Shown: piece after piece, positions 1 through 64,000 of the stretch | Layout: the number at the start of each line of letters is the position of its first letter | Position numbering within the stretch: position 1 is the stretch's first letter | IMG/VR virus record: IMGVR_UViG_3300042892_004016 | Coordinates: 32,001-96,000 of that record | From: a virus | Strand: one strand, 5' to 3' | DNA: 64,000 nt | Position numbers and translations under genes: made by a program | Notes under the pieces: generated by a model | Seen by the model: the letters and a program-made list of their open reading frames with translations, nothing else | Database searches by the model: none | What the model was told of the DNA's origin: nothing

Positions 1-3000
1 GTTGTAATTGATGCCTGCAGTAATATCGTCCCATAACAAATCGTTGCCGCTAGTATAGGGCGCTACTCCATATCTACCTTCCCACCAAGTGGGTTTTGCG
101 GTTAGTCCCAGCATTTCCCATGGGGTAGTATGTGGGCTGGTGGTATCATAGAACCACTGATACATGCCTCTCCAATTGCCGGCATTGAACAGCTTGTTGT
201 CCAAATTGTTTCTGGATTGGTTATAGTTATATGTAAACTTGTTGTTTGACATATAGTACTGAGTTTTGTAGTCAATGCGATTCTGGCCAACCCAGTTTAA
301 GAAATTGGTGTTTTGTATGACCCGCACTTCGTCATATGAATGCGCCGTGGTTCTAAACTGTCCTGGCACAACATCATCGTATGTAACTGGAGTTTGTGCG
401 CTGCATTTGAGATTGTTGTATATGCGTTTTTCAAATTCCAACAGAACTTTATCTCTGAAGTCTACCAGTTTTCCTTCGTTATACTCACCGTACAGCTTAG
501 TCAAAGAACCATCGTGTCCTTTGATAAAATATGTGGGAGTAATATATGATTCATCGTATACTATTTCAGGAATGAATGATGGGTACAGACCCAACTTAGT
601 TGGAGTATTGGGAACGTATCCACCATAGGTCTGATTGAACTCATTGATGACAATTACATCACCTGGCATCATATCCAGAGTCATGGTGACTTTTGGCTCA
701 ATATCACTTATAATGTAATCTTGATCTTTAACCAGTTGAGTTGTGATTGATTCTGCGTTAACAATTCTGGTCAGATATATTATAACGCCGTCATAATTGG
801 CGTTGGCAAAGTCATAGGTTTTTATCAGTGAATAGAAACTGGTATCAATGAAAGCATTAAATGTGTAAGTATTTGATACGTAAGGAGCTCTAGCCGGTAG
901 CATGTCACTCCAAAAGAATGGAGTACTCTGATATTTGTAACCAGCTATTTGCTGCAGTGCATCGTCTAGCATGTAGGCTGCACTCTGATATCTATTATAG
1001 TCACCGGTATCTATTATGTTCATCAACAATGTTTTGAACTTGACATACTCATTGCTGCTATAAGATAGTGCATCAATTAAACTATAATCCTTATTGCGTA
1101 ACAGTGCAGCTGGAATAGTCAGTGGTGCGCTACTTTGTATTATCTTATCACCATATGATACCAGATTGCCCAAATCTCTATAGTCATTTGCACCGTATAT
1201 CGTACCGGTGATACGGTTAGAGTTTATGCAGATACTCTGGTAATGTCCCTTGATGTCACCTAAATTTAACGAGGTGATTACTGAATTGAATGGGTTACTT
1301 TCTAAGTTGGCAGGAATCGTGTAATAAGCATCTGCGCTTAATTTATCATCGCTGTATACCAATACCTGAATAGATGCGCCAACCTCTGGGGTCTCATACA
1401 ATGTTATCGTAGTATCTAATCCAGTGCTGGTAACTAGATAGTTATAACTGGGCTGTGTCTCAGCATTTATATATACTCTAATCACAGGCCATTTAGTAGT
1501 GTCTGCATCTTTTGCTGTTACATTACACGTGAATGATTCAAACCCCGTGGTGGACTCAAAATTAAAGGCCTGGTACTGAAAACTTTCATCAACTGCAGTT
1601 TTCCAACCCAGTTCACGGGTATATTCATTACGATTGATATAATTATATGGATATCCGGTGTTTACAGATTCGGTAATGGAACTGTAATTGTCAACATATT
1701 GGAAGGTGTCATCGTTGATTGAAATTCTAAAATTGATGTCGCTGGTGTTACCTACTGAACTATACTTGATTGGGAAACCCAATACTGCATCATCGGCGCC
1801 GGCTCCCAGCGCAAACTCAAACAAAGTAGATCCGGTAAAATTACTACCTGGATAGAATTCTTGGTCTGCAAAGCTGATTCCATTTTTGTCAAACACATCA
1901 AATTTGGGTGGTTGATTTACATAATTCTTCTGTTGCCCCTGTTGCCAGTTACTACCATCAAAGTAATAGGTTAATCCTTTACGCTCAGTTCCATTGGACA
2001 CTGTCACTTGATCATTGGCAATTACATCACCGTCTAGTGCTTTACTCAATGTGATCACCGGTGAGGAAGTGAACGTGAGCGGAGTGCCGTCAAGTATTGC
2101 TTCATCTGCGCTGCCTGTTACTGATAGGGTAGTATCGTCAATGACTGCTATTACTTGCTGTCCACTAGTAAATCCGGCTCCTGTGATACGCATGCCTTCT
2201 AGAATATCAGTGGTATCATCTACTTTTAGGGTAGTGGACGAGCCGCCGGCTGCCACATAAGATTTCTTTACCCCAAGAGATTCAGCAAAATTTGCCACCC
2301 ATACTTTATTCCTAATGTTAATATCAGTGTCTGCTGTAAAAATTATTCTGGCACCCTCAAACAAAGGAATACTGGACCCATCTGGATAGTATATGGTTCG
2401 GCCGGCAACTCTATCTGATGAGTAAAATCCGGATATGTTGATGCTGGTATTATCTACGAAATCAACTGAGCCAATACCAACAGTACCCTGATTAATCAGT
2501 TTGAGGTCGGGATAAAATTCAACGATTGGTCTATTGGCACGGTTATCTTTGTTATTGAGAGCGGCTAATGCGATTTCTCCAGAAACATATGAGGCTGTGG
2601 CCTTTAATACATCAATATGAAACCAACGATTGCCTCGGCTCCATGCATTTCTGTTAATAGCATTCCTACTAATAGTGATATAATCTTTATTAATTGGCAT
2701 GTCAATTTGCCCACTAAACTTATCAACATCAAATTTATTGTTGTCGTAGATAGTGTAGATTGAATCAGCAAAGGGCTCGTATACACTGAGTTCTTCTGAT
2801 AAAATCAAATTGATACTTGTACCAACACCTTCAACGTAGTAGCTGCCAGTATTATAATGTTTGGGAAACACATTTTCACTAAACGTTACTTTAAGTCCAT
2901 TAGTGAATGTTACACCATTGGGGCTGGTATATATAAGTTGTCCTAAAATATCCTGTTGCACATTGATAAAATCATCTGCCTTTTTATCTAAAATACGAAT

Positions 3001-4251
3001 GGTTCCATACATCAGTGGATTCAAACTATCCTGATAGTACAAAGTATTCAATGCTGCAGTTTTTGGTGGCAGCATACGAACCAGTCCGTATTGGTTCTTG
3101 ACAAAGTTCTTGTTGATAAATGAGGTACCATTGGTGGCAGTTATTAACTGGTCTGTTGGAATGGGCGCATATTCAGTTAAAGTTACTATAGGAAAGCCCA
3201 ACGCATCGTCAATCAAATTTATTTGGTAGAAATAGTCACTTAGTTTTGTGATTGGTGACAAATCAAAGTCGGCATCGCCAAAATCGGCAATATCAAACAA
3301 TGAATTTATTGTGCCGGTCGCATTGGCATCAAACCCGTAGAACATTATGATTTTGCCATCTAATACGTCATTCAATGGTCCGCCAATTCCATCAATACTG
3401 CCAGTAAACGGTCCTGATAACGTCAAGTCATTTAATCTTTTGCCGTGTATTTCATTAAACGGTATGGTACAAATTAAATCTACTTTGTTATCGCCAGTAT
3501 AGGTATCAGATTCTTGAGCACCACTTAAAGGTACAGTAAAGGTCACTGTGCCGATATCAGCACCGTTGTTTACTACACCATAAACATCACGTGAGCTGAC
3601 ATTGTTTCGGTACGTGTCTATGCCCGAGAGTCCAACGTTGGTTTGTATGAAAAACTTGCTACCTTGAGCTACCTGAAAAGTATAAGTACCACCTCTGACA
3701 ACTGTGATTGTAGGATTTACTTCCGCAATAGATACATTGTTCTTACTAAAGGCGTATGAGGTAAATTGAGTAGTAACAGTGTAATCTGCAACAGTGTCTA
3801 TGTAGTCAGTAGTTACTGGAACTGGGTCTGGTCCATTGGTCAGCCAATAGTATTGACTGAAGTTGGTTATCTTGTCTAGATCAACAAAGCTATCCCATGA
3901 ATAAAACTCATTTGAAAACAAGTTAGAATGGTTGTTAGTTGGTGAACCTTCTGTGGTCAGCGCATCAACCAATCCCGGGTAGGTTATAAAGTCTTTAGCA
4001 ACACTAGTGTCCTTGTTAGTGAATACTACTCCAGGTTCTAGCTGATAGTCAGTTCTGATCTTGCTGGGTTCAGTTACATAACTGGAGTTTGGATTGATTC
4101 CATATTCAAATCTGCGACCAATATAACCCTGAATTCGTTGGGAATTGGGTTGTTGAACTAATTGATCTAGCGTTGCTTTTAAAAACTGCTGATTGGATTT
4201 AGTCTGAAATATCTCAGGAAGAAAATTCAAGGTTCTAACTTGTGTTACCAT
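1..4251 (-). CDS. Giant virion/baseplate structural protein, partial (>1417 aa, runs off the left edge)
   Basis: Absent from the ORF track, consistent with no stop inside the window. ATG at 4251 gives MVTQVRTLNFLPEIFQTKSNQQFLKATLDQL...DYQLEPGVV...DLDKITNFSQYYW. The same frame is still open at position 1 (...YGVAPYTSGNDLLWDDITAGINYN). It lies directly downstream of the gp6-like gene, in the position of a gp7-like wedge protein. Confidence 0.8.
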   Translation of the reverse strand, partial: MVTQVRTLNFLPEIFQTKSNQQFLKATLDQLVQQPNSQRIQGYIGRRFEYGINPNSSYVTEPSKIRTDYQLEPGVVFTNKDTSVAKDFITYPGLVDALTTEGSPTNNHSNLFSNEFYSWDSFVDLDKITNFSQYYWLTNGPDPVPVTTDYIDTVADYTVTTQFTSYAFSKNNVSIAEVNPTITVVRGGTYTFQVAQGSKFFIQTNVGLSGIDTYRNNVSSRDVYGVVNNGADIGTVTFTVPLSGAQESDTYTGDNKVDLICTIPFNEIHGKRLNDLTLSGPFTGSIDGIGGPLNDVLDGKIIMFYGFDANATGTINSLFDIADFGDADFDLSPITKLSDYFYQINLIDDALGFPIVTLTEYAPIPTDQLITATNGTSFINKNFVKNQYGLVRMLPPKTAALNTLYYQDSLNPLMYGTIRILDKKADDFINVQQDILGQLIYTSPNGVTFTNGLKVTFSENVFPKHYNTGSYYVEGVGTSINLILSEELSVYEPFADSIYTIYDNNKFDVDKFSGQIDMPINKDYITISRNAINRNAWSRGNRWFHIDVLKATASYVSGEIALAALNNKDNRANRPIVEFYPDLKLINQGTVGIGSVDFVDNTSINISGFYSSDRVAGRTIYYPDGSSIPLFEGARIIFTADTDINIRNKVWVANFAESLGVKKSYVAAGGSSTTLKVDDTTDILEGMRITGAGFTSGQQVIAVIDDTTLSVTGSADEAILDGTPLTFTSSPVITLSKALDGDVIANDQVTVSNGTERKGLTYYFDGSNWQQGQQKNYVNQPPKFDVFDKNGISFADQEFYPGSNFTGSTLFEFALGAGADDAVLGFPIKYSSVGNTSDINFRISINDDTFQYVDNYSSITESVNTGYPYNYINRNEYTRELGWKTAVDESFQYQAFNFESTTGFESFTCNVTAKDADTTKWPVIRVYINAETQPSYNYLVTSTGLDTTITLYETPEVGASIQVLVYSDDKLSADAYYTIPANLESNPFNSVITSLNLGDIKGHYQSICINSNRITGTIYGANDYRDLGNLVSYGDKIIQSSAPLTIPAALLRNKDYSLIDALSYSSNEYVKFKTLLMNIIDTGDYNRYQSAAYMLDDALQQIAGYKYQSTPFFWSDMLPARAPYVSNTYTFNAFIDTSFYSLIKTYDFANANYDGVIIYLTRIVNAESITTQLVKDQDYIISDIEPKVTMTLDMMPGDVIVINEFNQTYGGYVPNTPTKLGLYPSFIPEIVYDESYITPTYFIKGHDGSLTKLYGEYNEGKLVDFRDKVLLEFEKRIYNNLKCSAQTPVTYDDVVPGQFRTTAHSYDEVRVIQNTNFLNWVGQNRIDYKTQYYMSNNKFTYNYNQSRNNLDNKLFNAGNWRGMYQWFYDTTSPHTTPWEMLGLTAKPTWWEGRYGVAPYTSGNDLLWDDITAGINYN

Positions 4252-4265
4252 TATGTGTTCTCTTT

Positions 4266-7200
4266 TTAGCTATTTGGCTTCAATTGGTCTGCAGTCAACG
4301 ACGAAATTACCACGATGTCGGTGGCTTGTGCGGCATTAACAAAAATCTCGTAAGGAGCTGATCTTATTTCATACAAGTCACCAAATGATAACTGTGAGTT
4401 GTTTGGTACTAATATTGCGGAACTTATTAAATCTCCTATTTCACTGTGCAAGTACGCACTCAATTCACTGAAATAAAATGTATCTCCAAAGTTCCAATTG
4501 CCAATGTCAAAGTAAGTGTTTATGGCATTTATAGTGGCTATGCGAATTTCACTATCACTGGCAGTAACATTGGAGTTTCTTATTACCTTAATTGTAGCTT
4601 GCAACTCTATGCTTGCCTTGCTTCCAAATAATGGTTTAAACTTGACACTGTTTAACAACACTGTATCGCTCAACATTTTGTATTCATCAACCTTGCTATA
4701 CGATTGCTTCAACTCATATATAGTTGGTATAGCAGGCTCTGGCAATTTATTAGTAGCATCTTGTATCCAATTGGTATACTGAGTATAATAGCTACTGGTT
4801 ACCACATATATATCAATTATATTTGTAGTACCAGGATTGATTCTGGTAGTGTTGCTACTGTTGTGTCTGTAATGAAAATACAATCCCTGTCTGCCTGTTA
4901 GTGCCGAATAGTTAGTCAAGCTTGATATTAGTATGATATTAGCTGAAGTGCTATCCTGACTTGACATATAGAACTTGTCCTCGGCATAGGCATAGAATAC
5001 TTGACCAATTGGATAATCATATTTGGCTAATTCAATACTACTCACTGAGGAGAATGCATAATTTACACTGGTAGAGGCCACTATTTCATATTTGTTCAAC
5101 AAGTTAGCATCTACTATTCTACGCACAAACACATATTGTGAACTGTTAGTGCTGCCAGTAGTGTAGCCAGTAACATATTTAAAGAAGTCAGGATCGTTAA
5201 CCAATCCATTATTGTTGGGATTGATACTGCTGACTTCAATGCTGTAATCGTCTACGTATCCATCTGATTCAACTGTCTGACCAATTACTGCTAAATTCAC
5301 ATCATCTGCAAATGCAAAATTGGTGCCAGGTAACGAATTGGTTTTCAATACTTTTACAGTATCGTATAACAACTTGCCAGTTAATGGATCATATATTACT
5401 TTGTTACGATCATATGTAAATCTGGAATCTTTTACGCTGCCAAAGTAATACGATAGCGATCTACTAGACACACTGTACTTGCCGTCACCTAAACTTTTGA
5501 AGTTTACTACGTAATCAGTTTCGCTGTAGTCGCCAATAAACCATCTGGGCAAATTCATAGTGAAACTATTGTTGTATGACAATGAGAAACTTTGATTGAC
5601 TGATGCTCTGGCGATAGCAGATTGCACTATTCTGTTTGGCAACATGTTATCAAACGCTGGAAGTATTGTTTCTAATAATGCACCAGCTGGGATGTCGGTA
5701 CTCAGTGCAACTGGACCCAATCCATTAGAAAGATTACCTTCGCCACCGTTATAGCCATCATCCACTACGTTTACCACTGTTGCCCATATGTACATCTTAC
5801 TTGAAGGGGTGGGCAATCCCGCAACTAACCCGGTGTCAGTAAAATAATAACCAGCTGGTGGAATAAATTTTAGTAAAGCACCACTGGTGCAGTACTTCAA
5901 GTTGTCGCCGGTATATATACCCACTGCGATAGGTTCGGTGTTTCCGGTGGAATCTTCCAGTTTAAAATAGCCCGTTATGTTTGTGCCATTGAACGAAGTT
6001 TTATTCCAAATAGGTTTCTTGGGCACAACTACTGCATCAACAGTAATATTGTATACCACCTGATATTTGGGATATGTTGCATTATAGTGTTGCAGCGTTT
6101 GCGTACTAGATAATACGCCCAATAACTTGTTAGTTAGGAATGAGATGATGCTATTGGCGCCCTGCTCCAGTGAGAATATAGTGACACGATCCTTGTTATT
6201 TTGATAGAGTGCGCCATCTTGTGCAAAACTGTTTACACTTGAGTATTTGCCTGTGGGATCCAACAAATCAAAATTTCTAGCTACCCCAATTGAACTGCGG
6301 TTTAGCGACTTGCTTTTTATAATTGAGCTATATAACGCATTGGGGAATGTGTTATAATCTTCGCCATTGACCATACGATTCTGTGAATAGTATTTGGTTG
6401 GCGCACGAAGTTTTATATTGTCTACACTTTCTCTGGATTGTGCATTGGATACTGCTTCAGTTAATGCCAATTCAATTGTAAGAGTTTCTGTGCGCCCCAC
6501 TTTGCTCACATAGCTTATAGTAAGAGTGGTTCCTTGCATTTCGCTGGGATCAATGGTGTACTGTAGTGCATTGCCAGTTCTAACATAACTGCGAAATGTA
6601 CCAATTGGCATCTCACCGAATACGCCATCGCCAAATGCATAACTTACTTGATCGTTGAATCTGGACTTGACTGAAAAGAACTGTCTACCTTCACCACTTA
6701 CTGTGGTGTCAGTGGTTGCATACACACTGTCAACTTTAGTCCACTCGGCCAATGCGCCAGTAACGGAGTCCACTTTAAATAGCCACGTATCATTCTCACT
6801 GATACCCTCAATGTCAATATCTATCAATTGATTTGATATTTTTTGATCTAGAGTAAAGTCATAATTCTGCAGTGTACCTTGTTTAAAATACATGAAGAAT
6901 CCAGTATTGGCACTGCCATACCCCAAATTGTCGTTTCGGTATAGCACATTAAACTTACCACGTGGTGTAGGACTTATCTCATATACATAATCTTGATCCA
7001 TGCTGGTAACACTAACTGCTTCAAAGTTCATTTTGGAACCCTGAACAATAGCACTAAATGGGATCACCGGTGATGCGGTAGTAGGTATCTGTAATGAGTA
7101 TTCATCTGTGGTGATACCCAGTATTGACTTGCTGTTGCCTGGTCTGCCCACACGTTGTGAGCCAATCAATGCTGCATTTATTATGCTGTTAAACTGTTCT

Positions 7201-7658
7201 TGCCAATTGGCATTGGCTGGATCATTCCACAGAATGGATATGCCACTCAGGTTGAATCCATTGATATCGTTGATGCTTTCAGTTGTCTTTACACTGGTTA
7301 CTTTCAAATAACCCTGACCACTCAAGTTTCTTTTAGGGTTGTATCCGATCAGATTGGCCAGCTTGATTACACTGTCTCGTCTTTCGGCAGTATCAATGAA
7401 GTTTTCTCTGGTATTCAAATCATCACGGAACGCCAATGCCTGTCCCATAAAGGCGATAACATCCAGCAGTGCAATGTATTCGCTGCTTTCGGTATAGTCA
7501 TTGAAAGTTTCCGGATAGTATGTTCGCAGATAGTCTACAAAACTCTTTCTAAGAGTCTCATAGTCGTAGCTTTGGAAACTGGCTTGACTGAAAGTCTGAT
7601 AGAGCGTCTTCCAGTCATTTACCCCAAATATTGTAGATTGTCGTGAGCTTGTGGCCAT
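4266..7658 (-). CDS. gp6: Baseplate wedge subunit, T4 gp6-like (1130 aa)
   Basis: N-terminal DYETLRKSFVDYL...FNDY.ESSE..ALLDVIAF...NTRENFIDTAERRDSVIKLANLIGYNPKR; central FGDGVFG and ES.DNIKLRAP..Y.SQNRMVNGEDY motifs typical of gp6/baseplate J-like proteins. Confidence 0.85.
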   Translation of the reverse strand: MATSSRQSTIFGVNDWKTLYQTFSQASFQSYDYETLRKSFVDYLRTYYPETFNDYTESSEYIALLDVIAFMGQALAFRDDLNTRENFIDTAERRDSVIKLANLIGYNPKRNLSGQGYLKVTSVKTTESINDINGFNLSGISILWNDPANANWQEQFNSIINAALIGSQRVGRPGNSKSILGITTDEYSLQIPTTASPVIPFSAIVQGSKMNFEAVSVTSMDQDYVYEISPTPRGKFNVLYRNDNLGYGSANTGFFMYFKQGTLQNYDFTLDQKISNQLIDIDIEGISENDTWLFKVDSVTGALAEWTKVDSVYATTDTTVSGEGRQFFSVKSRFNDQVSYAFGDGVFGEMPIGTFRSYVRTGNALQYTIDPSEMQGTTLTISYVSKVGRTETLTIELALTEAVSNAQSRESVDNIKLRAPTKYYSQNRMVNGEDYNTFPNALYSSIIKSKSLNRSSIGVARNFDLLDPTGKYSSVNSFAQDGALYQNNKDRVTIFSLEQGANSIISFLTNKLLGVLSSTQTLQHYNATYPKYQVVYNITVDAVVVPKKPIWNKTSFNGTNITGYFKLEDSTGNTEPIAVGIYTGDNLKYCTSGALLKFIPPAGYYFTDTGLVAGLPTPSSKMYIWATVVNVVDDGYNGGEGNLSNGLGPVALSTDIPAGALLETILPAFDNMLPNRIVQSAIARASVNQSFSLSYNNSFTMNLPRWFIGDYSETDYVVNFKSLGDGKYSVSSRSLSYYFGSVKDSRFTYDRNKVIYDPLTGKLLYDTVKVLKTNSLPGTNFAFADDVNLAVIGQTVESDGYVDDYSIEVSSINPNNNGLVNDPDFFKYVTGYTTGSTNSSQYVFVRRIVDANLLNKYEIVASTSVNYAFSSVSSIELAKYDYPIGQVFYAYAEDKFYMSSQDSTSANIILISSLTNYSALTGRQGLYFHYRHNSSNTTRINPGTTNIIDIYVVTSSYYTQYTNWIQDATNKLPEPAIPTIYELKQSYSKVDEYKMLSDTVLLNSVKFKPLFGSKASIELQATIKVIRNSNVTASDSEIRIATINAINTYFDIGNWNFGDTFYFSELSAYLHSEIGDLISSAILVPNNSQLSFGDLYEIRSAPYEIFVNAAQATDIVVISSLTADQLKPNS

Positions 7659-7679
7659 ATAAAATTCTTCTGTTTAGTA

Positions 7680-7685
7680 TATTTA
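7680..7685 (-). promoter_or_regulatory. Putative late promoter (GA)TAAATA upstream of gp6-like gene
   Basis: Same motif recurs upstream of more than 10 structural genes; resembles the T4 gp55 late promoter TATAAATA. Confidence 0.65.
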
Positions 7686-7707
7686 TCAATACAAAAAATC
7701 GGGGTTT

Positions 7708-8157
7708 TTAAGCCAGACTGGCAATATTGGTTCCCTGATCAAACATCACCGTCAACTCTTGTACCACGTTATTGGGTAATATTGCCAATTCAACGTCCAA
7801 TCGGATACTGTTCTCATTGGGAGTGACTGCCACTGTGTTCAGTATCAATCTGGGGTCTTGCGCAATTATTCTACGCACTTCATACTCTATCTGTCTCTGT
7901 GTATCAACCGTGTTGGGTTCAAATAGCATTGACCATAAGCTAGTTCCGTATTCTGGATTGCCTGGTTTAGATCCCTGAGGAATATTGAATGCATTTATCA
8001 AGTCTTGTATAACCAGCTGCTCGTCGGTGAGTTGAAATTTACTGGATCTGGGTGCAGGCTGAACGCTGAGTCCAGCAGAAGTTGTCACACCCAATGGGAT
8101 ATTGGTTGCACGTACTTGATTGAAGTTTTTGGATGAGAATCCCACATAGTATGTCAT
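7708..8157 (-). CDS. gp25: Baseplate wedge subunit / sheath initiator, gp25-like
   Basis: LTDEQLVIQDLINAFNIPQGSK..NPEYGTSLW.MLFEP...IEYEVRRII..DPR motif of the gp25 family; adjacent to gp6 and gp5. Confidence 0.85.
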   Translation of the reverse strand: MTYYVGFSSKNFNQVRATNIPLGVTTSAGLSVQPAPRSSKFQLTDEQLVIQDLINAFNIPQGSKPGNPEYGTSLWSMLFEPNTVDTQRQIEYEVRRIIAQDPRLILNTVAVTPNENSIRLDVELAILPNNVVQELTVMFDQGTNIASLA

Positions 8158-8172
8158 ATTATTTTATTCCTG

Positions 8173-11100
8173 TTAAGCCAGCATCTGTTTAGTTATATCG
8201 CCCATTTCCGTTTGTATTTCTTGGATTCTGGCCAAACATTGTTTATACTGGGCTTCTGCTTCCACTGCGTCTGCACTATCAGGGCCGTATGCTTTCTGTG
8301 CTTTGTACACGGCCTTGCTTAGGTCCCACTTGACATCTTGCTTGATGTTCAGTTCTTTTTTTAATGTAGAGTATTGTTTCTGTAGTTCAGGAGATGGCGG
8401 TTTGATATTCGCTGTTCCGCCAGCAGTAATCGGCAATGGTATGCCAGGTCCCAACAGCAGTGCAGCCTGAGCATTCATCTCTCCCCTGTCTACTGTGTTG
8501 ATGGCCAATGTGGGCAACTTGATTGTGGCCGCGCTGCCTGAAGACAACGATGCAACTGAGTTGTTTAGGTTAGCCAATTGAGAGGCGTCCATGCCTGCTG
8601 CTGCCAGTGCATCAAGTCCCAAATTGGGATTTTGTTTTAACGCACTTAAATTTAAATTCACACCAGACGTATTGTTTAGATTAGCCATTGCAGTTTGTGC
8701 TGCGGTAGTAACAGGATTGGCGGTGCCAAGAGCAGACCCTTGTTTGGCCTTGTCTATTAGGTTTCCAACGGTGCTGACTGCACCAGTTACCCCACCCACT
8801 ACTGATTTTACTGTGCCGGATATGGCTGATCCAACTGCGCCTGCCGCATCCTTTAGGGTAAACGGTGCGATTTTGTTTTTTGCACTGGCTGCTAAATCGC
8901 CCCCTAGTTGACCTGCTGATCCTTGAACACCGGGTAGCGTGGTAGCGGCAGCTTTTGCTTTTGCTGCTTCGGCTTCCGCTTTGATGGTGGTGAGATTCTG
9001 TTCTACTCCTGCTTTGAGCGCAACCATAGTAGATTTAACTGCGGCAAACGCCGATGCTGCCGCACCTTTAACTTGGTCTGCCACTGCGGTTGCACCACTC
9101 TTAAGTGACCCTAATAGTTTGCCTGCAGCTCCTGTTACTTTGTCTGCCATGCCAGCAGCAAAATTGCCTGCTGATATTGTATTGGCTATTGGACTCTTGA
9201 GCATGCTGGGTGATAGTGCTCCCAGGCCTCCCTGCACTCCTGGCAGTGAAGTAATATTGCTGCTGACAGAGTTGACAAATGCAGCGGTAGCTGCTATGCC
9301 ATGTGTGGCTGTGCTGGTTACCAGACCAGCAATCTGTGCTGGGCTTTCTTTTCCTGTGATGATGCCCGCACTCTGTAGTTGTCCCAGTCCCTGCTGCATC
9401 AGCGTTACTTGAGCACCAACCTGAACCTTAGGGCTACCCAAGAATTGCTCTACGTTGTTTATATTGTCTTTGCCAGTAAACAGATTGGAGGGAATCGCTT
9501 TGGCAAGTGTGGCACCACCGTTGGTCAATGAGTTTACCAAGTCTGCCGCACCTGGTTTCAAGATACCTGCTTGCTCAAGCTGAGCTGGAGTATGACCCAA
9601 TGCTCCCAACACTGCCATTTTTGTTCCAGCCAAGTCAGTTACTATGCCAGTGCCCTTAATAGCAGCAGCAATTTTAGGATCAGTAGCTGCAGTGACCGCA
9701 GACTGCGATACCAACGCATTGGTTGTGTTTTTGTCAATAAAGGCACTCACTGCGTCACCTGTGGGCACTGTGGCTGCCAAAGTTGGAGTAGTGGGATTGT
9801 CAGGCGCCGGGTCTACCGAGTTATTAATATTGCTAATCGCAGTGCTGGGTTCAGCTGGCAGTGTACTTGACGCATTACTGTTGACCTTAACATCAACACC
9901 CAAATTTGAATTAATCCAGGGACTGTGAGCTGGTGCTCTTGAGGTAATGCTGGTCAACAATGCGGGTGCAGTTATCCATCCTTTAACCTTGTCAAACAGT
10001 GTATCTGGATGAGCAGTGATTCCAATGGGCTTTACTTCTTTGGGCTTGAGTGCAGTTGAGCCAGTGTTCAAGTTAATAGTAGGACCGCCATTGATAAACG
10101 TGGTTTTACTGCTGGCCAATGATGCATCTCCTTTGCTGTCGATGCTCATTGCCTTTTCAACTTTAACAGTATGGTCACCCAGGGTGTGCTGCGAGAATTC
10201 TGTGCCCACTCTTATGTTGGTGTCAGCGTCACTGTTGATATTAATTTGTTCGCCATAGATGTTCAATGCTTTTTTGGCATTTAGGTTTATGTTATTGTCA
10301 GCATGGAAGTTCAGATCACCCTGTGTTCTGATGTTAACACTGTTGGTGGCATACAAATCAATGGTACCTTCTTTGCCCAACTCCACATAACTCTGACCAT
10401 TGGCGTGAACTATGAACAGTGTTTGTCCATCATCACTGAGTGTTATCTGATGACCAGTGGATGTTCTCAGTCTGACCATCTGATTCCGTCCCTGGATGTC
10501 GCCGTCATCCATGACAAAACTGTGACCACCTCTGCGGCCTATTATCTTTAATTCCTGACTGGTTGCATTGGTTATTCTGCTGGCTACCTCAGGTTCAGTG
10601 CCAGTCAAGCCACCCTTGTAAATTGGACGGCCCGGAGTTGATATACCAAACACTCGGCTGGGACTTTCACGCATGGCTGAGCTGGTTACGGTGCCGCGTA
10701 TGGGATCTCTGATCAGTCCTTGTTGAAATAGTTGTCCAGCAACAAAGCTGTGAATTGGTCTGGGTTCGTTGAAGAACGCAACTGATTCTGACAGTTTGGT
10801 GTTGCTGTCATTGAATTCTGTTACTGGCAGTGTGGTGGCGCCGCCATATCCTTCAGCTTCTGTTGCATTGGGCACTATTACAGGGGATGCGCCCACTGCT
10901 GGCACCATGTGCGTCATTCCTGGTCTGGGAATAGAACCTATATAGAATCCTCTGTTTCTTTTCGCATTGATGAATACGCACACTACTTCGCTGTTGATAT
11001 CCGGTGGCTGTGACCAAAAGCCATAACTGTGTGAGTTTTCTGTGTATGTGCCAAAGCTGGTTTTGTTTACTGAGTCACCCTGGGTAATACCATAGAAGGG

Positions 11101-11307
11101 CGACATTACACTGACGGGTATCCAATTTGTACTGTCATCTGGATTCTGTCCACCAAAGTCTGAGATATACACCCTGATTCTGCCAGTTCTGGCTGAGTCA
11201 ATTGTGTCTTTTACTATGCCCACCACTGGATATGGTATGTCAATTTCGCCGCCTTTGTTGGGCTTGTACGCGGCGCTGGTGCCTCTGATCTTAGGTACGT
11301 TATCCAT
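8173..11307 (-). CDS. gp5: Baseplate hub/spike protein, gp5-like (OB-fold + beta-helix + degenerate lysozyme-like region + Ala-rich tail; 1044 aa)
   Basis: GIVKDTIDSARTGRIRVYI...W..V...PF.G...SYGFW..PPD.NSEV.C.F (gp5/VgrG OB-fold); GHSFVMDDGD...RLRT.TGHQI.LSD and beta-helix repeats. Confidence 0.75.
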   Translation of the reverse strand: MDNVPKIRGTSAAYKPNKGGEIDIPYPVVGIVKDTIDSARTGRIRVYISDFGGQNPDDSTNWIPVSVMSPFYGITQGDSVNKTSFGTYTENSHSYGFWSQPPDINSEVVCVFINAKRNRGFYIGSIPRPGMTHMVPAVGASPVIVPNATEAEGYGGATTLPVTEFNDSNTKLSESVAFFNEPRPIHSFVAGQLFQQGLIRDPIRGTVTSSAMRESPSRVFGISTPGRPIYKGGLTGTEPEVASRITNATSQELKIIGRRGGHSFVMDDGDIQGRNQMVRLRTSTGHQITLSDDGQTLFIVHANGQSYVELGKEGTIDLYATNSVNIRTQGDLNFHADNNINLNAKKALNIYGEQININSDADTNIRVGTEFSQHTLGDHTVKVEKAMSIDSKGDASLASSKTTFINGGPTINLNTGSTALKPKEVKPIGITAHPDTLFDKVKGWITAPALLTSITSRAPAHSPWINSNLGVDVKVNSNASSTLPAEPSTAISNINNSVDPAPDNPTTPTLAATVPTGDAVSAFIDKNTTNALVSQSAVTAATDPKIAAAIKGTGIVTDLAGTKMAVLGALGHTPAQLEQAGILKPGAADLVNSLTNGGATLAKAIPSNLFTGKDNINNVEQFLGSPKVQVGAQVTLMQQGLGQLQSAGIITGKESPAQIAGLVTSTATHGIAATAAFVNSVSSNITSLPGVQGGLGALSPSMLKSPIANTISAGNFAAGMADKVTGAAGKLLGSLKSGATAVADQVKGAAASAFAAVKSTMVALKAGVEQNLTTIKAEAEAAKAKAAATTLPGVQGSAGQLGGDLAASAKNKIAPFTLKDAAGAVGSAISGTVKSVVGGVTGAVSTVGNLIDKAKQGSALGTANPVTTAAQTAMANLNNTSGVNLNLSALKQNPNLGLDALAAAGMDASQLANLNNSVASLSSGSAATIKLPTLAINTVDRGEMNAQAALLLGPGIPLPITAGGTANIKPPSPELQKQYSTLKKELNIKQDVKWDLSKAVYKAQKAYGPDSADAVEAEAQYKQCLARIQEIQTEMGDITKQMLA

Positions 11308-11317
11308 GTTTTTTCAA

Positions 11318-13996
11318 TTAAATTGTAAAGGAACTTCTGGGAGAGTAGCCCTGAGCATCAGCCACTGTTGTACTGTTGTCATCGTCAGCAGTTTGTTTGC
11401 CAGCAGTGTTGGTTCCCAGTACACCTTGACCACCCTGTACACCAAATAAACCTGATGTAGTTGCTGTTTTTGCGGATGCAGGCACTGATGCGTTTGCTGC
11501 ATTTGGTGGGGTTTCCACTGGAGTCCCAACAATAGTTCCGGGTGCGGCTGAGCCTGTTGGTTTAGTCAATCCAGGTACGAGTTTAGCTAGAACTGCGCGA
11601 TTGGTTTCCTCCACATAGGCAGTGCCTGCTGACTTACTCAACTCAGATTTAAATGGAGGACTCCACAGTACCAAATTTAAATCTTGTGTAAAGCGCCCAC
11701 GTGAGAAGGTAGAACTAACATCGTTTACCAAATATGAGATACCCTCAATTTTTAATTCAGGTGGATAACGGTAAACTTCTACCTGATTATTAATAGGCAT
11801 CAATCCAGTACTAGTATCATAATCACTGACCTCATTGAAACTTATCTCTATAAATATCTGACCAGCATGTGCATTTATAGAATAATCTTCACCATAGAAT
11901 TTTTTATACACCTGATACTCCATGCCCATTGTGGTCATCAAATAATCTGGATCTCCCAGTATAGATATCTTAGCTAGTGCCTTATCTCCCGGGCTGTACA
12001 AACTGGTTTTTACTGTGGCCGCTGCCTGACCAGCCAAGTTGTTGAGACCTGAGTCTGACTGATCGCTTCTGGCACCCACATTAACCTCAACTGGAGGAGA
12101 TGTGTTGTCAGCGGGTTGTCGTAAAGAATTCATGTAGTACAACGAATTATATGTTTGTTCGTAATTTATAATCTCGTTATTCTCACCAGTGTATATGTAC
12201 TTGTATCTTTTGTGAGCACCGTGGTACTGTGTAGTTTTAGATACATATGCTGATCTTACATACGGCACCAGATATTCTCTTACTTGATATGTTATGCTAT
12301 ACGCCATACCACACGTTATCTCATCGTACCCCAATGACTCTACTATTGGCACAATAATGTACCACTTGAGTGGTTTCGGGTTGGCGTTAACCTCTACCTG
12401 ATTGCCCGCGTCTGACTCCGTTTGAAAACTATTGAGTGCATCACGGACATAAGAACTCTGACTTATGATATTATCAATGATCTGAGTCACAGAGGCACCT
12501 GCGGTAACCTGATAGGTCTGTGTGGTTTTATCAAAATTTAGCCCCAGTGAATTTTTGTCATTGGCCTCAGATATGTTGGCATTATTGTTAATGGGGGACT
12601 TGTATTTGGGAATGTCGTTTGAATTTACCAACTTGGCGTCAGCAATATCTTTACTATTAGGTCCCACAAAATCAATGTGGTATATGTTGGGCATCTGTAT
12701 CAGCTTGTTGCCTGGAGAAGCATTAAACTTGGCCTGCTCCTGTGCGTTCATGACTCCTGTCAAGCTGTAGTTGGTCTTACCAGATAATATTTCGGCTACC
12801 GTACCACCTTTAATATCTAAATGACTTTTTATCGTGTTCTTCAATACGCCGGCTGCCACGTTCATGGACACCGTTTGTGCTTTTATTGAATACGTGGTTG
12901 CTCTGCCATCTAACTTAAAATTCAAGTGAGTTAGGTATATGGGAAAATACCTGGGGAACAGGGAGCCGTCATTTTTTGAATCTGCGGCCGGAGTGATTCC
13001 TTTTGATACGTTACCCGCAGAATCATACCCGTAAAACTTTATACCCAGCATGTAGTGTTGCTGCATATGATGCGCTGCTTTTTTTATTCCTGGCAGGTTA
13101 GATTTGTTAATGGTATCAAGTGCTGCAGCTTTTAATTGTGAAACAAAACTAAATCCATATGGCTCGTATATTTTGAATTCGAAGTCAACAGAATCCACGA
13201 TGGGACCATCACTGACCTTGGTGCTGCAGAATGTTTTGAAGGTCAAGTCATCTATGTAAAAATCCAATGGGAAAGGACCTGTTCCAGTTTTAGCAGAGCC
13301 GCCTGATTGGCATACCAGGATGAACTTGGAAGTATCAACTTTTCCACTAGTGGTAAAATCAGCGTAGCTTTCAGGTGTAATCATGTACAATGATATGTTA
13401 TAGGTGTAACTGGATAGCTGGCTTAATGGGTTGTAATCACGGGCTCCAGGCTGATCCACAGCGGGGCCAGCTGCTGCAGCACCATTAGCTGTACCAGCAG
13501 TTACAGGTTTGGCTGCATCATCTCCTGTTGCAACTGGTGGTGCCTCTTTGGCGATGGGGGTGGGGGCGTCTGGTCCGGCCGAGTTGTTCGCCGCTGCCGC
13601 TGATTTCTTCTCTACCGCCGCGGCTTTCGTTTCTTCATTAGATTTTGCTGTAGTTACTGCATTGTTTAAGGTTTCTTTAAATAATATGGTGTTAGCATTT
13701 ATTGCGGTTGCATCGGCTGTCTGACGTATTATTTCTGCCCGAAGTAAGAGCTTTTCTGATCCATTCGGCATCGCATTTACCGCAGCTATATGGGCATCAT
13801 AACTTTGCTCGATGGTGTTAAAATATTGCGTTTTATTTTCGGCACTAGCTGCATCTCTTTTTTCTTTTAAGGCACTGTACCGTGCAAAAGCATCGGTTGA
13901 TTTAGGATCTATTGAATCAAATTCACTTTGAAAGCCAGCCTGCTTATTTTTTACATTAACATAAAATTGCCTAGCTAAATCCACAATAGCTGTCAT
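11318..13996 (-). CDS. Probable baseplate hub protein (gp27/Mu gp44-like; 892 aa)
   Basis: NPLSQLSSYTYNISLY, DFYIDDL, FKIYEPYG.SF and late I.ILGDPDYL...YLV..V.STFSRGRFTQDL motifs; position between gp53-like and gp5-like genes. Confidence 0.55.
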   Translation of the reverse strand: MTAIVDLARQFYVNVKNKQAGFQSEFDSIDPKSTDAFARYSALKEKRDAASAENKTQYFNTIEQSYDAHIAAVNAMPNGSEKLLLRAEIIRQTADATAINANTILFKETLNNAVTTAKSNEETKAAAVEKKSAAAANNSAGPDAPTPIAKEAPPVATGDDAAKPVTAGTANGAAAAGPAVDQPGARDYNPLSQLSSYTYNISLYMITPESYADFTTSGKVDTSKFILVCQSGGSAKTGTGPFPLDFYIDDLTFKTFCSTKVSDGPIVDSVDFEFKIYEPYGFSFVSQLKAAALDTINKSNLPGIKKAAHHMQQHYMLGIKFYGYDSAGNVSKGITPAADSKNDGSLFPRYFPIYLTHLNFKLDGRATTYSIKAQTVSMNVAAGVLKNTIKSHLDIKGGTVAEILSGKTNYSLTGVMNAQEQAKFNASPGNKLIQMPNIYHIDFVGPNSKDIADAKLVNSNDIPKYKSPINNNANISEANDKNSLGLNFDKTTQTYQVTAGASVTQIIDNIISQSSYVRDALNSFQTESDAGNQVEVNANPKPLKWYIIVPIVESLGYDEITCGMAYSITYQVREYLVPYVRSAYVSKTTQYHGAHKRYKYIYTGENNEIINYEQTYNSLYYMNSLRQPADNTSPPVEVNVGARSDQSDSGLNNLAGQAAATVKTSLYSPGDKALAKISILGDPDYLMTTMGMEYQVYKKFYGEDYSINAHAGQIFIEISFNEVSDYDTSTGLMPINNQVEVYRYPPELKIEGISYLVNDVSSTFSRGRFTQDLNLVLWSPPFKSELSKSAGTAYVEETNRAVLAKLVPGLTKPTGSAAPGTIVGTPVETPPNAANASVPASAKTATTSGLFGVQGGQGVLGTNTAGKQTADDDNSTTVADAQGYSPRSSFTI

Positions 13997-13997
13997 A

Positions 13998-14294
13998 TTA
14001 TAATCCCAACGCTTCTCTTAGGGAGTTTAACTGTGGTAAGTATATGCTGGTGCCAGCAACAAAATCAAACAAGGGATCTTTGATTCTGTTGGGGTTTCTG
14101 GCGGCAAATACCCACCACAAACTTGAATCATCATATATATCGTTTGCCAGCAGATCAGGACGATACTCGTATGTTGGCGTTATAGTCCAATAGGTATCCA
14201 ACTGATTCTTGGGTATGTGCCGATCAGCCATAATGTCTAAAAATTGATTATTTACTATAATGGTGTTATAGTAGGGACTAGTTGATTTATACAT
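13998..14294 (-). CDS. gp53: Small baseplate wedge protein, gp53/LysM-like
   Basis: YEYRPDLLANDIYDDSSLWWVFAARNP...G.SIYLP motif. Confidence 0.7.
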   Translation of the reverse strand: MYKSTSPYYNTIIVNNQFLDIMADRHIPKNQLDTYWTITPTYEYRPDLLANDIYDDSSLWWVFAARNPNRIKDPLFDFVAGTSIYLPQLNSLREALGL

Positions 14295-15517
14295 TACCAG
14301 AATCCTCCAAAGCCGCCGTCTTTTCTTGTTGAGCCATTCATCAGTTCTCCTGTTGCATATTTTTGTAAACTAAATTTATTACTGACATCATTCCTAGACA
14401 CCACTGGTGAACACAGCAACTGAATTGTAATTTTTGTGGGTACATACGATGCTAATCCCAAGTTGCCCTCACTCTTAAACACTGGTGGCGGCGTGGCCGC
14501 TGCTGGCTGAACGTTAGATCCAAATAATCTAGATAGCTTGGATGATAAGAATCCTTTCTTGGGGGCAGCGGCGCCAATAATGCTGCCTCTATCAAACGCT
14601 GCTAATCCTGAAGCGGTTAAACCGGCTGGATCTCCTGCGCGAATGTAGTCAACATCATTGGGTAAACTATAAGTAAAGTTGGTTATAACCAATGGGTGTT
14701 TATCGAATTGATATTGGCCGTATCCCGACAAATAACACAGTGGGGGAGGTGTACCTCTTATGGGTGATGAATCTTTCCCATAAAACATCTTGGTCACAGA
14801 CTTGAAAAAATGTATCACTGCCAGCATATAGTTAGCTTCGTTGGTGTCTTGCGCTGTGAATTCTGCGCTTATTGAGATGTCACCCACACTGCTATTTCTG
14901 TATTGAAATATTTTATAGTTAGTATGTGTCAGTTCAACTGGATCATAGCTGGCAGCATATGATACACTGATTGTGGGAGTATAGGGGAAAACCACTCCAC
15001 TGGTGGCCACCAGTGGACGTAAGATGCTTGCTTCGCCTTCCTTAAGTCCTTTGTACAAATAATCTGCATTTGGTGCTAAACTTAGTTTAACTCGCCAATC
15101 ATTGGACTTACCACCAGATATGTCAGCACCCGTAGTCTTCTTGGTGGCAGTCACCGTAGGAGTAGTAGTGGCCGTGATAGTGGGAGCTGCATTGGCAGTG
15201 ATTCCTGCCAAAATACCAGCACTGCCCGCAATGGGTTTTTGCTCTTGCGCTACTACAGGAGCAGCACCAATTGCTCCCACTGAAATTGCACTGTACTTTA
15301 GTGAATCCAGATCAATTGGTTGTGGGGCAGATATTGGCATAGTTGGTTCAACAAAGTTCACCTGCCCGTTTGCACCACCAGAAATAGCATTGTACTTTAA
15401 CGTGTCATTGGAGATCGGGGCAGCCACTGACACCAAAGATGAGGGATCAATAGCTGGTTCGGTTACCCCAAACGCTATATCTTTTACAAACGGTGGTGTT
15501 GATATTGTATCTGCCAT
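14294..15517 (-). CDS. Probable baseplate-tail tube initiator (gp48/gp54-like; 407 aa)
   Basis: GVVFPYTPTI.VSY.A.Y....THTNY....Y.NS.V..I.I.AEFTAQD, G.PPP.C.L.GYG.YQF...P.VI.NF.YSLP.DVDY: tube-like fold motifs; first gene of the baseplate operon. Confidence 0.55.
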   Translation of the reverse strand: MADTISTPPFVKDIAFGVTEPAIDPSSLVSVAAPISNDTLKYNAISGGANGQVNFVEPTMPISAPQPIDLDSLKYSAISVGAIGAAPVVAQEQKPIAGSAGILAGITANAAPTITATTTPTVTATKKTTGADISGGKSNDWRVKLSLAPNADYLYKGLKEGEASILRPLVATSGVVFPYTPTISVSYAASYDPVELTHTNYKIFQYRNSSVGDISISAEFTAQDTNEANYMLAVIHFFKSVTKMFYGKDSSPIRGTPPPLCYLSGYGQYQFDKHPLVITNFTYSLPNDVDYIRAGDPAGLTASGLAAFDRGSIIGAAAPKKGFLSSKLSRLFGSNVQPAAATPPPVFKSEGNLGLASYVPTKITIQLLCSPVVSRNDVSNKFSLQKYATGELMNGSTRKDGGFGGFW

Positions 15518-15538
15518 GATTATTCCCTGTCCTTCTAG

Positions 15539-15544
15539 TATTTA
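15539..15544 (-). promoter_or_regulatory. Putative late promoter (GC)TAAATA driving the leftward baseplate operon
   Basis: Motif 21 nt upstream of ATG 15517, followed by purine-rich SD-like AAGGA. Confidence 0.65.
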
Positions 15545-15548
15545 GCCA

Positions 15549-15554
15549 TAAATA
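15549..15554 (+). promoter_or_regulatory. Putative late promoter (CA)TAAATA facing gp55
   Basis: Back-to-back with the leftward motif. Confidence 0.45.
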
Positions 15555-15588
15555 TTAGTGGTATTTTTACCTTTCTCCAAGAAATATA

Positions 15589-15618
15589 TTGCATTTCTAT
15601 TACGAAATATGTTATACT
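15589..15618 (+). promoter_or_regulatory. Sigma70-type promoter for gp55 (TTGCAT-18-TATACT, extended -10 TG)
   Basis: -35 TTGCAT 15589-15594; TGnTATACT 15610-15618. Confidence 0.6.
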
Positions 15619-15654
15619 TGTCCCAGTGACACAGTTCTAACCTAACCCTTACAT

Positions 15655-16548
15655 ATGAGCATACCAACTAAAAAACCCGTAAACTACTTAAATAACAAAG
15701 ATATTTTGAAGGAAATACACGCCAGCAAGAATTCATATTGCGTGTTTTTGGATCAATCTATCGACCACAGATACGACTTTATCGTAGATATGCCACAGAG
15801 CAGCGTAGAAGACAGCTTGGATTTTGCACTCTCTCCGGAGACTATTCAACAAGCAAAAGAAACCAGAGCCACCAGACTTACCCTATTATCTGGGGCGGCA
15901 GTCAAGCATGAGGACATTCCTGTTACAGATTTGGTGTTCAGGGTAATGACTTGGAGTCATATCCCAGTTGCCCCAAAACAGCCAAGAAAAGTAGACAAGA
16001 AGAAAACTGCCAAAGATATCTTTGAGTTTGAAGATCAGACTGACGAAATCTTTGCAGAGCTGGAAGACCCAATTACTGCAGCAGAAGTTGATGACATGGT
16101 ACACGTGAAGGTTAACTTTCCACCGTTCCAGCATTTCAGATTAGACGATACCAATACGTTCCGATGCATTGGTAAAAGTCACTGGTTGGGAGATTTGGAA
16201 ACAGGATCGTTCAATAAAGATCAAGGCAATATCACAAACAAGTTAGCCAGAATGTACATCATGCTGTGTGAAAAGTATGCCATGAAGTTCAATTGGCGTG
16301 GATACACATACAACGATGAGATGCGCAACAGTGCTATCTTACAGCTAACTTATGTTGGTCTCAGGTTCAACGAAGCCAAGAGTGCAAACCCATTTGCTTA
16401 CTACACAGCAGCTATTACCAATAGTTTCTGTCGTGTGTTGAACACCGAAAAGCGTAGCCAAAATATACGTGATGACATTTTGGAACTCAATGGGTTGAAT
16501 CCAAGTTGGAGTAGACAGAATACCAGTACTTCTTCCTACGAGGAATAA
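15655..16548 (+). CDS. gp55: Late-transcription sigma factor, T4 gp55-like (297 aa)
   Basis: NYLNNKDIL N-terminus; NWRGYTYNDEM...RFNEAKSANPFAYYT.AI.NSF.R...EK motif; immediately upstream of gp47/gp46. Confidence 0.85.
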   Translation: MSIPTKKPVNYLNNKDILKEIHASKNSYCVFLDQSIDHRYDFIVDMPQSSVEDSLDFALSPETIQQAKETRATRLTLLSGAAVKHEDIPVTDLVFRVMTWSHIPVAPKQPRKVDKKKTAKDIFEFEDQTDEIFAELEDPITAAEVDDMVHVKVNFPPFQHFRLDDTNTFRCIGKSHWLGDLETGSFNKDQGNITNKLARMYIMLCEKYAMKFNWRGYTYNDEMRNSAILQLTYVGLRFNEAKSANPFAYYTAAITNSFCRVLNTEKRSQNIRDDILELNGLNPSWSRQNTSTSSYEE

Positions 16549-16559
16549 TACCAATCTGC

Positions 16560-16588
16560 TTGTTATCAGGCCCAACGTCTGTTATAAT
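16560..16588 (+). promoter_or_regulatory. Sigma70-type promoter for gp47 (TTGTTA-17-TATAAT, extended -10); probably leaderless
   Basis: -35 at 16560-16565, TGnTATAAT ending 16588, ATG only 6 nt later, no SD. Confidence 0.65.
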
Positions 16589-16594
16589 TAACAC

Positions 16595-17608
16595 ATGAAC
16601 CTATTTAAAAAAGCAGCAATTTTCACAGATATACATTATGGACTTAAGAGCAACAGTTTACAGCATAATACCGATTGCGAGAATTTTGTAGATTGGTTTA
16701 TAGCTCATGCAAAACGTGAGGGATGTGAAACTTGTTTGTTTTTGGGTGACTTCAATCATCATCGTGCCAGTATCAATATTCAAACTCTGCAGTTTGGGTT
16801 GCGTGCCTTAGAAAAACTAAGTGCAAACTTTGATACTGTGTACTTTATTCCAGGCAATCATGATTTATATTATCGTGATCGCAGAGACATTCACTCAGTT
16901 GAGTGGGCCAAGCATTTGCCAAATGTAGTTATTGTCAATGACTGGTTCACTCAGGGTGATGTTACTATTGCTCCCTGGTTAGTTCAAGACGATCATAAAA
17001 AATTACCCAAGCTAAGTGGCAAGTATCTGTTTGGTCACTTTGAGTTGCCCAACTTCTACATGAACGCCAAAGTTCTGATGCCTGACCACGGTGAGATCAG
17101 AGATGAGCACATGAGTGGTTTTGAAATGGCCTTCAGTGGACATTTTCATCATCGCCAAGCCAGAAAAAACATCTGGTACATTGGCAATGCCTTCCCACAC
17201 AACTATGCTGATGCAGGCGACGATGCTCGTGGCATGATGATATTGGATTGGGGACAAGAGCCTGAGTTTCACAGCTGGCCCAATCAACCACTGTTTCGTG
17301 TACACAAACTCAGCGATGTGCTGGAAAATCCTGAGGGATTGTTGTTGCCCAACAGTCATGTTAGAGTACACTTGGATATTGATATCAGCTACGAAGAAGC
17401 AAACTTTATACGAGAAACTCTGATTCCAAAACATAATTTACGTGAAATGGCATTGATTCCCATGAAACTGGATCAACTTGAAGCAGGAAACGACATTGCT
17501 GGATTGAGATTTGAGGGAGTTGATCAGATCGTTACTGAAAGCATTAACGCTATTGAAAGTGATAGCTTTGACAAAAAAATACTGCTGGATATCTATAATA
17601 ACCTATGA
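16595..17608 (+). CDS. gp47: Recombination endonuclease subunit (Mre11/SbcD-like metallophosphoesterase)
   Basis: DIH, GD, GNHD, GHFE and SGHFH calcineurin-like phosphoesterase motifs. Confidence 0.92.
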   Translation: MNLFKKAAIFTDIHYGLKSNSLQHNTDCENFVDWFIAHAKREGCETCLFLGDFNHHRASINIQTLQFGLRALEKLSANFDTVYFIPGNHDLYYRDRRDIHSVEWAKHLPNVVIVNDWFTQGDVTIAPWLVQDDHKKLPKLSGKYLFGHFELPNFYMNAKVLMPDHGEIRDEHMSGFEMAFSGHFHHRQARKNIWYIGNAFPHNYADAGDDARGMMILDWGQEPEFHSWPNQPLFRVHKLSDVLENPEGLLLPNSHVRVHLDIDISYEEANFIRETLIPKHNLREMALIPMKLDQLEAGNDIAGLRFEGVDQIVTESINAIESDSFDKKILLDIYNNL

Positions 17609-19371
17609 GCCTAACACTCAAGAACATAACACTTAAAAACTTTTTAAGCATTGGAGCTGTGTGCCAAGCAGTTAACTTTGATCAACAAGAACTGACCTTG
17701 ATTCTGGGTGAGAACCTTGACTTGGGTGGTGACGGTGCTCGCAATGGCACAGGCAAAACCAGTTTGATTCAGGCATTGAGCTATGCACTGTTTGGCATAC
17801 CAATCAACAATATTAAAAAAGACAATTTAGTAAACAGAACCAATGGTAAGAACATGGTGGTGACACTGGAGTTCAATATCAGTGGCGTTGAATACAAGAT
17901 TGTGCGCGGTCGCAAGCCCAATATTCTACAGTTCTTTATCAATGACCTAGAGCATTTGTCGCAGGACTCTGCTCAGGGTGACAGTAGAGAAACTCAAGTG
18001 GAGATTGAGCGAGTTATCAACATGAGTTCCGATATGTTCAAGCACATTGTTGCACTGAACACATACAGCGAACCGTTTCTGGCCATGCGGGCCAATGATC
18101 AACGTAACATCATTGAACAACTGTTGGGCATCACACTGTTGAGTGAGAAGGCCGAAACTATCAAGAACCTGATCAAAGAATCCAAAGACAACATACAACA
18201 AGAAGAATACAAGGTCAGAGCAATTGAAGAAGCCAACAAAAGAATCATTGAACAAATTGAGGGACTGGCCAGAAGACAGAGACTGTGGGTAACACGACAT
18301 CAAGAAGATGTGGTTGGCCTGCAGTCTGCCATTGATGAACTGTTAAAGATAGATATCACCAGTGAGATTCAAGCACATGCTGCACTGGATGTGTACAATC
18401 AGCGGGCTAAAGATATCAAGGACGTAAATGCGCTCAAGGTCAGAGCAGAACTGGACTTGACCAAAGAGTCTAAGACTCTGGACAAGTTAAAATCTGAAGT
18501 TACTTCATTGCAGAAACATGAATGCTATGCCTGTGGTCAAGATTTGCATGACGAAAAGCATGAACAGGTGTTGGCTGCTAAACAAAGGGCACTAGAAGAG
18601 GCTGCTCAGCAAGTGGTGACTACCAGTGGACAATTGGTAGAATTAACTCAGGCACTGGATGAATTGGGCGTGTTGGGCCTGGCTCCAGTGGTATTTTACG
18701 ATGACAAAGAAGATGCTATTCAACATCGCAGCAGTATTCAGAATCTTCAAGATCGTCTGGCCGCCAAAGTGGCAGAAACTGATCCATACAGCGAACAGAT
18801 TTCAGATATGGAAAACCAAGCACTACAGGCCATTGACTTTGACAAGATCAATCAGATAACCAAAACAATGGAACATCAGAAGTTCTTGTTAGATTTGTTA
18901 ACCAGCAAAGATTCGTTTGTTCGTAAAAAGATCATTGATCAAAATCTGTCTTTCTTGAATTCCAGACTCACACACTATCTGGATCGTATTGGCCTGCCTC
19001 ACCAAGTGGTTTTCTTAAATGACTTGTCAGTTGAGATTACTGAACTGGGTCGTAGTTTAGACTTTGGTAACTTGAGCCGCGGCGAGGCCAACAGACTGAT
19101 CTTGGGATTGAGTTTTGCATTCCGTGATGTGTGGGAGAATCTGTACAGTCCCATTAACACACTGTTCATTGATGAATTGATTGACAGTGGACTAGACTCC
19201 ATGGGAGTTGAAAACAGCCTAGCAGTATTGAAGTCCATGTCCAGAACCAGAAACAAATCCATATGGTTGGTCAGTCACCGTGAAGAACTTGCAGGCCGAG
19301 TTCACAGCGTATTGCGAGTAACCAAAGAAAATGGATTCACAACATACAGTACCAGTACCGAAATGGAGTAA
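17605..19371 (+). CDS. gp46: Recombination ATPase subunit (Rad50/SbcC-like)
   Basis: Walker A NGTGKT, coiled coils with CYAC zinc hook, signature LSRGE, Walker B LFIDE, H-loop VSH. Confidence 0.93.
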   Translation: MSLTLKNITLKNFLSIGAVCQAVNFDQQELTLILGENLDLGGDGARNGTGKTSLIQALSYALFGIPINNIKKDNLVNRTNGKNMVVTLEFNISGVEYKIVRGRKPNILQFFINDLEHLSQDSAQGDSRETQVEIERVINMSSDMFKHIVALNTYSEPFLAMRANDQRNIIEQLLGITLLSEKAETIKNLIKESKDNIQQEEYKVRAIEEANKRIIEQIEGLARRQRLWVTRHQEDVVGLQSAIDELLKIDITSEIQAHAALDVYNQRAKDIKDVNALKVRAELDLTKESKTLDKLKSEVTSLQKHECYACGQDLHDEKHEQVLAAKQRALEEAAQQVVTTSGQLVELTQALDELGVLGLAPVVFYDDKEDAIQHRSSIQNLQDRLAAKVAETDPYSEQISDMENQALQAIDFDKINQITKTMEHQKFLLDLLTSKDSFVRKKIIDQNLSFLNSRLTHYLDRIGLPHQVVFLNDLSVEITELGRSLDFGNLSRGEANRLILGLSFAFRDVWENLYSPINTLFIDELIDSGLDSMGVENSLAVLKSMSRTRNKSIWLVSHREELAGRVHSVLRVTKENGFTTYSTSTEME

Positions 19372-19417
19372 AATATGCTGCTATTCCAAATAAAATTTCA
19401 ATAGCGCATAAGTAAGA

Positions 19418-19423
19418 TAAGTA
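19418..19423 (+). promoter_or_regulatory. Putative late promoter (GA)TAAGTA, 5 nt before ATG (leaderless)
   Basis: TAAGTA-taaac-ATG; a second CATAAGTA lies 9 nt upstream. Confidence 0.5.
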
Positions 19424-19428
19424 TAAAC

Positions 19429-19986
19429 ATGAGTTCACCGAGCAAAAATAAAGGATCAGGATTTGAGCGAGAAATCGCCAAGTTCTTGTCTGAATCATAC
19501 AGCGAAAGTTTCATCAGAGCACCGGGATCTGGAGCGTATGTGGGAGGTAAGAATCAAAGCCGCACTGAAGTTTTGCATGCTGGTCAGATTCGCAGTTTCA
19601 AAGGGGACATCGTTCCCGGAGAAAGCTTTCCCAAATTCAATGCTGAATGCAAGTTCTACGGTGATTTCACATTCCACTTATTACTCAACGGAGAACATAA
19701 GGTTTTAGATAGTTGGATAGAGCAACTGCTAGCAGTGGCTGATCCAGGTGATCTAAATATACTTTTTATGAAATTTAACAGGAAAGGTCGTTATGTACTT
19801 GTACAGTGCGAGCTTACTTGGATCACTGATAATTTCTTCTTTTACGGAAGTAAAAAACACGGTGATTGGTACCTTATGGAATTTGATAGTTTTTTCAAGC
19901 ACAACACAGATTTAGTTAAATTATACTCCGGCTCACCAGACACCACGTCAATTCACAGCAGTACACCCAACACAGAAGTAGTTTAA
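19429..19986 (+). CDS. Holliday junction resolvase-like PD-(D/E)xK nuclease (Hjc type)
   Basis: KNKGSGFERE...R.PGSGA...GDI...ECK motif pattern; follows gp46. Confidence 0.75.
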   Translation: MSSPSKNKGSGFEREIAKFLSESYSESFIRAPGSGAYVGGKNQSRTEVLHAGQIRSFKGDIVPGESFPKFNAECKFYGDFTFHLLLNGEHKVLDSWIEQLLAVADPGDLNILFMKFNRKGRYVLVQCELTWITDNFFFYGSKKHGDWYLMEFDSFFKHNTDLVKLYSGSPDTTSIHSSTPNTEVV

Positions 19987-20009
19987 ACACAACAGCAGTA
20001 AAAAAATTA

Positions 20010-20475
20010 GTTTGATCGAGGTTCCTCGATCCTCCTTGAGTCAGCCGGGGTAAGGCCCGTAGCCGATGGATCTGGAGTATGCCCAAGAGTGATCTTGGGG
20101 AATACCGAGAGGGCAATCAATATAGGGAACCCTCAATGAGTTTATAGTACACTTTGTCTTGAAACTATAAAACATGCGTCGCGGAAGAATTGTGTTAGGC
20201 ACAATAGCTTCACTACAGTCCCATCAAACTTTACAGAGCGACCGGTGGCGAATAATAGCAGAAAAGAGCTGATTATTCGGGGAACAGACAACAAAGGATG
20301 ATGGTCATGGCATGTTTATGATTTTTCCATTGGTAGTGCTTAATAGCACTACCATGGCTTCTAATCGGCATGTGAGTCTTAATACTAATAAGATACCAGT
20401 AAATTAATCCCGAACATATGAGTGAGTGAAACGAACGAATAGAGAAGGGATTAGATGAGCGTTAGCTCATCTCTA
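20010..20475 (+). ncRNA. Candidate large structured non-coding RNA and/or ssDNA origin element (unassigned)
   Basis: About 12 helices in 460 nt with no credible ORF. Examples: GATCGAG/CTCGATC 20014-20031; CCCAAGA-GTGA-TCTTGGG 20082-20099; TTTATAGT/ACTATAAA 20141-20171; ATTGTG/CACAAT 20189-20205; CCATCA/TGATGG 20221-20304; CGAATAAT/ATTATTCG 20249-20279; TGGTAGTGCT/AGCACTACCA 20331-20354; AGATGAGC/GCTCATCT 20453-20472. Confidence 0.6.
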
Positions 20476-20519
20476 GAGTAGTAAATGATATAACCCATTA
20501 GCATATGGTGTGCTATGGC

Positions 20520-20696
20520 TTAGAAGAATGGCATCTGTGATTTCTTGGTAGTCTCTAAGTTTTCTTCAATAATCTCATTAAGTGATACCAGTTCGTCAGG
20601 ACTCATGTTCAACACATCAGTATAAGATACTGACCCGCGCATGTACCAGGCTATTCTTTGTGCGTTCTTTTTGATAGCCTTTACGTCTTTCTCCAT
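20520..20696 (-). CDS. gp51: Small baseplate hub assembly chaperone, gp51-like (58 aa; probably made as a -1 frameshift extension of the gp26-like gene)
   Basis: Below the ORF-track cutoff: MEKDVKAIKKNAQRIAWYMRGSVSYTDVLNMSPDELVSLNEIIEENLETTKKSQMPFF. Frame stays open upstream to 20756, overlapping the end of the gp26-like ORF. Confidence 0.65.
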   Translation of the reverse strand: MEKDVKAIKKNAQRIAWYMRGSVSYTDVLNMSPDELVSLNEIIEENLETTKKSQMPFF

Positions 20697-20706
20697 ATTT
20701 TCAACC

Positions 20707-20756
20707 AGCTTCGTTATACCCGGGGAGTCTAGGTATAGAAGCTTTAGCCGAAAAAA
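20707..20756 (-). promoter_or_regulatory. Programmed -1 ribosomal frameshift signal (T TTT TTC + 6-nt spacer + stem-loop)
   Basis: Heptamer at 20756-20750; stem AGCTTC-TATACC/GGTATA-(AC)-GAAGCT at 20743-20707. Confidence 0.7.
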
Positions 20757-21574
20757 TCGCTTACATTCAACGTGAATGGTTGATCATATTCATGTTGACA
20801 ACTGTTACATGCGATATGCAACGGCTTGGTCTGCGTAGTCTCTCTTAGTGCCACACTGCGATCTTTGATCATATCAAACGTGTTCTTGTCAGTGTTGTAC
20901 AAGAAATCCAGTATGTATGGCTTTTCAGTAACCACTAGTTCTGGTGTGGCAATGTATTCAATGGTATTGGCCAGTACTTCTACCGTGGAATCAGATATGA
21001 TCTTCAGTGCTTCACTTGTTCTTTTTTCTTTATCTGCTCCTTCTTCCATGGCGCTGATACTGTAGAACAGCTTTTGCATCTCAAACTGCTTGATGGTACT
21101 GGCAGTGAGTTCTTTGAATGACAGTGATTTGAACTTGATTTTGAGATCGTTGATATGCAGTGGAATCTCATAATCACCGGGTACAAAGTTGTTGAGTACA
21201 ATACTCAAACTAACGCCATATTGTGCTGTTTCGCTGCAGCTGGGGCAAGTGACTTCCATTTCCATTTCATTGCCGTTTGTTGCAATTTTGATAGCCACCA
21301 GTATGGCATCCAGATCAGTGCTGCTGATTGCCCAGGCATCGTGTATGCAGGGTACGCAACTGCGTATGATGTCTACAACTGCGCTGCCGTTGTACAGTGC
21401 GTCTGGGGTTTTGCTGGTAATCTCATCAATTGCCGTCATGGGATAGACTGGAATTTCTCCGGTTTCGGGCATAGAAATAGTGGCTGCAGTGTAGCCCAAG
21501 CCCCTGCTGGGCAATTTCAAATAGATGCCGGGTCTGCGAAAATACTGTTTTAGTGGGTTATGATCTATGCTCAT
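20744..21574 (-). CDS. gp26: Baseplate hub / tail assembly chaperone, gp26-like (276 aa)
   Basis: Y.KLPS.G, PMTA.DE, D.DAIL.AI.IAT.G, two CxxC pairs (CPSC, CNSC), C-terminal DFFG. Confidence 0.75.
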   Translation of the reverse strand: MSIDHNPLKQYFRRPGIYLKLPSRGLGYTAATISMPETGEIPVYPMTAIDEITSKTPDALYNGSAVVDIIRSCVPCIHDAWAISSTDLDAILVAIKIATNGNEMEMEVTCPSCSETAQYGVSLSIVLNNFVPGDYEIPLHINDLKIKFKSLSFKELTASTIKQFEMQKLFYSISAMEEGADKEKRTSEALKIISDSTVEVLANTIEYIATPELVVTEKPYILDFLYNTDKNTFDMIKDRSVALRETTQTKPLHIACNSCQHEYDQPFTLNVSDFFG

Positions 21575-21606
21575 TGATTTCTCCTAATATGGGCTGGTTG
21601 ACAGAC

Positions 21607-21628
21607 TAAATATACTGAGAAGTATTTA
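21607..21628. promoter_or_regulatory. Face-to-face pair of late promoters ACTAAATA (+, core 21607-21612) and ACTAAATA (-, core 21628-21623)
   Basis: Inverted copies 10 nt apart in the 80-bp divergent gap between gp26 and the first tape-measure-like gene. Confidence 0.65.
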
Positions 21629-21654
21629 GTGGGTAAAAGCAACCGGATAATATA

Positions 21655-23898
21655 ATGGCAGATCAAAGAGAAATACTAGAAGAATTGAACCGTGCAGCCC
21701 GTAGTTTGAGCGATGCCAGTGCGCAGCTGGATCAAAGCAATAGGGCGGCCTCAGTGACTGTCAATCAGGCCGTTAACAGCCTGCAGCTAATGGGATCAGG
21801 TGCAATAGAGTTTTCCCGATCACTGACCAATGGACAAGAGGGCATGTCAAAATATGGTTCTGCTATTGCTGACGCGGCCAGCGGTCTGGGCGGACTGGCG
21901 CAGTTGGCTGGTGGTCCATTTACGTTTGTGCTGGGCGGGCTGATAAAAATAGTGGGCGCAGTGGTGGGTTCAGTGCTGAAAAGCAATGACACCATAATAT
22001 CAGGCTATGACAAGCTGGCTGATGTGGGCGGAGCTGCCGCATTCAGTACTGATAGCTTGATGGCAGCGGCCGGCGCTGCAGATTTTCCCGTCGCAAACGG
22101 TTCCTTTACTAAATTAGTTGACACCATGAGTAAAATGGGCGGAGACCTAATGGGTCTGGGCTCCACCGCTGGTGAAGGCATGAAAAACTTCCTAAAGATA
22201 TCCACTGTGGGGGCTGATGTAAGGCATCAGTTTAACAGATTGGGTATCAGCCAGGAAAAACTCACTCAGGTTCAGGCTCAATATGTGTCTACTCAGTTGA
22301 AGATTGGTGGATTACAGAACAAAGAAACAGACCAATTACGTAAAGAATCATTAGAATACGCCACAGAGCTGATTGAACTGTCTGCAGTAACTGGTCAAAG
22401 TGTAGATCAGATTGCAAAAAATCGGGATGAGGATGCGAAAAATTTAGCTTGGCAATTAAAGTCACGTGAGATACTGGCGCAGGCAAATGGCGAGGCCATT
22501 ATGAAGCGGCTGAATGCTGGGCTTGAGTTATCCAGCAAATATGGCGCAGAGCAACGTTCGGGTATACGCGATGCTATGTCAAGGGATGCCCTGATTACAC
22601 CCGAAGCAATAAGTTTGGGTAATCAATTTGCTCTTGCTGGTGACGATTTGTTGCAGGCAATTGCTGATCTCAAAGCTGATAGAATTACTGCGACTGATTT
22701 TGACCTGCGCATGAAGGTCGCCATAAACAAAGTTGCAGACCAATATGGCCGAACTTTTATGCTGGCTGGAAACGATACTGCAAAACAAACGGCTATAACT
22801 TCAGACAGCCTAACAGGCGCCGCCAAACAGATAGCCAAGGGCAGTCTTGATCAAGCTGCACTTGACGTAGCTGCGGGTAAAGTACGCGCTGACTCTGCAA
22901 AACAAGCCCAAGATGCATTAAAGGATACCAGCCTGGCACTGGCAGAAGCTTTTGACAAGTTTATATCATTGATATCAGGCGCAGTTAACAGAGGATTTGA
23001 GGCCTTGATGTATGCGTTTAAGGCCTTGACCAAGGGTATTTTTAAATTTTTAACCAGTCATGCCTCATTATTTGGAGCCGAGGACATGGATCAGTCGCTT
23101 CCCTACATGTTTGACAGCATTGAAGATTTGGTCAAGATGCAACAAGCTTCAGTTGCTGCCCTGGCTGAAGTGGAAGGAAAAAAACTGTGGGTGCTGAAGC
23201 AAAAAGGACCGAAGCCGAATATAGCTGAGGGCTTGATAGCAACAGCCAGGATGAATCTGATTGAGGGAGAAGAAAAAAAAGTCAAGGCTCAGAAGGCTGG
23301 GGTTACGTTGGCGTTGCAGCAATTGTTGGGCACAAAGGATGTAGACAAAGCACTCAAAGAAAAAGAAGCGGCAGCGGCAGTTGAGCGCAAAAAACAAGAG
23401 ATAAAGGACGCAGCAGCAAAGGTCAGCGCACCCGTAGCAGCTATTAGCGCTAATGTTGAGGCACCAGCTGCTGCTGCAGCACCAAAAACTATTTCAATCG
23501 GCGCTGGCACGGTTGCTCCTCCAACTGAAAAATTTGATAAGGGCGGCGTAGCCAAGCACCCAATGATGTCATTGGGTGCCAGTCCCAATAGTGGACCCAT
23601 AGATATCTCATTACCTGGCGGTAGAGATATTCCCACTACCCTGGAGATGCCGGCAAACCTAACCAGCCAGCGAGATAGTCTATTAACTCAAACTGAAAGC
23701 ATAGACAGAATCTTATCTGGATATACGTCCAATCTTACTGCTGCAGTGGGTAATACTCCTACCACCGCACCAGCATCGACCAGGTCGTTCAATAATGATA
23801 TGATAGTAGCACTATCATACAAACTGGATGAGTTGTTGAATAAAATGAAAGACAATACCAGTTTGCAGAGCGAATTACTAGCACTTTCAAAAAGATAA
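21655..23898 (+). CDS. Tape-measure-like protein, paralogue 1 (747 aa)
   Basis: Ala/Gly/Leu-rich helical sequence, hydrophobic stretches, FDKGGV motif near the C-terminus; adjacent to the chaperone pair. Confidence 0.65.
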   Translation: MADQREILEELNRAARSLSDASAQLDQSNRAASVTVNQAVNSLQLMGSGAIEFSRSLTNGQEGMSKYGSAIADAASGLGGLAQLAGGPFTFVLGGLIKIVGAVVGSVLKSNDTIISGYDKLADVGGAAAFSTDSLMAAAGAADFPVANGSFTKLVDTMSKMGGDLMGLGSTAGEGMKNFLKISTVGADVRHQFNRLGISQEKLTQVQAQYVSTQLKIGGLQNKETDQLRKESLEYATELIELSAVTGQSVDQIAKNRDEDAKNLAWQLKSREILAQANGEAIMKRLNAGLELSSKYGAEQRSGIRDAMSRDALITPEAISLGNQFALAGDDLLQAIADLKADRITATDFDLRMKVAINKVADQYGRTFMLAGNDTAKQTAITSDSLTGAAKQIAKGSLDQAALDVAAGKVRADSAKQAQDALKDTSLALAEAFDKFISLISGAVNRGFEALMYAFKALTKGIFKFLTSHASLFGAEDMDQSLPYMFDSIEDLVKMQQASVAALAEVEGKKLWVLKQKGPKPNIAEGLIATARMNLIEGEEKKVKAQKAGVTLALQQLLGTKDVDKALKEKEAAAAVERKKQEIKDAAAKVSAPVAAISANVEAPAAAAAPKTISIGAGTVAPPTEKFDKGGVAKHPMMSLGASPNSGPIDISLPGGRDIPTTLEMPANLTSQRDSLLTQTESIDRILSGYTSNLTAAVGNTPTTAPASTRSFNNDMIVALSYKLDELLNKMKDNTSLQSELLALSKR

Positions 23899-23904
23899 CA
23901 ACCA

Positions 23905-26403
23905 ATGGCCGAAGAACAGAATCCAGCAGAGTACAATGACCTCGTAAGAGACTTTACCAATGCGACCAAGCAATCGGAAGCGTCGGCCAAGCGTGGCAAG
24001 GATACAGTAGACACATTGAAGTTTGCAATTAGAGACTTGGGTAGAGTGGGCAAGACGGCCTTTACTGGTATACTTGATGTCAATGGCAGTTTTAGTTCAA
24101 TGAATAATTCAGTAACCAGCGCGGGCAATATGCTGCGAAGGCTAACTGGTAGCAATTATAAAACCACAACTGCGCTGTCATTGGTAATCACTGGCATTGA
24201 AAAAACAATAAAATCATTGTTTGGATTCAATGATTCGATGATTAAGTTTTATGACGGATTGGGTGAGTACGGTATAACTGTAGGTCACAGTTCGGATCAA
24301 CTGCTGAAATTGGCACACAGTGCTGGGTACTATTTGGAAAAGTCCGAGGCGTTCTCTAAGCTGTTGACTGAAACTGGCGACTCCCTGCTAGCATTGGCAC
24401 CAACTGCCTCCGAGGGAGCGGACAAGTTGGCGCTGATATTTAATAATACTCAGGGTAAAACACAAGAAGAATTTCTCAAGTTGGGCATAGGTCCCGAACA
24501 ACTGAATAAGATGCAGCTTGATTATATCAAATTGCAGTCAGGATATGGCGCCAAGCTTTCAGGAAATGCGGATCAAATCAGAGAAAGATCAGTGCAGTAT
24601 GCACTAAGCATTAACAAGCTGTCCATGTTGACCGGAGCCAGACGAGAAGCGGTGGCACAGACTCTTGCTGCGGCAAATGCAGATACCAAATTTGCACTAA
24701 AAAAACGCATGCTTGAGCAAGAGGGCAACCTACAGGCCATAGATGCGTTCGATCAAACAGGCACTCTGCTCAATATTACTCTGGGTGAAAAACACGCGGC
24801 TGCATTCAGAGACCTAGCTGCCAACCATACTGCTACTACACTAGAAGGCAAAGCATTGCTGTCAAAAACTGGTGGTAGGATAGTGGGTTGGGTTAGGCAG
24901 TTGGAAGCAGGTCAACTGACTGGAATTGATGTTGCCAAACTTATTGCCAAAACGGAATCAGAATATGTCAGGACTAACCAAGAAGCGGTGAGTGCTAGTG
25001 AAGACTTTCGTAACAACATGTTTTTGAATGGTAAAAGCATGACGGCTGATGCAATACTATCGCAAATAAAAACAGAAAAAGATGTAGAAGAAATGATTAA
25101 AAAACGTCAAGCAGGAATAGACGACGCCAAGCGTCTGCAGAACAGTCAATTGAATACGGAGAGAACGGTTAATATAGCTTTGGATAGGTTAAAACTTGCT
25201 GTGTCCGGCCCTGCCAATTCTGTGTTTATTTGGTTGATTAAAAAAATGACACAGTTGGCGACTGGAGTATTAAAACTAGCGCTACAGCTACCAATTGGAG
25301 AAACACTAAAAGAAAATTTGGAAGAATTTCGTAAAATTTTAGGCGGCGATGTCGAAATACAGCAACAGCTTGATGATATTAACAAAGAAGTCAGCAGAAC
25401 CTCAGAGGAAACTGAAGTCTATGCAAGGATCAGCGGCAATCTTGTGGCTGCAGAAAAAGAAAAAGCACTGGCAGAACAACAGAATATACTACTAACAAAA
25501 AGAATACAAGCTGGAGAAACAATTGATCCCAACATATTACGAGAAAATGAACTTAACCTAACCAAAAAACGAGCTGAAGTAGCAGAAATCAAAAAACGCG
25601 AAGCTGATTTGCTTAAAGGTAGAACTGTGGTTCAACTTGAAGCAGAAAAAAAAGAAGCTGAGGCTCGTAGAGAAAGATACAGAGAAACACTACGTCCTCA
25701 TGAGGTAACTGCATATGAGGAAAGACGAGTTCAAGAGGCCAAACAACAGGCCAATAATTACTCTGGTCTTAATATTAAGGGCGCTGAATCTATAGCAGGT
25801 GGGCCAGTGGATCCCAAACTTATAGAATTGGCCAGACGAATACAGGCCGCAATTCCGGGGGTAAAATTTACGGCGTTCAACGACTTAACTCATAAACGTG
25901 GCAAACACGTTACTGGAACTGCTTTGGATTTTACCATGGATCCTCCACCCAAGAATGCAGAAGAAGCCAAACTGATAAAGAAAAAGTTGTATGATTTGGG
26001 ATTTAGTACCGCATTGGACGAGTATTTTACAGAACGGTCACCCGGTGCTACAGGACCCCACTTTCATGCGGCCTTTGCTGAAGGAGGTGTAGCAACCGGT
26101 TCCAAATCAGGATACGAGGTAACACTGCATGGAACTGAAGCTATCATTCCACTGTTGCCCAATAACACAGTACCAATAAAATTAAAAAATAAAGACAAAT
26201 TATCAGATTTTAGCAGCATAACCAATTCAATCAAATCTAAATTAGCTGATGTTATGGCTAACCAGATAAACAGTGCTGCAGGCAATGATGCACTCACTGA
26301 ATTGTTGGTTAACATGATTAGAGGCAAATTCGTTGCCATGATATCACAAGTAGAAATGAGCAATTCGGTACAGAGTGAGCTAAAAATGTACCTACGTAAC
26401 TAA
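23905..26403 (+). CDS. Tape-measure-like protein, paralogue 2, with peptidase M15-like muralytic domain (832 aa)
   Basis: Aligns by eye with paralogue 1 (F..LGI..E.L...Q..Y...Q; S..YA.....LS..TG). Carries KHVTGTALDF...HFH zinc motif and FAEGGV..G..SGY.VTLHGTEAIIPL tape-measure C-terminal motif. Confidence 0.7.
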   Translation: MAEEQNPAEYNDLVRDFTNATKQSEASAKRGKDTVDTLKFAIRDLGRVGKTAFTGILDVNGSFSSMNNSVTSAGNMLRRLTGSNYKTTTALSLVITGIEKTIKSLFGFNDSMIKFYDGLGEYGITVGHSSDQLLKLAHSAGYYLEKSEAFSKLLTETGDSLLALAPTASEGADKLALIFNNTQGKTQEEFLKLGIGPEQLNKMQLDYIKLQSGYGAKLSGNADQIRERSVQYALSINKLSMLTGARREAVAQTLAAANADTKFALKKRMLEQEGNLQAIDAFDQTGTLLNITLGEKHAAAFRDLAANHTATTLEGKALLSKTGGRIVGWVRQLEAGQLTGIDVAKLIAKTESEYVRTNQEAVSASEDFRNNMFLNGKSMTADAILSQIKTEKDVEEMIKKRQAGIDDAKRLQNSQLNTERTVNIALDRLKLAVSGPANSVFIWLIKKMTQLATGVLKLALQLPIGETLKENLEEFRKILGGDVEIQQQLDDINKEVSRTSEETEVYARISGNLVAAEKEKALAEQQNILLTKRIQAGETIDPNILRENELNLTKKRAEVAEIKKREADLLKGRTVVQLEAEKKEAEARRERYRETLRPHEVTAYEERRVQEAKQQANNYSGLNIKGAESIAGGPVDPKLIELARRIQAAIPGVKFTAFNDLTHKRGKHVTGTALDFTMDPPPKNAEEAKLIKKKLYDLGFSTALDEYFTERSPGATGPHFHAAFAEGGVATGSKSGYEVTLHGTEAIIPLLPNNTVPIKLKNKDKLSDFSSITNSIKSKLADVMANQINSAAGNDALTELLVNMIRGKFVAMISQVEMSNSVQSELKMYLRN

Positions 26404-26407
26404 AAGC

Positions 26408-26413
26408 TAAATA
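26408..26413 (+). promoter_or_regulatory. Putative late promoter (GC)TAAATA, 5 nt before portal ATG (leaderless)
   Basis: TAAATA-atact-ATG, no SD. Confidence 0.7.
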
Positions 26414-26418
26414 ATACT

Positions 26419-28191
26419 ATGTCATATAAAAAGCGTTTTTCTGGATCAAATACCACCGGTCAACTGAGTCCCATATCGGGAATAAACAGTAATACCAGTA
26501 ACTGGAACAGTACTGGCAAGAGCACTGGTTACAATAATCAAGAATTTGGTTACAAAAACTACATGAACAGGCTGCCCGAAGTGTACACTGGGCACCCAAA
26601 TCGCATTGAGCGTTACAATCAGTACGAAATGATGGACGTGGATGCTGAAGTAAACGCCTGTCTAGACATCATTGCTGAGTTCAGTACACAGAAAAATGAA
26701 CACAACGGCACACCATTTAACATTGATTTCAGAGAAGATCCAACTGAACATGAAGTCGATATAGTCAAAAAACAACTACAGCAATGGTGTAAACTGAACG
26801 AATTTGATACCAGAGCATTCAAAGTTTTCAGAAACTCCATCAAGTACGGTGATCAAGTATTCATTCGTGACCCAGAAAACTTCAAGTTATACTGGGTGGA
26901 CATGACCAAGGTAACCAAGGTCATTGTCAACGAAAGCGAAGGCAAGAAGCCGGAGCAGTATGTAGTCAAGGATATAAATCCAAATCTAGAAAATCTATCA
27001 GTGGCACAGAAAGTGTCAACTGATTTTGCCGCCAATCCCAGTACTGGTTTTGGTGGTACTGGTGGTGGCGGAGCAGCACAGGGATATACGGTGCCATCTA
27101 TGCCCGGCGGAACCACAGGCAGCAGATTTAGTTTGGGACAGAATGAAGCAGCAATTGATGCCAAACATATTGTGCATCTTAGCTTGACTGAGGGCTTGGA
27201 TCGTTACTGGCCATTTGGTCAGAGTATCTTAGAGAACATCTTTAAAGTATACAAGCAAAAAGAATTATTAGAAGATGCGATTTTGATCTATCGTATCAGT
27301 CGTGCCCCAGAGCGCAGAATGTTCAAGATTGATGTGGGTAACATGCCCAGTCACATGGCCATGGCGTTTGTGGACAGAGTTAAGAACGAGATTCATCAGC
27401 GCAGAATACCCAGCGCTGCAGGTGGTCAAAGTGGCATGGATGCCACTTACAACCCATTGAGCATGAACGAAGACTACTTCTTTCCCATGACAGCAGACGG
27501 TCGTGGTAGCACAGTTGAGATGCTGCAAGGCGGTCAAAATCTGGGTGAAATTGACGACTTAAAGTATTTTAACAACAGATTAGCACGTGGGTTACGTGTG
27601 CCCAGCAGCTACTTGCCAACTGGTCCAGACGATGGACAGTCACCATTGAACGATGGTAGAGTTGGTACTGCAATGATTCAGGAATTCAGATTCAACGAAT
27701 ATTGCAAAAGACTACAGAACTACATCAGTCAGAAGTTTGATGAAGAATTCAAACTGTTTCTAAGATGGCGTGGATTCAACATTGATTCAGGTTTGTTTGA
27801 CATCAAGTTCAACGAACCACAGAACTTTGCTGCGTATCGTCAAAGCGAACTGGACAAGGACCGAGTGGCAACATTTGGTGCCATGGAAGGCTTTCCCTAT
27901 ATATCCAAACGTTTTGCTCTCAAGCGTTTCTTGGGATTGAGCGAAGAAGAAATAAAAGAAAACGAACAAATGTGGCGTGAAGAACGTGAGAAGCCTGAGG
28001 ATACTGAACCCAAGGGCAGCGATCTTAGAAATATTGGTATCAGCGCAGGTGACATGGAATCTGATATGGAAGAAATAGCTGGCATGGAAGCACCACCAGA
28101 AGAAACGGAACCAGGTGCAGTGGCTCCACAAGTACCGGGTCCTGAAGCACTGGGTGGTTTACCTGCAGCTCCAACTCCTACTGGAATGTAA
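26419..28191 (+). CDS. gp20: Portal vertex protein
   Basis: LLEDAILIYRISRAPERRMFKIDVGNMP, EDYFFP..ADGRGS.VE.L.GGQNLGEIDD.KYF..L.R.L.VP.S motifs. Confidence 0.95.
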   Translation: MSYKKRFSGSNTTGQLSPISGINSNTSNWNSTGKSTGYNNQEFGYKNYMNRLPEVYTGHPNRIERYNQYEMMDVDAEVNACLDIIAEFSTQKNEHNGTPFNIDFREDPTEHEVDIVKKQLQQWCKLNEFDTRAFKVFRNSIKYGDQVFIRDPENFKLYWVDMTKVTKVIVNESEGKKPEQYVVKDINPNLENLSVAQKVSTDFAANPSTGFGGTGGGGAAQGYTVPSMPGGTTGSRFSLGQNEAAIDAKHIVHLSLTEGLDRYWPFGQSILENIFKVYKQKELLEDAILIYRISRAPERRMFKIDVGNMPSHMAMAFVDRVKNEIHQRRIPSAAGGQSGMDATYNPLSMNEDYFFPMTADGRGSTVEMLQGGQNLGEIDDLKYFNNRLARGLRVPSSYLPTGPDDGQSPLNDGRVGTAMIQEFRFNEYCKRLQNYISQKFDEEFKLFLRWRGFNIDSGLFDIKFNEPQNFAAYRQSELDKDRVATFGAMEGFPYISKRFALKRFLGLSEEEIKENEQMWREEREKPEDTEPKGSDLRNIGISAGDMESDMEEIAGMEAPPEETEPGAVAPQVPGPEALGGLPAAPTPTGM

Positions 28192-28198
28192 CTTGTGA

Positions 28199-28204
28199 TA
28201 AATA
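28199..28204 (+). promoter_or_regulatory. Putative late promoter (GA)TAAATA
   Basis: Upstream of 28223, followed by SD AGGA. Confidence 0.65.
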
Positions 28205-28222
28205 CATTATAGGAACCACCGG

Positions 28223-28444
28223 ATGAAACTTTTTGAAATGTTCGAGCCAGCAGTTAAGGGTTATCAAGATGAAGAAGATGACAATAGCAAGCCACGGTGG
28301 AAAGAAAGTCGCAAGACTAAACTTACCCTAAGACAAATAAACAAGTTGCGCAAGATGAATGATGTGCGCAGCTACGAAAAAGCACAGAGTTTAAAGAAAA
28401 TACGCAATCAATACAAACCAGTTGAACAAGCACCCGTAATGTAA
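28223..28444 (+). CDS. Small basic head-module protein (73 aa)
   Basis: Own late promoter and SD; lies between portal and core protein. Confidence 0.7.
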   Translation: MKLFEMFEPAVKGYQDEEDDNSKPRWKESRKTKLTLRQINKLRKMNDVRSYEKAQSLKKIRNQYKPVEQAPVM

Positions 28445-28474
28445 AAGTTCAGCTATTTCCCGCCAAAACGCAAA

Positions 28475-28499
28475 AAAACAGCACATATTGTGCTGTTTT
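28475..28499 (+). terminator. Probable intrinsic terminator
   Basis: AAAACAGCACA-tat-TGTGCTGTTTT inverted repeat. Confidence 0.6.
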
Positions 28500-28512
28500 C
28501 TCAGCTATGCAC

Positions 28513-28518
28513 TAAATA
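28513..28518 (+). promoter_or_regulatory. Putative late promoter (AC)TAAATA for the core-protease-scaffold-capsid operon
   Basis: Just after the terminator; followed by SD AGGAG. Confidence 0.7.
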
Positions 28519-28553
28519 ATTTCACGAAGCCATTTCTATAGGAGAACTTTACA

Positions 28554-29351
28554 ATGGATAACAAAAAATTTGAACAACTGATCGACTTGATCATCAATGA
28601 AAATGAAGACCAAGCTCGTGCTCTATTTCACGATATCGTCGTTGAAAAGTCAAGAGAAATTTATGAATCAATGATGTATGCTGATGAAGGCATGAATCCA
28701 GAAGGCGGTCAAATTGGTGACCTACTGGACGAAATTGACGTAGAACAAACCCAAGGCGTTACCGAAGAAGATGACGAATTTGATGACATCGAAATGGCCG
28801 GCGACGAAGACATGGGCGACGACATGGGCGACGAAGACATGGGCGACGAAGAAGAAGAATTAGAAGACCGCGTTGTTGATTTAGAAGACAAGCTGGACCA
28901 GTTAATGGCTGAGTTTGAAGAACTAATGGGCAGCGACGAAGAAGACATGGGCAGCGACGAAGACATGGGCGACGACATGGGCGATGAAGACATGGGCGAC
29001 GAAGAAATGATGGAAGCATCTGACGACGAAGACCAATTGGCTGAGTCAGTTCAACTGCAAAAAGTAGCCACTGCTAAAATGGGCGATGACGGTGCAAACT
29101 CCAAGAGTGTAGCATTGAGCAAGCCAAAGCTAGTACAGACTGGTGCTAAATCAGTTAACTTTAGTCAAGGTGACGAAAAGGGCCGCACAGCTCCAACAAC
29201 ACAAACAGTTAAAGGCGACTTTAAAAATGCAGTAGGCATCAAAGGTGCAAAAACAGAAACAGCACCAAAGCCGCACACAGCACAAGCAACTGGTGTCAAC
29301 ACCAAGAGTCCAATGGCTGAGTCAAAAAAGTCAACAAAAGTAAGTAAGTAA
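28554..29351 (+). CDS. Acidic prohead core/scaffold-type protein (gp67/68 position; 265 aa)
   Basis: Very acidic N-terminal half, basic C-terminal half; directly upstream of prohead protease. Confidence 0.65.
   Translation: MDNKKFEQLIDLIINENEDQARALFHDIVVEKSREIYESMMYADEGMNPEGGQIGDLLDEIDVEQTQGVTEEDDEFDDIEMAGDEDMGDDMGDEDMGDEEEELEDRVVDLEDKLDQLMAEFEELMGSDEEDMGSDEDMGDDMGDEDMGDEEMMEASDDEDQLAESVQLQKVATAKMGDDGANSKSVALSKPKLVQTGAKSVNFSQGDEKGRTAPTTQTVKGDFKNAVGIKGAKTETAPKPHTAQATGVNTKSPMAESKKSTKVSK
28801..29006 (+). repeat. Two 53-bp direct repeats (28801-28853, 28954-29006) built from GACATGGGCGAC units, encoding DEDMGDDMGDEDMGDEE
   Basis: Copies differ at one position (GAC/GAT). Confidence 0.9.
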
Positions 29352-29367
29352 GAAAGTCCGAGACCAA

Positions 29368-30018
29368 ATGGCTTTGTATCTCAAAGAACACTTAACATTC
29401 GACCGCGCTAACATGGTGGTCGAAAGCGTTAAGGAATCTGACGGCGAACTAAAGACCCTTTACATGAAGGGTATTTTCATTCAGGGCGGGGTTAAAAACG
29501 CAAATGAGCGCGTTTACCCTGTTTCTGAAATTGAAAGCGCAGTTGGAACGTTAAACGAACAAATCAAAGATGGTTACAGCGTGTTGGGTGAAGTTGATCA
29601 TCCAGACGATCTTAAAATCAATTTAGACCGCGTATCACACATGATTACAAATATGTGGATGGACGGTCCTAATGGTTTTGGAAAACTAAAAATTTTACCA
29701 ACTCCCATGGGTCATTTAGTACAGACCATGCTGGAGAGTGGTGTCAAACTAGGCGTAAGCAGCAGAGGTAGCGGAAACGTTAACGATGGTGATGGCCGTG
29801 TCAGTGACTTTGAAATAGTCACTGTGGATATTGTCGCACAACCTAGCGCACCTAACGCATATCCCAAAGCAATCTATGAAGGCATGATGAACTTGAAGCA
29901 TGGACATAGACTGTTGGACATTGCAAAAGATGCAAGTAGCGATAAAAAAGTACAGAGGTTCTTAAAAGACGAAGTAATTCGCCTTATTAATGATCTCAAG
30001 ATTAAAGGGAAAAAATAA
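29368..30018 (+). CDS. gp21: Prohead core protease
   Basis: GIFIQ..VKNANERVYP, LGE.DHP, INLDRVSH.I, GVSSRG.G, D.V..PSAP.A motifs. Confidence 0.95.
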   Translation: MALYLKEHLTFDRANMVVESVKESDGELKTLYMKGIFIQGGVKNANERVYPVSEIESAVGTLNEQIKDGYSVLGEVDHPDDLKINLDRVSHMITNMWMDGPNGFGKLKILPTPMGHLVQTMLESGVKLGVSSRGSGNVNDGDGRVSDFEIVTVDIVAQPSAPNAYPKAIYEGMMNLKHGHRLLDIAKDASSDKKVQRFLKDEVIRLINDLKIKGKK

Positions 30019-31121
30019 TGACTTTAGAAATCATTAAACCATTACTTGAGAGTGGAATCATCAACGAAGAAACCAGCGTCGCCATAAACGAAGCTTGGGA
30101 ATCCAAGTTAAATGAAGCTCGTGAGCAAGTACGTGCAGAACTCAGAGAAGAATTTGCACAGCGTTATGAACATGACAAAGATGTAATGGTGGAAGCCCTA
30201 GACAAGATGGTCACTGCAAGTCTATCAACTGAAATTGAAGAATTTCAATCAGAAAGACAAGCGATGAATGAAGACCGTGTTAAAGCCCAACTAAAATTGC
30301 GCGAAAGTGCCAGCAAGTTCAATGAATTCATGGTAACAAAATTATCAGAAGAAATCAGAGAACTACGTGGTGATCGCAAAATGCAAAATGAAGGTCAACA
30401 AAAGCTTGAGCAATTTATTGTTCATGCTCTTGCCCGTGAAATTAAAGAATTTGCGGAAGACAAGCAAGCAGTAGTTGAAGCTAAGGTCAAATTAGTAGCA
30501 GAAGGTCGTAAGCAATTGGTAGCACTGAAACAGAAGTTTGTTACAGAAAGCGCCAAGCGTATGAATGATGTTGTTACTAGTCATCTTAAAGGGGAAATGA
30601 GTCAATTGAAAGAAGATATCAAAACTGCTCGTGAGAACAGCTTTGGTAGAAAAATCTTCGAAGCGTATGCAACCGAATTTAGCGTTACTCACTTAAATGA
30701 GAAAGCTGAAACTCGTACATTGCTGTCACAGTTAGAAGAAAAAGATCGTCAATTGGCAGAATCCATCAACTCAATCAATGAAACAAAACAATTGGTTGAG
30801 AGCAAAGAACGTGAAGTTCGTGTTATTAAAGAATCCAATCTACGTGAAAAGACCATGAGCGAACTGCTCGGAACTCTTAATCAAGAGAAAGGCACTTTAA
30901 TGCGCAACTTACTAGAAAGCGTCCAGACCCCGCGTCTTCAGACTGCTTTCGACAAGTATCTCCCAGCAGTTCTTAACAACGCCCCAGATAAAGCTGTTAG
31001 CACTAAGGTTTTAAATGAAAGCGTAAAAGAAGTAACCGGGAACAAAGCTGCAATCAAACAAAAAGTTGATGCTGACCAACGTGATAACGTTATCGATATC
31101 AAACGTTTGGCAGGGCTTTAA
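30018..31121 (+). CDS. gp22: Prohead scaffolding protein (coiled coil; 367 aa)
   Basis: Glu/Lys-rich coiled coil, GRKIFEA motif, between gp21 and gp23; C-terminal IKRLAGL. Confidence 0.8.
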   Translation: MTLEIIKPLLESGIINEETSVAINEAWESKLNEAREQVRAELREEFAQRYEHDKDVMVEALDKMVTASLSTEIEEFQSERQAMNEDRVKAQLKLRESASKFNEFMVTKLSEEIRELRGDRKMQNEGQQKLEQFIVHALAREIKEFAEDKQAVVEAKVKLVAEGRKQLVALKQKFVTESAKRMNDVVTSHLKGEMSQLKEDIKTARENSFGRKIFEAYATEFSVTHLNEKAETRTLLSQLEEKDRQLAESINSINETKQLVESKEREVRVIKESNLREKTMSELLGTLNQEKGTLMRNLLESVQTPRLQTAFDKYLPAVLNNAPDKAVSTKVLNESVKEVTGNKAAIKQKVDADQRDNVIDIKRLAGL

Positions 31122-31152
31122 TTAATAGACATACGAATTAGGAGAAATATTT

Positions 31153-32349
31153 ATGTCACAAGTACTCTTAGAAGGCCGTTGGGACGAAACCAAAGAAGCT
31201 CTGTTAGAAGGCTTAAAAGGTAATCGTCGTTCAACAATGGGTGTTATTTTAGAAAATACCCGTAAAAATTTATTACGTGAATCAAGTGCTGGCACAACTA
31301 CTGCTGGTAACATCGCAACACTTAACCGTGTTATTCTGCCTGTTATCCGTCGTGTAATGCCAACAGTTATCGCTAACGAACTAGTCGGCGTTCAGCCAAT
31401 GACTGGTCCAGTTGGACAGATCCACACACTACGTGTACGTTACGCACAAAGCATGACTGACAGTTCAGCAGCAGCTACTTCTATCACCGCTGGTGAAGAA
31501 GCACTGAGCCCATTCAAGATTGCACAAGCATATTCACGTACACCACAAGGCGCATCATCCGCAACCGGTTATACTGGTAACGATACTGCTGCTCTTGAAG
31601 GCAATGGCGGTAAACAGATCAGCGTACAAATCCTACGTCAAGCTGTTGAAGCTAAGTCACGCAAGCTACAAGCTCGCTGGACATTTGAAGCTGCACAAGA
31701 CGCTCAATCACAACACGGTATTGACGTTGAAGCAGAAATCATGGCCGCACTAGCACAAGAAATTACTGCTGAAATCGACCAAGAGATCCTCTTGAGCCTA
31801 CGTACATTAGCTACAACTGAAGAAACCTTCAACCAAGCTACTGTTAGTGGTACAGCTACATACGTTGGTGACGAGCACGCTGCTTTAGCTGTTCTGATCA
31901 ATCGTGTTGCTAACAAAATCGCTCAACGCACTCGTCGTGGCGCAGGTAACTGGGCAGTTGTTAGCTCAGCAGCATTGACTGTTCTTCAGTCAGCAACAAC
32001 ATCAGCTTTTGCACGTACCACAGAAGGTACATTTGAAGCACCTACAAACACCAAGTTTGTTGGTACATTGAATGGTGCAATGCGCGTGTTCGTTGACTCA
32101 TATGCTCCTGACACTACACCTGTATTGGTTGGTTACAAAGGTTCAAGTGAGACAGACGCAGCAGCATTCTATTGCCCATACATTCCATTGATGAGCAGTG
32201 GTGTTGTTCTGGATCCATCAACCTTCGAACCAGTCGTTAGCTTCATGACTCGCTATGGTTATATCGAGTTAACTAACACTGCCAGTTCGTTTGGTAATGC
32301 AGCCGATTACGTTGGTGAAATCGGAATCAGCAATCTTACATTCCAATAA
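31153..32349 (+). CDS. gp23: Major capsid protein (398 aa)
   Basis: RRVMP..IA.ELVGVQPMTGP.GQI..LR, VEAKSRKL.A.WT.E.AQD....HG.D.EAE, FYCPYIPL, TRYG motifs; strong SD AGGAG. Confidence 0.97.
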   Translation: MSQVLLEGRWDETKEALLEGLKGNRRSTMGVILENTRKNLLRESSAGTTTAGNIATLNRVILPVIRRVMPTVIANELVGVQPMTGPVGQIHTLRVRYAQSMTDSSAAATSITAGEEALSPFKIAQAYSRTPQGASSATGYTGNDTAALEGNGGKQISVQILRQAVEAKSRKLQARWTFEAAQDAQSQHGIDVEAEIMAALAQEITAEIDQEILLSLRTLATTEETFNQATVSGTATYVGDEHAALAVLINRVANKIAQRTRRGAGNWAVVSSAALTVLQSATTSAFARTTEGTFEAPTNTKFVGTLNGAMRVFVDSYAPDTTPVLVGYKGSSETDAAAFYCPYIPLMSSGVVLDPSTFEPVVSFMTRYGYIELTNTASSFGNAADYVGEIGISNLTFQ

Positions 32350-32380
32350 TCTTATTGGTTGTACTATTGATGAAACAAGA

Positions 32381-32407
32381 AAAAGAGCACTTCGGTGCTC
32401 TTTTTTT
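32381..32407 (+). terminator. Intrinsic terminator with cUUCGg tetraloop
   Basis: AAAAGAGCAC-TTCG-GTGCTCTTTTTTT after gp23. Confidence 0.9.
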
Positions 32408-32443
32408 GGGCTAAATTTATTTTCGTAATGCAGCAGAATATGA

Positions 32444-32449
32444 TAAATA
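32444..32449 (+). promoter_or_regulatory. Putative late promoter (GA)TAAATA, 5 nt before ATG 32455
   Basis: TAAATA-actgt-ATG. Confidence 0.65.
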
Positions 32450-32454
32450 ACTGT

Positions 32455-33261
32455 ATGAAACATTTTATATACAAAACTACCCATATTAATGGCAAGTACT
32501 ACATTGGGAGACATAGTACAGTCAACATAGATGACGGTTATATTGGCTCAGGTAAATGGCCTAAATCAATTAAGGACAAATCCGAATTGACCCGTGAAAT
32601 TTTAGAATATGCGCCTGATGAAGCTACACTAAAATTAAAGGAAGCACTGTATTTGGCTGAGCATTACGGTAAACCACAGTGCATGAATCTTACGCTTGAT
32701 CCAATTGGATTTGACAGTGTAACTAACCCTATGAAAAATCCTGAAATTACTGCCAAAATTAGTGGAGAGAACCATTGGTCTAATGTTGATCCAGAAAAAT
32801 TCAAAGAGGCGTTTGCAGGCGACAATCATTGGCTGAATAAAAATCCCACTCGTAGAGAAGAATTCATAAAGAACCATCCAAACAAAGATGGTAGAAACGC
32901 AAAGTTAGCGTATGCCAGAGGAACGCACAACAGCATAGCAAACAATCCCAGTACAGTAAATGCGGCCAACGGAACACACCATTGGCAGAATGGAAAAAGC
33001 CCCAACTACCAGGGCAAGCTAAACAAAAAACTGGTCAAAGAAGGCGTCCATAATTTTTTGGGACCTGAACTCAATCAAAAACGAATTGATGAGGGTACGC
33101 ATAATTTTGTTGGATCAGCAGCAAACTTAAAGATGTTAGCAGAGGGCAAGCATCCATCGCAGAAGAAACAAACATGTGAGCACTGTAGCAAAACAACCAG
33201 TGCAGGCATGTACACCAGATGGCACGGTGCCAAATGTAAGAACAACCAGGAATCCCAATGA
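32455..33261 (+). mobile_element. Free-standing GIY-YIG (Seg-like) homing endonuclease gene (268 aa from ATG 32455)
   Basis: FIYKTT...GKYYIGRHST...DDGYIGSG catalytic domain; repeated G.H(N/H/P)/G.NHW units; C-terminal CEHC...RWH..KC zinc finger. The ORF-track start 32395 lies inside the terminator. Confidence 0.85.
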
Positions 33262-33566
33262 AAGAACTAAAACAAAACGAAGTGGTAGAAGTATTACCAG
33301 ATGGAACTGTGTATTATTTTGATTTGGATGTGTGTAATAATGCAGCAGAGCAAGCAATGGAAAAGCTACTTGAACTGGAGGGTGTAGAACCCAATTTTGA
33401 TTTTACTGCCAGTGTATTTCATTTGTTCGTGGAAGCAATTTACATTTTGACTAATTCGGGCTGGTCTACCGAAGAATTGTTAACTGAAGTATTGACTCAC
33501 AGTGATGCCAACGATAACATTACACTTGAGTTTGACGATCAGGAAGAAGACGATGAGGACGACTAA
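33258..33566 (+). CDS. Hypothetical acidic protein (102 aa)
   Basis: ATGA overlap with endonuclease stop; SD AGGA. Confidence 0.7.
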   Translation: MKELKQNEVVEVLPDGTVYYFDLDVCNNAAEQAMEKLLELEGVEPNFDFTASVFHLFVEAIYILTNSGWSTEELLTEVLTHSDANDNITLEFDDQEEDDEDD

Positions 33567-33568
33567 TC

Positions 33569-34150
33569 ATGAAGATAAATGAAATTGAGTTGATTGGTTC
33601 ACAAAACTTCCCAGTTGAAGCAGTTGAACTGTGGCTGGATAAGTCTAGTCCAAAGGGTATGCTAGAAAATTTTGTAGTCAATTATGTTGAATATCAAGAT
33701 CAACGCGGAGTTATTTTAACTGACGCTGATAATAAGATTGCAGCGTATGCTGGATTCGCTAGTAGGCTCAATGGAAAAGTATGGCAAGCACAAAATGCAG
33801 TGACATACGCACCCTATCAAGGCCAAGCTCTAGTTGGCAAAATTTATAAAATGGTTAAAGAAGAATTTAAAGTATCCATACAAAGTGATACCCAACAAAC
33901 TGCTAGTGGTATGAAATTGTGGACTAAGACTTTGCCCAGTCTGGGCATGAAGCCAATGATATTTGACACAGAAACAGATAGAATAATCAATCCTGCCCAA
34001 ACTAAGATTAATATGTATCCAAAGGGCAACCTAGAAAAGCAGTGGCGCTATACTTGGATTCTGGAACGATTTGACTACTACCCGGAACAAAACTTATTAG
34101 CTGAGGGTTCTCTACTGATGCCGTATGTGGGCATATGGTATAAAGACTAG
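33569..34150 (+). CDS. Hypothetical protein, possible GNAT-like fold (193 aa)
   Basis: PYQGQAL..KIY...IQSDTQQTASG.KLW resembles the acetyl-CoA-binding region of phage GNAT-like proteins; SD GAGG. Confidence 0.5.
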   Translation: MKINEIELIGSQNFPVEAVELWLDKSSPKGMLENFVVNYVEYQDQRGVILTDADNKIAAYAGFASRLNGKVWQAQNAVTYAPYQGQALVGKIYKMVKEEFKVSIQSDTQQTASGMKLWTKTLPSLGMKPMIFDTETDRIINPAQTKINMYPKGNLEKQWRYTWILERFDYYPEQNLLAEGSLLMPYVGIWYKD

Positions 34151-34167
34151 ATTTGTATTATATAGAA

Positions 34168-34173
34168 TAAATA
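34168..34173 (+). promoter_or_regulatory. Putative late promoter (AA)TAAATA, 4 nt before ATG 34178
   Basis: TAAATA-cgat-ATG. Confidence 0.65.
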
Positions 34174-34177
34174 CGAT

Positions 34178-34420
34178 ATGGAAAACATTAACGATCTTAA
34201 AAGAATGTCAGGCATAGTAAATGAATCAAAGTATGGTCAAAAGTTTGATCAGTTTCATGGCCCATTTAAGAATGACGGGAAGAAAGTCCGAGATAAAAAT
34301 TCAAAAGAACTCTGTGAATGTGAAGATACACAAACTGCAAAAGAATTAGCAGCGGTGCTTACAGACATTAAACAATTGCGTGAACTTTGTACAAAAATCA
34401 GTTCACTGCCTAATCGTTAA
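34178..34420 (+). CDS. Hypothetical protein, possible internal head protein (80 aa)
   Basis: Own late promoter; N-terminus INDLKRMSGIVNE resembles the scaffold C-terminus IDIKRLAGL. Confidence 0.65.
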   Translation: MENINDLKRMSGIVNESKYGQKFDQFHGPFKNDGKKVRDKNSKELCECEDTQTAKELAAVLTDIKQLRELCTKISSLPNR

Positions 34421-34449
34421 AAATTCTCAACGGGATGGGAAGACAAACC

Positions 34450-34480
34450 AGCGCACTGTTCGCATAAAGTGCGCTTTTTT
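34450..34480 (+). terminator. Intrinsic terminator
   Basis: AGCGCACT-10 nt-AGTGCGCT-TTTTT. Confidence 0.75.
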
Positions 34481-34513
34481 GTTGGCGCTCAACTGCTGTT
34501 TGTCCAATAATGA

Positions 34514-34519
34514 TAAATA
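34514..34519 (+). promoter_or_regulatory. Putative late promoter (GA)TAAATA for the first fibre operon
   Basis: Upstream of 34549, SD AGGA. Confidence 0.7.
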
Positions 34520-34548
34520 AGTGATAAGAATAACGATTAGGAACATAC

Positions 34549-35208
34549 ATGGCAGCAGACCCATTCAATTCGGCAGGTGGATACACTTACAACATACCTC
34601 CCGTACCGTTTTTAGACAGTACTGGCAATTTAACTGTGGCTAATGCCACAGTTTCAGGTAATATTATCGCCGGCGATACCATAACTGCAACTACGTTTGT
34701 GGGAAACTTGGCGGGTGGATTTTCAATTGACGGCCCCAATACTGGTATCTTATTCAACAACGCAGGCTCTGCTGATCCAATTGGCACAGTAACTTACAGT
34801 GCCAGCACTGACACAGTTACAGTAGCAGGCAACTTGATTGCCAATACGTTTACTATAGGCGCAAACAACAACGAATTCAGCACCAGTCAAGTGGTATTTG
34901 CTACCACGAACAGCAGCGGCGTTAATCAGCAGTTACATTCAGTATTGGCCAGTACGATTTGCAGTATAGAGTACATGGTAATTGCCACAGATGCAATCAG
35001 TAATACCAGACAGACCAGCAAACTGATTGCCAGCGTATTGGGCAGTGATGTTGGATACTATGAATTTGGTACCATTGATATGAACGGTGGAGTGGGTGAC
35101 TTTAAAGTAAATCATGACAATGGTAACATAACATTTACCGTGACCCCTATAACTGCCAATCCAACACAATATAAAATAATGATAACTTCTTATAAAGAAG
35201 GACTATAA
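34549..35208 (+). CDS. Virion structural/fibre protein (219 aa)
   Basis: N-terminal FNS.GG motif and C-terminal SIEY..Q.S.L...YEFG domain shared with 35212 and 42278. Confidence 0.7.
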   Translation: MAADPFNSAGGYTYNIPPVPFLDSTGNLTVANATVSGNIIAGDTITATTFVGNLAGGFSIDGPNTGILFNNAGSADPIGTVTYSASTDTVTVAGNLIANTFTIGANNNEFSTSQVVFATTNSSGVNQQLHSVLASTICSIEYMVIATDAISNTRQTSKLIASVLGSDVGYYEFGTIDMNGGVGDFKVNHDNGNITFTVTPITANPTQYKIMITSYKEGL

Positions 35209-35211
35209 CAC

Positions 35212-37392
35212 ATGTCAATAAAGGCTCTAAATTCGGTAGCAGGATTCTCAGTAGGAGAAAATCCAAACATTGTTATTCTGGCCAATGGCGACATTGTAAC
35301 CAACAACGCCAATTTAACAGGTAACATTTCAACCTATGCAGTACTGAGTGACAACTACCTGTACAGCAATGGTGCTCCCTATGACTTTAGCAATGCTGCA
35401 GGTAACGCAACTGAACTGCAATTCAACACTGCCAATGATTTAGATGCCAGCAACAAACTGACATTTAACAAAACCAGTGGCTTGCTATCAGTAGATGGCA
35501 ACATCTCTGCCAGATATTTTATTGGTAACATAACTGGTAATATATCAGGAAACTTAACAGTACCTGGTGTAAACCAATCTATAATTTATAACAAACTGGG
35601 CAATGCTGGTGGCAGCTCACAGTTTACATTTGATGAAGACACTGGGCTGGTTACGGTTGATGGCAATATCTCCGCATACGATATCACCGCCAGCAATTCA
35701 GTCAGCGCAGTTACACTAGCTGGTTCATTAGTCACTGCACTGCAACCCAATATTACCAGTGTTGGCTTACTATCTAATTTAGCAGTAACTGGCAACATTG
35801 CTGTTGGAAATGCAGTATTGGGCAATCTAGCTAGCGCCAGTTACTTCAGTGGTGATGGATACTTGTTAGCCAATGTTACTGGCGCCAACATCACCGGTGT
35901 TGTAGCTAATGCCACAACCAGCGTAAATGCAACCACAGTAACAGGTGCAACTCAAACTGCAATTACTCAAGTGGGTCAACTTACCACATTGAGTGTACTT
36001 GGCGATGTAACTACTCAAGCCAACATAACAGCCGCCGGCAACGTTCAGGCATTTGACTTGACCACCAGTAACAGTATTACTACTCTGGGTCTGGCTTCAT
36101 CAGACACACTGACCGTAGTTGGATTAGCCAACGTGGGGCAGCTCACCGCTAACACAGTAATTGGCAATCTGATACCAAATGTTGACAACACGTACAGTTT
36201 GGGTAACTCTACTCAAGCTTGGAACAAACTGTATGTGGGCAGTGCAGGCATCCAATTGGGCGATAGCTTAATCACTGATGTAAGTGGCGTACTCACCACT
36301 GGCAACGCCAACATAGTAAGTGCTCTGACTGCTAACAACATAACAGCAACCGGCAATATTACTGCACAGCGTGATGTGTATATTACTGGTAACCTTACAG
36401 TAAGCGGCAGCACAGAATATATTGATGTAACCAACTTAAGCGTAGCTGACCCAATTATATCATTGGGTGGCGCTGCCGAGGGCATGGGCGCACAGGCATA
36501 TGATGGTCTAGATCGCGGGTTATTATTACACAATTACAAGCCTGATGGTTCGGCTGCACAAGATCAATTCTTTGGTTGGAAAACTGCTGATAACGAATTT
36601 ATCGCTGTCAGCAATGTAGCCGCGACTGCCGGTGAAACTATTATTGTAAATGAGTATGCTAACATCAGAGCCAATACTTTTATTGGTAATATTGCAGGAC
36701 AAGTAACTACTGCCAGTCAAACTCAAATAACTCAGTTGGGCATACAGACAACATTAGAAATTGCTGGACTAACCACTGCCAATTCAATCACTGCCAATCT
36801 GTTGACAGTGCATGGTGTAACGTATCCTGTAGCAGACGGATTAACTGGACAAGTACTGACCACTGATGGCAGCGGCAGCTTGTATTTTGACACCCCAGTA
36901 ACATCAGAATTACACAATGGCACCAGTAATGTAAAAGTTGATCTGAATAGTAATGTCACAGTAAGTGTAGCAGGTGTTGCCAATGTGTTAACTGTGACAT
37001 CAGCTGGTGCTGATGTAGCGGGCGCATTTACTGCAGGCACAGTTAGCGCTGCAACCAGTGTACAACTGGGCATCACCAATATTGGTTGGGCAACTGCCAC
37101 TACCAATACTATCAGCCCCAATCAATTGATAGCTCAAATACCCACTGCCTCTGTTAGGGGCGTAGAGTTTTTCATCAAGGGCGAAGATGTGGCGGGTGCT
37201 AAATATAGTGTAGAGACCATAACAGTAGTGCATAATAACAGCACAGTGGATTATTCCAAATATGGAGCAGTAACAGTGGGTGGACTAACAGGGGTATTGA
37301 GTGTAACTTATGCAGATGATAGCATAAATCTGTTGGTATCACCTGGTAGTAGTAATGCAACTGTGTGGACAATGCAGTACAAAACGATTTAA
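35212..37392 (+). CDS. Fibre-like structural protein (726 aa)
   Basis: Thr/Asn/Gly-rich beta repeats, QPNITSVG, YFSGDG.LL.N, DPII.LGG...DRG domain. Confidence 0.75.
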   Translation: MSIKALNSVAGFSVGENPNIVILANGDIVTNNANLTGNISTYAVLSDNYLYSNGAPYDFSNAAGNATELQFNTANDLDASNKLTFNKTSGLLSVDGNISARYFIGNITGNISGNLTVPGVNQSIIYNKLGNAGGSSQFTFDEDTGLVTVDGNISAYDITASNSVSAVTLAGSLVTALQPNITSVGLLSNLAVTGNIAVGNAVLGNLASASYFSGDGYLLANVTGANITGVVANATTSVNATTVTGATQTAITQVGQLTTLSVLGDVTTQANITAAGNVQAFDLTTSNSITTLGLASSDTLTVVGLANVGQLTANTVIGNLIPNVDNTYSLGNSTQAWNKLYVGSAGIQLGDSLITDVSGVLTTGNANIVSALTANNITATGNITAQRDVYITGNLTVSGSTEYIDVTNLSVADPIISLGGAAEGMGAQAYDGLDRGLLLHNYKPDGSAAQDQFFGWKTADNEFIAVSNVAATAGETIIVNEYANIRANTFIGNIAGQVTTASQTQITQLGIQTTLEIAGLTTANSITANLLTVHGVTYPVADGLTGQVLTTDGSGSLYFDTPVTSELHNGTSNVKVDLNSNVTVSVAGVANVLTVTSAGADVAGAFTAGTVSAATSVQLGITNIGWATATTNTISPNQLIAQIPTASVRGVEFFIKGEDVAGAKYSVETITVVHNNSTVDYSKYGAVTVGGLTGVLSVTYADDSINLLVSPGSSNATVWTMQYKTI

Positions 37393-37418
37393 TCACGGCC
37401 GGATAACGAGAACAATAT

Positions 37419-40400
37419 ATGGCATTAAAAAACTTTAATAGTGAATCAGGTTTTAGCGTAGGAGTATATCCTACCATTGAAGTTATTGATCGTGATGGTA
37501 AAGTTATTGCCACTACGCTTGATGTATCTGGAGCTATCATAGCGCAGTCAACCCTGGTGGTACAGGGTGATGCCACCATATTTGGAAACTTGGTGGTACA
37601 GGGCACTGCTATTTACGCTAATGTAGAAACAGTAAACATAAAAGATCCAATTGTAGAGCAAGGCGGCAACCCTAATGGATATCCACTAACAGCCAATGAC
37701 ACTATTAACAGAGGTACTCTACTACATTACTTTGTGGGAGACTCAGCCACTGGCAGACCTGTGGATGCGTTCATGGGTTGGGATAGTAATAATAGCCAAT
37801 TCACATTTGCCAGCAATATATCTTATGTAGAAAATGAAGTAATAGTACATGAATACGGTAATATACAGGCTAAGAATTTTGTTGGCAATGGAGCACAGCT
37901 AACCAGTATTACTGGAGCCAGCGTTACTGGAATAGTAGCAGAAGCTGAATATTCAAACACTGCAAACTATTCTGCATATGCTGGAAACGTAACTGCATCT
38001 GCCCAGCCAAATATAACCTCACTGGGGTCATTAACTGGCTTGACAGTTGATGGAGACATCAATGCTGGCATAGTCACTGGTACATTCTTTGTTGGTAATG
38101 CATTCAGACTGGACCATATAAACGGCGCAAATGTAAGCGAAGTGTCTTTAGCTACTTTTGCAACATCAGCAGAACAAGCTAACAATTCTAACTATGCAGG
38201 CAACGTAACGGTTCCAGCGCAACCGCTAATCACCAGTGTTGGAACACTAACTGGCTTAACAGTACACACGGCTGCAGATAATGGTAACATCACCGTAGAT
38301 AATGCCAATTTAGGCAATTTAGCAGTTGCCAACTTCTTCTCAGGTGACGGACGCTTACTAAGCAATATAACTGGGGCTAACGTAACCGGTGAAGTTGACT
38401 TTGCTGCAACAGCAAACGCAGTAACAGGGGCCAATGTAGCTGGTGAAGTAAGATTTGCCAATCTGGCAACATACGCAACCAATGTGGTTGCATCAGCCCA
38501 ACCAAATATTACCAGTGTTGGTACGCTTGACAGTCTGGCTGTTACTGGTGCTGTTACTGCCAGTTCGTTCAGTGGCAGCGGCGCCAGCTTATCAGATATT
38601 AACGGTGCAAATGTAAGTGAAGTTCCCAATGCACATTATGCCAGCCTCTCAGGTTTGGCTGACGTTGCCACAGTATCAGGCACGGTAACTGTAGCAGCAC
38701 AGCCCAACATTACCAGCGTGGGCATACTAACAAAATTAATAGTACACCAGGCTGCAGATGGTGGCAACATAGGAAATATCACGGCAGATAATGCCAATTT
38801 GGGCAACGCAGTTCAAGCCAATTACTTTTTAGGAAATGGCTCACTACTAACTGGTGTTGTGGTAGGCTTAGCAAATGCTATTGCCAATGGCGACAGTAAC
38901 GTATCGGTATTCAACACCACTATTGGACTATCGGCAAACAACACAGCCAATGTAGTGTTGATTACGTATGACGGTGCAAATGTAACGGGCAACTTAACAG
39001 TGACTAAAACAGTCACTGCAGAATCGATCACTGGTACTCTGACAACTGCCGCTAGTGCCCAGCCCAACATAACAAGCTTGGGTACTCTAACTGGTCTGAC
39101 AGTAGAAGGTGCAGTAACTGTAACCAGTTTGGTTGGTAACATATCGGGCAAGATTGCTGCTCCTGGTAGTGAAAGTGAAATATCCTACAACAAAGATGGA
39201 AATCTTGCTGCAAGTGCTGCATTTGCGTTCAACGATGTAGCCAACATATTAACTGTTACTGGTAATGTAGAAGTATCAAACTACTTGACCAGAGACAGCA
39301 AGTCAGTTCCTACGTTTGTGAGTTCAGGTACCAGCCCCGACAACCCACAACTGGGTGATCAATGGTATGACACTGATACCGATGTGATATATCAATATAT
39401 CTTCGATGGCGAATCATTTGCATGGGTTGATATAAGTACTGGCTTTATTAATGCCAACACACAGGCTACTCCAGATACACTAGCATTTAGAACATCAACT
39501 GGAAACATCGCAGCCAATACATTTGTAGGCAATGGCTTATATGTAACTGATGCAACCATAACAGGCAACTTGGTAGTCTCAGGTGATACTGCATACGTCA
39601 ATGTAACTGCCCTAAATATCAAAGACCCTATTATTCAATTGGGCAATCTCGCAGATGGCGCACCACTTACACTAAACGATGATAAAGACAGAGGCGAGGT
39701 ATTACACTATTACAGCGGAGGCGCAGCCAAAGCCGCATTTATAGGGTGGGATAACAGCAATGCAGAGTTTGCATTTAGCAGCAATGTTACACTAAATGAA
39801 AACGTAGTAACTATCAATGAGTTGGGCAATGTCAGAGCAGGCTATTTTATTGGCGACGGCAGCGGATTAACCAATATTAATGCTGCGGGCGCGGGTATTA
39901 CTGGAAACGTAGTCACGCTGGGTACACCAACTGACAGTGATATAGTCTCACCTGGCACAGTTACTACTTGGGAAACCACTACAACAGTGACAGACGCGAT
40001 TGACGACTTGAACGAAGCAATGGAGAACGTGAGAAACAATACTTACGTTAAGAGCGTTTCGTTTACTGGTACACCAACAGCAGGAGGTGCAGGAACAACT
40101 GTCACCCTGACAATAACTTCAGTTGGTAATCCAAACAGATACGATATCACTTGGGGCGATGGCACACAAACTTTGGCAGCAACCAGTACCACGCCAACAC
40201 ATGTGTATGCAACCAATGTGGGATCACCCTACACTATAACAGTCAGAGCATATAACAATGCAGGCAGTGGAACCGGCAGTGAAGCCAGCTTCTCACGTGC
40301 CAGTTATATAATAATTTACACAGCAAACCCGGTAGTAACTTTTGGATTATACAGAGCAAGCACCGGCGGCGCTGCACTATCTGGTAGCACACTTTATGCT

Positions 40401-42278
40401 TCAGAAGGCGAAACAGTCTATTTAGAGAATACAACTACAAACACATCAGGCGCAACAGTTACCTACACTATCAATTGGGGTGACGGCAATACTGATACTA
40501 TAGCCAGTGACAGTGTTGCAGGCGGAGTGGGCGGCGGCAGAAAGAGCCACGTTTATGCTACTGGACAGAACTCAGGTACTGGTACAAAAACAATCACATT
40601 GACTATTACCAGTCACAATACAGCAACTCCTAGCTACATAGCAGCTGGTCCAAATAGTACAGCAGCTATCAAAGTATACGATCCTGCAATTGGCGCTCCT
40701 GCGGGACTCGGTACTAAGACAATCACATTCAGCAGCAGCGTGGGCACAAGTCCATATCTAGCTAGTGGATTTGCAAACAACACAGGCGGCGCAACAACAT
40801 ATGTTGCGGGTGTCGCGGTAAACAGAATATTAACTGGCAGCGCGAACTCAGTTACATTGACCTCGTATGCATATGATGGCGACAGCGGTACACTAGCAGC
40901 ATACATTAACGGTGTGGATTCAGGTAATATAGAGTTGACCTCTGCTGATAACTCAGGTACAAACGGCGCATTAATTCTGAACTCAGAGAGTGACTATAAC
41001 TTGCTAACCAGCGCTGGGCTATCAATCACATTTGCTCTGTCAATTTATAGTCCAGGGTTATACAAAGGATTAAAAGCCACTGTATCAGAAGCAGTCAGCG
41101 CATTGAGTCCTGGCGTGAACAACATGAAGTTAGCGCATACTACCAGTGGAAATACTAACATAATTGAATTTGTAAAAGATGATGTTACCCTGGTGCCCAC
41201 AGTTGACTTGACTAATGCAACAGTTGCAAATGCCACTAACGGCACATATCGTTATATTTCGGGTATTCCATACTACAACACAGGTAGCCCTACTGTAACA
41301 CTGGCGGGCGCCAACGTATACAATTGGATAGGTCAAACGTATCAGAATACCACTAGTCCCTTTCAAATTGCGGCGGGTACAAATGATGAAAGCACAACAG
41401 GCAATGTGGTTGCAGCGCAAGCAAAAACATATGCGAACTTGGACGGTGCAGTAACATTCCTGTCAGGTGGCATACCAAAAGCAAATACAGGTAACACCAG
41501 TGTAAATGCATACACTGTTGGCAGTCAATCAATAAATGTGGCTCCAGCTGGTATCGCAGCAGTGCAAACTGTCAAGTTCTTGGCCACTAACGTCAACGGC
41601 ACTGGGGCATACGCTACTCACAGCAAAAAGATACAGGTGTTTACTGCAACTCCAAGTGGGTTTGTAGAGGACAGCATAGCATGCGCAGTTGGTGGAACCA
41701 ATGCTGTGGCCAAGCGAATCGTAATAGATGGCACAGGCTCAACACGAGCATACAATTCTGCTACCAATTACTACACCAGTGGATTATGGTCTGGCGCGCA
41801 AACAATCGCAGGCACAGATAGTGCAGTGGTTCGTTGGAATGCACTGAAACATTATGCTACAGACTTGACTGCGTATCTGCCAGCTGGTCCTGATTTAGCA
41901 ACAGGCAGAAGCACTGCACAATATTTCTTTGGCGCGTTCAGCAGAACAGCAAAGAGCAGTTTTACTGTTACAATTACTGGAACAATACGAGGATTGTACT
42001 TTGCTGCACCAGGATCATCAATAGATACTACCAGTACATTAAATGGCTGGTTAGATGCAAGTATAGCGTATAACGGTTCTGGTGTACCGGGAGCAAATGG
42101 AAATGGTTCAAATGGATGTACAGTGGGAACTACTGTGCCACTGGGCACTGCGATCTCAAATCAAACATACACGATAACATTGGGATCAGAGAGTACAACT
42201 AACTCAACTGGCAATCAAATATTATTCTCTATTGCACTTAACGCAGGCGATACAGTAACATCATGGAGCTTTAGTTAA
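37419..42278 (+). CDS. Large fibre-like structural protein with two PKD-like domains (1619 aa)
   Basis: Five AQP.ITS.G.L repeats, two KDPI..DRG domains, P.LGDQWYDTD knob, ITWGDG..THVY and INWGDG..SHVY PKD-like motifs. Confidence 0.75.
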   Translation: MALKNFNSESGFSVGVYPTIEVIDRDGKVIATTLDVSGAIIAQSTLVVQGDATIFGNLVVQGTAIYANVETVNIKDPIVEQGGNPNGYPLTANDTINRGTLLHYFVGDSATGRPVDAFMGWDSNNSQFTFASNISYVENEVIVHEYGNIQAKNFVGNGAQLTSITGASVTGIVAEAEYSNTANYSAYAGNVTASAQPNITSLGSLTGLTVDGDINAGIVTGTFFVGNAFRLDHINGANVSEVSLATFATSAEQANNSNYAGNVTVPAQPLITSVGTLTGLTVHTAADNGNITVDNANLGNLAVANFFSGDGRLLSNITGANVTGEVDFAATANAVTGANVAGEVRFANLATYATNVVASAQPNITSVGTLDSLAVTGAVTASSFSGSGASLSDINGANVSEVPNAHYASLSGLADVATVSGTVTVAAQPNITSVGILTKLIVHQAADGGNIGNITADNANLGNAVQANYFLGNGSLLTGVVVGLANAIANGDSNVSVFNTTIGLSANNTANVVLITYDGANVTGNLTVTKTVTAESITGTLTTAASAQPNITSLGTLTGLTVEGAVTVTSLVGNISGKIAAPGSESEISYNKDGNLAASAAFAFNDVANILTVTGNVEVSNYLTRDSKSVPTFVSSGTSPDNPQLGDQWYDTDTDVIYQYIFDGESFAWVDISTGFINANTQATPDTLAFRTSTGNIAANTFVGNGLYVTDATITGNLVVSGDTAYVNVTALNIKDPIIQLGNLADGAPLTLNDDKDRGEVLHYYSGGAAKAAFIGWDNSNAEFAFSSNVTLNENVVTINELGNVRAGYFIGDGSGLTNINAAGAGITGNVVTLGTPTDSDIVSPGTVTTWETTTTVTDAIDDLNEAMENVRNNTYVKSVSFTGTPTAGGAGTTVTLTITSVGNPNRYDITWGDGTQTLAATSTTPTHVYATNVGSPYTITVRAYNNAGSGTGSEASFSRASYIIIYTANPVVTFGLYRASTGGAALSGSTLYASEGETVYLENTTTNTSGATVTYTINWGDGNTDTIASDSVAGGVGGGRKSHVYATGQNSGTGTKTITLTITSHNTATPSYIAAGPNSTAAIKVYDPAIGAPAGLGTKTITFSSSVGTSPYLASGFANNTGGATTYVAGVAVNRILTGSANSVTLTSYAYDGDSGTLAAYINGVDSGNIELTSADNSGTNGALILNSESDYNLLTSAGLSITFALSIYSPGLYKGLKATVSEAVSALSPGVNNMKLAHTTSGNTNIIEFVKDDVTLVPTVDLTNATVANATNGTYRYISGIPYYNTGSPTVTLAGANVYNWIGQTYQNTTSPFQIAAGTNDESTTGNVVAAQAKTYANLDGAVTFLSGGIPKANTGNTSVNAYTVGSQSINVAPAGIAAVQTVKFLATNVNGTGAYATHSKKIQVFTATPSGFVEDSIACAVGGTNAVAKRIVIDGTGSTRAYNSATNYYTSGLWSGAQTIAGTDSAVVRWNALKHYATDLTAYLPAGPDLATGRSTAQYFFGAFSRTAKSSFTVTITGTIRGLYFAAPGSSIDTTSTLNGWLDASIAYNGSGVPGANGNGSNGCTVGTTVPLGTAISNQTYTITLGSESTTNSTGNQILFSIALNAGDTVTSWSFS

Positions 42279-43675
42279 TGGCTATTACCGATATTCAAAA
42301 AACAGACTTTCTGTGGAAAAAGTTAGGTTATGGCGTAGCCAAAACTGACACTGACACTAACAAGAAAGCATACGAAGAATCCATATCAAGCCCGCTGCTT
42401 ATTCGCGGTGATAGGATTTGGCAAGAGTCAGGGTCAATCCCAACAGTAAAACCAACTGCCACTACCAGTTTAGTTACCATATATAAAGATGGCACTGGCT
42501 CGTGGTTATCCACAGTAAAAACCACAGAAGATGCCACTGCCAGTGATAACAAGACTTGGAAAACCAATTTAACAGATTGGATCAGTCCTGAGTTTGGCGC
42601 ATCCTATCAGGTAGAAGTGTACATTGACAGTAGTAGTGCTGCCAACCCACAAACTACTGGTACTAAAATATTTTCTGCTGGATCTGGCAACAACGATGAA
42701 TGGTTCTTTGATTATCAAGCGGGCGTCTTGCACTTTATTGGTGCAAACTTACCCACTGCAATCACTACTGGAGTAACTGGCAAAAGCATCTATGTGAGTG
42801 GTGCCAGATACGCCGGTGGTCTTGGCTTTGGTAGCAGTTCAATTTCCAGCATTGGTAACATTGTAATCACTGGCAACACCATAGCCACCATAAACGATGC
42901 CAACATCATACTGGATCCCAGTGGTACTGGCAATGTTCGGGTAGTTGGTAATCTGTTTACAGACAATATACTAACAGACAACTATTACTATGCTAATGGC
43001 GTTGCATTGGACATGCAACAGCCAGCCGGAGTCAATACTCAGATACAATTTAACTCCACTGACAACTTTGGCGCAAGCGCAAATCTTACATTTAATGCAG
43101 CTACTAACAAACTAACAGTAGTTGGTAATATAGAAGCAACCTACTTGTTTGGCGATGGCGGGCTATTAAGCAACATCATATCTACCAGCGGTGTCGCCAC
43201 CACGATAACAGCGTCAGCACAGCCCAATATTACCAGTGTGGGAACAACCCTGACTATAGGCACAGCAGAGTCAAGTACTTACATTGATAACGGAAGTATC
43301 ACTGCATCCGGTAATCTGGTAATAAACGGCGGGAATATATCACTGGGTGGAGCAGTACTGGCAGTGAGTGGAGCTGGTGCAGGAATCAGCGTAGTAACTG
43401 ACACTGTGGTAGATTCGTTCGCAATAGAAGATTTCAGGACAGCTAAATATATCATAAAAGCGGGAAATGACATGGGCTACCAGTCATTGGAAGTACTATT
43501 GATTCATGACGGTATCGACAGCTATATTACAGTATATGGGGCTATCAGCACTGTGGAATATGACGATATCATTACGCTCACCAGCAATATAGTTTCAGGC
43601 AATGTCAAGTTGTATGCTACTGGTTCAGATACCAATACAGTAGTGAACTTCTTGAGCACTTATGTTAAAGATTGA
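42278..43675 (+). CDS. Virion structural protein (465 aa)
   Basis: TAATG coupling to the previous gene; fibre repeats; C-terminal FRTAKY.I...YQSLE.L.IHDG...YG domain. Confidence 0.75.
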   Translation: MAITDIQKTDFLWKKLGYGVAKTDTDTNKKAYEESISSPLLIRGDRIWQESGSIPTVKPTATTSLVTIYKDGTGSWLSTVKTTEDATASDNKTWKTNLTDWISPEFGASYQVEVYIDSSSAANPQTTGTKIFSAGSGNNDEWFFDYQAGVLHFIGANLPTAITTGVTGKSIYVSGARYAGGLGFGSSSISSIGNIVITGNTIATINDANIILDPSGTGNVRVVGNLFTDNILTDNYYYANGVALDMQQPAGVNTQIQFNSTDNFGASANLTFNAATNKLTVVGNIEATYLFGDGGLLSNIISTSGVATTITASAQPNITSVGTTLTIGTAESSTYIDNGSITASGNLVINGGNISLGGAVLAVSGAGAGISVVTDTVVDSFAIEDFRTAKYIIKAGNDMGYQSLEVLLIHDGIDSYITVYGAISTVEYDDIITLTSNIVSGNVKLYATGSDTNTVVNFLSTYVKD

Positions 43676-43690
43676 GGATAATATATAATT

Positions 43691-44497
43691 ATGGCAAATA
43701 AATATTTTAATGTTAAAGACGGAATAAAATCCGGTAACATAACATTAGAAGCCACTTCGGGTAATGCCAATCTGGGTAACATAAAGTCAACTGGTGTAGT
43801 TTCTGCCGTAGACCTGATCCTGTCTGGCAATGTACGAAGCAACCTCTTACCCAATGTAACTAACACGTTTTCGCTGGGATCTTCCAGCCAGGTGTTCACC
43901 GATGTATTTGTAGCTAACTCAATCGCTCTTGCCGGGCAAACTATAGTAGGAAACACCGCGGCCAACACTGTTGTGATTTCGGGCAATGTTATTATTGCCC
44001 AAGCCAATGTAACCAATATAAAAGTAACTGATAAGATAACCACAGCAAACTTTAGAGTTACAGAACTGGCCAATATTGAGAACATACTTGTCGCCAATCA
44101 AGCTAACTTTAGCAACGGGATTTCAGTATCTGTTCTGGCTACATTGAATGAACTAAGAGTAACCACCACAGCAAATACAGCTAACTTAACAGTCACAAAT
44201 ACTGCTACAATTGAGACCCTCTCTGCTAATAATATAACTGGAAACTCTCTGACCATCAACCTTGACGCAGAAATCAAGGGTAATCTGGCAGTGAATAAGC
44301 AGCTGGTGATAAATAGTACTACTGATTCTACCACAACCGACACAGGTGCAATTGTCGTCAAGGGTGGGGTAGGAATTGAGAAGGATTTGACTGTTGGGGG
44401 CAATATTAATCTGGCAACGCAGACTAATAAAACCCCAAAAGCTGGCATTAACTATAATGACAGCGGCACCGGCAGTATAGATTTTGGATTTAAATAA
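43691..44497 (+). CDS. Short fibre-like protein (268 aa) ending in SIDFGF motif
   Basis: LLPNVTNTFSLGSS and STTTDTGAIVVKGGVGI fibre motifs; SD GAGG. Confidence 0.75.
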   Translation: MANKYFNVKDGIKSGNITLEATSGNANLGNIKSTGVVSAVDLILSGNVRSNLLPNVTNTFSLGSSSQVFTDVFVANSIALAGQTIVGNTAANTVVISGNVIIAQANVTNIKVTDKITTANFRVTELANIENILVANQANFSNGISVSVLATLNELRVTTTANTANLTVTNTATIETLSANNITGNSLTINLDAEIKGNLAVNKQLVINSTTDSTTTDTGAIVVKGGVGIEKDLTVGGNINLATQTNKTPKAGINYNDSGTGSIDFGFK

Positions 44498-44515
44498 TTT
44501 TTATAGGAAAACAAT

Positions 44516-45460
44516 ATGGCAGCAGTAAAAGCAAGGCTCACGAACGACGGTACATTACTGACTGTTGGTGAGTTTGATGAAACCCTTGAAGTAAGAGATT
44601 GGGTAACTGATGAACTTAGTCCCCATAGTATTACGGCAGATAACATATTCTCTGATGAGTTTGATGAAGTCACTATGGGGCTGGGCGGCGCAAGTGGCGG
44701 TTCGTTAGAATTCAACGGTACTACTCAAAAACTAGATTTGGGCAGCAGTGAAGATTTTCAATTTGGTAGAAACACAGTTGGATCAAATGCCAACGACTAC
44801 ACAATTGAGGGTTGGTTCTTTATAAGAGCTGAGCCTATTCCATACATGAGACTATGGTGCTTTACTGACGGAGACAACGTTGAAGTTTTGGGCAGTTCGG
44901 TATATTATTGGAATGGTGGATCTCCTGTTACCAGCGGGGCCGGAGTAATTACTCCTAATGCATGGTATCATATTGCATTAGTTAGAAATGGCGGAACGGT
45001 AAAGCTATACGTAAATGGAGCTTTATCAATCACTGATAGCAGTGGTGGAGTAGACAGTGCAAGTTCACGTATACTAACAATCGGTGGAGAAGCAACCAAT
45101 TCGGTAGGTGGTCAGGATCCCACGCCAGCCGTATTTGACGGATATTTCAAAGGAAGAATTAGCCAATTTAGAATTGTTAAGGGAGATGCTGTTTATACTG
45201 CACCGTTTTCCTCTAATAATTTAACACCATTTACAGCAGTATCAGGAACAAAATTGTTGCTAAATGTAGCAACGCAACAAACTTTGATAACAGATAGTTC
45301 GGGAACGAATAAAACTGTTACAAACACAGGCGGGGCAATGTTTAGTTCATCTACCCCATTATCAACAGCGAACAACGGAGCAATGAAACAGTTAAAGACT
45401 GGTACACTGCGAGTTCTAAACGAGATTGATGAACATACAGGTATAATTACACCTGAATAA
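44516..45460 (+). CDS. Adaptor-like protein with inserted LamG/concanavalin A-like domain (314 aa)
   Basis: DYTIEGWF...WYHIALVRNGG.VKLYVNG...F.G.ISQFRIVKG.AVYT; termini homologous to ORF 49323. Confidence 0.75.
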   Translation: MAAVKARLTNDGTLLTVGEFDETLEVRDWVTDELSPHSITADNIFSDEFDEVTMGLGGASGGSLEFNGTTQKLDLGSSEDFQFGRNTVGSNANDYTIEGWFFIRAEPIPYMRLWCFTDGDNVEVLGSSVYYWNGGSPVTSGAGVITPNAWYHIALVRNGGTVKLYVNGALSITDSSGGVDSASSRILTIGGEATNSVGGQDPTPAVFDGYFKGRISQFRIVKGDAVYTAPFSSNNLTPFTAVSGTKLLLNVATQQTLITDSSGTNKTVTNTGGAMFSSSTPLSTANNGAMKQLKTGTLRVLNEIDEHTGIITPE

Positions 45461-45489
45461 ATTATAAACCCAATTAAAGGAAATTAAAA

Positions 45490-48400
45490 ATGGCAAAACT
45501 AAAAAGTGGCACGCGAGTATATGGTGGTCTTACAGTTGATACAACATTACTGGTGCAAACAGATGCAACAATTACCGGTAACTTAACAGTTAACGGAACA
45601 ACTACTTCGGTAAACACTACCAACATCACCGTAAAAGATCCAATCATTGATCTGGGTGGTGGTGCTGATGGTGCGGCACTGACAACTAATGATGGCAAAG
45701 ATCGCGGTACGTTATTACGCTATTTCGATGCAGCCGCAGAGACACCAGTAGCTAAAAATGCATTCATGGGCTGGGACAACTCGTCTGGTGAATTTGCAGT
45801 AGCCTCGAATGTCACCATTGTTGGTGAAATAGTAACCTCATACACTTACGGTAACGTTAGAGCAGGCATATTCCACGGCGATGCAGCCGGATTAACCAAT
45901 ATTCAAGGTGCTCAGGTATCTGGTACTGTTGCTTTAGCATCAGCAGCTACAACTGCAGGCACAGTGACAACAGCAGCACAACCTACTATTACCAGTGTTG
46001 GTACACTAACTGGGTTAGATGTAAGCGGAACAACTGACTTGTCAACTGTAAACAGTGATGGTATTGTTACTATATCAAACGCAACAGCAGCAACCTCAAC
46101 TACATCTGGTGCACTACAAGTAACAGGCGGCGCTGGCATTGGTGGCAATCTGCACGTTGGTGGAACAATCACTGGTAGCTTCTCAGGAACAACCAGTGCA
46201 CCTGGTTCAACCACACAAGTCGTGTTTAACGATGCCGGTACATCTAACGCAACTGCAGAGTTTACTTTTAATAAAACTACTAACACAGTAAGTACAGTTA
46301 ACTTGGTATTAAGTGGCGCAGCTAATGTTGGCACTGATATCAACATGACTGGTGCTACTGCCAGCATTAAGGGTACAACTCTTACTGCTAACGGTTCAAC
46401 TGCATTAAATCTAGAAGGATCAACATCAAATATCGCATTGGCTGCGACTGGTGCAATCATCACAACTGCAGGCGGCAATGTAAAGCTTGATAATAGCGGT
46501 GACTTAACTCTCAGTACAGGCGCTCTAAAACTACCAAATGCAAATATCAGTTCAACTGGTACAGCTAATTTAGGTGGTGCATTAAATGTTGTTAATACTG
46601 CTAACGTAGCTGATGTTATTGCTAGAAACTTTACTGAAAATCAAATCGCATACTCAGACGGTACTAGCAAATTAGTTGGTTCAGGTAGTTTCACTTACAA
46701 TGCAGGTTCCAGCACATTAGCTGCTCCTACAGTAAGTGCAACTGACGTAAATACTGCTAATGTAACAGCAAGTAGTTTGACAGAAACCCGCGTAACATTC
46801 GCTGGTACAAGTGGCAAATTAGTTGACAGTGCAAACTTAGCGTTCAACTCAACATCCAAAACGTTATCAGTTGACAATGCTACAATGTCTGGTACTGCAC
46901 AAGCAGCAGAAGTTATTGTTACTACGCTGACATCAACACGTTTACCGTTCGTTGACTCAGACAAATCATTGACAGACAATGCAAACTTAACATTTACTGG
47001 TGGTAATGTACTAACAGTAACTGGTAATGTAGCTGCAACAAACATCCTAACCGATAACTTACGTTATGCTAACGGCGTGGCATGGGACTTACAACAAGCT
47101 GCTGGTGACACTGGTCAAATTCAATTCAATAACGGCGACGACTTCACAGCAAGTGCAAATCTATCATTCAACACAACTGGTAACACGTTAACTACTGATA
47201 ATTTACAATTAAACGCTGATGCAAATGTAGCTAATGCAACTGTCAGAAGTTTAACTTCAGGTCGTGTTACTCTTGCAGGTACAGGTGGTAAGTTAGAAGA
47301 TAGTTCAGGCCTAACATTTAGCTCTAGTAACCTAGCAGTTGCTGGTAACATTGCAATGAGTGGTGCAGCTAATATTAGTGGTGCAAACGTTGTTAGCGCA
47401 ACAACTGCTAATATCACAACTTTAAATGCAACCGGTAGTGCTGACATTGGCATTGATTTGAAAGTTAGTGGTAATGCAAACGTTGTTGGCACATTAAAAG
47501 CAGGTGATACAACAATTGCTGGTAACTTAACAGTAACTGGTACTACAACAAGTGTTAACACTACAGTCACACAACTTACTGATCCAGTATTCGAATTAGG
47601 CGGTGGCGCCAATGGTGCACCATTGGATACAGATGACGGTATGGATCGCGGTCTGGTACTGCACCGTTATGAAGGTGCTTCAGTAGTAGATTCATTTATG
47701 GGTTGGGACAATTCTGCATCAGAATTTGTCTTAGCTAAAAATGTAACAATAACAGATAACGTTGTTATAGTTCCTGGAACTACCGCTGCTGAAATAACAG
47801 CAAATCTTGGTGACTTGCGCATCGCTAACATTTTTGCACAAAACGCTAACTTTGGTGGTGTCGTATTCTCAGAAGGCAACGTTACTTTAGGTGCTGGTAG
47901 TAAATTCGTTGGTACTCTTGAAGGTGACGTAGTTGGTAACTTCAGCGGTGACATTACAGTTACTGGTGGTGCAGGTGCAATTCAATTTGCTGACGCAGAC
48001 GATCTACTAACATCCAGTGCTAATTTAAACTTTGTTGATAGTACACAAACATTAACGGTTGGTAACGGAACAACTACCGGTGAAGTTAAAGCTAATTTAA
48101 TAACAGGTACACTAACAACAGCAGCACAGCCAAATGTGACTAGTGTTGGTACATTAACAAGCCTAACGGTAACAGGCGATGTTGCAGCAGGTAATGTTAA
48201 GACAAATAATCTGTTATATGCAAATGGCGTTGCTTGGGATCTACAACAAGCAGCTGGTGATACAGGTCAGATCCAATTTAACAACGGTGATGATTTCTCA
48301 GCAAGTGCGAATCTAACATTTGCGGACAACACACTGACTGTTACCGGTACTGCAAACGTAATTGGTACAGTTAATGCAGCTAATGTAACTGTTTCTAGCT

Positions 48401-49311
48401 TAAGTAATACCTATGTTACATTTGCAGGTCTAAATGGCAAGTTAGTTAACAGTACTAACTTCAAATTTGACACTGCTACTAACACATTAGATGTTACTGG
48501 TACTGCAAACGTAAGCGGTACAATTAATGCAGCTAACGTAACTGTTTCTAACTTAACTGGTGGCCGCGTAACTTTTGCTGAGGCGTCAACTGATAGATTA
48601 GTTGATAGCACAAACTTAACATTTGATGCAACCACTGATACGTTAACAACTATTACTGCTAATGTAACAACATTGAACTCGGGTACTATTGTTAATACAG
48701 GCGACATTACAGCTGGTAACGTTTATGCTAACTCAGGTACAGTTAAAGCTACTTACTTAACGGGTTTATTAACAACAGCAGCGCAGACAAACATAACAAG
48801 TTTGAGCACATTGACAGGATTGAGTGTTAATGGTACTGCAAACTTGAGCGCAGTCGGTAATGTAATTATTACTGGTGGTACTGCTGGACAATACCTAAAA
48901 GCAACAAACAGCTCAGGTGGATTAGAGTATGCTTCATTAGATACAAGTATCATTGCAAATGATACAAGTAACGTGACTATTGCTACTGCTAACGGAACAG
49001 TTAACACAAATGTTAATGGTTCACTAAAGCTTGAAGTTACTGGTACTGGTGCAAATGTAACTGGTATATTAGAAGTCTCTGGTAATGTTAACAGTGACAA
49101 CTTGAACACTGGGTTAATTACTGCTGATGCAAACGTTGACAGTACAAGCTCAATTACAGGAACTGTTAAAGTTACAGGTGGTTTAGCTGCAACAGGTAAT
49201 ATATACACTGGAAAGTCAGTTGGTTTTGCTGATAACGCCGGTGGATCTGCAAGTAAAGCGTACATTCAATTCAACGCAACAGCAAACAGTCTAGACTTTA
49301 TCTTCGATTAA
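45490..49311 (+). CDS. Long fibre protein (1273 aa), N-terminal SGTRVYG and C-terminal SLDFIF
   Basis: Two DP(I/V)..LGGG...DRG domains, repeated LT..RV.FA....L.DS.NL.F units, duplicated YANGVAWDLQQAAGDTGQIQFNNGDDF. Confidence 0.8.
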   Translation: MAKLKSGTRVYGGLTVDTTLLVQTDATITGNLTVNGTTTSVNTTNITVKDPIIDLGGGADGAALTTNDGKDRGTLLRYFDAAAETPVAKNAFMGWDNSSGEFAVASNVTIVGEIVTSYTYGNVRAGIFHGDAAGLTNIQGAQVSGTVALASAATTAGTVTTAAQPTITSVGTLTGLDVSGTTDLSTVNSDGIVTISNATAATSTTSGALQVTGGAGIGGNLHVGGTITGSFSGTTSAPGSTTQVVFNDAGTSNATAEFTFNKTTNTVSTVNLVLSGAANVGTDINMTGATASIKGTTLTANGSTALNLEGSTSNIALAATGAIITTAGGNVKLDNSGDLTLSTGALKLPNANISSTGTANLGGALNVVNTANVADVIARNFTENQIAYSDGTSKLVGSGSFTYNAGSSTLAAPTVSATDVNTANVTASSLTETRVTFAGTSGKLVDSANLAFNSTSKTLSVDNATMSGTAQAAEVIVTTLTSTRLPFVDSDKSLTDNANLTFTGGNVLTVTGNVAATNILTDNLRYANGVAWDLQQAAGDTGQIQFNNGDDFTASANLSFNTTGNTLTTDNLQLNADANVANATVRSLTSGRVTLAGTGGKLEDSSGLTFSSSNLAVAGNIAMSGAANISGANVVSATTANITTLNATGSADIGIDLKVSGNANVVGTLKAGDTTIAGNLTVTGTTTSVNTTVTQLTDPVFELGGGANGAPLDTDDGMDRGLVLHRYEGASVVDSFMGWDNSASEFVLAKNVTITDNVVIVPGTTAAEITANLGDLRIANIFAQNANFGGVVFSEGNVTLGAGSKFVGTLEGDVVGNFSGDITVTGGAGAIQFADADDLLTSSANLNFVDSTQTLTVGNGTTTGEVKANLITGTLTTAAQPNVTSVGTLTSLTVTGDVAAGNVKTNNLLYANGVAWDLQQAAGDTGQIQFNNGDDFSASANLTFADNTLTVTGTANVIGTVNAANVTVSSLSNTYVTFAGLNGKLVNSTNFKFDTATNTLDVTGTANVSGTINAANVTVSNLTGGRVTFAEASTDRLVDSTNLTFDATTDTLTTITANVTTLNSGTIVNTGDITAGNVYANSGTVKATYLTGLLTTAAQTNITSLSTLTGLSVNGTANLSAVGNVIITGGTAGQYLKATNSSGGLEYASLDTSIIANDTSNVTIATANGTVNTNVNGSLKLEVTGTGANVTGILEVSGNVNSDNLNTGLITADANVDSTSSITGTVKVTGGLAATGNIYTGKSVGFADNAGGSASKAYIQFNATANSLDFIFD

Positions 49312-49322
49312 TTGAGGATACC

Positions 49323-49553
49323 ATGTCTGTGATTGCGGCAAGGCTGAGCAATACCGGAACACTCTACTCCAACACTGTTGGAGTAGGGTTCGATGAAATC
49401 AGTAAGAACCATATAAGCGTCACCCCAACCGGGGTGTTCGCTACTGGTTTGGATGAAGTCACCGGAACAGAAAACGGTAGTGCTATGCAACAGCTAAATA
49501 CTAATGTACTACGAATTTCGGGAGTTTTTGACGAAGTATCTGGAATAGCATAA
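49323..49553 (+). CDS. Minimal adaptor-like protein (76 aa), paralogue of 44516 lacking the LamG insert
   Basis: ARLSNTGTL...FDE...AMQQL...LRI...FDE.SGI versus ARLTNDGTL...FDE...AMKQL...LRV...IDE.TGI; SD GAGG. Confidence 0.75.
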   Translation: MSVIAARLSNTGTLYSNTVGVGFDEISKNHISVTPTGVFATGLDEVTGTENGSAMQQLNTNVLRISGVFDEVSGIA

Positions 49554-49556
49554 GTA
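49551..49556 (+). promoter_or_regulatory. Putative late promoter (CA)TAAGTA
   Basis: Overlaps the 49323 stop codon, upstream of 49583. Confidence 0.45.
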
Positions 49557-49582
49557 GTATGTACATTTTGAGATAAAAAAAT

Positions 49583-52483
49583 ATGGCATTACTACAGTCA
49601 GGTACTAGAATATACGGAAACGCAATAATAGACACCAGTCTATCTATTAGTGGATCCGACACCAGCACTAGCAACTCCACCGGAGCACTAAAAGTATCCG
49701 GTGGCATAGGTGTAGTTGGTAATGTATTCAGTTCTGGTAATGTAACAGCACTAAACGCCAATTTAGGTAACCTTGTGGTTGCCAATTACTATACTGGCAC
49801 ACTAACAACAGCAGCACAACCAAATATAACCAGCGTGGGCACACTAACTCAGTTAAGTGTGTCGGGTAACGCAACCATTACAGGTAATCTCACAGTCAAC
49901 GGCACTGCTTTCTACGCCAACGTGGTTACCCTAAACGTAAAAGACCCTATAATTGAACAGGGCGGTAGCACAGATGGTGCACCACTTGTAGCAGATGACG
50001 GTGTAGACCGAGGTCAATTACTACATTACTATGATCAAGCACCCATTGATGCATTCATGGGCTGGAAAAATGCAAACAGCGAATTCATATTTGCCAGCAA
50101 CGCATCATTAACAGATAACACAGTAACAGTAAACTCATTGGGCAATGTCAGAGCCAATGCATTTATTGGTACTTTTATTGGAACGGCTGATACAGCAAAA
50201 CAAGTTACAGAAAGCACACAGTCTAACATAACCAGTGTTGGAACTCTCACCAGTTTAACAGTGAGTGGCGATATAACTGGCACACTGGCCACAGCAGCAC
50301 AACCCAATATAACCAGTTTAGGTAACTTAACTGGACTTAGAGTAACTGGCGTATCTAACGTTGGTCCAATTGGCAATCTAAAGATAACCGGTGGTACAAA
50401 CGGATACGTAATACAAACAGATGGAACTGGCAACTTAAGTTGGGCAAATCTCAGTGCTAGCTTGGGTAATGCCAATGTAGCAGGCAGTAACACACAGATT
50501 CAATACAATGATGGCACTAATCTAGCAGGCAGTGCCAATCTTACATTCAACGCATCAACCAGTACGCTGGCAGTAATAGGCAACATTACTTCTACTAATG
50601 CTCTTTTAGGTAATCTGGCAACAGCCAACTTCTTTAGTGGCGACGGTAGCTTATTAACCAATCTAAATATTGCAGCAGCCAGCGTAGCAAATGCAAACTA
50701 TGCGGCCTATGCAGGCACCGTAACAACAAACGCACAGCCCAACATCACCAGTGTTGGTACATTAACCAACTTGACGGTTAGTGGCTCCACCAATCTGGGA
50801 GCAGTGGGTAATGTATCAATTACTGGTGGTACTGCTGGCTATGTATTAAAAACAGATGGCACTGGCAACTTAAGTTGGGTAGCGCAACCCAGTGTCAGTT
50901 CAATTACAGTAGATAATTTTACTGGTAACGGAGTACAAACTCAGTTCACTCTGAGCACCACGCCAGCAAACGTTAATCAAACTTCAGTTAACTACAATGG
51001 CACAACACTACTACGCAGTGCGTACACACTGTCAGGTGCAGTTATCACCTTCAGTGGCGCTCCTGCAGATGGTTCATTACTTGAGATAACATCTATCAGT
51101 GCAATGATTGGCACTGGTGGCACCAGTGTCAGCGCTGGAGTAAAAATTACTGCAGTGACTCCACCGGCACCGCAAACTGTAGTAGATATTGCAGGTGGAG
51201 AAACAGTTACGGTGACTGGCAGTGGATTCAACTCTGGCGTCATCTCATATATAGATTCCACAGCATGTACTACAACTTATGGCAATAGCACCAGTCTAAC
51301 ATTTGTTACTCCTGCGTTTGCGGCCGGACTCTATAATTTATTCTTGTACAATACTGATGGCTCCAGTGGCGTTAAGCCAGCTGGCATAAGATTCAATCAG
51401 CCTCCGGTTTGGGTTACAAGCGCAGGCGCTCTACTAACATCCGGCATGAATTCTTCATATGCAACTGCAGTGGCAGCTACTGGTACTGGAATCGCATATA
51501 GTGTAACTTCCGGCTCGCTGCCCACAGGGTTAAGCTTAAATTCGAGTACCGGTGACATCACTGGAACCCCTACCGTAGAACAAACAGCCAACTTCACTGT
51601 AACAGCAGTTAACAGTTACAATCAACCTACTGCACGATCATTTAGCATACAGATATTGGGTGCAGCTATGGTCGATTATTTAGTAGTGGCCGGAGGCGGT
51701 AGCGGAGGATCATATGGTGGTGGTGGTGGTGCCGGCGGCCTAATATATGCTACTGAAGTTGCATTTACTCCCGGTACTGCGTACACTGTAACAGTGGGTG
51801 CGGGCGGCGTTGCAACCCCTACTGCCGGAGTTATCGGGGCTAATTCGACAATAACCGGTGCTGGATTTGCCAGTGTGATTGCATATGGTGGAGGCAGAGG
51901 AGGAAGTCAACTTAATACTCCTCCTATTGATGGTGGCGATGGTGGATCGGGTGGTGGCGCCGGAGTAAACGGTAGTGGTTCAGCTGTTGGTGGTAAAGGA
52001 GTTTATCCAGGATCAACCTATATAAGTGCTGCACGACAGGGATATGATGGTGGCGCATATAATACTGGTGGAAATAACAATGCAGGTGGTGGCGGCGGTG
52101 CTGGAGGTGCAGGATATAATAGTGGTTCAGCTGGTAATGTAGGAGTCGGCGGCGCCGGCGCATCAAATTCAATAACTGGCACTGCCATAAATTACGCAGG
52201 TGGCGGCGGTGGCGGCGGCTATGGCGGGTTAAGTTTGGGTGGCGCTGGTGGCGGCACAGGCGGCAGTGGCAGTGGTACACTTGCTACTGCTGGCACAGTT
52301 AACACTGGTGGTGGCGGAGGTGGCGGTGGTTATAGTCCATCAACTGGCGGCAATGGCGGCTCGGGTGTGGTTATCCTCAGAACAGCATTTACCGCTGCAT
52401 CAACTACGGGGTCACCTACTGTAACTACCAATGCAGGATACAACGTATACAAGTTTACCACTTCAGGTACAATAACATTTTAA
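49583..52483 (+). CDS. Fibre protein with IPT/TIG, Ig-like and C-terminal glycine-rich domains (966 aa)
   Basis: N-terminal SGTRIYG; GGETVTVTGSGF (IPT); YSVTSGSLPTGLSLNSSTG.ITGTP (He_PIG-like); YLVVAGGG...GGSGVVI glycine-rich tip. Confidence 0.8.
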   Translation: MALLQSGTRIYGNAIIDTSLSISGSDTSTSNSTGALKVSGGIGVVGNVFSSGNVTALNANLGNLVVANYYTGTLTTAAQPNITSVGTLTQLSVSGNATITGNLTVNGTAFYANVVTLNVKDPIIEQGGSTDGAPLVADDGVDRGQLLHYYDQAPIDAFMGWKNANSEFIFASNASLTDNTVTVNSLGNVRANAFIGTFIGTADTAKQVTESTQSNITSVGTLTSLTVSGDITGTLATAAQPNITSLGNLTGLRVTGVSNVGPIGNLKITGGTNGYVIQTDGTGNLSWANLSASLGNANVAGSNTQIQYNDGTNLAGSANLTFNASTSTLAVIGNITSTNALLGNLATANFFSGDGSLLTNLNIAAASVANANYAAYAGTVTTNAQPNITSVGTLTNLTVSGSTNLGAVGNVSITGGTAGYVLKTDGTGNLSWVAQPSVSSITVDNFTGNGVQTQFTLSTTPANVNQTSVNYNGTTLLRSAYTLSGAVITFSGAPADGSLLEITSISAMIGTGGTSVSAGVKITAVTPPAPQTVVDIAGGETVTVTGSGFNSGVISYIDSTACTTTYGNSTSLTFVTPAFAAGLYNLFLYNTDGSSGVKPAGIRFNQPPVWVTSAGALLTSGMNSSYATAVAATGTGIAYSVTSGSLPTGLSLNSSTGDITGTPTVEQTANFTVTAVNSYNQPTARSFSIQILGAAMVDYLVVAGGGSGGSYGGGGGAGGLIYATEVAFTPGTAYTVTVGAGGVATPTAGVIGANSTITGAGFASVIAYGGGRGGSQLNTPPIDGGDGGSGGGAGVNGSGSAVGGKGVYPGSTYISAARQGYDGGAYNTGGNNNAGGGGGAGGAGYNSGSAGNVGVGGAGASNSITGTAINYAGGGGGGGYGGLSLGGAGGGTGGSGSGTLATAGTVNTGGGGGGGGYSPSTGGNGGSGVVILRTAFTAASTTGSPTVTTNAGYNVYKFTTSGTITF

Positions 52484-52498
52484 TTAAAGGAAACCAAA

Positions 52499-52861
52499 AT
52501 GGCACATTTTGCACAAATAGATGATACAAACACAGTAGTACAAGTTATCGTAGCAGAGCAAGACTTTATCAATTCAGGAGCAGTAGGACCTGCAGATAAA
52601 TGGATTCAAACCAGTTACAACACATATGCTGGTGAACACAAACTGGGTGGCACTCCAATGCGCAAGAACTACGCTGGCATCGGATACACATACGACCCAG
52701 CACTGGATGCGTTTTACGCTAAAAGCCCATTTGCCAGTTGGACTCTGAACACAGGTACTTGCCAGTGGGAAGCTCCTACTCCAATGCCAGTGGCTGAGGG
52801 AAAAATGTACAACTGGGATGAGGCTACTACCAGCTGGACTGAATCAGATGTACCACAATAA
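52499..52861 (+). CDS. Small conserved fibre-associated protein (120 aa)
   Basis: MAHFAQID...WIQTSYN...RKNYAGIGYTYD...W.AP.PMP...WDE; follows the glycine-rich tip gene; SD AAGGA. Confidence 0.75.
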   Translation: MAHFAQIDDTNTVVQVIVAEQDFINSGAVGPADKWIQTSYNTYAGEHKLGGTPMRKNYAGIGYTYDPALDAFYAKSPFASWTLNTGTCQWEAPTPMPVAEGKMYNWDEATTSWTESDVPQ

Positions 52862-52906
52862 TAACAATTAAGCTATACTAGCTTACCCATAATGCTTAAG
52901 ATAAGC

Positions 52907-52912
52907 TAAATA
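52907..52912 (+). promoter_or_regulatory. Putative late promoter (GC)TAAATA
   Basis: Upstream of 52933, SD AAGGA. Confidence 0.7.
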
Positions 52913-52932
52913 TAGATATAAGGAAAACTGAC

Positions 52933-55900
52933 ATGTCAATCACACTACTACAACCATTCAACTTAGATACAACCAAAGACTACACCTTTACTACGGTAAC
53001 GGCCAATATAAAAACAGACAATTTGCTGTATGCAAATGGCTCCGCTTGGAGTTTTGTCTCAGTTGCAGGATCAAACACATACCTACAATTCAACGATAGT
53101 GGTAGTTTTGGCGCAGTTGCCAATCTAGCATTCAATAAATCAACTAACACGCTGACGGTAGATAATATCGTAGCCAATGGTAGTGGATTGACTAGCATAA
53201 CTGGCGCTAATGTAACTGGTGCAGTTGCATTTGCAACAACAGCCAACGCAGTAGCAGGCGCCAATGTTTCAGGTGCAGTGGCATTCGCAACGACTGCCAA
53301 TAGTGTAGCTGGTGCAAATGTTTCAGGTACTGTGGCAAGTGCTACAGTAGCAGCAAGTGCAAACGCAGTAGCTGGTGCTAATGTAAGTGGTGAAGTCAGT
53401 TTCGCAGCAACGGCCAATAGTGTAGCTGGAGCTAATGTAAGTGGTACAGTTGCAAGTGCTACCGTAGCATCAAGTGCCAACAGTGTAGCCGGCGCTAACG
53501 TAACTGGTCAAGTAGCCAACGCACTGGTATCAGGTACTGTGTATACCAATGCACAACCAAATATCACAAGTGTTGGTACCCTAACTGCATTGAGCGTTAC
53601 TGGTACAGCAACAGCAGGTAACTTAAGTACCAGCGGCACATTAGCTGCTGGCGATGCAACTATTACTGGTAATCTAACAGTAAGTGGTTCTACTATAACT
53701 GCCAATGTCACTACTATCAATGTCAGAGATCCAATCATTGAGCAGGGTGGCGACACAGCCGGAGCATTGACTACAAATGACGGCAAAGACAGAGGTCAGA
53801 TACTACATTACTATGATGGCGCTGCAAAAGATGCGTTCATGGGCTGGGATAACAGCAATGGAGAATTCGCATTTGGTAGCAATGTTACCACGCTAAATGA
53901 AGTTATTACATATAATACATTGGGTAACGTAAGAGCCAATGTGTTTATTGGTGCTCTAAGTGGAGCAGCCACAACAGCAGGTACAGTAACAACAAACGCA
54001 CAACCAAATATTACTTCAGTTGGTACACTGAGTGCCCTATCTGTTACAGGCAACATATCATCAGGTAACGCCAGTTTAGGTAATTTAGCAACTGCCAGCT
54101 ACTTCAGTGGTGATGGTAGCTTATTAACCAATTTAAACATCTCGGCAGCTACAGTAGCCAATGCAAACTATGCAGCTTATGCAGGTAACATAACAACGGC
54201 AGCACAGCCAAATATTACAAGTGTTGGTACACTAACTGATTTGAGTGTAACTGGTAACATTGGTGCAGGTAATGTAACTGCAGTCACTACAGTAACTGCA
54301 GCTCAGTTTGTGGGTAACGGCGTAGGAATAACAAATATAGCTGGTGCTAATGTAACAGGCACTGTAGCAAGCGCCACTGTGGCAGCAAGTGCAAATGCAG
54401 TAGCAGGTGCTAATGTCTCAGGAACGGTAGCCAGTGCCACAGTAGCAACCACTGCAAACGCAGTAGCAGGTGCTAACGTATCAGGCGAAGTCACATTCGC
54501 AGCAACAGCCAATGCAGTAGCTGGCGCGAATGTCTCAGGCGCGGTTGCATTCGCAACAACTGCCAATGCAGTAGCAGGCGGCAACGTAAGTGGTCAAGTA
54601 AGCTACGCAGCAGTAGCCAATAGCGTAGCAGGTGCTAACGTAAATGGTGAAGTAGCTAATGCAGCATTCTCCACACTCTCAGGAACAGCAAGCACTGCCA
54701 ATGCAGTAGCTGGTGCCAATGTTTCAGGTGCAGTGGCTTTTGCAACAACTGCAAATAGCGTAGCAGGTGCCAATGTAAGTGGTACAGTCTCTAGTGCAAC
54801 CAATGCAACAACTGCAGCAACCGCAAATAGTGTAGCAGGTGCTAACGTAACTGGTGCAGTAAGTTTCGCAACAACAGCAAACGCTGTGGCAGGTGCTAAT
54901 GTTTCAGGTGCAGTTGCATTTGCAACAACCGCAAACGCAGTAGCAGGCGCCAATGTCTCAGGCGAAGTCGCATTCGCGGCAACAGCAAACGCAGTGGCAG
55001 GTGCAAATGTCTCAGGACAAGTAGCTAACGCACTGATAGCAGGTACAGTATATACAAACGCACAACCAAACATTACAAGCGTTGGTACATTAACTGCGCT
55101 ATCAGTAACAGGTAATATTAGTTCAGGTAACGCCAGTCTAGGTAATGCAGCCAGTGCCACTTATTTCATCGGTGATGGTAGCCTATTAACTAATCTCAGT
55201 ATCTCAACCGCTAGTGTAGCAAATGCAAACTATGCTGCATATGCAGGTAACGTTACGATAGCAGGACAAGCAAACATTACCAGTGTTGGGACATTAACAA
55301 GCCTAGCAGTAACTGGTAACATTGGTGCAGGTAATGTAACTGCAACTGGTACAGTAACCGCAGCCCAGTTTGTGGGCAACGGCGTAGGAATAACAGACGT
55401 AGCTGGTGCTAATGTTAGTGGTCAAGTAGCTAATGCACTAGTTGCAGGCACCGTATATACTAATGCACAGCCAAACATTACAAGCGTTGGTACATTAACC
55501 AGCTTGACAGTTACTGGTACAGCAACAGCAGGTAATTTAAGCACTGGTGGCACATTGAGTGCAGGCGATGCAACTATAACAGGTAACTTGACTGTTAGCG
55601 GTGCTACTATAACTGCCAATGTTACTTCAATCAATGTCAAAGATCCAATTATTGAGCAGGGCGGTAATACTTCTGGTGCGCTATCTACAAATGACGGCAA
55701 AGACAGAGGTCAAATACTACACTACTACACAACAGCTCCAGTTGATGCGTTCATGGGTTGGGATAACTCAAATGCAGAATTCGCATTTGGTAGCAATGTA
55801 AGCATAGCAAGCGAAGTAACTACATTTAACACTCTGGGTAACATTCGTGCGCAACACGTGTATGCTAACATAGATGCTGCAAACATAGTAGGAACAGTGG

Positions 55901-57126
55901 CCAGTGCCACTATAGCAGCTAGTGCAAATGCAGTAGCTGGTGCCAATGTCTCAGGCGCAGTTGCATTCGCAACAACAGCCAATGCAGTAGCAGGCGCAAA
56001 TGTTTCAGGTGAAGTTACATTCGCAGCAACAGCAAATGCAGTAGCTGGTGCGAATGTAAGTGGTCAAGTAGCTAATGCATTGGTAGCAGGTACAGTATAC
56101 ACTAACGCACAACCAAACATTACTTCAGTTGGTACACTAACTGCGCTATCAGTAACAGGTAACATTAGTTCAGGTAACGCCAGTTTAGGTAATGCAGCCA
56201 GTGCTACGTACTTCATAGGTGATGGTAGTTTACTAACTAACTTAAGCATTGCATCAGCCAGTGTAGCAAATGCAAACTACGCTGCATATGCAGGTAACAT
56301 AACAACTGCAGCACAACCAAATATCACCAGTACTGGTACACTAGTTAACTTGGCAGTATCAGGTAACGTTGTTCTTTCTGGCGCAAACGTAACACTGGGC
56401 ACAGTGGCAAATCTACATGTGGCTGGTGGTACTGCTGATTATGTGTTAAAAACAGACGGTTCAGGTAATCTAAGTTGGGTAGCACAGACTCCTTCAGCAG
56501 TGGTCACAGTAGACAACTTCACTGGCAATGGAGTAGCAACAGCATACACCCTGTCAGTTGATCCAGTCAGTGTAAACAATGTGTTGGTTAACATAAACGG
56601 TGCAACTCAGTTAAGAGAAGCATACTCAGTATCAGGCACTACTCTGACATTTAGTTCAGCACCGCCTAATACTTCAAAGATTGAAATCACTACATTTGGC
56701 TTAACTGCTGGTGGCGCGGGTGGTGGCGGTGCAAGTGCATTAAACGACTTGACCGATGTAACTATAACATCACCTAGTACTAATCAAGTTGTAAAGTACA
56801 ATGGAAGCAGTTGGGTAAATGCTACTATCCCTGGAGTTAGCTACGTAGATGTTGTTGCTAACTACTCATTGGTTGCAGGTACCAAATATATTGTTAACAC
56901 ATCAAGTGCCAACTTGACACTGACATTGCCTAGTTCAGGAACACTGGGTGAAGAAATCAGTATCATAGACGGTACAGGTAATGCCAGTACTCATGCAATC
57001 ACAGTGGCTAGGAATGGTGGCAATATTCAAGGATTGGCCAGTGACATGACTGTTAGTACAGATAGAGCAGCGTTTACTCTAGTGTACTACAACAGCACTC
57101 AGGGTTGGATTCTCACTAACGTTTAA
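52933..57126 (+). CDS. Highly repetitive long fibre protein (1397 aa) with C-terminal gp34/gp9-10-like domain
   Basis: About 22 ...ANAVAGANVSG repeats, about 8 QPNITS.GTL-type repeats, two DPIIEQGG..DRG domains; C-terminal VNTS....TLTLP...GEEI.IID......ITV.RNG.NIQG...LVY....GW. Confidence 0.8.
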   Translation: MSITLLQPFNLDTTKDYTFTTVTANIKTDNLLYANGSAWSFVSVAGSNTYLQFNDSGSFGAVANLAFNKSTNTLTVDNIVANGSGLTSITGANVTGAVAFATTANAVAGANVSGAVAFATTANSVAGANVSGTVASATVAASANAVAGANVSGEVSFAATANSVAGANVSGTVASATVASSANSVAGANVTGQVANALVSGTVYTNAQPNITSVGTLTALSVTGTATAGNLSTSGTLAAGDATITGNLTVSGSTITANVTTINVRDPIIEQGGDTAGALTTNDGKDRGQILHYYDGAAKDAFMGWDNSNGEFAFGSNVTTLNEVITYNTLGNVRANVFIGALSGAATTAGTVTTNAQPNITSVGTLSALSVTGNISSGNASLGNLATASYFSGDGSLLTNLNISAATVANANYAAYAGNITTAAQPNITSVGTLTDLSVTGNIGAGNVTAVTTVTAAQFVGNGVGITNIAGANVTGTVASATVAASANAVAGANVSGTVASATVATTANAVAGANVSGEVTFAATANAVAGANVSGAVAFATTANAVAGGNVSGQVSYAAVANSVAGANVNGEVANAAFSTLSGTASTANAVAGANVSGAVAFATTANSVAGANVSGTVSSATNATTAATANSVAGANVTGAVSFATTANAVAGANVSGAVAFATTANAVAGANVSGEVAFAATANAVAGANVSGQVANALIAGTVYTNAQPNITSVGTLTALSVTGNISSGNASLGNAASATYFIGDGSLLTNLSISTASVANANYAAYAGNVTIAGQANITSVGTLTSLAVTGNIGAGNVTATGTVTAAQFVGNGVGITDVAGANVSGQVANALVAGTVYTNAQPNITSVGTLTSLTVTGTATAGNLSTGGTLSAGDATITGNLTVSGATITANVTSINVKDPIIEQGGNTSGALSTNDGKDRGQILHYYTTAPVDAFMGWDNSNAEFAFGSNVSIASEVTTFNTLGNIRAQHVYANIDAANIVGTVASATIAASANAVAGANVSGAVAFATTANAVAGANVSGEVTFAATANAVAGANVSGQVANALVAGTVYTNAQPNITSVGTLTALSVTGNISSGNASLGNAASATYFIGDGSLLTNLSIASASVANANYAAYAGNITTAAQPNITSTGTLVNLAVSGNVVLSGANVTLGTVANLHVAGGTADYVLKTDGSGNLSWVAQTPSAVVTVDNFTGNGVATAYTLSVDPVSVNNVLVNINGATQLREAYSVSGTTLTFSSAPPNTSKIEITTFGLTAGGAGGGGASALNDLTDVTITSPSTNQVVKYNGSSWVNATIPGVSYVDVVANYSLVAGTKYIVNTSSANLTLTLPSSGTLGEEISIIDGTGNASTHAITVARNGGNIQGLASDMTVSTDRAAFTLVYYNSTQGWILTNV
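53195..56070 (+). repeat. Blocks of degenerate, mostly 54-63 bp coding tandem repeats (18-21 aa, AVAFATTANAVAGANVSG / TVASATVAASANAVAGANVSG)
   Basis: Blocks at about 53195-53510, 54335-55020 and 55890-56065. Confidence 0.9.
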
Positions 57127-57135
57127 TATAGTATA

Positions 57136-57169
57136 AAAAAGCACAGACTATGATTAGTTTGTGCTTTTT
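57136..57169 (+). terminator. Intrinsic (possibly bidirectional) terminator
   Basis: AAAAAGCACAGACTA-tgat-TAGTTTGTGCTTTTT. Confidence 0.8.
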
Positions 57170-57213
57170 AAAATGTCATTGCCTGGCATATCCCATCAAA
57201 TAACAAAGAGAAC

Positions 57214-58841
57214 AATAAATGTCAGATTACAGTACACTAAAAAACGCAGCAATAATTGAAACAATATCTACCCCAACTTCAAATACAGACTTGGGTACAG
57301 TAGAAAACACTTACGGTAATATTTACTTGAGTGGAAATGTAAACTTAAACGGCGTTGACGTAAACTCGACAAACGTGCTTGGGCCAAAAGTAGCAACAAT
57401 TACTTACACGGGTGATGATACTGCAGCAGATCCTGCAGGTGGGCAAACAGTAACTTTAACTGGCTCTGGATTCAATCTTGGAGCTAGTGTGTTGATAAGT
57501 GGAGTTAGTCCCAACGTTGTTACACGAGTCAGCAGTACTGTTCTCACATTCACGGCGCCAGCACAATCTGTCGGAAACTACACTCTTTATGTGATCAATC
57601 CAGATGGTGGAACTGCAATATTTCTTCCGGGCATGTCATATAGTGGAACTCCCACTTGGAGTACTAGCTCTGGTTCATTGGGTATTACTGGATCAGGCGG
57701 CAGTACTGCATTTACTGTAGTCGCCACCGGTGACGCTCCTGTAACTTACAGCGTAACCACCGGTGGGCTTCCAGCTGGGGTCACGTTAAACGCCAGTACT
57801 GGCGTTATATCCGGTACTGCCCCGGTACTTGCTTCAACAACCACTTACAACTTTACAGTGACTGCAACAGATGCGCAAAATCAAGAAACTCCACGTAATT
57901 TTAGTATTACCGTTAACGTAAATCCATCGGCAACCGGTGGCACGGTCACAACTGTGGGTGATTACAAAATACACACGTTCACCAGCAGCGATAGCGTAAT
58001 TTTCTCAAGTGGTGGTTCGGCACAGTATTTGGTTGTTGCAGGTGGTGGCGCCGGCGGCACTGGTAACTACGGCGGTGGCGGCGGCGCGGGTGGTTTCTTA
58101 ACTGGCAATGTTGATTTTAGTTCAGCTACATATACCGTAACAGTTGGCGCAGGTGGCATTGGTCAAGGTAGCCAATCTCTCCGCGGCGGCAATGGGGCAA
58201 ACAGTGTAATATCTGGCACAGGTGTATCAGTGACTGCAGTGGGTGGTGGTGGTGGTGGCAGCAGAAATAATGACGCAGCAGGTGGAAACTCAGGCGGCGC
58301 TCCAGGAGGCTCGGGCGGTGGCGCAAGTTTTGTAAGCTCTGCCGGCGGCAAGGGTGTTTACCCAGGATCAACTTTCATAGATGCACCAAGACAAGGTTAC
58401 GACGGTGGAACAAACCCAGCGGGACAATATGCTGCAGGTGGTGGTGGTGCGGGTGGCGTTGGGCATGACGGAACTAATTTTGCAAATAGGTCTGGTGGTG
58501 CCGGCTTAGCCAACCCAATTACAGGATCAACTGCAGGCGTATTGTCAGTCTCAACTTATTATTTGGCTGGTGGTGGCTCAGGTAACTTTAACGGCGGCTC
58601 TCCGTATGCACTGGGTGGTGCGGTGGGTGGCGCCGGCACCGCAGGATCAGGAGCTGGAGGACTTGGAGGATTTAGTCTAAACGGAGCAGGATCCGCCGGC
58701 GGCTCTGGTGTAGTGGTTATCAAGTATAAATTTCAATAAACAAAATAACAAGGATAGAAATAAATGTCAGATTACAGTACACTAAAAAACGCAGCAATAA
58801 TTGAAACAATATCTACCCCAACTTCAAATACAGACTTGGGT
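57214..58841 (+). repeat. 83-bp perfect direct repeat (57214-57296 = 58759-58841) covering the start of two adjacent genes
   Basis: AATAA plus 26 identical codons (MSDYSTLKNAAIIETISTPTSNTDLG), including all third positions. Confidence 0.92.
57219..58739 (+). CDS. Tip/receptor-binding cassette 1: MSDY head + IPT/TIG + Ig-like + glycine-rich domain (506 aa)
   Basis: GGQTVTLTGSGF..NPDGG (IPT), LPAGVTLNASTGVISGT, YKIHTFTSS...YLVVAGGG...GSGVVVIKY. Confidence 0.8.
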   Translation: MSDYSTLKNAAIIETISTPTSNTDLGTVENTYGNIYLSGNVNLNGVDVNSTNVLGPKVATITYTGDDTAADPAGGQTVTLTGSGFNLGASVLISGVSPNVVTRVSSTVLTFTAPAQSVGNYTLYVINPDGGTAIFLPGMSYSGTPTWSTSSGSLGITGSGGSTAFTVVATGDAPVTYSVTTGGLPAGVTLNASTGVISGTAPVLASTTTYNFTVTATDAQNQETPRNFSITVNVNPSATGGTVTTVGDYKIHTFTSSDSVIFSSGGSAQYLVVAGGGAGGTGNYGGGGGAGGFLTGNVDFSSATYTVTVGAGGIGQGSQSLRGGNGANSVISGTGVSVTAVGGGGGGSRNNDAAGGNSGGAPGGSGGGASFVSSAGGKGVYPGSTFIDAPRQGYDGGTNPAGQYAAGGGGAGGVGHDGTNFANRSGGAGLANPITGSTAGVLSVSTYYLAGGGSGNFNGGSPYALGGAVGGAGTAGSGAGGLGGFSLNGAGSAGGSGVVVIKYKFQ

Positions 58842-60650
58842 TCTGATGCAAATAGATATGGCAATATCTTCCTGCAAGGAAATTTAGCTATTGGTAACTT
58901 AGTAGCAAACGAATCCACACTAGTATCACCAAAGATTAGCGGATTAACTTATGTGGGTGATGATACTGCGGCCGACCCTACTGGAGGACAAACTATCACT
59001 ATTAACGGTAGTGGTTTTGCACTTGGGGCAGTGGTTTACGTAGCAGGATCAGTGGTAGGAGTTACGGCGGTAGTAAATGCTTCTACTATCACATTCACAA
59101 GCCCTGTAAAAAATGCAGGTAATTATGCATTGGTCGTAGTAAACTTAGATGGTGGTACAGCTACGTTTATTCCAGGCATGCAGTATTCAGGAGTTCCCAG
59201 CTGGAGTACTAGCGCAGGTAGTTTAGCCAACGTATATGAATATTCGTCAGTAAGCTCAACTTTAGCAGCCTCTAGCGACACTGCAGTAACTTACGCAGTG
59301 ACCTCAGGTGCATTACCTACTGGTGTTACCTTAGCCGCATCAACCGGTGTAATATCAGGAACAACACCAGCAATTGCCAGTGGAGCAAACACATACAGCT
59401 TTACTACCAGCGCAATAGATGGAGAAAATCAAGATACTCCTAGAAATTTTAGCATTACGGTAAATGCCGATTCAGTTGCTTGGTCAAGCCCTGCAGCCAA
59501 CGCAGCCCTTACTACCACCGTTGGAGACATATTTGTTCAGGCATTGAGTGCAACCAGCGCAGCAGGCAAATCAATAACATACACTGCAAATGCGCTACCT
59601 GCAGGATTAAGTATAGTTGGTGCGAACATTACCGGCACTCCTACTACTGCAGGAAGTGTAACCTCACTGCTCACTGCTACCGCTGCGTCAACGGGAAAAA
59701 CAGCTACCAGAACAATTAGCACCACTGTAGCGTCCCCAGTTATGGCAGCAACTGGTGGAACAGTAACATACGATGGTAACTTCAAGATACACACATTTAC
59801 TACGTCAGGCACATTCACAGTTTCTACTGCAGCTACCGGAGCCAACACTGCTACCGTGCTTGCAGTGGCTGGTGGTGGCAGTGGTGGATCTACTGGTTGC
59901 GGCGGAGGCGCAGGCGGATTGCTATATGGAACCTACACGTTTGCACCACAGGCCTATACAGTGACCATTGGAGCTGGCGGCTCAGGACCCACTGCATCAG
60001 TTACGCAGGGAAACAAAGGCAGCAATACTGTAATGGGAGCTGCAACTGCAATTGGTGGTGGAGCCGGAGCGAACAATACTGACGGTACCAGTGGTGGTAG
60101 TGGTGGTGGTTCAGGTTATAGCCCAGTTTCAGCCGGCGGCGCGGTACAGCAAACCGACAGTGGTGGCTTAACAGGATTTGGTAGTGCAGGCGGCCAAGGA
60201 AAAGACTATGGTTCATATTCATATGGCGGTGGTGGTGGCGGTGCAGGGGCAGCAGGTGAAGGATTCGTAACCGGTGGTGGCAACAACGCTGGTGGTAAAG
60301 GTTGGGCTGGCGGCATTGGAAAAGCATATAGCATCAGCGGCACTAGCTTATACTATGCAGGTGGTGGCGGCGCAGGCGGATACTTTGGTAGCGGTGGAAA
60401 CAGTGGTAACGGTGGTGATGGCGGTGCAGGCGGTGGCGGTGGTGCAGGTGGCGGCGTAGCTGCCTCATACGATCCCGGCACCAGTGACACCGGTCGCGGA
60501 GCTACAGCTCCGGAAACGCGCACCCAGGGCAGAGGTGGTAGTGGCGGCCCCAACACCGGTGGCGGTGGCGGTGGCGCAGTCTACGGATATGGATATGGTT
60601 ACGGCGATGGTGGATCAGGCGTGGTCATCATCAGATATCAGTATCAATAA
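58764..60650 (+). CDS. Tip/receptor-binding cassette 2: MSDY head + IPT/TIG + 2 Ig-like + glycine-rich domain (628 aa)
   Basis: As cassette 1 with an additional Ig-like domain. Confidence 0.8.
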   Translation: MSDYSTLKNAAIIETISTPTSNTDLGSDANRYGNIFLQGNLAIGNLVANESTLVSPKISGLTYVGDDTAADPTGGQTITINGSGFALGAVVYVAGSVVGVTAVVNASTITFTSPVKNAGNYALVVVNLDGGTATFIPGMQYSGVPSWSTSAGSLANVYEYSSVSSTLAASSDTAVTYAVTSGALPTGVTLAASTGVISGTTPAIASGANTYSFTTSAIDGENQDTPRNFSITVNADSVAWSSPAANAALTTTVGDIFVQALSATSAAGKSITYTANALPAGLSIVGANITGTPTTAGSVTSLLTATAASTGKTATRTISTTVASPVMAATGGTVTYDGNFKIHTFTTSGTFTVSTAATGANTATVLAVAGGGSGGSTGCGGGAGGLLYGTYTFAPQAYTVTIGAGGSGPTASVTQGNKGSNTVMGAATAIGGGAGANNTDGTSGGSGGGSGYSPVSAGGAVQQTDSGGLTGFGSAGGQGKDYGSYSYGGGGGGAGAAGEGFVTGGGNNAGGKGWAGGIGKAYSISGTSLYYAGGGGAGGYFGSGGNSGNGGDGGAGGGGGAGGGVAASYDPGTSDTGRGATAPETRTQGRGGSGGPNTGGGGGGAVYGYGYGYGDGGSGVVIIRYQYQ

Positions 60651-60674
60651 ACAACATAATAAAGAGAAAAATAA

Positions 60675-63647
60675 ATGTCAGATTACAATAGCTTAAAAAA
60701 CTCAGCACTAACCAACCCAACTGGTAACCTAGATTTGGGATCTGCCACTAACCGATATGGTAACATTTTCCTTCAGGGAAATCTAGCCATTGGTAATTTA
60801 GTGGCAACTGAAACCAGTTTAGTATCACCAAAAATCAGCAGTTTGACTTATGCTGGTAATGACACTGCAGCCGACCCCACTGGCTCACAGACTATCACCG
60901 TCAACGGCAGTGGATTTTCCAGTGGTGCAGCAGTGTATGTAGCAGGTTCAGTGGCATCAGCAGTCACAGTGGTCAGCTCTACTCAGGTCACGTTCTCCAG
61001 TCCTGCAAAAAGTGCAGGCAATTACACGCTGATACTGGTCAATTCAGATGGCGGCACTGCCACATTCATTCCAGGTATGCAGTACTCAGGCGTACCCAGC
61101 TGGAGTACCAGCAGTGGTAGTTTAGCCAGCGTATACGAGTATGATGCAGTCTCCAGCACATTGGCAGCAACCAGTGATAGCCCAGTAACATACTCAGTAA
61201 CATCAGGCGCGCTACCCACAGGTGTTACATTAACTTCAGCTACTGGTGTAGTAGCTGGCACAGCACCCAGCCAAGCATCTGGCTCAACCACTTATAATTT
61301 TACTACCAGCGCAATAGATGGTGAGAATCAAGACACACCCAGAAACTTCAGCGTCACTGTTAACGCAGACGCAGTTACTTGGTCAAGCCCTGCAGATAGT
61401 ACAACATACTCATTAGAGCAAGGCATTGCGATGGCTAATGTGGAATTGAGCGCATCCAGCGCAGCAGGTAAAGCAATCACATACACAGCCGATAGCTTGC
61501 CCACTGGATTGAATATAAGTGGCAGCAATATCGTAGGTACTCCTACTGTGGCGGCCAACACCAGCAGTACACTAACTGCTACTGCCAGCACAACAAACAA
61601 AACAGCAACTAAAGTGGTAAACTGGACAGTATCGGTAGCCACTGATGCATATTTCAAGTCTGTTTCTTTACTATTAACTGGTGATGGGGTAGCTAACAAT
61701 GCAACCAATAGTACATTCACCGACAGCAGCACCACTGCTCTCGCTATGACCAAATATGGTAACACTGCTCAGGGCGCTTTTAGTCCGTTTAGTCCAACCG
61801 GTTGGAGTGCTTATTTTGACGGCAGTGGCGATTATTTAACAACCACTGGATTTGGATTATCCACAGACTTTACCGTTGAGTTTTGGAGTTATCTTACCGC
61901 GCAACCAACTGGTGGGTATTTTATGTCTGCAAGTAGCTCTGGTCCCATTATAGGAGTGGAAGCTACTAAAACAATTTTGGGGTGGAACGGTGGCTGGATA
62001 CTTAATCCTCCAAATGATTCTGCTATTTACCCAAACGGAGTGTCTCCATTAAATCAATGGAATCACTGGGCAGTTGTAAGAAGTTCCGGCACTATTCGGT
62101 TTTACTTAAATGGGGTAATGCTTGGCTCGTCTAGTAGCGGCAGCGTCGCAAATGATGCCTCTATGTCGCAAACATGGGGAATTGGAGCATCAAATGACGG
62201 GCAGTCAGTAAACGTACCGCATTATATGAGCAACTTTAGAATGTCAAATGTTGCCAGATACAGTGGATCAAGTGTTATCGGCGCCAATTTTACATTACCC
62301 ACTGCAGACTTTGTTAATGATATAAACACTATATTATTAACATTACAAAGCAATAGATTTAAGGACAACAGCACTACTCCTAAAGCAATTACCGCAGCGG
62401 GAGATGCAAAAGCGCAAGCATTTAGTCCATATGCTCCTACTGCTTCATACAGCGCCGCAACACATGGTGGCAGTATGTATTTTGATGGCAATGATAACCT
62501 AGATGGCGCAGCAAACAATTCTAACATGAGAATGGGTACCGGAGACTATACAGTTGAGGGCTGGTTCTACCAATCAACGCTGTATTCTACGTATGGAACA
62601 GTTTTTGAAATAGGCGCCGGTACCTCAGGCACCGGCGGCATACAATTCTCTATAGGTAATCAATCTCAGGGTGGAGTAAGAATTTACGCATATAACGGTA
62701 CCAATGGTTATGTGGGTGGCTTTATAACAAATCCTCCTCTAAATACATGGAATCACATTGCCTGGGTCCGTAGTAGCGGAGTTATGAAGATTTACTTAAA
62801 TGGTGTGGGCAATGCAGGTGGCGCACATACCGGTGACCTAACTGACTCATCAACGGTAACAGTAGGCGGCGAGTTCTCACGTAACGCATCGTTTACGTAT
62901 AATGGTTATATCTCGGATCTGCGTGTAGTTAAAGGCACTGCGGTCTACACCGGCAATTTCACTCCACCAACGGCTACATTAACAGCAATTTCAGGAACCT
63001 CACTGTTACTTAAAGGAACAAGTGCAGGTATAATTGATGCTTCTGGTAAGAATGATTCAGAGACAGTAGCTGATACAAAAATCAGCACCAGCGTGAAAAA
63101 ATACGGTACCGGATCAATTTACTTTGATGGTACCGGAGATTACTTGCTATTTCCCGCTACCACAAACACCCAGTTAACTGGTAATTTTACAATTGAATTT
63201 TGGATGAATCCATCGGCAGCTGCGGTTGGCGGTGGCGACAAGGCAATAGTGGGATTAGGTAGCTCTGATCCACAAACCACTGTGATTAGATTAGTTGGTG
63301 CGCAGCTTCAATTTTGGGTGAATGGATCAACTTCTGGTATTGGTAGTGGATCCACTACTAACATAGCAGCCAATACATGGTACCATGTGGCTTTAGTTAG
63401 ATACGGTACTGCGTCCAATAATGTAAAACTGTATCTCAACGGAGTTGCTGAGGGATCATTATCTGGAGCAAGAAATGATATAATTCCTCCATCTGGACAA
63501 AGTTCTGCAATGGCTATCGGTCGTCATGGAGCAACACAAAATGAAGGGTATTACAGTGGATACATTGACGAGTTTAGAGTGTCTAAAGGCGTCGCCAGAT
63601 ATACAACCAACTTTACTCCGCCAACCGCTAAATTTAATCTAAGATAA
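60675..63647 (+). CDS. Tip/receptor-binding cassette 3: MSDY head + IPT/TIG + 2 Ig-like + three LamG/ConA-like domains (990 aa)
   Basis: Three S.YFDG..D.L...(D/N)(F/Y)T.E.W...W.H.A.VR...Y.NG units. Confidence 0.82.
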   Translation: MSDYNSLKNSALTNPTGNLDLGSATNRYGNIFLQGNLAIGNLVATETSLVSPKISSLTYAGNDTAADPTGSQTITVNGSGFSSGAAVYVAGSVASAVTVVSSTQVTFSSPAKSAGNYTLILVNSDGGTATFIPGMQYSGVPSWSTSSGSLASVYEYDAVSSTLAATSDSPVTYSVTSGALPTGVTLTSATGVVAGTAPSQASGSTTYNFTTSAIDGENQDTPRNFSVTVNADAVTWSSPADSTTYSLEQGIAMANVELSASSAAGKAITYTADSLPTGLNISGSNIVGTPTVAANTSSTLTATASTTNKTATKVVNWTVSVATDAYFKSVSLLLTGDGVANNATNSTFTDSSTTALAMTKYGNTAQGAFSPFSPTGWSAYFDGSGDYLTTTGFGLSTDFTVEFWSYLTAQPTGGYFMSASSSGPIIGVEATKTILGWNGGWILNPPNDSAIYPNGVSPLNQWNHWAVVRSSGTIRFYLNGVMLGSSSSGSVANDASMSQTWGIGASNDGQSVNVPHYMSNFRMSNVARYSGSSVIGANFTLPTADFVNDINTILLTLQSNRFKDNSTTPKAITAAGDAKAQAFSPYAPTASYSAATHGGSMYFDGNDNLDGAANNSNMRMGTGDYTVEGWFYQSTLYSTYGTVFEIGAGTSGTGGIQFSIGNQSQGGVRIYAYNGTNGYVGGFITNPPLNTWNHIAWVRSSGVMKIYLNGVGNAGGAHTGDLTDSSTVTVGGEFSRNASFTYNGYISDLRVVKGTAVYTGNFTPPTATLTAISGTSLLLKGTSAGIIDASGKNDSETVADTKISTSVKKYGTGSIYFDGTGDYLLFPATTNTQLTGNFTIEFWMNPSAAAVGGGDKAIVGLGSSDPQTTVIRLVGAQLQFWVNGSTSGIGSGSTTNIAANTWYHVALVRYGTASNNVKLYLNGVAEGSLSGARNDIIPPSGQSSAMAIGRHGATQNEGYYSGYIDEFRVSKGVARYTTNFTPPTAKFNLR

Positions 63648-63666
63648 TGTAAATCGGGCTAATAAA

Positions 63667-63693
63667 ACAAAGATCAACACAGTTGATCTTTGT
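63667..63693 (+). terminator. Perfect 12-bp hairpin, probable terminator or processing site
   Basis: ACAAAGATCAAC-aca-GTTGATCTTTGT. Confidence 0.6.
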
Positions 63694-63734
63694 CATTAAC
63701 GGGGACTAGTATAATAGTAATTAAAAAAAAACAA

Positions 63735-63740
63735 TAAATA
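63735..63740 (+). promoter_or_regulatory. Putative late promoter (AA)TAAATA, 4 nt before ATG 63745
   Basis: TAAATA-caat-ATG, no SD. Confidence 0.65.
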
Positions 63741-63744
63741 CAAT

Positions 63745-64000
63745 ATGGCATTAATAACTAAAGTACCCGGACTAATCGTCGATGAAACAAGCAATTTTAC
63801 ATTCGCCAACGCCAATGTAACTGGAAACCTGACCTCAGGCAACGCCAATTTGGGCAATCTAGCGACAGCTAACTATGTCGCCGGAACCCTCACAACAGCG
63901 TTACAGCCCAATATCACTCAAGTTGGCTCACTGGCCAATCTGACAGTTACTGGCAATATAACTGTGGGTGCTGTCAAAACCAACAGTTTACTGTACGCAA
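63745..64000 (+). CDS. Fibre-like protein, partial (runs off the right edge)
   Basis: MALITKVPGLIVDETSNFTFANANVTGNLTSGNANLGNLATANY...LQPNITQVGSL; same repeat vocabulary as other fibres. Confidence 0.8.
   Translation, partial: MALITKVPGLIVDETSNFTFANANVTGNLTSGNANLGNLATANYVAGTLTTALQPNITQVGSLANLTVTGNITVGAVKTNSLLYA

What the first reader, a model, noticed from the sequence alone, without database searches (positions are those of the whole stretch)
20010..20395. Unassigned ~390-nt multi-helix structured element downstream of the gp47-gp46-resolvase operon
Seen: this is the only long non-coding stretch in an otherwise tightly packed 64 kb, and it is almost entirely base-pairable. Helices: 20014-20031; 20046-20059; 20077-20105 (CCCAAGA/TCTTGGG capped by GUGA, a GNRA loop on the + strand); GAGGG/CCCTC 20109-20134; 20136-20175; 20184-20211; long-range CCATCA/TGATGG (20221/20304) enclosing 20249-20279; CATGTT..GATT/AATC..GGCATG (20311-20372, with G-U pairs) enclosing a 10-bp stem at 20331-20354. 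It lacks the hallmarks I could check for tRNA, tmRNA, RNase P and group I introns. Inference: nested multibranch folding, a GNRA loop and G-U pairs point to a + strand functional RNA. It would be co-transcribed with the resolvase gene, and could be a new large phage ncRNA or a structured replication primer RNA.
Basis: partly seen in the sequence, partly recalled or inferred. Interest (0 to 1): 0.85.

Follow-up and report, generated by a model that had tools for sequence, protein, structure and literature searches.

The report
Large pseudoknotted RNA of giant phages
The only long gene-free gap in this fragment of an uncultured giant lake phage encodes a real, intricately folded non-coding RNA (core about 340 bases, about 460 with its end hairpins) that every related phage contig examined keeps at the same spot; it matches no catalogued RNA family and its job is unknown.

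Summary
Window 19987-20519 is the only long non-coding stretch, and it carries a + strand structured RNA. About 240 related IMG/VR contigs hold one copy each, always as PDDEXK nuclease gene -> RNA <- baseplate hub gene. Four complete relatives (352-525 kb, 33-53 tRNA genes) have one copy.

On 59 diverse sequences, 96.5% of cells pair (about 37% when partners are slid). 45 of 66 pairs show double compensatory changes. G-U outnumbers A-C 158 to 35, which fixes the strand.

His two long-range helices are not conserved and are replaced by a long-range helix and three pseudoknot contacts.

New here: a covarying 5' hairpin, a CUCC/GGAG closing helix, and two short "twin boxes" (20309-20315, 20367-20373) flanking an invariant hairpin. 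The boxes change in parallel across lineages, and no complementary partner was found.

There is no Rfam hit for 16 family members and no conserved ORF. I found no copy in cultured phages or bacterial genomes.

It is most likely a trans-acting folded RNA of a new family, in the loose company of GOLLD and ROOL. Function is unproven.

This scan had already met the same family in other genomes (e1-5979372, e1-5410634 and others). My independent results agree with those.

The parts
19429..19986 (+). It ends about 27 nt before the RNA's 5' hairpin. Not part of the RNA.
   Evidence: Pfam PF24608 at E 1.5e-24 and phrog_244. It lies directly upstream of the RNA wherever the locus reaches far enough. 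Homologues in PA5oct and SCTP-2 have no RNA beside them.
20000..20008 (+). Conserved A-rich motif (AAAAAUU-like) 5-7 nt before the first hairpin. Candidate promoter -10 element or processing site; unproven.
   Evidence: Present in about 24 of 30 diverse members. No sigma-70-like or T4 late promoter consensus here.
20014..20031 (+). 5' hairpin P(-1), 8 bp with a UU loop.
   Evidence: All 5 aligned pairs show compensatory changes in 115 sequences, e.g. GC 45, UA 24, CG 30 at one pair.
20032..20077 (+). 5' domain. Invariant CUCCUUGAG, whose CUCC (20032-35) pairs with GGAG (20074-77). This encloses hairpin P0 (20046-20059) and the conserved GAYGGAUCU strand.
   Evidence: C->U in CUCC is matched by G->A in GGAG in two separate lineages, L019 and L152. 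P0 varies with pairing kept.
20082..20099 (+). P2 hairpin, 7 bp, GUGA loop.
   Evidence: Strong covariation (columns 116-120 with 181-184). The loop is GNRA in 86 of 146 members.
20103..20247 (+). Central domain closed by long-range helix P3 (UACCG 20103-07 with CGGUG 20243-47). Contains P4, P5 and P6/P6a.
   Evidence: P3 has four invariant pairs plus one pair with UA 31, CG 15, AU 5.
20109..20134 (+). P4 hairpin (GAGGG/CCCUC with a short inner helix).
   Evidence: 4 of 5 outer pairs have double changes; 100% paired.
20136..20175 (+). P5 hairpin. Its 15-nt loop (20149-20163) makes pseudoknot contacts PK1 (20154-20159) and PK3 (C20152).
   Evidence: 10 of 11 stem pairs have double changes.
20178..20242 (+). 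P6 (20178-83 with 20237-42), enclosing the variable hairpin P6a (20184-20211) and a nearly invariant internal strand ACUACAGUCCC...UUUACAG (20212-20236).
   Evidence: 4 of 6 P6 pairs covary. Invariant columns are listed.
20250..20278 (+). P7 hairpin.
   Evidence: All 9 pairs have double changes.
20280..20291 (+). Pseudoknot acceptor strand. GGGA 20280-83 pairs with UCCC 20219-22 (PK2). AGACAA 20286-91 pairs with the P5 loop UUGUCU 20154-59 (PK1). G20218 pairs with C20152 (PK3).
   Evidence: PK1: 5 of 6 pairs covary (e.g. UA 39, CG 18). PK2: 4 of 4 pairs covary. PK3: CG 42, UG 10, UA 7.
20309..20315 (+). Twin box 1 (GGCAUGU here; GGCAA in most members).
   Evidence: Changes in parallel with box 2 across lineages.
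20332..20357 (+). P8 hairpin (GGUAGUGC / GCACUACC) plus the palindrome CCAUGG (20352-57). This is the most conserved part of the RNA.
   Evidence: 4 of 7 stem pairs never vary in 59 diverse sequences. The motif was absent from 185,579 bacterial and archaeal genomes.
20360..20364 (+). UCNRA pentamer (UCUAA here), a candidate T-loop. Inference only.
   Evidence: UCAAA, UCUAA, UCCAA and UCUGA dominate at this place in 151 members.
20367..20373 (+). Twin box 2 (GGCAUGU), 58 nt after box 1 (53-67 nt in relatives).
   Evidence: No complementary partner in the RNA or within about 5 kb on either side.
20405..20472 (+). 3' tail after a variable AT-rich spacer: a hairpin with G.A pairs (20405-20453) and a terminator-like hairpin (20453-20472) followed by a weak U tract.
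   Evidence: Both hairpins keep pairing through changes in 30 diverse members. An earlier scan note, e1-6047772, reached the same view.

Best explanation
This is the gene for a member of a new family of large structured non-coding RNAs, specific to a clade of uncultured T4-like giant (350-525 kb) freshwater phages.

Shown: the + strand folds into a compact multi-domain structure.
- A 5' hairpin and a small 5' domain closed by CUCC/GGAG.
- A GNRA-capped hairpin.
- A central domain closed by a long-range helix.
- Three pseudoknot contacts that tie the P5 loop and the P6 internal strand to a strand 3' of P7.
- A 3' domain in which an invariant hairpin is flanked by two identical short boxes.
- A hairpin tail that looks like a terminator.

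Inferred: the RNA acts in trans through its three-dimensional fold, as a ribozyme, the RNA part of an RNP, or an RNA-only assembly like GOLLD and ROOL. It does not act as a cis signal for its neighbours. The two boxes, which drift in parallel, are read by one common partner present twice: a dimeric protein, or a nucleic acid encoded elsewhere. The molecular function itself is not established.
For: Real, selected RNA structure:
- 41 of 65 RNAalifold pairs are compensatory.
- On 59 sequences under 93% identical, 96.5% of cells pair, against 83% in shuffles and 29-42% with slid partners. 45 of 66 pairs have double changes, and 0 of 500 shuffles reach any measure.

Pseudoknots are supported pair by pair.

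Strand: 158 G-U against 35 A-C cells; GNRA loops on +.

Not coding: the longest open frame differs in strand and frame between members, and most gap runs are not multiples of three.

Strong selection: 67-79% nucleotide identity where the neighbouring protein is 53-84% identical.

Copy number and position: single copy at a fixed position in about 240 contigs and 4 complete genomes.

Own boundaries are plausible: covarying 5' hairpin, A-rich motif, terminator-like 3' hairpin.

Many invariant unpaired nucleotides and a triple pseudoknot junction are typical of ribozymes and RNP RNAs (established knowledge).

Parallel change of the boxes:
- GGCAA twice in 76 unique sequences.
- AGCAA-type boxes (AGCAA, AGCAG, AGCAU) twice in at least 5 lineages.
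- GGUAA, GAUAA, AGUAA, GGCAG and GGCAUG each twice.
- Identity running on to 7-10 nt in L127, L192, L251 and the window.
- The same 7-mer occurs in both places in 8.5% of sequences, against 2.0% for mismatched pairs.
Against: - No direct evidence of a discrete, stable transcript. The four metatranscriptome runs are contigs that bridge the whole region and cannot show ends, strand or level.
- No promoter consensus was found.
- No catalytic motif, ligand or protein partner was identified.
- The fixed position right behind the nuclease gene would also fit a cis role.
- The twin-box rule has exceptions: UGCAA against GGCAA in about 25 sequences, and CGCAA against UGCAA in 4. Its cause is unexplained.
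Confidence: 0.6

Rival explanations
1. It is a cis-acting 3' element of the gp47-gp46-nuclease operon: a structured 3' UTR that stabilises or processes the mRNA, or ends transcription between the two converging units.
For: It always lies 25-50 nt behind the nuclease stop codon at a convergence point. Metatranscriptome contigs run from the gene into the RNA (X17 record 8: 19608-20114). No promoter consensus was found.
Against: About 340 nt with three pseudoknot contacts and dozens of invariant unpaired bases is far more than known 3' stabilisers or terminators need. The tail already supplies a terminator-like hairpin. Nuclease homologues in PA5oct and SCTP-2 do without any such element.
Confidence: 0.12
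2. It is a replication origin transcript: a structured primer RNA in the manner of ColE1 RNA II or the T4 origin R-loops. The G.A hairpins would then be single-strand DNA signals.
For: It is adjacent to recombination and replication nuclease genes. G.A mini-hairpins resemble priming signals (scan note e1-6047772). T4 origins lie near baseplate genes (my own knowledge).
Against: No GC-skew extremum at the locus. No iterons beyond the two short boxes. Origin primers need a persistent hybrid, not a compact pseudoknotted fold with GNRA loops. The covariation pattern with G-U is RNA-like.
Confidence: 0.1
3. It is a very divergent tRNA-related RNA: an RNase P-like ribozyme, or a tRNA-binding RNA whose boxes act like codons.
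For: - Complete relatives carry 33-53 tRNA genes.
- It is similar in size to RNase P RNA.
- GGAAUACCG...ACAGAGCAACCGGU recalls the RNase P CR-I, CR-V and P4 region (from memory; a lead only).
- Box cores are NNY triplets followed by an invariant A.
- There is a possible T-loop.
Against: - No hit to any RNase P model, even at E 10, in 16 members and 5 genomes.
- The topology differs: about 130 nt of conserved structure follows the P4-like helix, and the 5' domain closes on itself.
- The two boxes sometimes differ in what would be the first codon base.
Confidence: 0.07
4. The functional form is DNA. Either single-stranded DNA folds here, or the two boxes are direct repeats used by a recombination or mobile-element process that keeps them identical.
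For: The parallel drift of two direct repeats 53-67 bp apart, flanking an invariant inverted repeat, looks like homogenised recombination sites or target duplications.
Against: No family member lacks the segment between the boxes. No recombinase gene is adjacent. The rest of the element shows RNA-type features: G-U tolerance on one strand, GNRA loops and loop-strand pseudoknots.
Confidence: 0.04

Closest known systems
GOLLD (RF01998) and ROOL (RF03087) large ornate RNAs
   Same: They are large, heavily pseudoknotted non-coding RNAs with many invariant unpaired bases. They are carried by phages or prophages (GOLLD partly from lake metagenomes) and their function is unknown. Cryo-EM shows RNA-only homo-oligomers (PMC12286853).
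   Different: No sequence or structure match: Rfam finds nothing. This RNA is smaller (about 340-460 nt against about 580-800). It is not next to tRNA genes. It is confined to one clade of T4-like giant phages at one syntenic position. Oligomerisation is untested.
Bacterial RNase P RNA (RF00010, RF00011)
   Same: Similar length. A hairpin is followed by GGAA and a long-range helix whose 3' strand is preceded by ACAGA. The host phages carry many tRNA genes.
   Different: No model match. The long-range helix does not enclose the rest of the molecule. A conserved 130-nt 3' domain follows it. No P1/P2 pairing of the two ends.
ColE1 RNA II and T4 origin transcripts (structured primer RNAs)
   Same: A several-hundred-nucleotide structured transcript that could end near a replication or recombination module.
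   Different: Those act through an RNA-DNA hybrid and simple stem-loops. Here there is a compact tertiary fold with covarying pseudoknots and no skew or iteron signature of an origin.
tmRNA (RF00023)
   Same: About 350 nt with several pseudoknots, and known in large phages.
   Different: ARAGORN finds none in the window. The tmRNA model hits other places in these genomes, not this locus. There is no acceptor or T-arm pairing of the ends and no tag reading frame.

Membership tests
Any Rfam 15 family | Match to the family covariance model | tested here: not met
   Zero hits at gathering score in the 64 kb. Only chance hits with E above 2 in 19800-20800. No recurrent hit in 15 diverse family members.
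RNase P RNA | Covariance-model match, and a P4 helix that encloses the specificity and catalytic domains with only P1 3' of it | tested here: not met
   RF00010 gives no match at E up to 10 in 5 genomes. In the covariation-supported structure, about 130 nt of conserved 3' domain follows the P4-like helix.
RNase P RNA | Cleaves pre-tRNA 5' leaders | not testable with these tools
   Needs an in vitro assay.
tmRNA | tRNA-like domain formed by the two ends, plus a tag reading frame | tested here: not met
   ARAGORN finds none. RF00023 hits lie elsewhere.
Group I intron | Interrupts a gene, and has a P3-P9 core recognised by RF00028 | tested here: not met
   It lies between a stop codon and a converging gene, so there is no downstream exon. 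No Rfam hit.
GOLLD / ROOL | Homology to RF01998 or RF03087 | tested here: not met
GOLLD / ROOL (works like) | Forms RNA-only homo-oligomeric assemblies | not testable with these tools
   The only hint is an invariant 6-nt palindrome, CCAUGG, next to the invariant hairpin.
Origin / primer RNA | Coincides with a replication start (skew switch, iterons, unwinding element) | tested here: inconclusive
   No cumulative GC-skew extremum at 20.3 kb. However, T4-like phages often lack such a signal.
Protein-coding gene | A conserved open frame with codon-wise substitution | tested here: not met
   The best frame differs among members, the median longest stop-free stretch is 58 codons, and 1004 of 1207 gap runs are not multiples of 3.

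The most novel reading that the evidence does not exclude
The RNA is a new natural ribozyme or RNA machine of giant phages. Its pseudoknotted core is the active body. Its two identical boxes engage two copies of one substrate, for example a tRNA anticodon loop (box cores are NNY triplets followed by an invariant A) or another nucleic acid. That makes it an RNA that recognises its target twice through a matched pair of guide-like elements.
Probability: 0.15. Interest if true: 0.92.

Novelty: categorically new. Interest (0 to 1): 0.8.

Why it matters
Natural RNAs over 300 nt with this density of covarying helices, pseudoknots and invariant unpaired bases are few. Almost all that have been explained turned out to be ribozymes, RNP cores or, recently, self-assembling RNA cages. 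This one is:
- unrelated to any catalogued family,
- abundant in lake, river and estuary metagenomes,
- universal in a clade of 350-525 kb phages that carry their own tRNA sets.

It therefore likely marks an unknown step of giant-phage biology. The parallel drift of its two boxes is an unusual evolutionary signature. It gives a concrete handle for finding the partner and hence the function. The alignment is already deep enough for structure modelling and cryo-EM constructs.

One caveat on priority. A 2023 survey of over 10,000 candidate structured RNAs in IMG/VR (PMC10690425) may list it among unnamed candidates. Its tables were not available to check.

Tried and rejected
- Rfam at gathering and at E up to 10, on the window and on 15 relatives: nothing.
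- ARAGORN: no tRNA or tmRNA in the window.
- blastn against 50,697 cultured phage records, with the whole element and with the 3' half at E 10: only chance hits.
- nhmmer and BLAST on PA5oct: absent. In SCTP-2 the nuclease gene is followed at once by another gene.
- The P8 motif in 185,579 bacterial and archaeal genomes: none.
- A helix GCCG (20062-65) with CGGC (20366-69), proposed by RNAalifold: no double changes, and broken in a divergent clade. Dropped.
- A partner complementary to the twin boxes, sought inside the RNA, in its flanks and within about 5 kb on either side, and by column-wise mutual information: none.
- Boxes as alternative partners of the P6 5' strand: they do not covary with it (my reading).
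- An anti-Shine-Dalgarno role for CCUCCUU: rejected, because CUCC pairs internally with GGAG with covariation.
- An 'empty site' lacking the segment between the boxes: no such member.
- Sigma-70, T4 late (TATAAATA) or a recurrent TAAAAATT promoter: no support.
- Metatranscriptome contigs (X15-X18): they cover the region but say nothing on ends, strand or abundance. X17 and X18 cover only the nuclease gene and the RNA's 5' 100-230 nt, which is not evidence of absence.
- Literature full-text search for two invariant strings: one unrelated hit. Supplements of PMC10690425 are not held. The 'moraphage' lineage (PMC12619734) is a different group.
- I did not build a covariance model. The full model would exceed the size and time limits, and there was no large collection to search it against.

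Full report
**Setting.** The window is part of a 115.9-kb IMG/VR virus record estimated 28% complete.

Gene order around the finding:
- gp47/SbcD-like, 16595-17608 (+)
- gp46/SbcC-like, 17605-19371 (+)
- a 185-aa PDDEXK_15 nuclease, 19429-19986 (+), which PHROGs calls a RusA-like resolvase
- the gap
- a 58-aa ORF, 20520-20696 (-)
- a T4-type baseplate hub gene, 20744-21574 (-)

The nearest cultured phages are jumbo phages: PA5oct at 47% identity for gp46, then Phosso, Atu_ph07 and SCTP-2. Runs that hold the DNA are lake, freshwater, river and estuary metagenomes. Complete relatives are 352-525 kb and carry 33-53 tRNA genes.

- Once a long ORF running off the window start is counted, no other gap exceeds 137 nt.
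- The stretch folds better than shuffles on both strands, which does not decide the strand.
- The decisive evidence is comparative. A search with the nuclease protein gave 412 related viral stretches. All 80 loci kept carry the element directly downstream at 67-79% nucleotide identity.
- A motif search independent of the protein gave at least 120 stretches. Of these, 117 are the element in the same synteny and 3 are chance matches.
- Further sets behave alike.
- There is one copy per locus and per complete genome.

**Structure.** RNAalifold on 59 sequences found 65 pairs, 41 of them with compensatory changes. I then took 59 sequences less than 93% identical (A2) and added pseudoknots found by mutual information. 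I counted the resulting 66 pairs:
- 96.5% of cells form standard pairs. This compares with 83.3% after shuffling partners and 29-42% when partners are slid by 1-3 columns.
- 45 pairs have changes on both sides.
- None of 500 shuffles reaches any of the five measures.

Helices in window coordinates:

| Helix | Coordinates |
|---|---|
| P(-1) | 20014-20031 |
| P1 | 20032-35 with 20074-77 |
| P0 | 20046-59 |
| P2 | 20082-99 |
| P3 | 20103-07 with 20243-47 |
| P4 | 20109-34 |
| P5 | 20136-75 |
| P6 | 20178-83 with 20237-42 |
| P6a | 20184-211 |
| P7 | 20250-78 |
| P8 | 20332-53 |
| PK1 | 20154-59 with 20286-91 |
| PK2 | 20219-22 with 20280-83 |
| PK3 | 20152 with 20218 |

The P5 loop, the P6 internal strand and the strand after P7 therefore meet in a closed three-strand junction.

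P(-1) was tested on a separate 115-sequence alignment and covaries at every pair. P1 has one pair that changes C-G to U-A in two unrelated lineages. This removes the idea that the invariant CCUCCUU is a free anti-Shine-Dalgarno mimic.

**Strand and coding.** In the paired cells, G-U or U-G occurs 158 times and A-C or C-A 35 times. The P2 loop is GNRA in 86 of 146 members when read on the + strand. So the + strand is the folded one. No frame is conserved, and 1004 of 1207 gap runs are not multiples of three.

**Ends.** Between the nuclease stop codon and P(-1), most members share an A-rich AAAAAUU-like motif. It matches no sigma-70 or T4 late promoter consensus and is not a recurrent upstream motif in the window. 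An own start, or a processing site on a read-through transcript, both remain open.

After the core comes a variable AT-rich spacer. Then come two hairpins that keep pairing through changes: one rich in G.A pairs, 20405-20453, and one terminator-like with a weak U tract, 20453-20472. The likely RNA is about 20010-20475.

Four metatranscriptome runs hold contigs over the region. One runs from the nuclease gene into the RNA. Contigs cannot show ends, strand or level.

**Twin boxes.** Two short single-stranded words lie 53-67 nt apart, on either side of the nearly invariant P8 hairpin. Here they are GGCAUGU at 20309 and at 20367. They change together:
- GGCAA in both places in 76 unique sequences.
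- AGCAA-type boxes (AGCAA, AGCAG, AGCAU) in both in at least five lineages.
- GGUAA, GAUAA, AGUAA, GGCAG and GGCAUG each in both.
- The identity runs on to 7-10 nt in L127, L192, L251 and the window.

By my hand-corrected reading, about 20 of the 29 unique sequences whose second box departs from GGCAA carry the same word of 5 nt or more in the first box. The same 7-mer occurs in both places in 8.5% of sequences, against 2.0% for mismatched pairs.

Exceptions exist: UGCAA against GGCAA in about 25 sequences, and CGCAA against UGCAA in 4.

The copies are identical, not complementary. I found no complementary word inside the RNA, in its flanks, or within about 5 kb on either side. No member lacks the segment between the boxes.

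The simplest reading is a common reader that binds both: a dimeric protein, or a nucleic acid encoded elsewhere. Homogenisation at the DNA level is the alternative. This remains unexplained.

**What it is not.**
- No Rfam family matches the window or 15 diverse relatives.
- RNase P: the sequence around P3 recalls the RNase P CR-I and CR-V regions. That is a recollection of mine, not a test. The tests are negative: no model match, and a different topology.
- tmRNA: weak tmRNA-model hits lie elsewhere in these genomes. ARAGORN finds nothing in the window.
- It is not an intron, since there is no downstream exon.
- An origin or primer role has no skew support.

**Distribution.** The RNA is absent from cultured phages at blastn sensitivity. 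It is absent from PA5oct. SCTP-2, the closest cultured holder of the nuclease gene, has no room for it. The P8 motif is absent from 185,579 prokaryote genomes. So the nuclease family exists without the RNA, and the RNA is an acquisition of this freshwater clade.

**Verdict.** This is a genuine new family of large pseudoknotted phage RNA. I put about 0.95 on its being a selected RNA structure. I put about 0.6 on the fuller statement that it works in trans through its fold, with the boxes read by a common partner. The function is unknown. The closest company by kind, not by descent, is GOLLD and ROOL.

The same family was already met by this scan in other genomes. Those notes describe a core of about 350-355 nt, two pseudoknots, 'twin boxes' and unknown function. 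My analysis was done before I read them, and it agrees. It adds:
- the covarying 5' hairpin,
- the CUCC/GGAG helix,
- the third pseudoknot contact,
- the count of parallel box changes and the negative partner search,
- the tRNA-rich genome context.

Noticed in passing
Outside the window: G000:C1:6704-7092 (- strand). Similar places at G001:C1:83278-83774, G003:C1:146405-146801 and G002:C1:362003-362444.: The tmRNA model (RF00023) gives split sub-threshold hits (29 bits for the ends, plus a piece matching positions 56-140) spanning about 400-500 nt. This may be a divergent phage tmRNA gene, separate from the RNA studied here.
   Followed up: no
Complete relatives G001-G004 (records behind L053, L078, L048, L159): Genomes of 352-525 kb carry 33-53 tRNA genes in dense clusters far from the RNA locus. 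No bacterial-type RNase P RNA was found in them.
   Followed up: partly
Window 19372-19428, and related loci between the gp46 and nuclease genes: The spacing between gp46 and the nuclease gene varies by 0.7-2.2 kb among relatives. A near-identical strain in metatranscriptome contigs has 771 extra letters at 19295-19415. This is a hot spot for gene insertion, while the nuclease-to-RNA spacing stays constant.
   Followed up: no
Window about 19942-19954 (3' part of the nuclease gene): A short island, GACACCA(A/C)GTCA, is kept in nearly all relatives inside an otherwise very variable C-terminal tail. It encodes D-T-K/T-S, and synonymous variants (ACC/ACA, TCA/TCC) occur. So it looks like a conserved peptide motif rather than an RNA signal.
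   Followed up: partly
Window 20103 (U), 20231 and 20247, i.e. A2 columns 100, 245 and 262: The base in the strand ACUUUACAG (column 245) changes in step with the first base of P3 (column 100). Both are complementary to column 262. This suggests a base triple or an alternative pairing, that is, a possible switch.
   Followed up: no
L001 8000-9530 (PA5oct record 75.7-77.2 kb): Next to the PA5oct nuclease homologue lies about 1.5 kb holding only four annotated ORFs of 38-50 aa and a 660-nt gap. It is not homologous to the RNA here and is not among the four ncRNAs reported for PA5oct.
   Followed up: partly

What the first reader, a model, noticed from the sequence alone, without database searches (positions are those of the whole stretch)
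20405..20472. Tandem sheared G.A hairpin with GAA triloop: ssDNA-type signal, candidate replication origin next to the structured RNA
Seen: inside a TAATCCC/GGGATTA stem (20405-20411/20447-20453) lies TAT-GA-GT-GA-GT-GAA-AC-GA-AC-GA-ATA. This is a symmetric hairpin if GA/GA tandem mismatches are allowed. It is followed by AGATGAGC-GTTA-GCTCATCT. Established: GNA triloops and tandem sheared G.A pairs are especially stable in single-stranded DNA, and ssDNA hairpins act as priming signals at plasmid and phage origins. Inference: an RNA-like 5' part followed by a DNA-like hairpin 3' part parallels ColE1-type logic (structured primer RNA, then a primosome site). The whole interval may be the phage origin, at a convergent transcription junction next to recombination genes.
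Basis: partly seen in the sequence, partly recalled or inferred. Interest (0 to 1): 0.7.

Follow-up and report, generated by a model that had tools for sequence, protein, structure and literature searches.

The report
Conserved G·A double hairpin behind phage RNA
The odd hairpin with G·A mismatches is real and is kept, by matched base changes, in over a hundred related giant lake phages as a single-copy pair of hairpins just behind a large non-coding RNA gene. It looks more like the tail end of that RNA than a replication origin, though a role as folded single-stranded DNA is not excluded.

Summary
Observation confirmed. Window 20406-20452 folds on the + strand into a hairpin (H1) with two tandem G·A steps and a GAA loop. 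It abuts an 8-bp hairpin, H2 (20453-20472), whose apex GCGTTAGC is a classic DNA mini-hairpin sequence.

In about 120 distinct relatives from uncultured T4-like jumbo phages:
- The H1+H2 module occurs once per locus.
- It lies 0-61 nt 3' of a ~360-nt covarying structured RNA, in fixed synteny.
- 14 of 16 stem pairs show compensatory changes.
- The GA dinucleotides, the C-G closing pairs and the G(N)NA loops are nearly invariant.
- G-U pairs make up about 1% of module pairs, against 6.7% in the neighbouring RNA.

The origin reading itself gains nothing:
- The AT-skew minimum and strand switch lie 4-5 kb away.
- The site sits between convergent genes.
- No T4-type origin promoter is present.
- One metatranscriptome contig runs from the RNA core through H1 into H2.
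- The strict mini-hairpin rule (two G-C pairs) holds in only about a fifth of relatives.

Best reading (0.45): the module is a strand-specific 3' domain or boundary of the ncRNA. An ssDNA signal is the main rival (0.3). This scan had already met the same module in a related phage (e1-5342574).

The parts
20406..20452 (+). H1, the G·A hairpin. Outer stem AATCCC/GGGATT (20406-11/20447-52). Purine-rich internal loop (GAACA / GAGAA). TAT/ATA (20417-19/20439-41). Tandem G·A step 1 (GA 20420-21 with GA 20437-38). GT/AC (20422-23/20435-36). Tandem G·A step 2 (20424-25 with 20433-34). GT/AC (20426-27/20431-32). GAA loop (20428-30).
   Evidence: Sequence. Folds. Family covariation: AC/GT, GC/GC, GT/AC and AT/AT apical pairs, and outer stems AAGAAC/GTTCTT, AAGTCT/AGACTT, ATACC/GGTAT and others.
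20453..20472 (+). H2: 8-bp hairpin AGATGAGC-GTTA-GCTCATCT, abutting H1 with no spacer. The apex GCGTTAGC is a DNA mini-hairpin sequence.
   Evidence: Covariation in 6 of 8 pairs. Closing pair C-G in 114 of 119 relatives; loops GAA 83, GTA 6, GTTA 5, GCTA 4 and others; first and last two bases AG..CT in 105 of 119; H1-H2 gap 0 in 109 of 119.
20373..20405 (+). A-rich variable linker between the structured RNA core and H1.
   Evidence: Family: median length 45 nt (range 0-61), 78% A+T, 50% A, against a genome A+T of 57%. Not alignable between clades.
20010..20372 (+). Core of the large structured ncRNA that the module always follows.
   Evidence: RNAalifold: 76-90 pairs, 47 with compensatory changes; 259 G-U cells against 16 A-C cells, so the + strand is the RNA strand. 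No Rfam family matches.
20495..20518 (.). H3-like hairpin CCAT(T)AGCA-TATGGTG-TGCTATGG, directly before the stop codon (20520-22) of the convergent - strand gene. It has an A-rich + strand flank, which is a U-rich flank on the - strand. Probable terminator of the - strand baseplate operon.
   Evidence: Sequence. In most relatives the equivalent hairpin (ACCCG..CGGGT, GAGAGAAC..GTTCTCTC, ACCGTA..TACGGT) covaries and carries the conserved loop GATAAATGAAYA.

Best explanation
H1 and H2 are the conserved 3' domain of the transcription unit that makes the large jumbo-phage ncRNA. Transcription of the + strand runs through the ~360-nt core and the A-rich linker. There is no terminator between them. 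It then passes into two hairpins that probably stack end to end (no spacer lies between them). On the RNA strand the tandem sheared G·A steps and the G(N)NA loops closed by C-G make a rigid, strand-specific handle. On the opposite strand the same letters give U·C/C·U mismatches and a much weaker fold. The inferred job is to mark and protect the 3' end of the ncRNA by blocking 3'-to-5' exonucleases. It would also keep + strand transcripts from running antisense into the baseplate genes. Most likely it offers a binding platform for a protein that reads the G·A minor-groove surface.

Shown: the fold, its selection, its strand specificity, its single copy and its fixed linkage to the RNA.

Inferred: that it acts as RNA, that it defines or protects the 3' end, and that a protein reads it.
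For: - Exactly one module per locus in 927 kb of relatives, always just 3' of the core RNA; one in the 64-kb window and none elsewhere in the 116-kb record.
- No terminator separates core and module: the core's last helix is closed by a long-range pair, and the linker follows directly.
- An RNA-library contig (X17, 165 nt) covers 20299-20461, running from the core 3' part through the linker and H1 into H2. It is the only piece of the 3.5-kb stretch assembled in that run.
- In most relatives a separate hairpin H3 with A/U tracts lies between H2 and the convergent gene's stop. H1-H2 are therefore inside the + RNA and outside the - mRNA.
- H1 varies in length (15-68 nt by my parse), by adding GA-NN steps, bulges or whole branches (L133), as peripheral RNA domains do.
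- The RNA energy model favours the + strand strongly: -23.7 against -16.8 kcal/mol.
- An H2-like stem (AGATCAAC/GTTGATCT) serves as an ordinary terminator hairpin at 63667-63693.
Against: - The style of the module differs from that of the core RNA. There are almost no G-U pairs. Loops are G-N-A or G-N-N-A with a pyrimidine at the third place (GATA, GTTA, GCTA) rather than GNRA or UUCG, although this genome uses C(UUCG)G in a true terminator.
- r(GCGAAAGC) is far less stable than its DNA form (PMC13037366).
- H2 lacks a U tract: on average 2.6 T in the next 8 nt. Intrinsic termination there is therefore doubtful.
- The RNA evidence is one short contig without strand information. The long 'RNA' contigs of X10 and X16 span genes of both strands and may be DNA.
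- No binding protein is identified.
Confidence: 0.45

Rival explanations
1. The module acts as folded single-stranded DNA. When the + (non-template) strand is exposed, by an R-loop made by the ncRNA transcript or as lagging-strand template, H1 and H2 snap into SSB-resistant mini-hairpins. These would mark a site for priming or helicase loading (an origin or ssi-type signal), or for another DNA transaction such as nicking or recombination.
For: - The C-G(N)NA-G apexes of both hairpins are nearly invariant.
- The window's H2 apex is GCGTTAGC, as at the St-1/alpha3 origins. Relatives have GCGAAGC and CCGAAGG, the latter as in RSF1010 ssiA.
- The loop preference GAA > GCA/GTA matches the stability order of d(GCGNAGC).
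- G-T pairs are avoided: 0 one-sided changes in 544 cells.
- All G·A steps sit in Py-GA-Pu context.
- An A/T-rich linker lies next to the module.
- It is single-copy per genome.
Against: - The skew minimum and strand switch are 4-5 kb away.
- Genes converge on the site.
- No T4-type middle promoter or iterons are present.
- The two G-C pairs said to be essential for the extraordinarily stable DNA form are present in only 24 of 121 H1 and 20 of 121 H2 apexes. The window's own H1 loop is closed by T-A.
- The few wobble pairs that do occur are G-T on the + strand, as expected for RNA.
- An A-rich RNA over a T-rich template makes a poor R-loop (own knowledge).
- The region is present in an RNA library.
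Confidence: 0.3
2. The module is simply part of a composite, two-way transcription stop between the ncRNA unit and the convergent baseplate-hub operon, with no further recognition role.
For: - It sits exactly between convergent units.
- In clades without H3 the stop codon of the - gene touches H2.
- The A-rich linker becomes a U-rich tract after H1 on the - strand RNA.
- An H2-like stem is a terminator elsewhere in the window.
Against: - True terminators of this genome are single hairpins flanked by A and T runs (28475, 32380, 63667). H2 has no U tract.
- The conserved G·A pairs weaken the - strand hairpin and are unnecessary for a + strand terminator.
- Most relatives carry a separate terminator-like H3.
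Confidence: 0.1
3. H1 is a tertiary-contact or switching domain of the ncRNA. Together with the linker box ACCGU it would dock onto or re-pair with the core (the boxes GAYGG), so that the 3' region is part of the RNA's working fold.
For: - The linker ACCGU is complementary to the core loop box ACGGU. The window changes both together (CCAG with AUGGU), and L161 extends the match to 7 bp.
- G-U wobble variants occur: 12 and 4 cells in the candidate outer helix.
Against: - There are no clear double compensatory changes apart from the window clade. L177 and L098 have mismatches, and several clades lack the linker box.
- My scan for co-varying twin boxes was inconclusive.
Confidence: 0.1

Closest known systems
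DNA mini-hairpins d(GCGNAGC)/d(GCGNNAGC) at priming sites (G4, St-1, alpha3 complementary-strand origins; RSF1010 ssiA; N4 early promoters), reviewed in PMC13037366
   Same: Loops G-N-A or G-N-N-A closed by C-G, with a sheared G·A. The window's H2 apex is GCGTTAGC; relatives carry GCGAAGC, GCGATAGC and CCGAAGG. GAA is preferred. Strand-specific.
   Different: Most family members have A-T as the second pair (ACGAAGT), which the review says does not give the extraordinary stability. The setting is a dsDNA jumbo phage next to an RNA gene, not an ssDNA replicon. No priming is shown. The tandem G·A internal steps are not part of the mini-hairpin definition.
3' stabilising or boundary hairpins of bacterial and phage transcripts (intrinsic terminators; REP-type intercistronic stabilisers)
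   Same: Position at the end of a transcription unit between convergent genes, a stable hairpin pair, and an H2-like stem used as a terminator elsewhere in the window.
   Different: No U tract after H2. Single-copy rather than dispersed. Conserved non-Watson-Crick steps and loop identities imply specific recognition.
PeSL (promoter-early stem-loop) cassettes of T4-type phages (PMC2839356)
   Same: A stem-loop at gene boundaries in T4-type genomes.
   Different: PeSLs are multi-copy, lie in hyperplastic regions, pair a sigma-70 promoter with polyG/polyC stems and mediate shuffling. This module is single-copy, in fixed synteny, G·A-containing and without an adjacent early promoter.
ColE1 RNA II / pas site and T4 ori(uvsY)/ori(34) R-loop origins
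   Same: The order 'structured or promoter-proximal RNA, then an A/T-rich stretch, then a hairpin on the displaced strand' is formally similar.
   Different: No antisense RNA, G-rich hybrid-forming run, MotA-box promoter or promoter-adjacent DUE was found. The skew gives no support. Known T4 origins are not conserved structured elements (own knowledge).

Membership tests
DNA mini-hairpin (Hirao): GCGNAGC / GCGNNAGC | Loop G-N-A or G-N-N-A with a sheared G·A | tested here: met
   H1 loops: GAA 75, GATA 13, GCA 7, GTA 5 and others. H2 loops: GAA 83, GTA 6, GTTA 5, GCTA 4 and others. Window: GAA (H1) and GTTA (H2).
DNA mini-hairpin (Hirao): GCGNAGC / GCGNNAGC | Two terminal G-C pairs (GC-GC or CC-GG), stated as essential | tested here: not met
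   Met in 24 of 121 H1 and 20 of 121 H2 apexes only (rule). In the window it is met by H2 (GC-GTTA-GC) but not by H1 (GT-GAA-AC).
DNA mini-hairpin (Hirao): GCGNAGC / GCGNNAGC | Acts as single-stranded DNA (SSB-resistant, primase- or polymerase-recognised) | not testable with these tools
   Needs biochemistry. Indirect only: G-T avoidance.
Intrinsic (Rho-independent) terminator | Stable hairpin immediately followed by a U tract on the transcribed strand | tested here: not met
   On average 2.6 T in the 8 nt after H2; the window has CTAGAGTA. The genome's canonical terminators carry T runs.
T4-type R-loop origin (oriF/oriG) | Middle-mode (MotA box) promoter with an adjacent DNA unwinding element | tested here: not met
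   No TGCTT-type box or sigma-70 hexamers upstream of the core in the family alignment. The A-rich tract lies ~360 nt downstream of the RNA start.
Replication origin (general) | Inflection of cumulative skew or divergent gene orientation at the site | tested here: not met
   The AT-skew minimum and the - to + gene switch are at record ~48 kb (window ~15.5-16.6 kb). The hairpin sits at 52.4 kb between convergent genes. Only 116 kb of a roughly 400-kb genome is held.
Kink-turn | Three-nucleotide bulge on one strand followed by tandem G·A / A·G | tested here: not met
   The G·A steps lie in symmetric 2x2 loops (or 2x3 loops in extended forms). No 3-nt/0-nt bulge is present.
PeSL cassette | Multi-copy; early promoter plus stem-loop | tested here: not met
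   One copy per locus and per record; no promoter consensus.
Any Rfam family | Covariance-model match | tested here: not met
   No hit at gathering score in 64 kb. Only chance-level hits at E up to 10 in 19700-20800.

The most novel reading that the evidence does not exclude
A whole clade of T4-like jumbo phages keeps one RNA-primed replication start. The structured ncRNA would be the primer or R-loop former, and the tandem G·A/GNA mini-hairpins would fold on the displaced DNA strand as the SSB-proof loading or priming signal. That would be a conserved, sequence-defined origin in a phage group thought to lack one.
Probability: 0.15. Interest if true: 0.8.

Novelty: new variant of a known kind. 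Interest (0 to 1): 0.5.

Why it matters
The module is a rare case where comparative data can ask whether a hairpin is read as RNA or as single-stranded DNA. The answer here is mixed: DNA-type loops and wobble avoidance, but inside a transcribed RNA gene. If it is the 3' handle of the uncatalogued jumbo-phage ncRNA, it gives a defined bait (about 70 nt) for finding the RNA's protein partner and therefore its function. If it is a DNA signal, it would mark the first conserved origin-like site in this large group of uncultured lake phages.

Tried and rejected
- **Rfam:** no family matched, at gathering and at E up to 10.
- **Phage records:** blastn of the interval against 50,697 phage records gave no match.
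- **Motif checks by eye:** hammerhead, C/D box, sarcin-ricin and K-turn readings of the GA motif do not fit the consensus.
- **RNase P:** the resemblance of the core (GGAAUACCG / ACAGAGCAACCGG) was recalled from memory only. The topology differs and no model matches, so I dropped it.
- **PeSL cassettes:** read and rejected.
- **RNA runs:** the X10 and X16 contigs of 3.4-6.5 kb span genes on both strands and say nothing about ends. X18 left 20289-20866 uncovered, which is no evidence.
- **Late promoter:** a T4-late-promoter reading of TATAAAAAT upstream of the core is unconvincing. The genome's own motif is (G/A)ATAAATA, and the window has GTAAAAAAAT.
- **Long-range helix** ACCGTAA/TTACGG around H1-H2: only one-sided (wobble) changes, no double compensation.
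- **Twin-box scan:** inconclusive.
- **H3-H2 pairing:** pairing of the H3 loop with the H2 3' arm shows no covariation.
- **Contig ends:** an excess of contig ends inside the core RNA was glimpsed in the tables but not quantified.
- **Fold z-scores:** DNA and RNA z-scores do not discriminate.

Full report
**Where it is.** The window is bases 32001-96000 of a 115.9-kb uncultured virus record, estimated about 28% complete. That makes it a jumbo phage.

The genes around the finding are T4-like:
- SbcD/gp47-like, 16595-17608 (+).
- SbcC/gp46-like, 17605-19371 (+).
- A small PDDEXK_15 / RusA-like nuclease, 19429-19986 (+).
- A 533-nt gene-free gap, 19987-20519.
- A 58-aa ORF, 20520-20696 (-).
- A gp26-like baseplate hub gene, 20744-21574 (-).

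The finding covers the 3' fifth of the gap.

One correction: A20453 is shared by both proposed stems. By family analogy H1 is therefore 20406-20452 and H2 is 20453-20472.

- RNA model: -23.7 kcal/mol, z = -4.65, none of 200 shuffles as good.
- The reverse strand keeps only the outer stem and H2, at -16.8 kcal/mol.

**It is under selection.**
- The neighbouring nuclease has 412 relatives in viral contigs.
- A 26-nt pattern from the RNA core hits at least 119 more contigs, some 350-525 kb long.
- Of 126 distinct downstream regions, 123 carry GA-NN-loop-NN-GA with complementary NN. The counts are AC/GAA/GT 71, GC/GATA/GC 15, AC/GCA/GT 7, GC/GAA/GC 7, the window's GT/GAA/AC 3, and others.
- All G·A steps sit in pyrimidine-GA-purine context.
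- A hand-checked alignment of 34 distinct simple forms gives 98% paired cells and compensatory changes in 14 of 16 pairs. None of 500 shuffles reaches the score, and slid registers fall to about 35% paired.
- Clades differ in the number of G·A steps, from one to three, each separated by two Watson-Crick pairs. One divergent member (L133) replaces H1 by a branched GC-rich structure.

H2 is constant in form:
- 8 bp.
- C-G closing pair in 114 of 119.
- Loop GAA in 83 of 119, otherwise mostly G-N-A or G-N-N-A.
- AG..CT at its ends in 105 of 119.
- No spacer after H1 in 109 of 119.

**What it belongs to.** The gap upstream holds a large structured RNA on the + strand.
- It has 76-90 predicted pairs, 47 with compensatory changes.
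- It has 259 G-U cells against 16 A-C cells.
- It includes long-range helices.
- It matches no Rfam family.

A covariance model of H1+H2 finds exactly one site per locus in 927 kb of relatives. That site is always just 3' of this RNA. The model finds one site in the 64-kb window. A motif scan finds no other copy in the 116-kb record.

Synteny is fixed in all loci with enough flank: gp46, nuclease, RNA plus module, then the convergent 58-aa ORF and the gp26-like gene.

The linker between core and H1 has a median length of 45 nt. It is 78% A+T and half A, and it does not align between clades.

Most relatives have a third hairpin, H3, between H2 and the stop codon of the convergent gene.
- Its stem covaries: ACCCG/CGGGT, GAGAGAAC/GTTCTCTC, ACCGTA/TACGGT.
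- Its loop GATAAATGAAYA is conserved.
- Its A-rich + strand flank is a U tract on the - strand.
- It therefore looks like the terminator of the baseplate operon.
- The window's analogue is at 20495-20518.

- No one-sided change occurs in 544 cells of the simple forms.
- G-U makes up about 1% of module pairs, even by a permissive minimum-energy count. In the core RNA it is 6.7%.
- The loops are not the GNRA or UUCG types. The core RNA does have a GNRA loop (GUGA), and a true terminator of this genome uses C(UUCG)G. The module's tetraloops mostly have a pyrimidine at the third place.
- These features match the DNA mini-hairpin GCGNAGC/GCGNNAGC described at the G4, St-1 and alpha3 origins, RSF1010 ssiA and N4 promoters. 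The RNA form of that mini-hairpin melts about 37 degrees lower (PMC13037366).
- The window's H2 apex is GCGTTAGC, the St-1/alpha3 sequence.

Several points weaken the DNA reading.
[quoted passage not shown] Only 24 of 121 H1 and 20 of 121 H2 apexes have them, and the window's H1 loop is closed by T-A.
- The rare wobbles that exist are G-T on the + strand.
- A 165-nt contig from a metatranscriptome (X17) covers 20299-20461. It bridges core, linker, H1 and the 5' arm of H2. It is the only part of a 3.5-kb stretch assembled in that run. This is a weak hint that the module is part of an abundant RNA.
- Contigs cannot show ends or strand, and the other RNA runs were uninformative.

**Origin?**
- The cumulative AT skew has its minimum where genes switch from the - to the + strand. 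That is at window ~15.5-16.6 kb, with the intergenic gap at 15518-15654. It lies 4-5 kb from the hairpin.
- Skew here follows gene orientation, and the record is a fragment, so this test is weak. It gives no support.
- The hairpin lies between convergent genes.
- I found no MotA-type or sigma-70-type promoter upstream of the RNA. The late-promoter resemblance there is poor.
- The linker is A-rich on the RNA strand. That is unfavourable for a persistent hybrid (own knowledge).

**Terminator?**
- The genome's clear terminators (28475, 32380, 63667) are single hairpins flanked by A and T runs.
- H2 has on average 2.6 T in the next 8 nt.
- The stem at 63667-63693 (AGATCAAC/GTTGATCT) is nearly the family consensus of H2, so H2 may derive from a terminator hairpin.
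- A plain terminator would not explain the conserved G·A steps, nor why H3 exists as well.

**Verdict.** The structure is real, strand-specific, single-copy and tied to the ncRNA.
- I rank it as the RNA's 3' domain, serving end definition or protection and probable protein binding, at 0.45.
- A function as folded single-stranded DNA stays a serious rival at 0.30, because of the loop type and the wobble avoidance.
- A bare two-way terminator is at 0.10.
- A docking or switching domain of the RNA is at 0.10.

The specific claim of a replication origin is not supported by any test I could run.

The scan has met the same module before in a related phage (e1-5342574) and reached a similar, unresolved verdict. 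Here I add:
- the wobble census against the core RNA;
- the RNA contig;
- the comparison with the genome's own terminators;
- the skew result;
- the strict mini-hairpin rule.

Noticed in passing
window 20495-20518; relatives e.g. L166, L185: A third covarying hairpin lies right after the stop codon of the convergent gene. Its loop GATAAATGAAYA is strongly conserved and resembles the genome's (G/A)ATAAATA late-promoter-like motif. L185 carries the hairpin twice.
   Followed up: partly
window 20032-20040 and alignment A1 columns 58-66: The core RNA carries an invariant CCUCCUUGAG directly after its 5' hairpin. This resembles the anti-Shine-Dalgarno end of 16S rRNA. RNAalifold pairs CUCC with a conserved GGAG about 40 nt downstream.
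   Followed up: no
window 20068-20072, 20298-20302, 20393-20396: The boxes GAYGG in the core (twice) and the linker box CCRU change together in the window clade (ACGG to AUGG, CCGU to CCAG). This hints at a pseudoknot between the linker and a core loop. The support is uneven across clades.
   Followed up: partly
window 15518-15654: This 137-nt gap lies at the major switch from - strand to + strand genes and at the cumulative AT-skew minimum of the 116-kb record. On skew grounds it is a better place than 20.4 kb to look for an origin.
   Followed up: no
window 63667-63693: A canonical two-way terminator ACAAAGATCAAC-ACA-GTTGATCTTTGT follows a 990-aa gene. Its stem is almost the family consensus of H2 (AGATGAAC/GTTCATCT).
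   Followed up: partly
window 19295-19415: Contigs of two runs (X10, X16) replace 119 nt between the gp46-like and nuclease genes by 771 other letters. A relative therefore has an insertion there.
   Followed up: no
window 34166, 63733: AATAAATA motifs sit only 4 nt before the ATG of two genes. That is too close for a T4-style late promoter start. They may act in translation initiation or reflect a host that does not use Shine-Dalgarno sites.
   Followed up: no

Follow-up and report, generated by a model that had tools for sequence, protein, structure and literature searches.

The hub gene and its neighborhood

The window analyzed here, a stretch of 64,000 nt (positions 32,001 to 96,000 of virus record IMGVR_UViG_3300042892_004016), contains a tail-hub gene of a giant lake phage that, as we read its sequence, is predicted to specify both a short and a long hub assembly chaperone. 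The elements of this locus, numbered from the first nucleotide of the window, are as follows.

21581..21585, minus strand: AGGAG Shine-Dalgarno (SD) sequence of the hub gene, in the 20 nt upstream of it, GCCCATATTAGGAGAAATCA
20744..21574, minus strand: short-form open reading frame P0001 (ORF list and translation), 276 aa, PF12322 (T4_baseplate), gp26/gp51 type, predicted TAC-N equivalent
20750..20756, minus strand: slippery heptamer T TTT TTC in X XXY YYZ phase (codons GAT TTT TTC)
20744..20746, minus strand: 0-frame stop TAA, one codon past the heptamer and within the spacer
20707..20743, minus strand: putative stimulatory hairpin of 6+6 bp, with a 2-nt bulge and an 11-nt loop, 6 nt past the heptamer
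20520..20756, minus strand: −1-frame reading P0002 (FF, 76 codons and a stop), the predicted C-terminal extension of a 351-aa form (TAC-NC equivalent)
21655..23898, plus strand: tape-measure-like gene, 747 aa, divergent from the hub gene and a candidate chaperone client
23905..26403, plus strand: tape-measure-like paralogue, 832 aa, a context gene

On the minus strand, the hub reading frame ends ...AGC GAT TTT TTC GGC TAA, and the 6-nt spacer GGCTAA is followed by the hairpin AGCTTC-TATACC-TAGACTCCCCG-GGTATA-AC-GAAGCT. The −1 frame reads FFRLKLLYLDSPGITKLVENMEKD...MPFF up to a stop at 20522-20520, so a product that crossed from one frame to the other would have 351 aa, compared with 276 aa for the short product; an annotatable ORF of 58 aa, starting at ATG 20696, is the 3′ part of this extension. 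When the sequence was re-read, the heptamer and its phase, the stop, the bulged hairpin at 6 nt and the sizes of both products were all as the first-pass annotation of this DNA had described them. A blastn search of the locus against GenBank phages gave no match.

The 276-aa protein matches the Pfam HMM PF12322 with 55.8 bits (cut-off 24.5; profile positions 26-218/219), and it also matches phrog_150, baseplate hub. PF12322 is matched by 68/68 representatives of this protein, across which residues F274 and F275 are invariant, and a six-frame search of the phage record with this family returned a single match. The 275-aa domain that both forms would share contains a four-Cys zinc-ribbon-like site, and its AF2 model has a pLDDT of 94.8. 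The tail assembly chaperone (TAC) Pfam families do not match the hub protein, sequence searches of the PDB with two profiles gave nothing meaningful, and a Foldseek search of the model against the PDB reached a best E of only 0.34. A wide VIA-align search with the model returned a best Z of 7.3, to a generic helical hairpin only, and no convincing relative was found among solved structures, including those of known tail assembly chaperones. YqbN (3klu) is a lead only as a fold relative, its alignment (Z 6.0, rmsd 6.2, residues 1-102) being within noise.

The first-pass annotation had placed the hub gene divergent from two tape-measure genes. The divergent orientation is confirmed, and the 747-aa and 832-aa proteins are paralogues (25% identity over 468 aa, E = 4e-21), but their identity as tape measure proteins (TMPs) is a lead: neither has a family match, both lie near TMP clusters by ESM language-model features (score 0.94 for the 747-aa protein, a lead only), and homologues of the 747-aa gene are annotated as a virion structural protein in CBB and PA5oct and as TMP-like in RaK2. 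The phage record, which is only 28% complete, gave no match to the tail tube family PF06841.

Conservation of the slippery site, the hairpin and the −1 frame

More than 400 uncultured relatives were detected, and ~130 related loci were analyzed at the DNA level. These comprise 14 cultured jumbo phages (including RaK2, 121Q, PA5oct, Atu_ph07, CBB and GAP32, at 26-34% protein identity) plus 115 uncultured contigs, of which 80 are lake loci and 35 are further loci; the DNA of representatives that end ...SFLD and ...NFVKK is covered through relatives only. An in-phase X XXY YYZ heptamer is kept at every readable locus. It is found in 14/14 cultured relatives, where the distance from heptamer to 0-frame stop is 3-33 nt, and T TTT TTC lies exactly 3 nt ahead of the 0-frame stop in 80/80 lake loci. 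The 35 further loci contain T TTT TTC (28 loci), T TTT TTT (one) or A AAT TTT (six), all in phase; the A AAT TTT variant is confined to one clade, and T TTT TTT, a run of seven, is found in two loci, RAS14 and L112. The codon choice NNT-TTT-TTC, expected at a frequency of 0.16, is seen in 80/81 distinct genes. In-phase heptamers also occur often elsewhere in the genes of this set, 99 of them over 22,679 codons, and the signal therefore lies in the fixed position.

The frame into which this site would shift ribosomes is also preserved. In the cultured relatives the −1 frame is open for 58-75 codons (14/14) and the +1 frame is soon closed; 79/80 lake loci have a −1 frame that stays open for exactly 74 codons beyond the 0-frame stop; and this frame is open for 71-75 codons in the further loci, excluding those cut by a contig end. 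This signal is far beyond chance, as every readable and uncut locus of the ~130 has a heptamer in phase and a −1 frame that is open.

Downstream of the heptamer, the region around the hairpin folds at −21.6 kcal/mol (z = −3.3), and 0/200 shuffles were as good. Across 62 distinct sequences, 82% of cells in the hairpin are paired, versus 36-46% when the partners are slid, and 51 double-sided changes were counted in the stem, versus 18.6 +/- 6.3 in shuffles (0/500 reach 51); this covariation includes paired synonymous Leu and Gln changes. A stem with covariation is found in the lake clade, whereas in several RaK2-like enterobacterial phages the downstream structure is not: the fold past the heptamer is no better than shuffles in Yen9-04, PHA46, XbC2 and RaK2. 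In the lake clade, the U UUU UUC plus hairpin cassette provides a clean, covariation-supported training example for programs that predict frameshifts.

The pattern of substitution changes frame at the same place. Codon-position entropy (position 3 > 1 > 2) follows frame 0 upstream and, starting with the codon directly past the slip, frame −1; the −1-frame signature also spans the 54 nt that lie ahead of the commonest ATG. This −1 ORF is conserved and under purifying selection, and it lacks initiation signals of its own. An in-frame version of the C-terminal extension was found in 0/150 diverse cluster representatives, 123 of which end in FF plus 1-12 residues.

Probable programmed frameshifting and its alternatives

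From these data, we conclude that one PF12322 gene very probably gives rise to two proteins through programmed −1 ribosomal frameshifting. This reading, which the first-pass annotation had proposed, is supported by the conservation across ~130 loci, the switch in coding frame, the covariation of the hairpin and the presence of one PF12322 gene where T4 has two. In the mechanism we propose, the majority of ribosomes would translate frame 0 to the TAA at 20746-20744 and release the 276-aa short form. A minority would pause, under the influence of the hairpin 6 nt downstream, with tRNA-Phe on UUU in the P site and on UUC in the A site of U UUU UUC, and would slip backward by one base with both tRNAs still paired with UUU. 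Reading would then resume at CGG CUA AAG... and continue for 76 further codons, producing a 351-aa long form that consists of the N-terminal 275 residues common to the short form plus a predicted helical tail.

By homology, the short form would correspond to T4 gp26 and the long form to T4 gp51. If the analogy to lambda G/GT holds, the shared domain may hold the tape measure protein during initiation of the hub and tube, the extension may provide a second contact, and the rate of slippage would set the short:long ratio. The comparisons show the signal and its conservation, the coding nature of the extension, the hairpin and the contrast of one gene with the two of T4; from these we infer that slippage occurs, and at some rate, and that the products act as chaperones on a client, for which the 747-aa protein is a candidate. 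The making of a short and an extended form would follow the logic of lambda G/GT.

A homopolymer at the slip site could also promote transcriptional slippage, in which RNA polymerase would add one U on the T-run in a minority of transcripts; these would carry the long form as one continuous frame, and no ribosomal slip is needed. The run of six T residues (seven in the two loci named above) is consistent with such an event, but it is short, as the sites of polymerase slippage usually contain at least seven to nine identical bases. In addition, polymerase slippage has no requirement for the X XXY YYZ phase that is kept at all readable loci, one clade has A AAT TTT in place of the run and is still in phase, and a covarying hairpin 6 nt downstream has the geometry of a ribosomal frameshift site, all of which make this explanation very unlikely. 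Contigs from RNA libraries that cross the junction contain no indel, an observation that is no sign of transcription and is neutral on slippage because contigs are blind to minority species.

Even less likely, in our view, is the existence of two separate genes, with the 58-aa protein made from ATG 20696 by its own initiation or by termination-reinitiation and with the heptamer representing mere Phe-Phe codons. In favor of this reading, a separate small ORF is annotated in 12/14 GenBank records, many extensions of the lake clade (36/66 distinct ones) have an ATG as their codon 18, and FF is conserved at the protein level. Against this, no start codon is conserved within the extension: the first ATG, GTG or TTG falls anywhere from codon 1 to codon 32, and at some loci it lies beyond conserved residues. 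As the first-pass annotation had noted, the downstream ORF has no clear SD (there is no SD-like motif at ATG 20696, whereas the hub gene has AGGAG), and the 54 nt that precede the common ATG show the substitution pattern of −1-frame coding DNA. The small ORF is always in the −1 frame (15/15, 80/80 and 34/34 readable loci). On its 5′ side this frame continues without a stop as far as the heptamer but often not one codon more, with a stop directly 5′ of the heptamer in 51/80 lake loci. The fixed synonymous choice at NNT-TTT-TTC, and a hairpin that has the spacing of a frameshift site and spans the DNA immediately 5′ of the ATG, also argue against independent initiation.

Comparative data effectively refute the remaining possibility, that of a coincidence or of an ancestral long gene broken by a 1-nt change with the downstream frame as its remnant, since the arrangement persists at 26-34% protein identity and at all ~130 loci, the extension is under purifying selection, and the in-frame version is absent from the 150 representatives.

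Relationship to T4 gp26/gp51 and to known frameshifting chaperones

The predicted frameshifting in the jumbo-phage hub gene invites comparison with T4, whose gp26 and gp51 are counted in the literature among the hub assembly chaperones, with gp51 reported to be missing from the particle (PMC3004832). Both T4 proteins belong to PF12322, with the domain comprising residues 1-206/208 of gp26, and gp51 consists of this domain plus 48 extra C-terminal residues. Complete jumbo genomes contain one PF12322 gene each, versus two in T4. The upstream ORF had been called gp26-like; its membership of this family stands, but it is as gp51-like as it is gp26-like because both T4 proteins are PF12322. The likeness extends to the architecture of the products, as the T4 gp26 domain ends ...EFFELL, i.e., at the position of the slip site; in both systems the short form would end at FF and the long form would have an added C-terminal tail. 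It also extends to gene order, since T4 gene 26 is divergent from 51-27-28-29, in the cluster of hub and tape-measure genes, and the hub gene described here is divergent from the tape-measure-like pair. The two systems differ in that T4 has two paralogous genes, of which gene 26 does not end in a slippery site, whereas one recoded gene is predicted here; in addition, the shared domain of the jumbo phages is ~70 aa longer, and these proteins are too dissimilar to those of T4 for BLAST.

Designation of the downstream ORF as a gp51-like gene does not hold in that form, as moderate evidence from profile comparisons suggests that the extension corresponds at most to the 48-aa tail of gp51. An extension profile aligned with a gp51-tail profile by hhalign with P = 3.2e-4 and a score of 22.3, above all 300 column-permuted nulls (mean 10.0, SD 2.2, maximum 19.8), with an LL..P(D/E)E(I/V) block that is collinear in the two. 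A HMMER search of the whole T4 genome in six frames with the extension profile gave no match. The tails of gp51 homologues carry PF28602, which is absent from gp26 homologues, and the small-ORF relatives of the extension in the database have no precomputed Pfam domain.

In a quick tree, the jumbo, gp26 and gp51 domains form three monophyletic groups, and midpoint rooting joins gp26 with gp51; the tree is unrooted, so it is silent on which arrangement is ancestral. It is possible, although we stop a little short of favoring the idea, that the −1 frameshift is ancestral across T4-like and jumbo myoviruses and that T4 genes 26 and 51 represent a later duplication that hard-wired both frames. If so, the recoded and duplicated arrangements would offer a pair of systems in which to ask why a fixed short:long ratio matters.

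Frameshifts in tail assembly chaperone genes are known for lambda G/GT, P2 E/E+E′ and other phages (Xu, Hendrix and Duda, Mol Cell 2004, as cited in PMC9024508 and PMC10885494). Like these genes, the hub gene is a small tail-assembly gene, here beside a tape-measure-like gene; its predicted −1 slip lies close to the 3′ end and would yield a short form as the major product and, as the minor one, a long form with the same N-terminus. It differs in that comparisons of sequence and of fold detected no similarity to those chaperone families, in being divergent from the tape-measure-like genes instead of lying just upstream, and in a much larger shared domain (275 aa) that contains the four-Cys site. 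The proposal that gp26/gp51 are the G/GT equivalent of this lineage is not new: papers that cite Vladimirov, Gautam and Davidson (Virology 2022; PMC10885494, PMC12846349) describe gp26/gp51 of T4-like phages as TAC-N and TAC-NC, the one a short and the other a long tail assembly chaperone, and as represented there the short/long chaperone idea is already in the literature. Frameshifting in the hub gene would extend the G/GT rule (one tail-assembly gene, two products, a set ratio) to hub chaperones of the T4 type, and would link T4's puzzling pair of paralogues, 26 and 51, to that rule.

Frameshifting at a conserved GTTTTT motif has also been reported for the TAC genes of Pakpunavirus/Vandenendeviridae and Andersonviridae myoviruses (PMC12846349). 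As at the hub gene, TAC-N ends in a poly-T slip site, the ORF that follows is routinely entered, wrongly, as hypothetical, and the argument was made in part from a −1 frame that is unbroken over many genomes. Those viruses belong to another phage group, and the hub gene adds a covarying, putatively stimulatory hairpin and a clade with an alternative heptamer; both may be absent from earlier work. A literature search found no papers that join RaK2 or a jumbo phage with a frameshift and a chaperone, and a frameshift is unmentioned in the PA5oct and CBB papers.

On comparative sequence evidence, then, the −1 frameshift signal in the jumbo-phage hub chaperone gene is real and has gone unannotated. 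The signal is unmarked, and the long form missing, in 14/14 cultured GenBank records, a matter of some importance for proteomics and cryo-EM of jumbo phages, some of which are candidates for phage therapy. In these records the extension is either uncalled or entered as a small hypothetical protein whose start is arbitrary, and the lengths that gene callers assign to its ORF range from 44 to 95 aa.

A conserved, probable recoding cassette in a gp26/gp51-family hub gene

The first-pass annotation proposed a programmed -1 frameshift at 20520-20760 that joins gp26-like and gp51-like chaperones. Its heptamer, phase, spacer, hairpin and open -1 frame were all recovered at the same positions, and both predicted products, a short form of 276 aa and a slip product (long form) of 351 aa, were recomputed from the window sequence. 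A programmed shift at this locus is very probably real, and the cassette is strongly conserved in this gp26/gp51-family hub chaperone gene.

Features of the locus (window positions)
21574-20744, minus strand: short-form ORF (P0001), 276 aa, ending ...AGC GAT TTT TTC GGC TAA
20756-20750, minus strand: slippery heptamer T TTT TTC in X XXY YYZ phase
between heptamer and hairpin, minus strand: 6-nt spacer GGCTAA, with the 0-frame stop within it
20743-20707, minus strand: hairpin AGCTTC-TATACC, 11-nt loop, GGTATA, bulge AC, GAAGCT
heptamer to stop at 20522-20520, minus strand: extension in the -1 frame, FFRLKLL...MPFF
21655-26403, plus strand: two tandem large genes (747 aa and 832 aa) between the chaperone and portal genes, divergent from the former

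The short form matches PF12322 (T4_baseplate; 55.8 bits, cut-off 24.5) and phrog_150 (baseplate hub), and its gene lies among T4-like genes (portal, prohead protease, gp46/47-like nuclease). Among cultured phages the nearest relatives, no more than 26-34% identical, are the jumbo myoviruses Phosso, Atu_ph07, PA5oct, XaC1, CBB, GAP32, 121Q, RaK2, SCTP-2 and RAS14, and DNA matching this stretch comes from lake and freshwater metagenomes. AF2 models the short form with very high confidence (pLDDT 94.8, pTM 0.89), leaving only the end of the chain near the slip site flexible, yet comparison with solved structures in the PDB gave no convincing relative, so PF12322 looks like a fold without a solved structure. 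Four nearly invariant cysteines in two CxxC pairs (C110, C113, C256, C259), together with weak zinc-ribbon Pfam matches in many members, suggest a zinc site; C73 and D87 are invariant. A long gene-free structured region (20009-20519) starts directly after the stop of the extension, so that the frameshifted gene ends at its edge.

Selection on the slip site, the hairpin and the second frame

In 14 cultured relatives, an in-phase T TTT TTC (T TTT TTT in RAS14) lies 3-33 nt ahead of the 0-frame stop. The open stretch of the -1 frame begins no more than 13-49 nt before this stop and continues for 58-75 codons beyond it, and the +1 frame is closed within 2-29 codons. Among 80 uncultured lake relatives (47-99% identity, read from 434 confirmed), T TTT TTC is exactly 3 nt ahead of the stop in every case, 79 have a -1 frame of exactly 74 open codons (the other is cut by a contig end), and 51 have a -1-frame stop directly before the heptamer. 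A further 36 loci were found with variant-ended representatives; one ran off its contig, and the 35 readable loci carry T TTT TTC (28), T TTT TTT (1) or A AAT TTT (6). The last six are an uncultured clade of IMG/VR contigs (L106-L111), in which the canonical heptamer A AAT TTT replaces T TTT TTC in phase (about locus position 1433-1439, 3 nt upstream); their -1 frame has 75 open codons, and the trans-frame peptide keeps the motif NFFIRSL. An in-phase heptamer and an open -1 frame, whose conservation across homologues the first-pass annotation had suggested as a check, are kept in cultured and uncultured relatives alike.

Selection also acts at the nucleotide level. Only four columns are invariant in the 68 representatives (29-48% identity), F274 and F275 being two of them. 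For the residues x-F-F, the codon usage of these genes predicts NNT-TTT-TTC at a frequency of 0.16, but 80 of 81 distinct genes have it. The local RNA fold at the window site has an energy of -21.6 kcal/mol (z = -3.3). Across 62 distinct sequences the 12-pair hairpin is 82% paired, compared with 36-46% when partner columns are slid by 1-3, and double-sided changes occur in 51 cells over 6 pairs, compared with 18.6 +/- 6.3 in shuffles (0 of 500 equal); CTTCT...CAGAAG to CTTTT...CAAAAG, for example, couples two synonymous changes, one in a Leu and one in a Gln codon. Distant relatives (Phosso, Atu_ph07, PA5oct, XaC1, 121Q) often have a comparably spaced hairpin, but in Yen9-04, PHA46, XbC2 and RaK2 the fold past the heptamer is no better than shuffles, which points to a universal heptamer and a lineage-specific stimulator. 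In the window, the minimum-energy fold (20698-20754, minus strand) adds a lower helix in which the U-run and CGGC pair with GGUUGAAAA just before ATG 20696; its columns are not conserved in a 67-sequence alignment, so it is probably specific to the window phage.

As an alternative to a programmed -1 frameshift, transcriptional slippage on the T-run is unlikely: the homopolymer is short, the phase is strict, one clade has A AAT TTT instead, and the hairpin sits where a ribosomal frameshift would need it. Contigs from RNA libraries read across the site without an indel, a neutral observation because assemblies would not display minority transcripts. A small downstream gene with independent initiation is contradicted by the conserved recoding signal and -1 frame, the selected codon choice and the covarying hairpin, as well as by the coding pattern of the extension. 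In 67 unique sequences, codon-position variability is 0.82 / 0.55 / 1.32 for frame 0 ahead of the heptamer and 0.81 / 0.58 / 1.27 in frame -1 over the first 54 nt past it, so that a coding pattern (position 3 > 1 > 2) runs from the first codon after the heptamer, including the stretch before the commonest ATG. Starts are not conserved: the first ATG, GTG or TTG falls anywhere in codons 1-32 of 66 distinct extensions, and gene callers give this ORF lengths of 44 to 95 aa. ATG 20696 has no SD-like motif, as the first-pass annotation had noted, whereas 21 of 33 large window genes do, and AGGAG precedes the hub gene. The extension appears to be translated, though not by initiation within it. A decaying gene can be discarded, since the arrangement is conserved and under purifying selection.

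No family match was obtained for the 78-aa -1 reading. Searching 1.84 billion representatives with phmmer yielded 1,027 matches. Of the top 150, not one is extended in frame at the C-terminus (longer proteins carry their extra length at the N-terminus) and 123 end in FF plus 1-12 residues, which argues for conservation of the stop behind the slip site as well. Judged from these patterns, both short and long forms appear to be kept.

Relation to T4 gp26 and gp51

In a review of the T4 tail, both gp26 and gp51 are given as chaperones of hub assembly, gp51 being required for assembly yet absent from the particle (PMC3004832); gp26 is named 'baseplate hub assembly chaperone' at NCBI. As reported in two papers that cite Vladimirov, Gautam & Davidson (Virology 2022), T4-like phages have one short and one long (fusion) tail assembly chaperone (TAC) gene instead of frameshifting (PMC10885494), and TAC-N genes of such phages contain poly-T slippery sequences (PMC12846349). 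Therefore, reading the short form as TAC-N (gp26-like) and the long form as TAC-NC (gp51-like) is not new; mechanism and chaperone logic both belong to a known kind, and the connection to the T4 family has been published. The window locus is very probably a frameshifting member of this gp26/gp51 family. New elements are how widely the cassette is conserved (the RaK2, PA5oct and Atu_ph07 group plus lake phages), the support that covariation gives to the hairpin, a second type of heptamer, and statistical evidence that connects the extension with the tail of gp51.

T4 gp26 (208 aa) and gp51 (249 aa) both belong to PF12322, and T4 thus has two such genes where the complete genomes of Atu_ph07, PA5oct, 121Q and RaK2 have one. 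The domain spans residues 1-206 of gp26, which terminates ...EFFELL at the position of the jumbo-phage FF; there is no slippery site at the end of T4 gene 26, and gene 25 follows directly. In gp51 the domain ends at residue 201, leaving a 48-aa tail. A joint alignment places VFKLLVNPDEI of that tail with FFRxxLLxxPEEI of the extension and ...SKMIPAERGFVLKLIEK with ...LNMSxxERxxIxxxI. Compared as profiles, the extension and the gp51 tails scored 22.3 (P = 3.2e-4); each of 300 column-permuted nulls scored lower (mean 10.0, SD 2.2, maximum 19.8), as did a reversed control (11.3). Since HMMER does not detect the relation, homology of the extension to the gp51 tail is considered probable, not proven. 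Database domains give PF12322 plus PF28602 for gp51 homologues and PF12322 only for gp26 homologues. A shared-domain tree contains three monophyletic groups, and midpoint rooting joins gp26 with gp51, a pairing that would fit a duplication in the T4 lineage; the tree does not polarise the order of events.

Neighbouring genes and public records

The divergent 747-aa and 832-aa genes are paralogous (25% identity over 468 aa, E = 4e-21), and both proteins have Gly/Ala-rich hydrophobic segments. They are candidate tape-measure genes, divergent as the first-pass annotation proposed: language-model features place the first (747 aa) close to tape-measure clusters, but neither protein matches a Pfam or PHROG family. 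Homologues are annotated as virion structural protein, or TMP-like in RaK2. It would be unusual for a single phage to carry two genes of the tape-measure type. A tape-measure chaperone role for the hub protein is reasonably likely.

None of the 14 GenBank records examined annotates the cassette or a joined CDS; 12 annotate the small downstream ORF, always in the -1 frame. The PA5oct and RaK2 records have nothing annotated over the conserved extension, and the hub chaperone is misnamed 'Lead, cadmium, zinc and mercury transporting ATPase' in Yen9-04 and 'portal protein' in WPEC5. Four metatranscriptome libraries (X15-X18) from two studies contain contigs, possibly from DNA carry-over, of this phage or ~95% identical relatives over 20300-21700; one 6.4-kb contig covers all of this stretch as well as the divergent promoter region.
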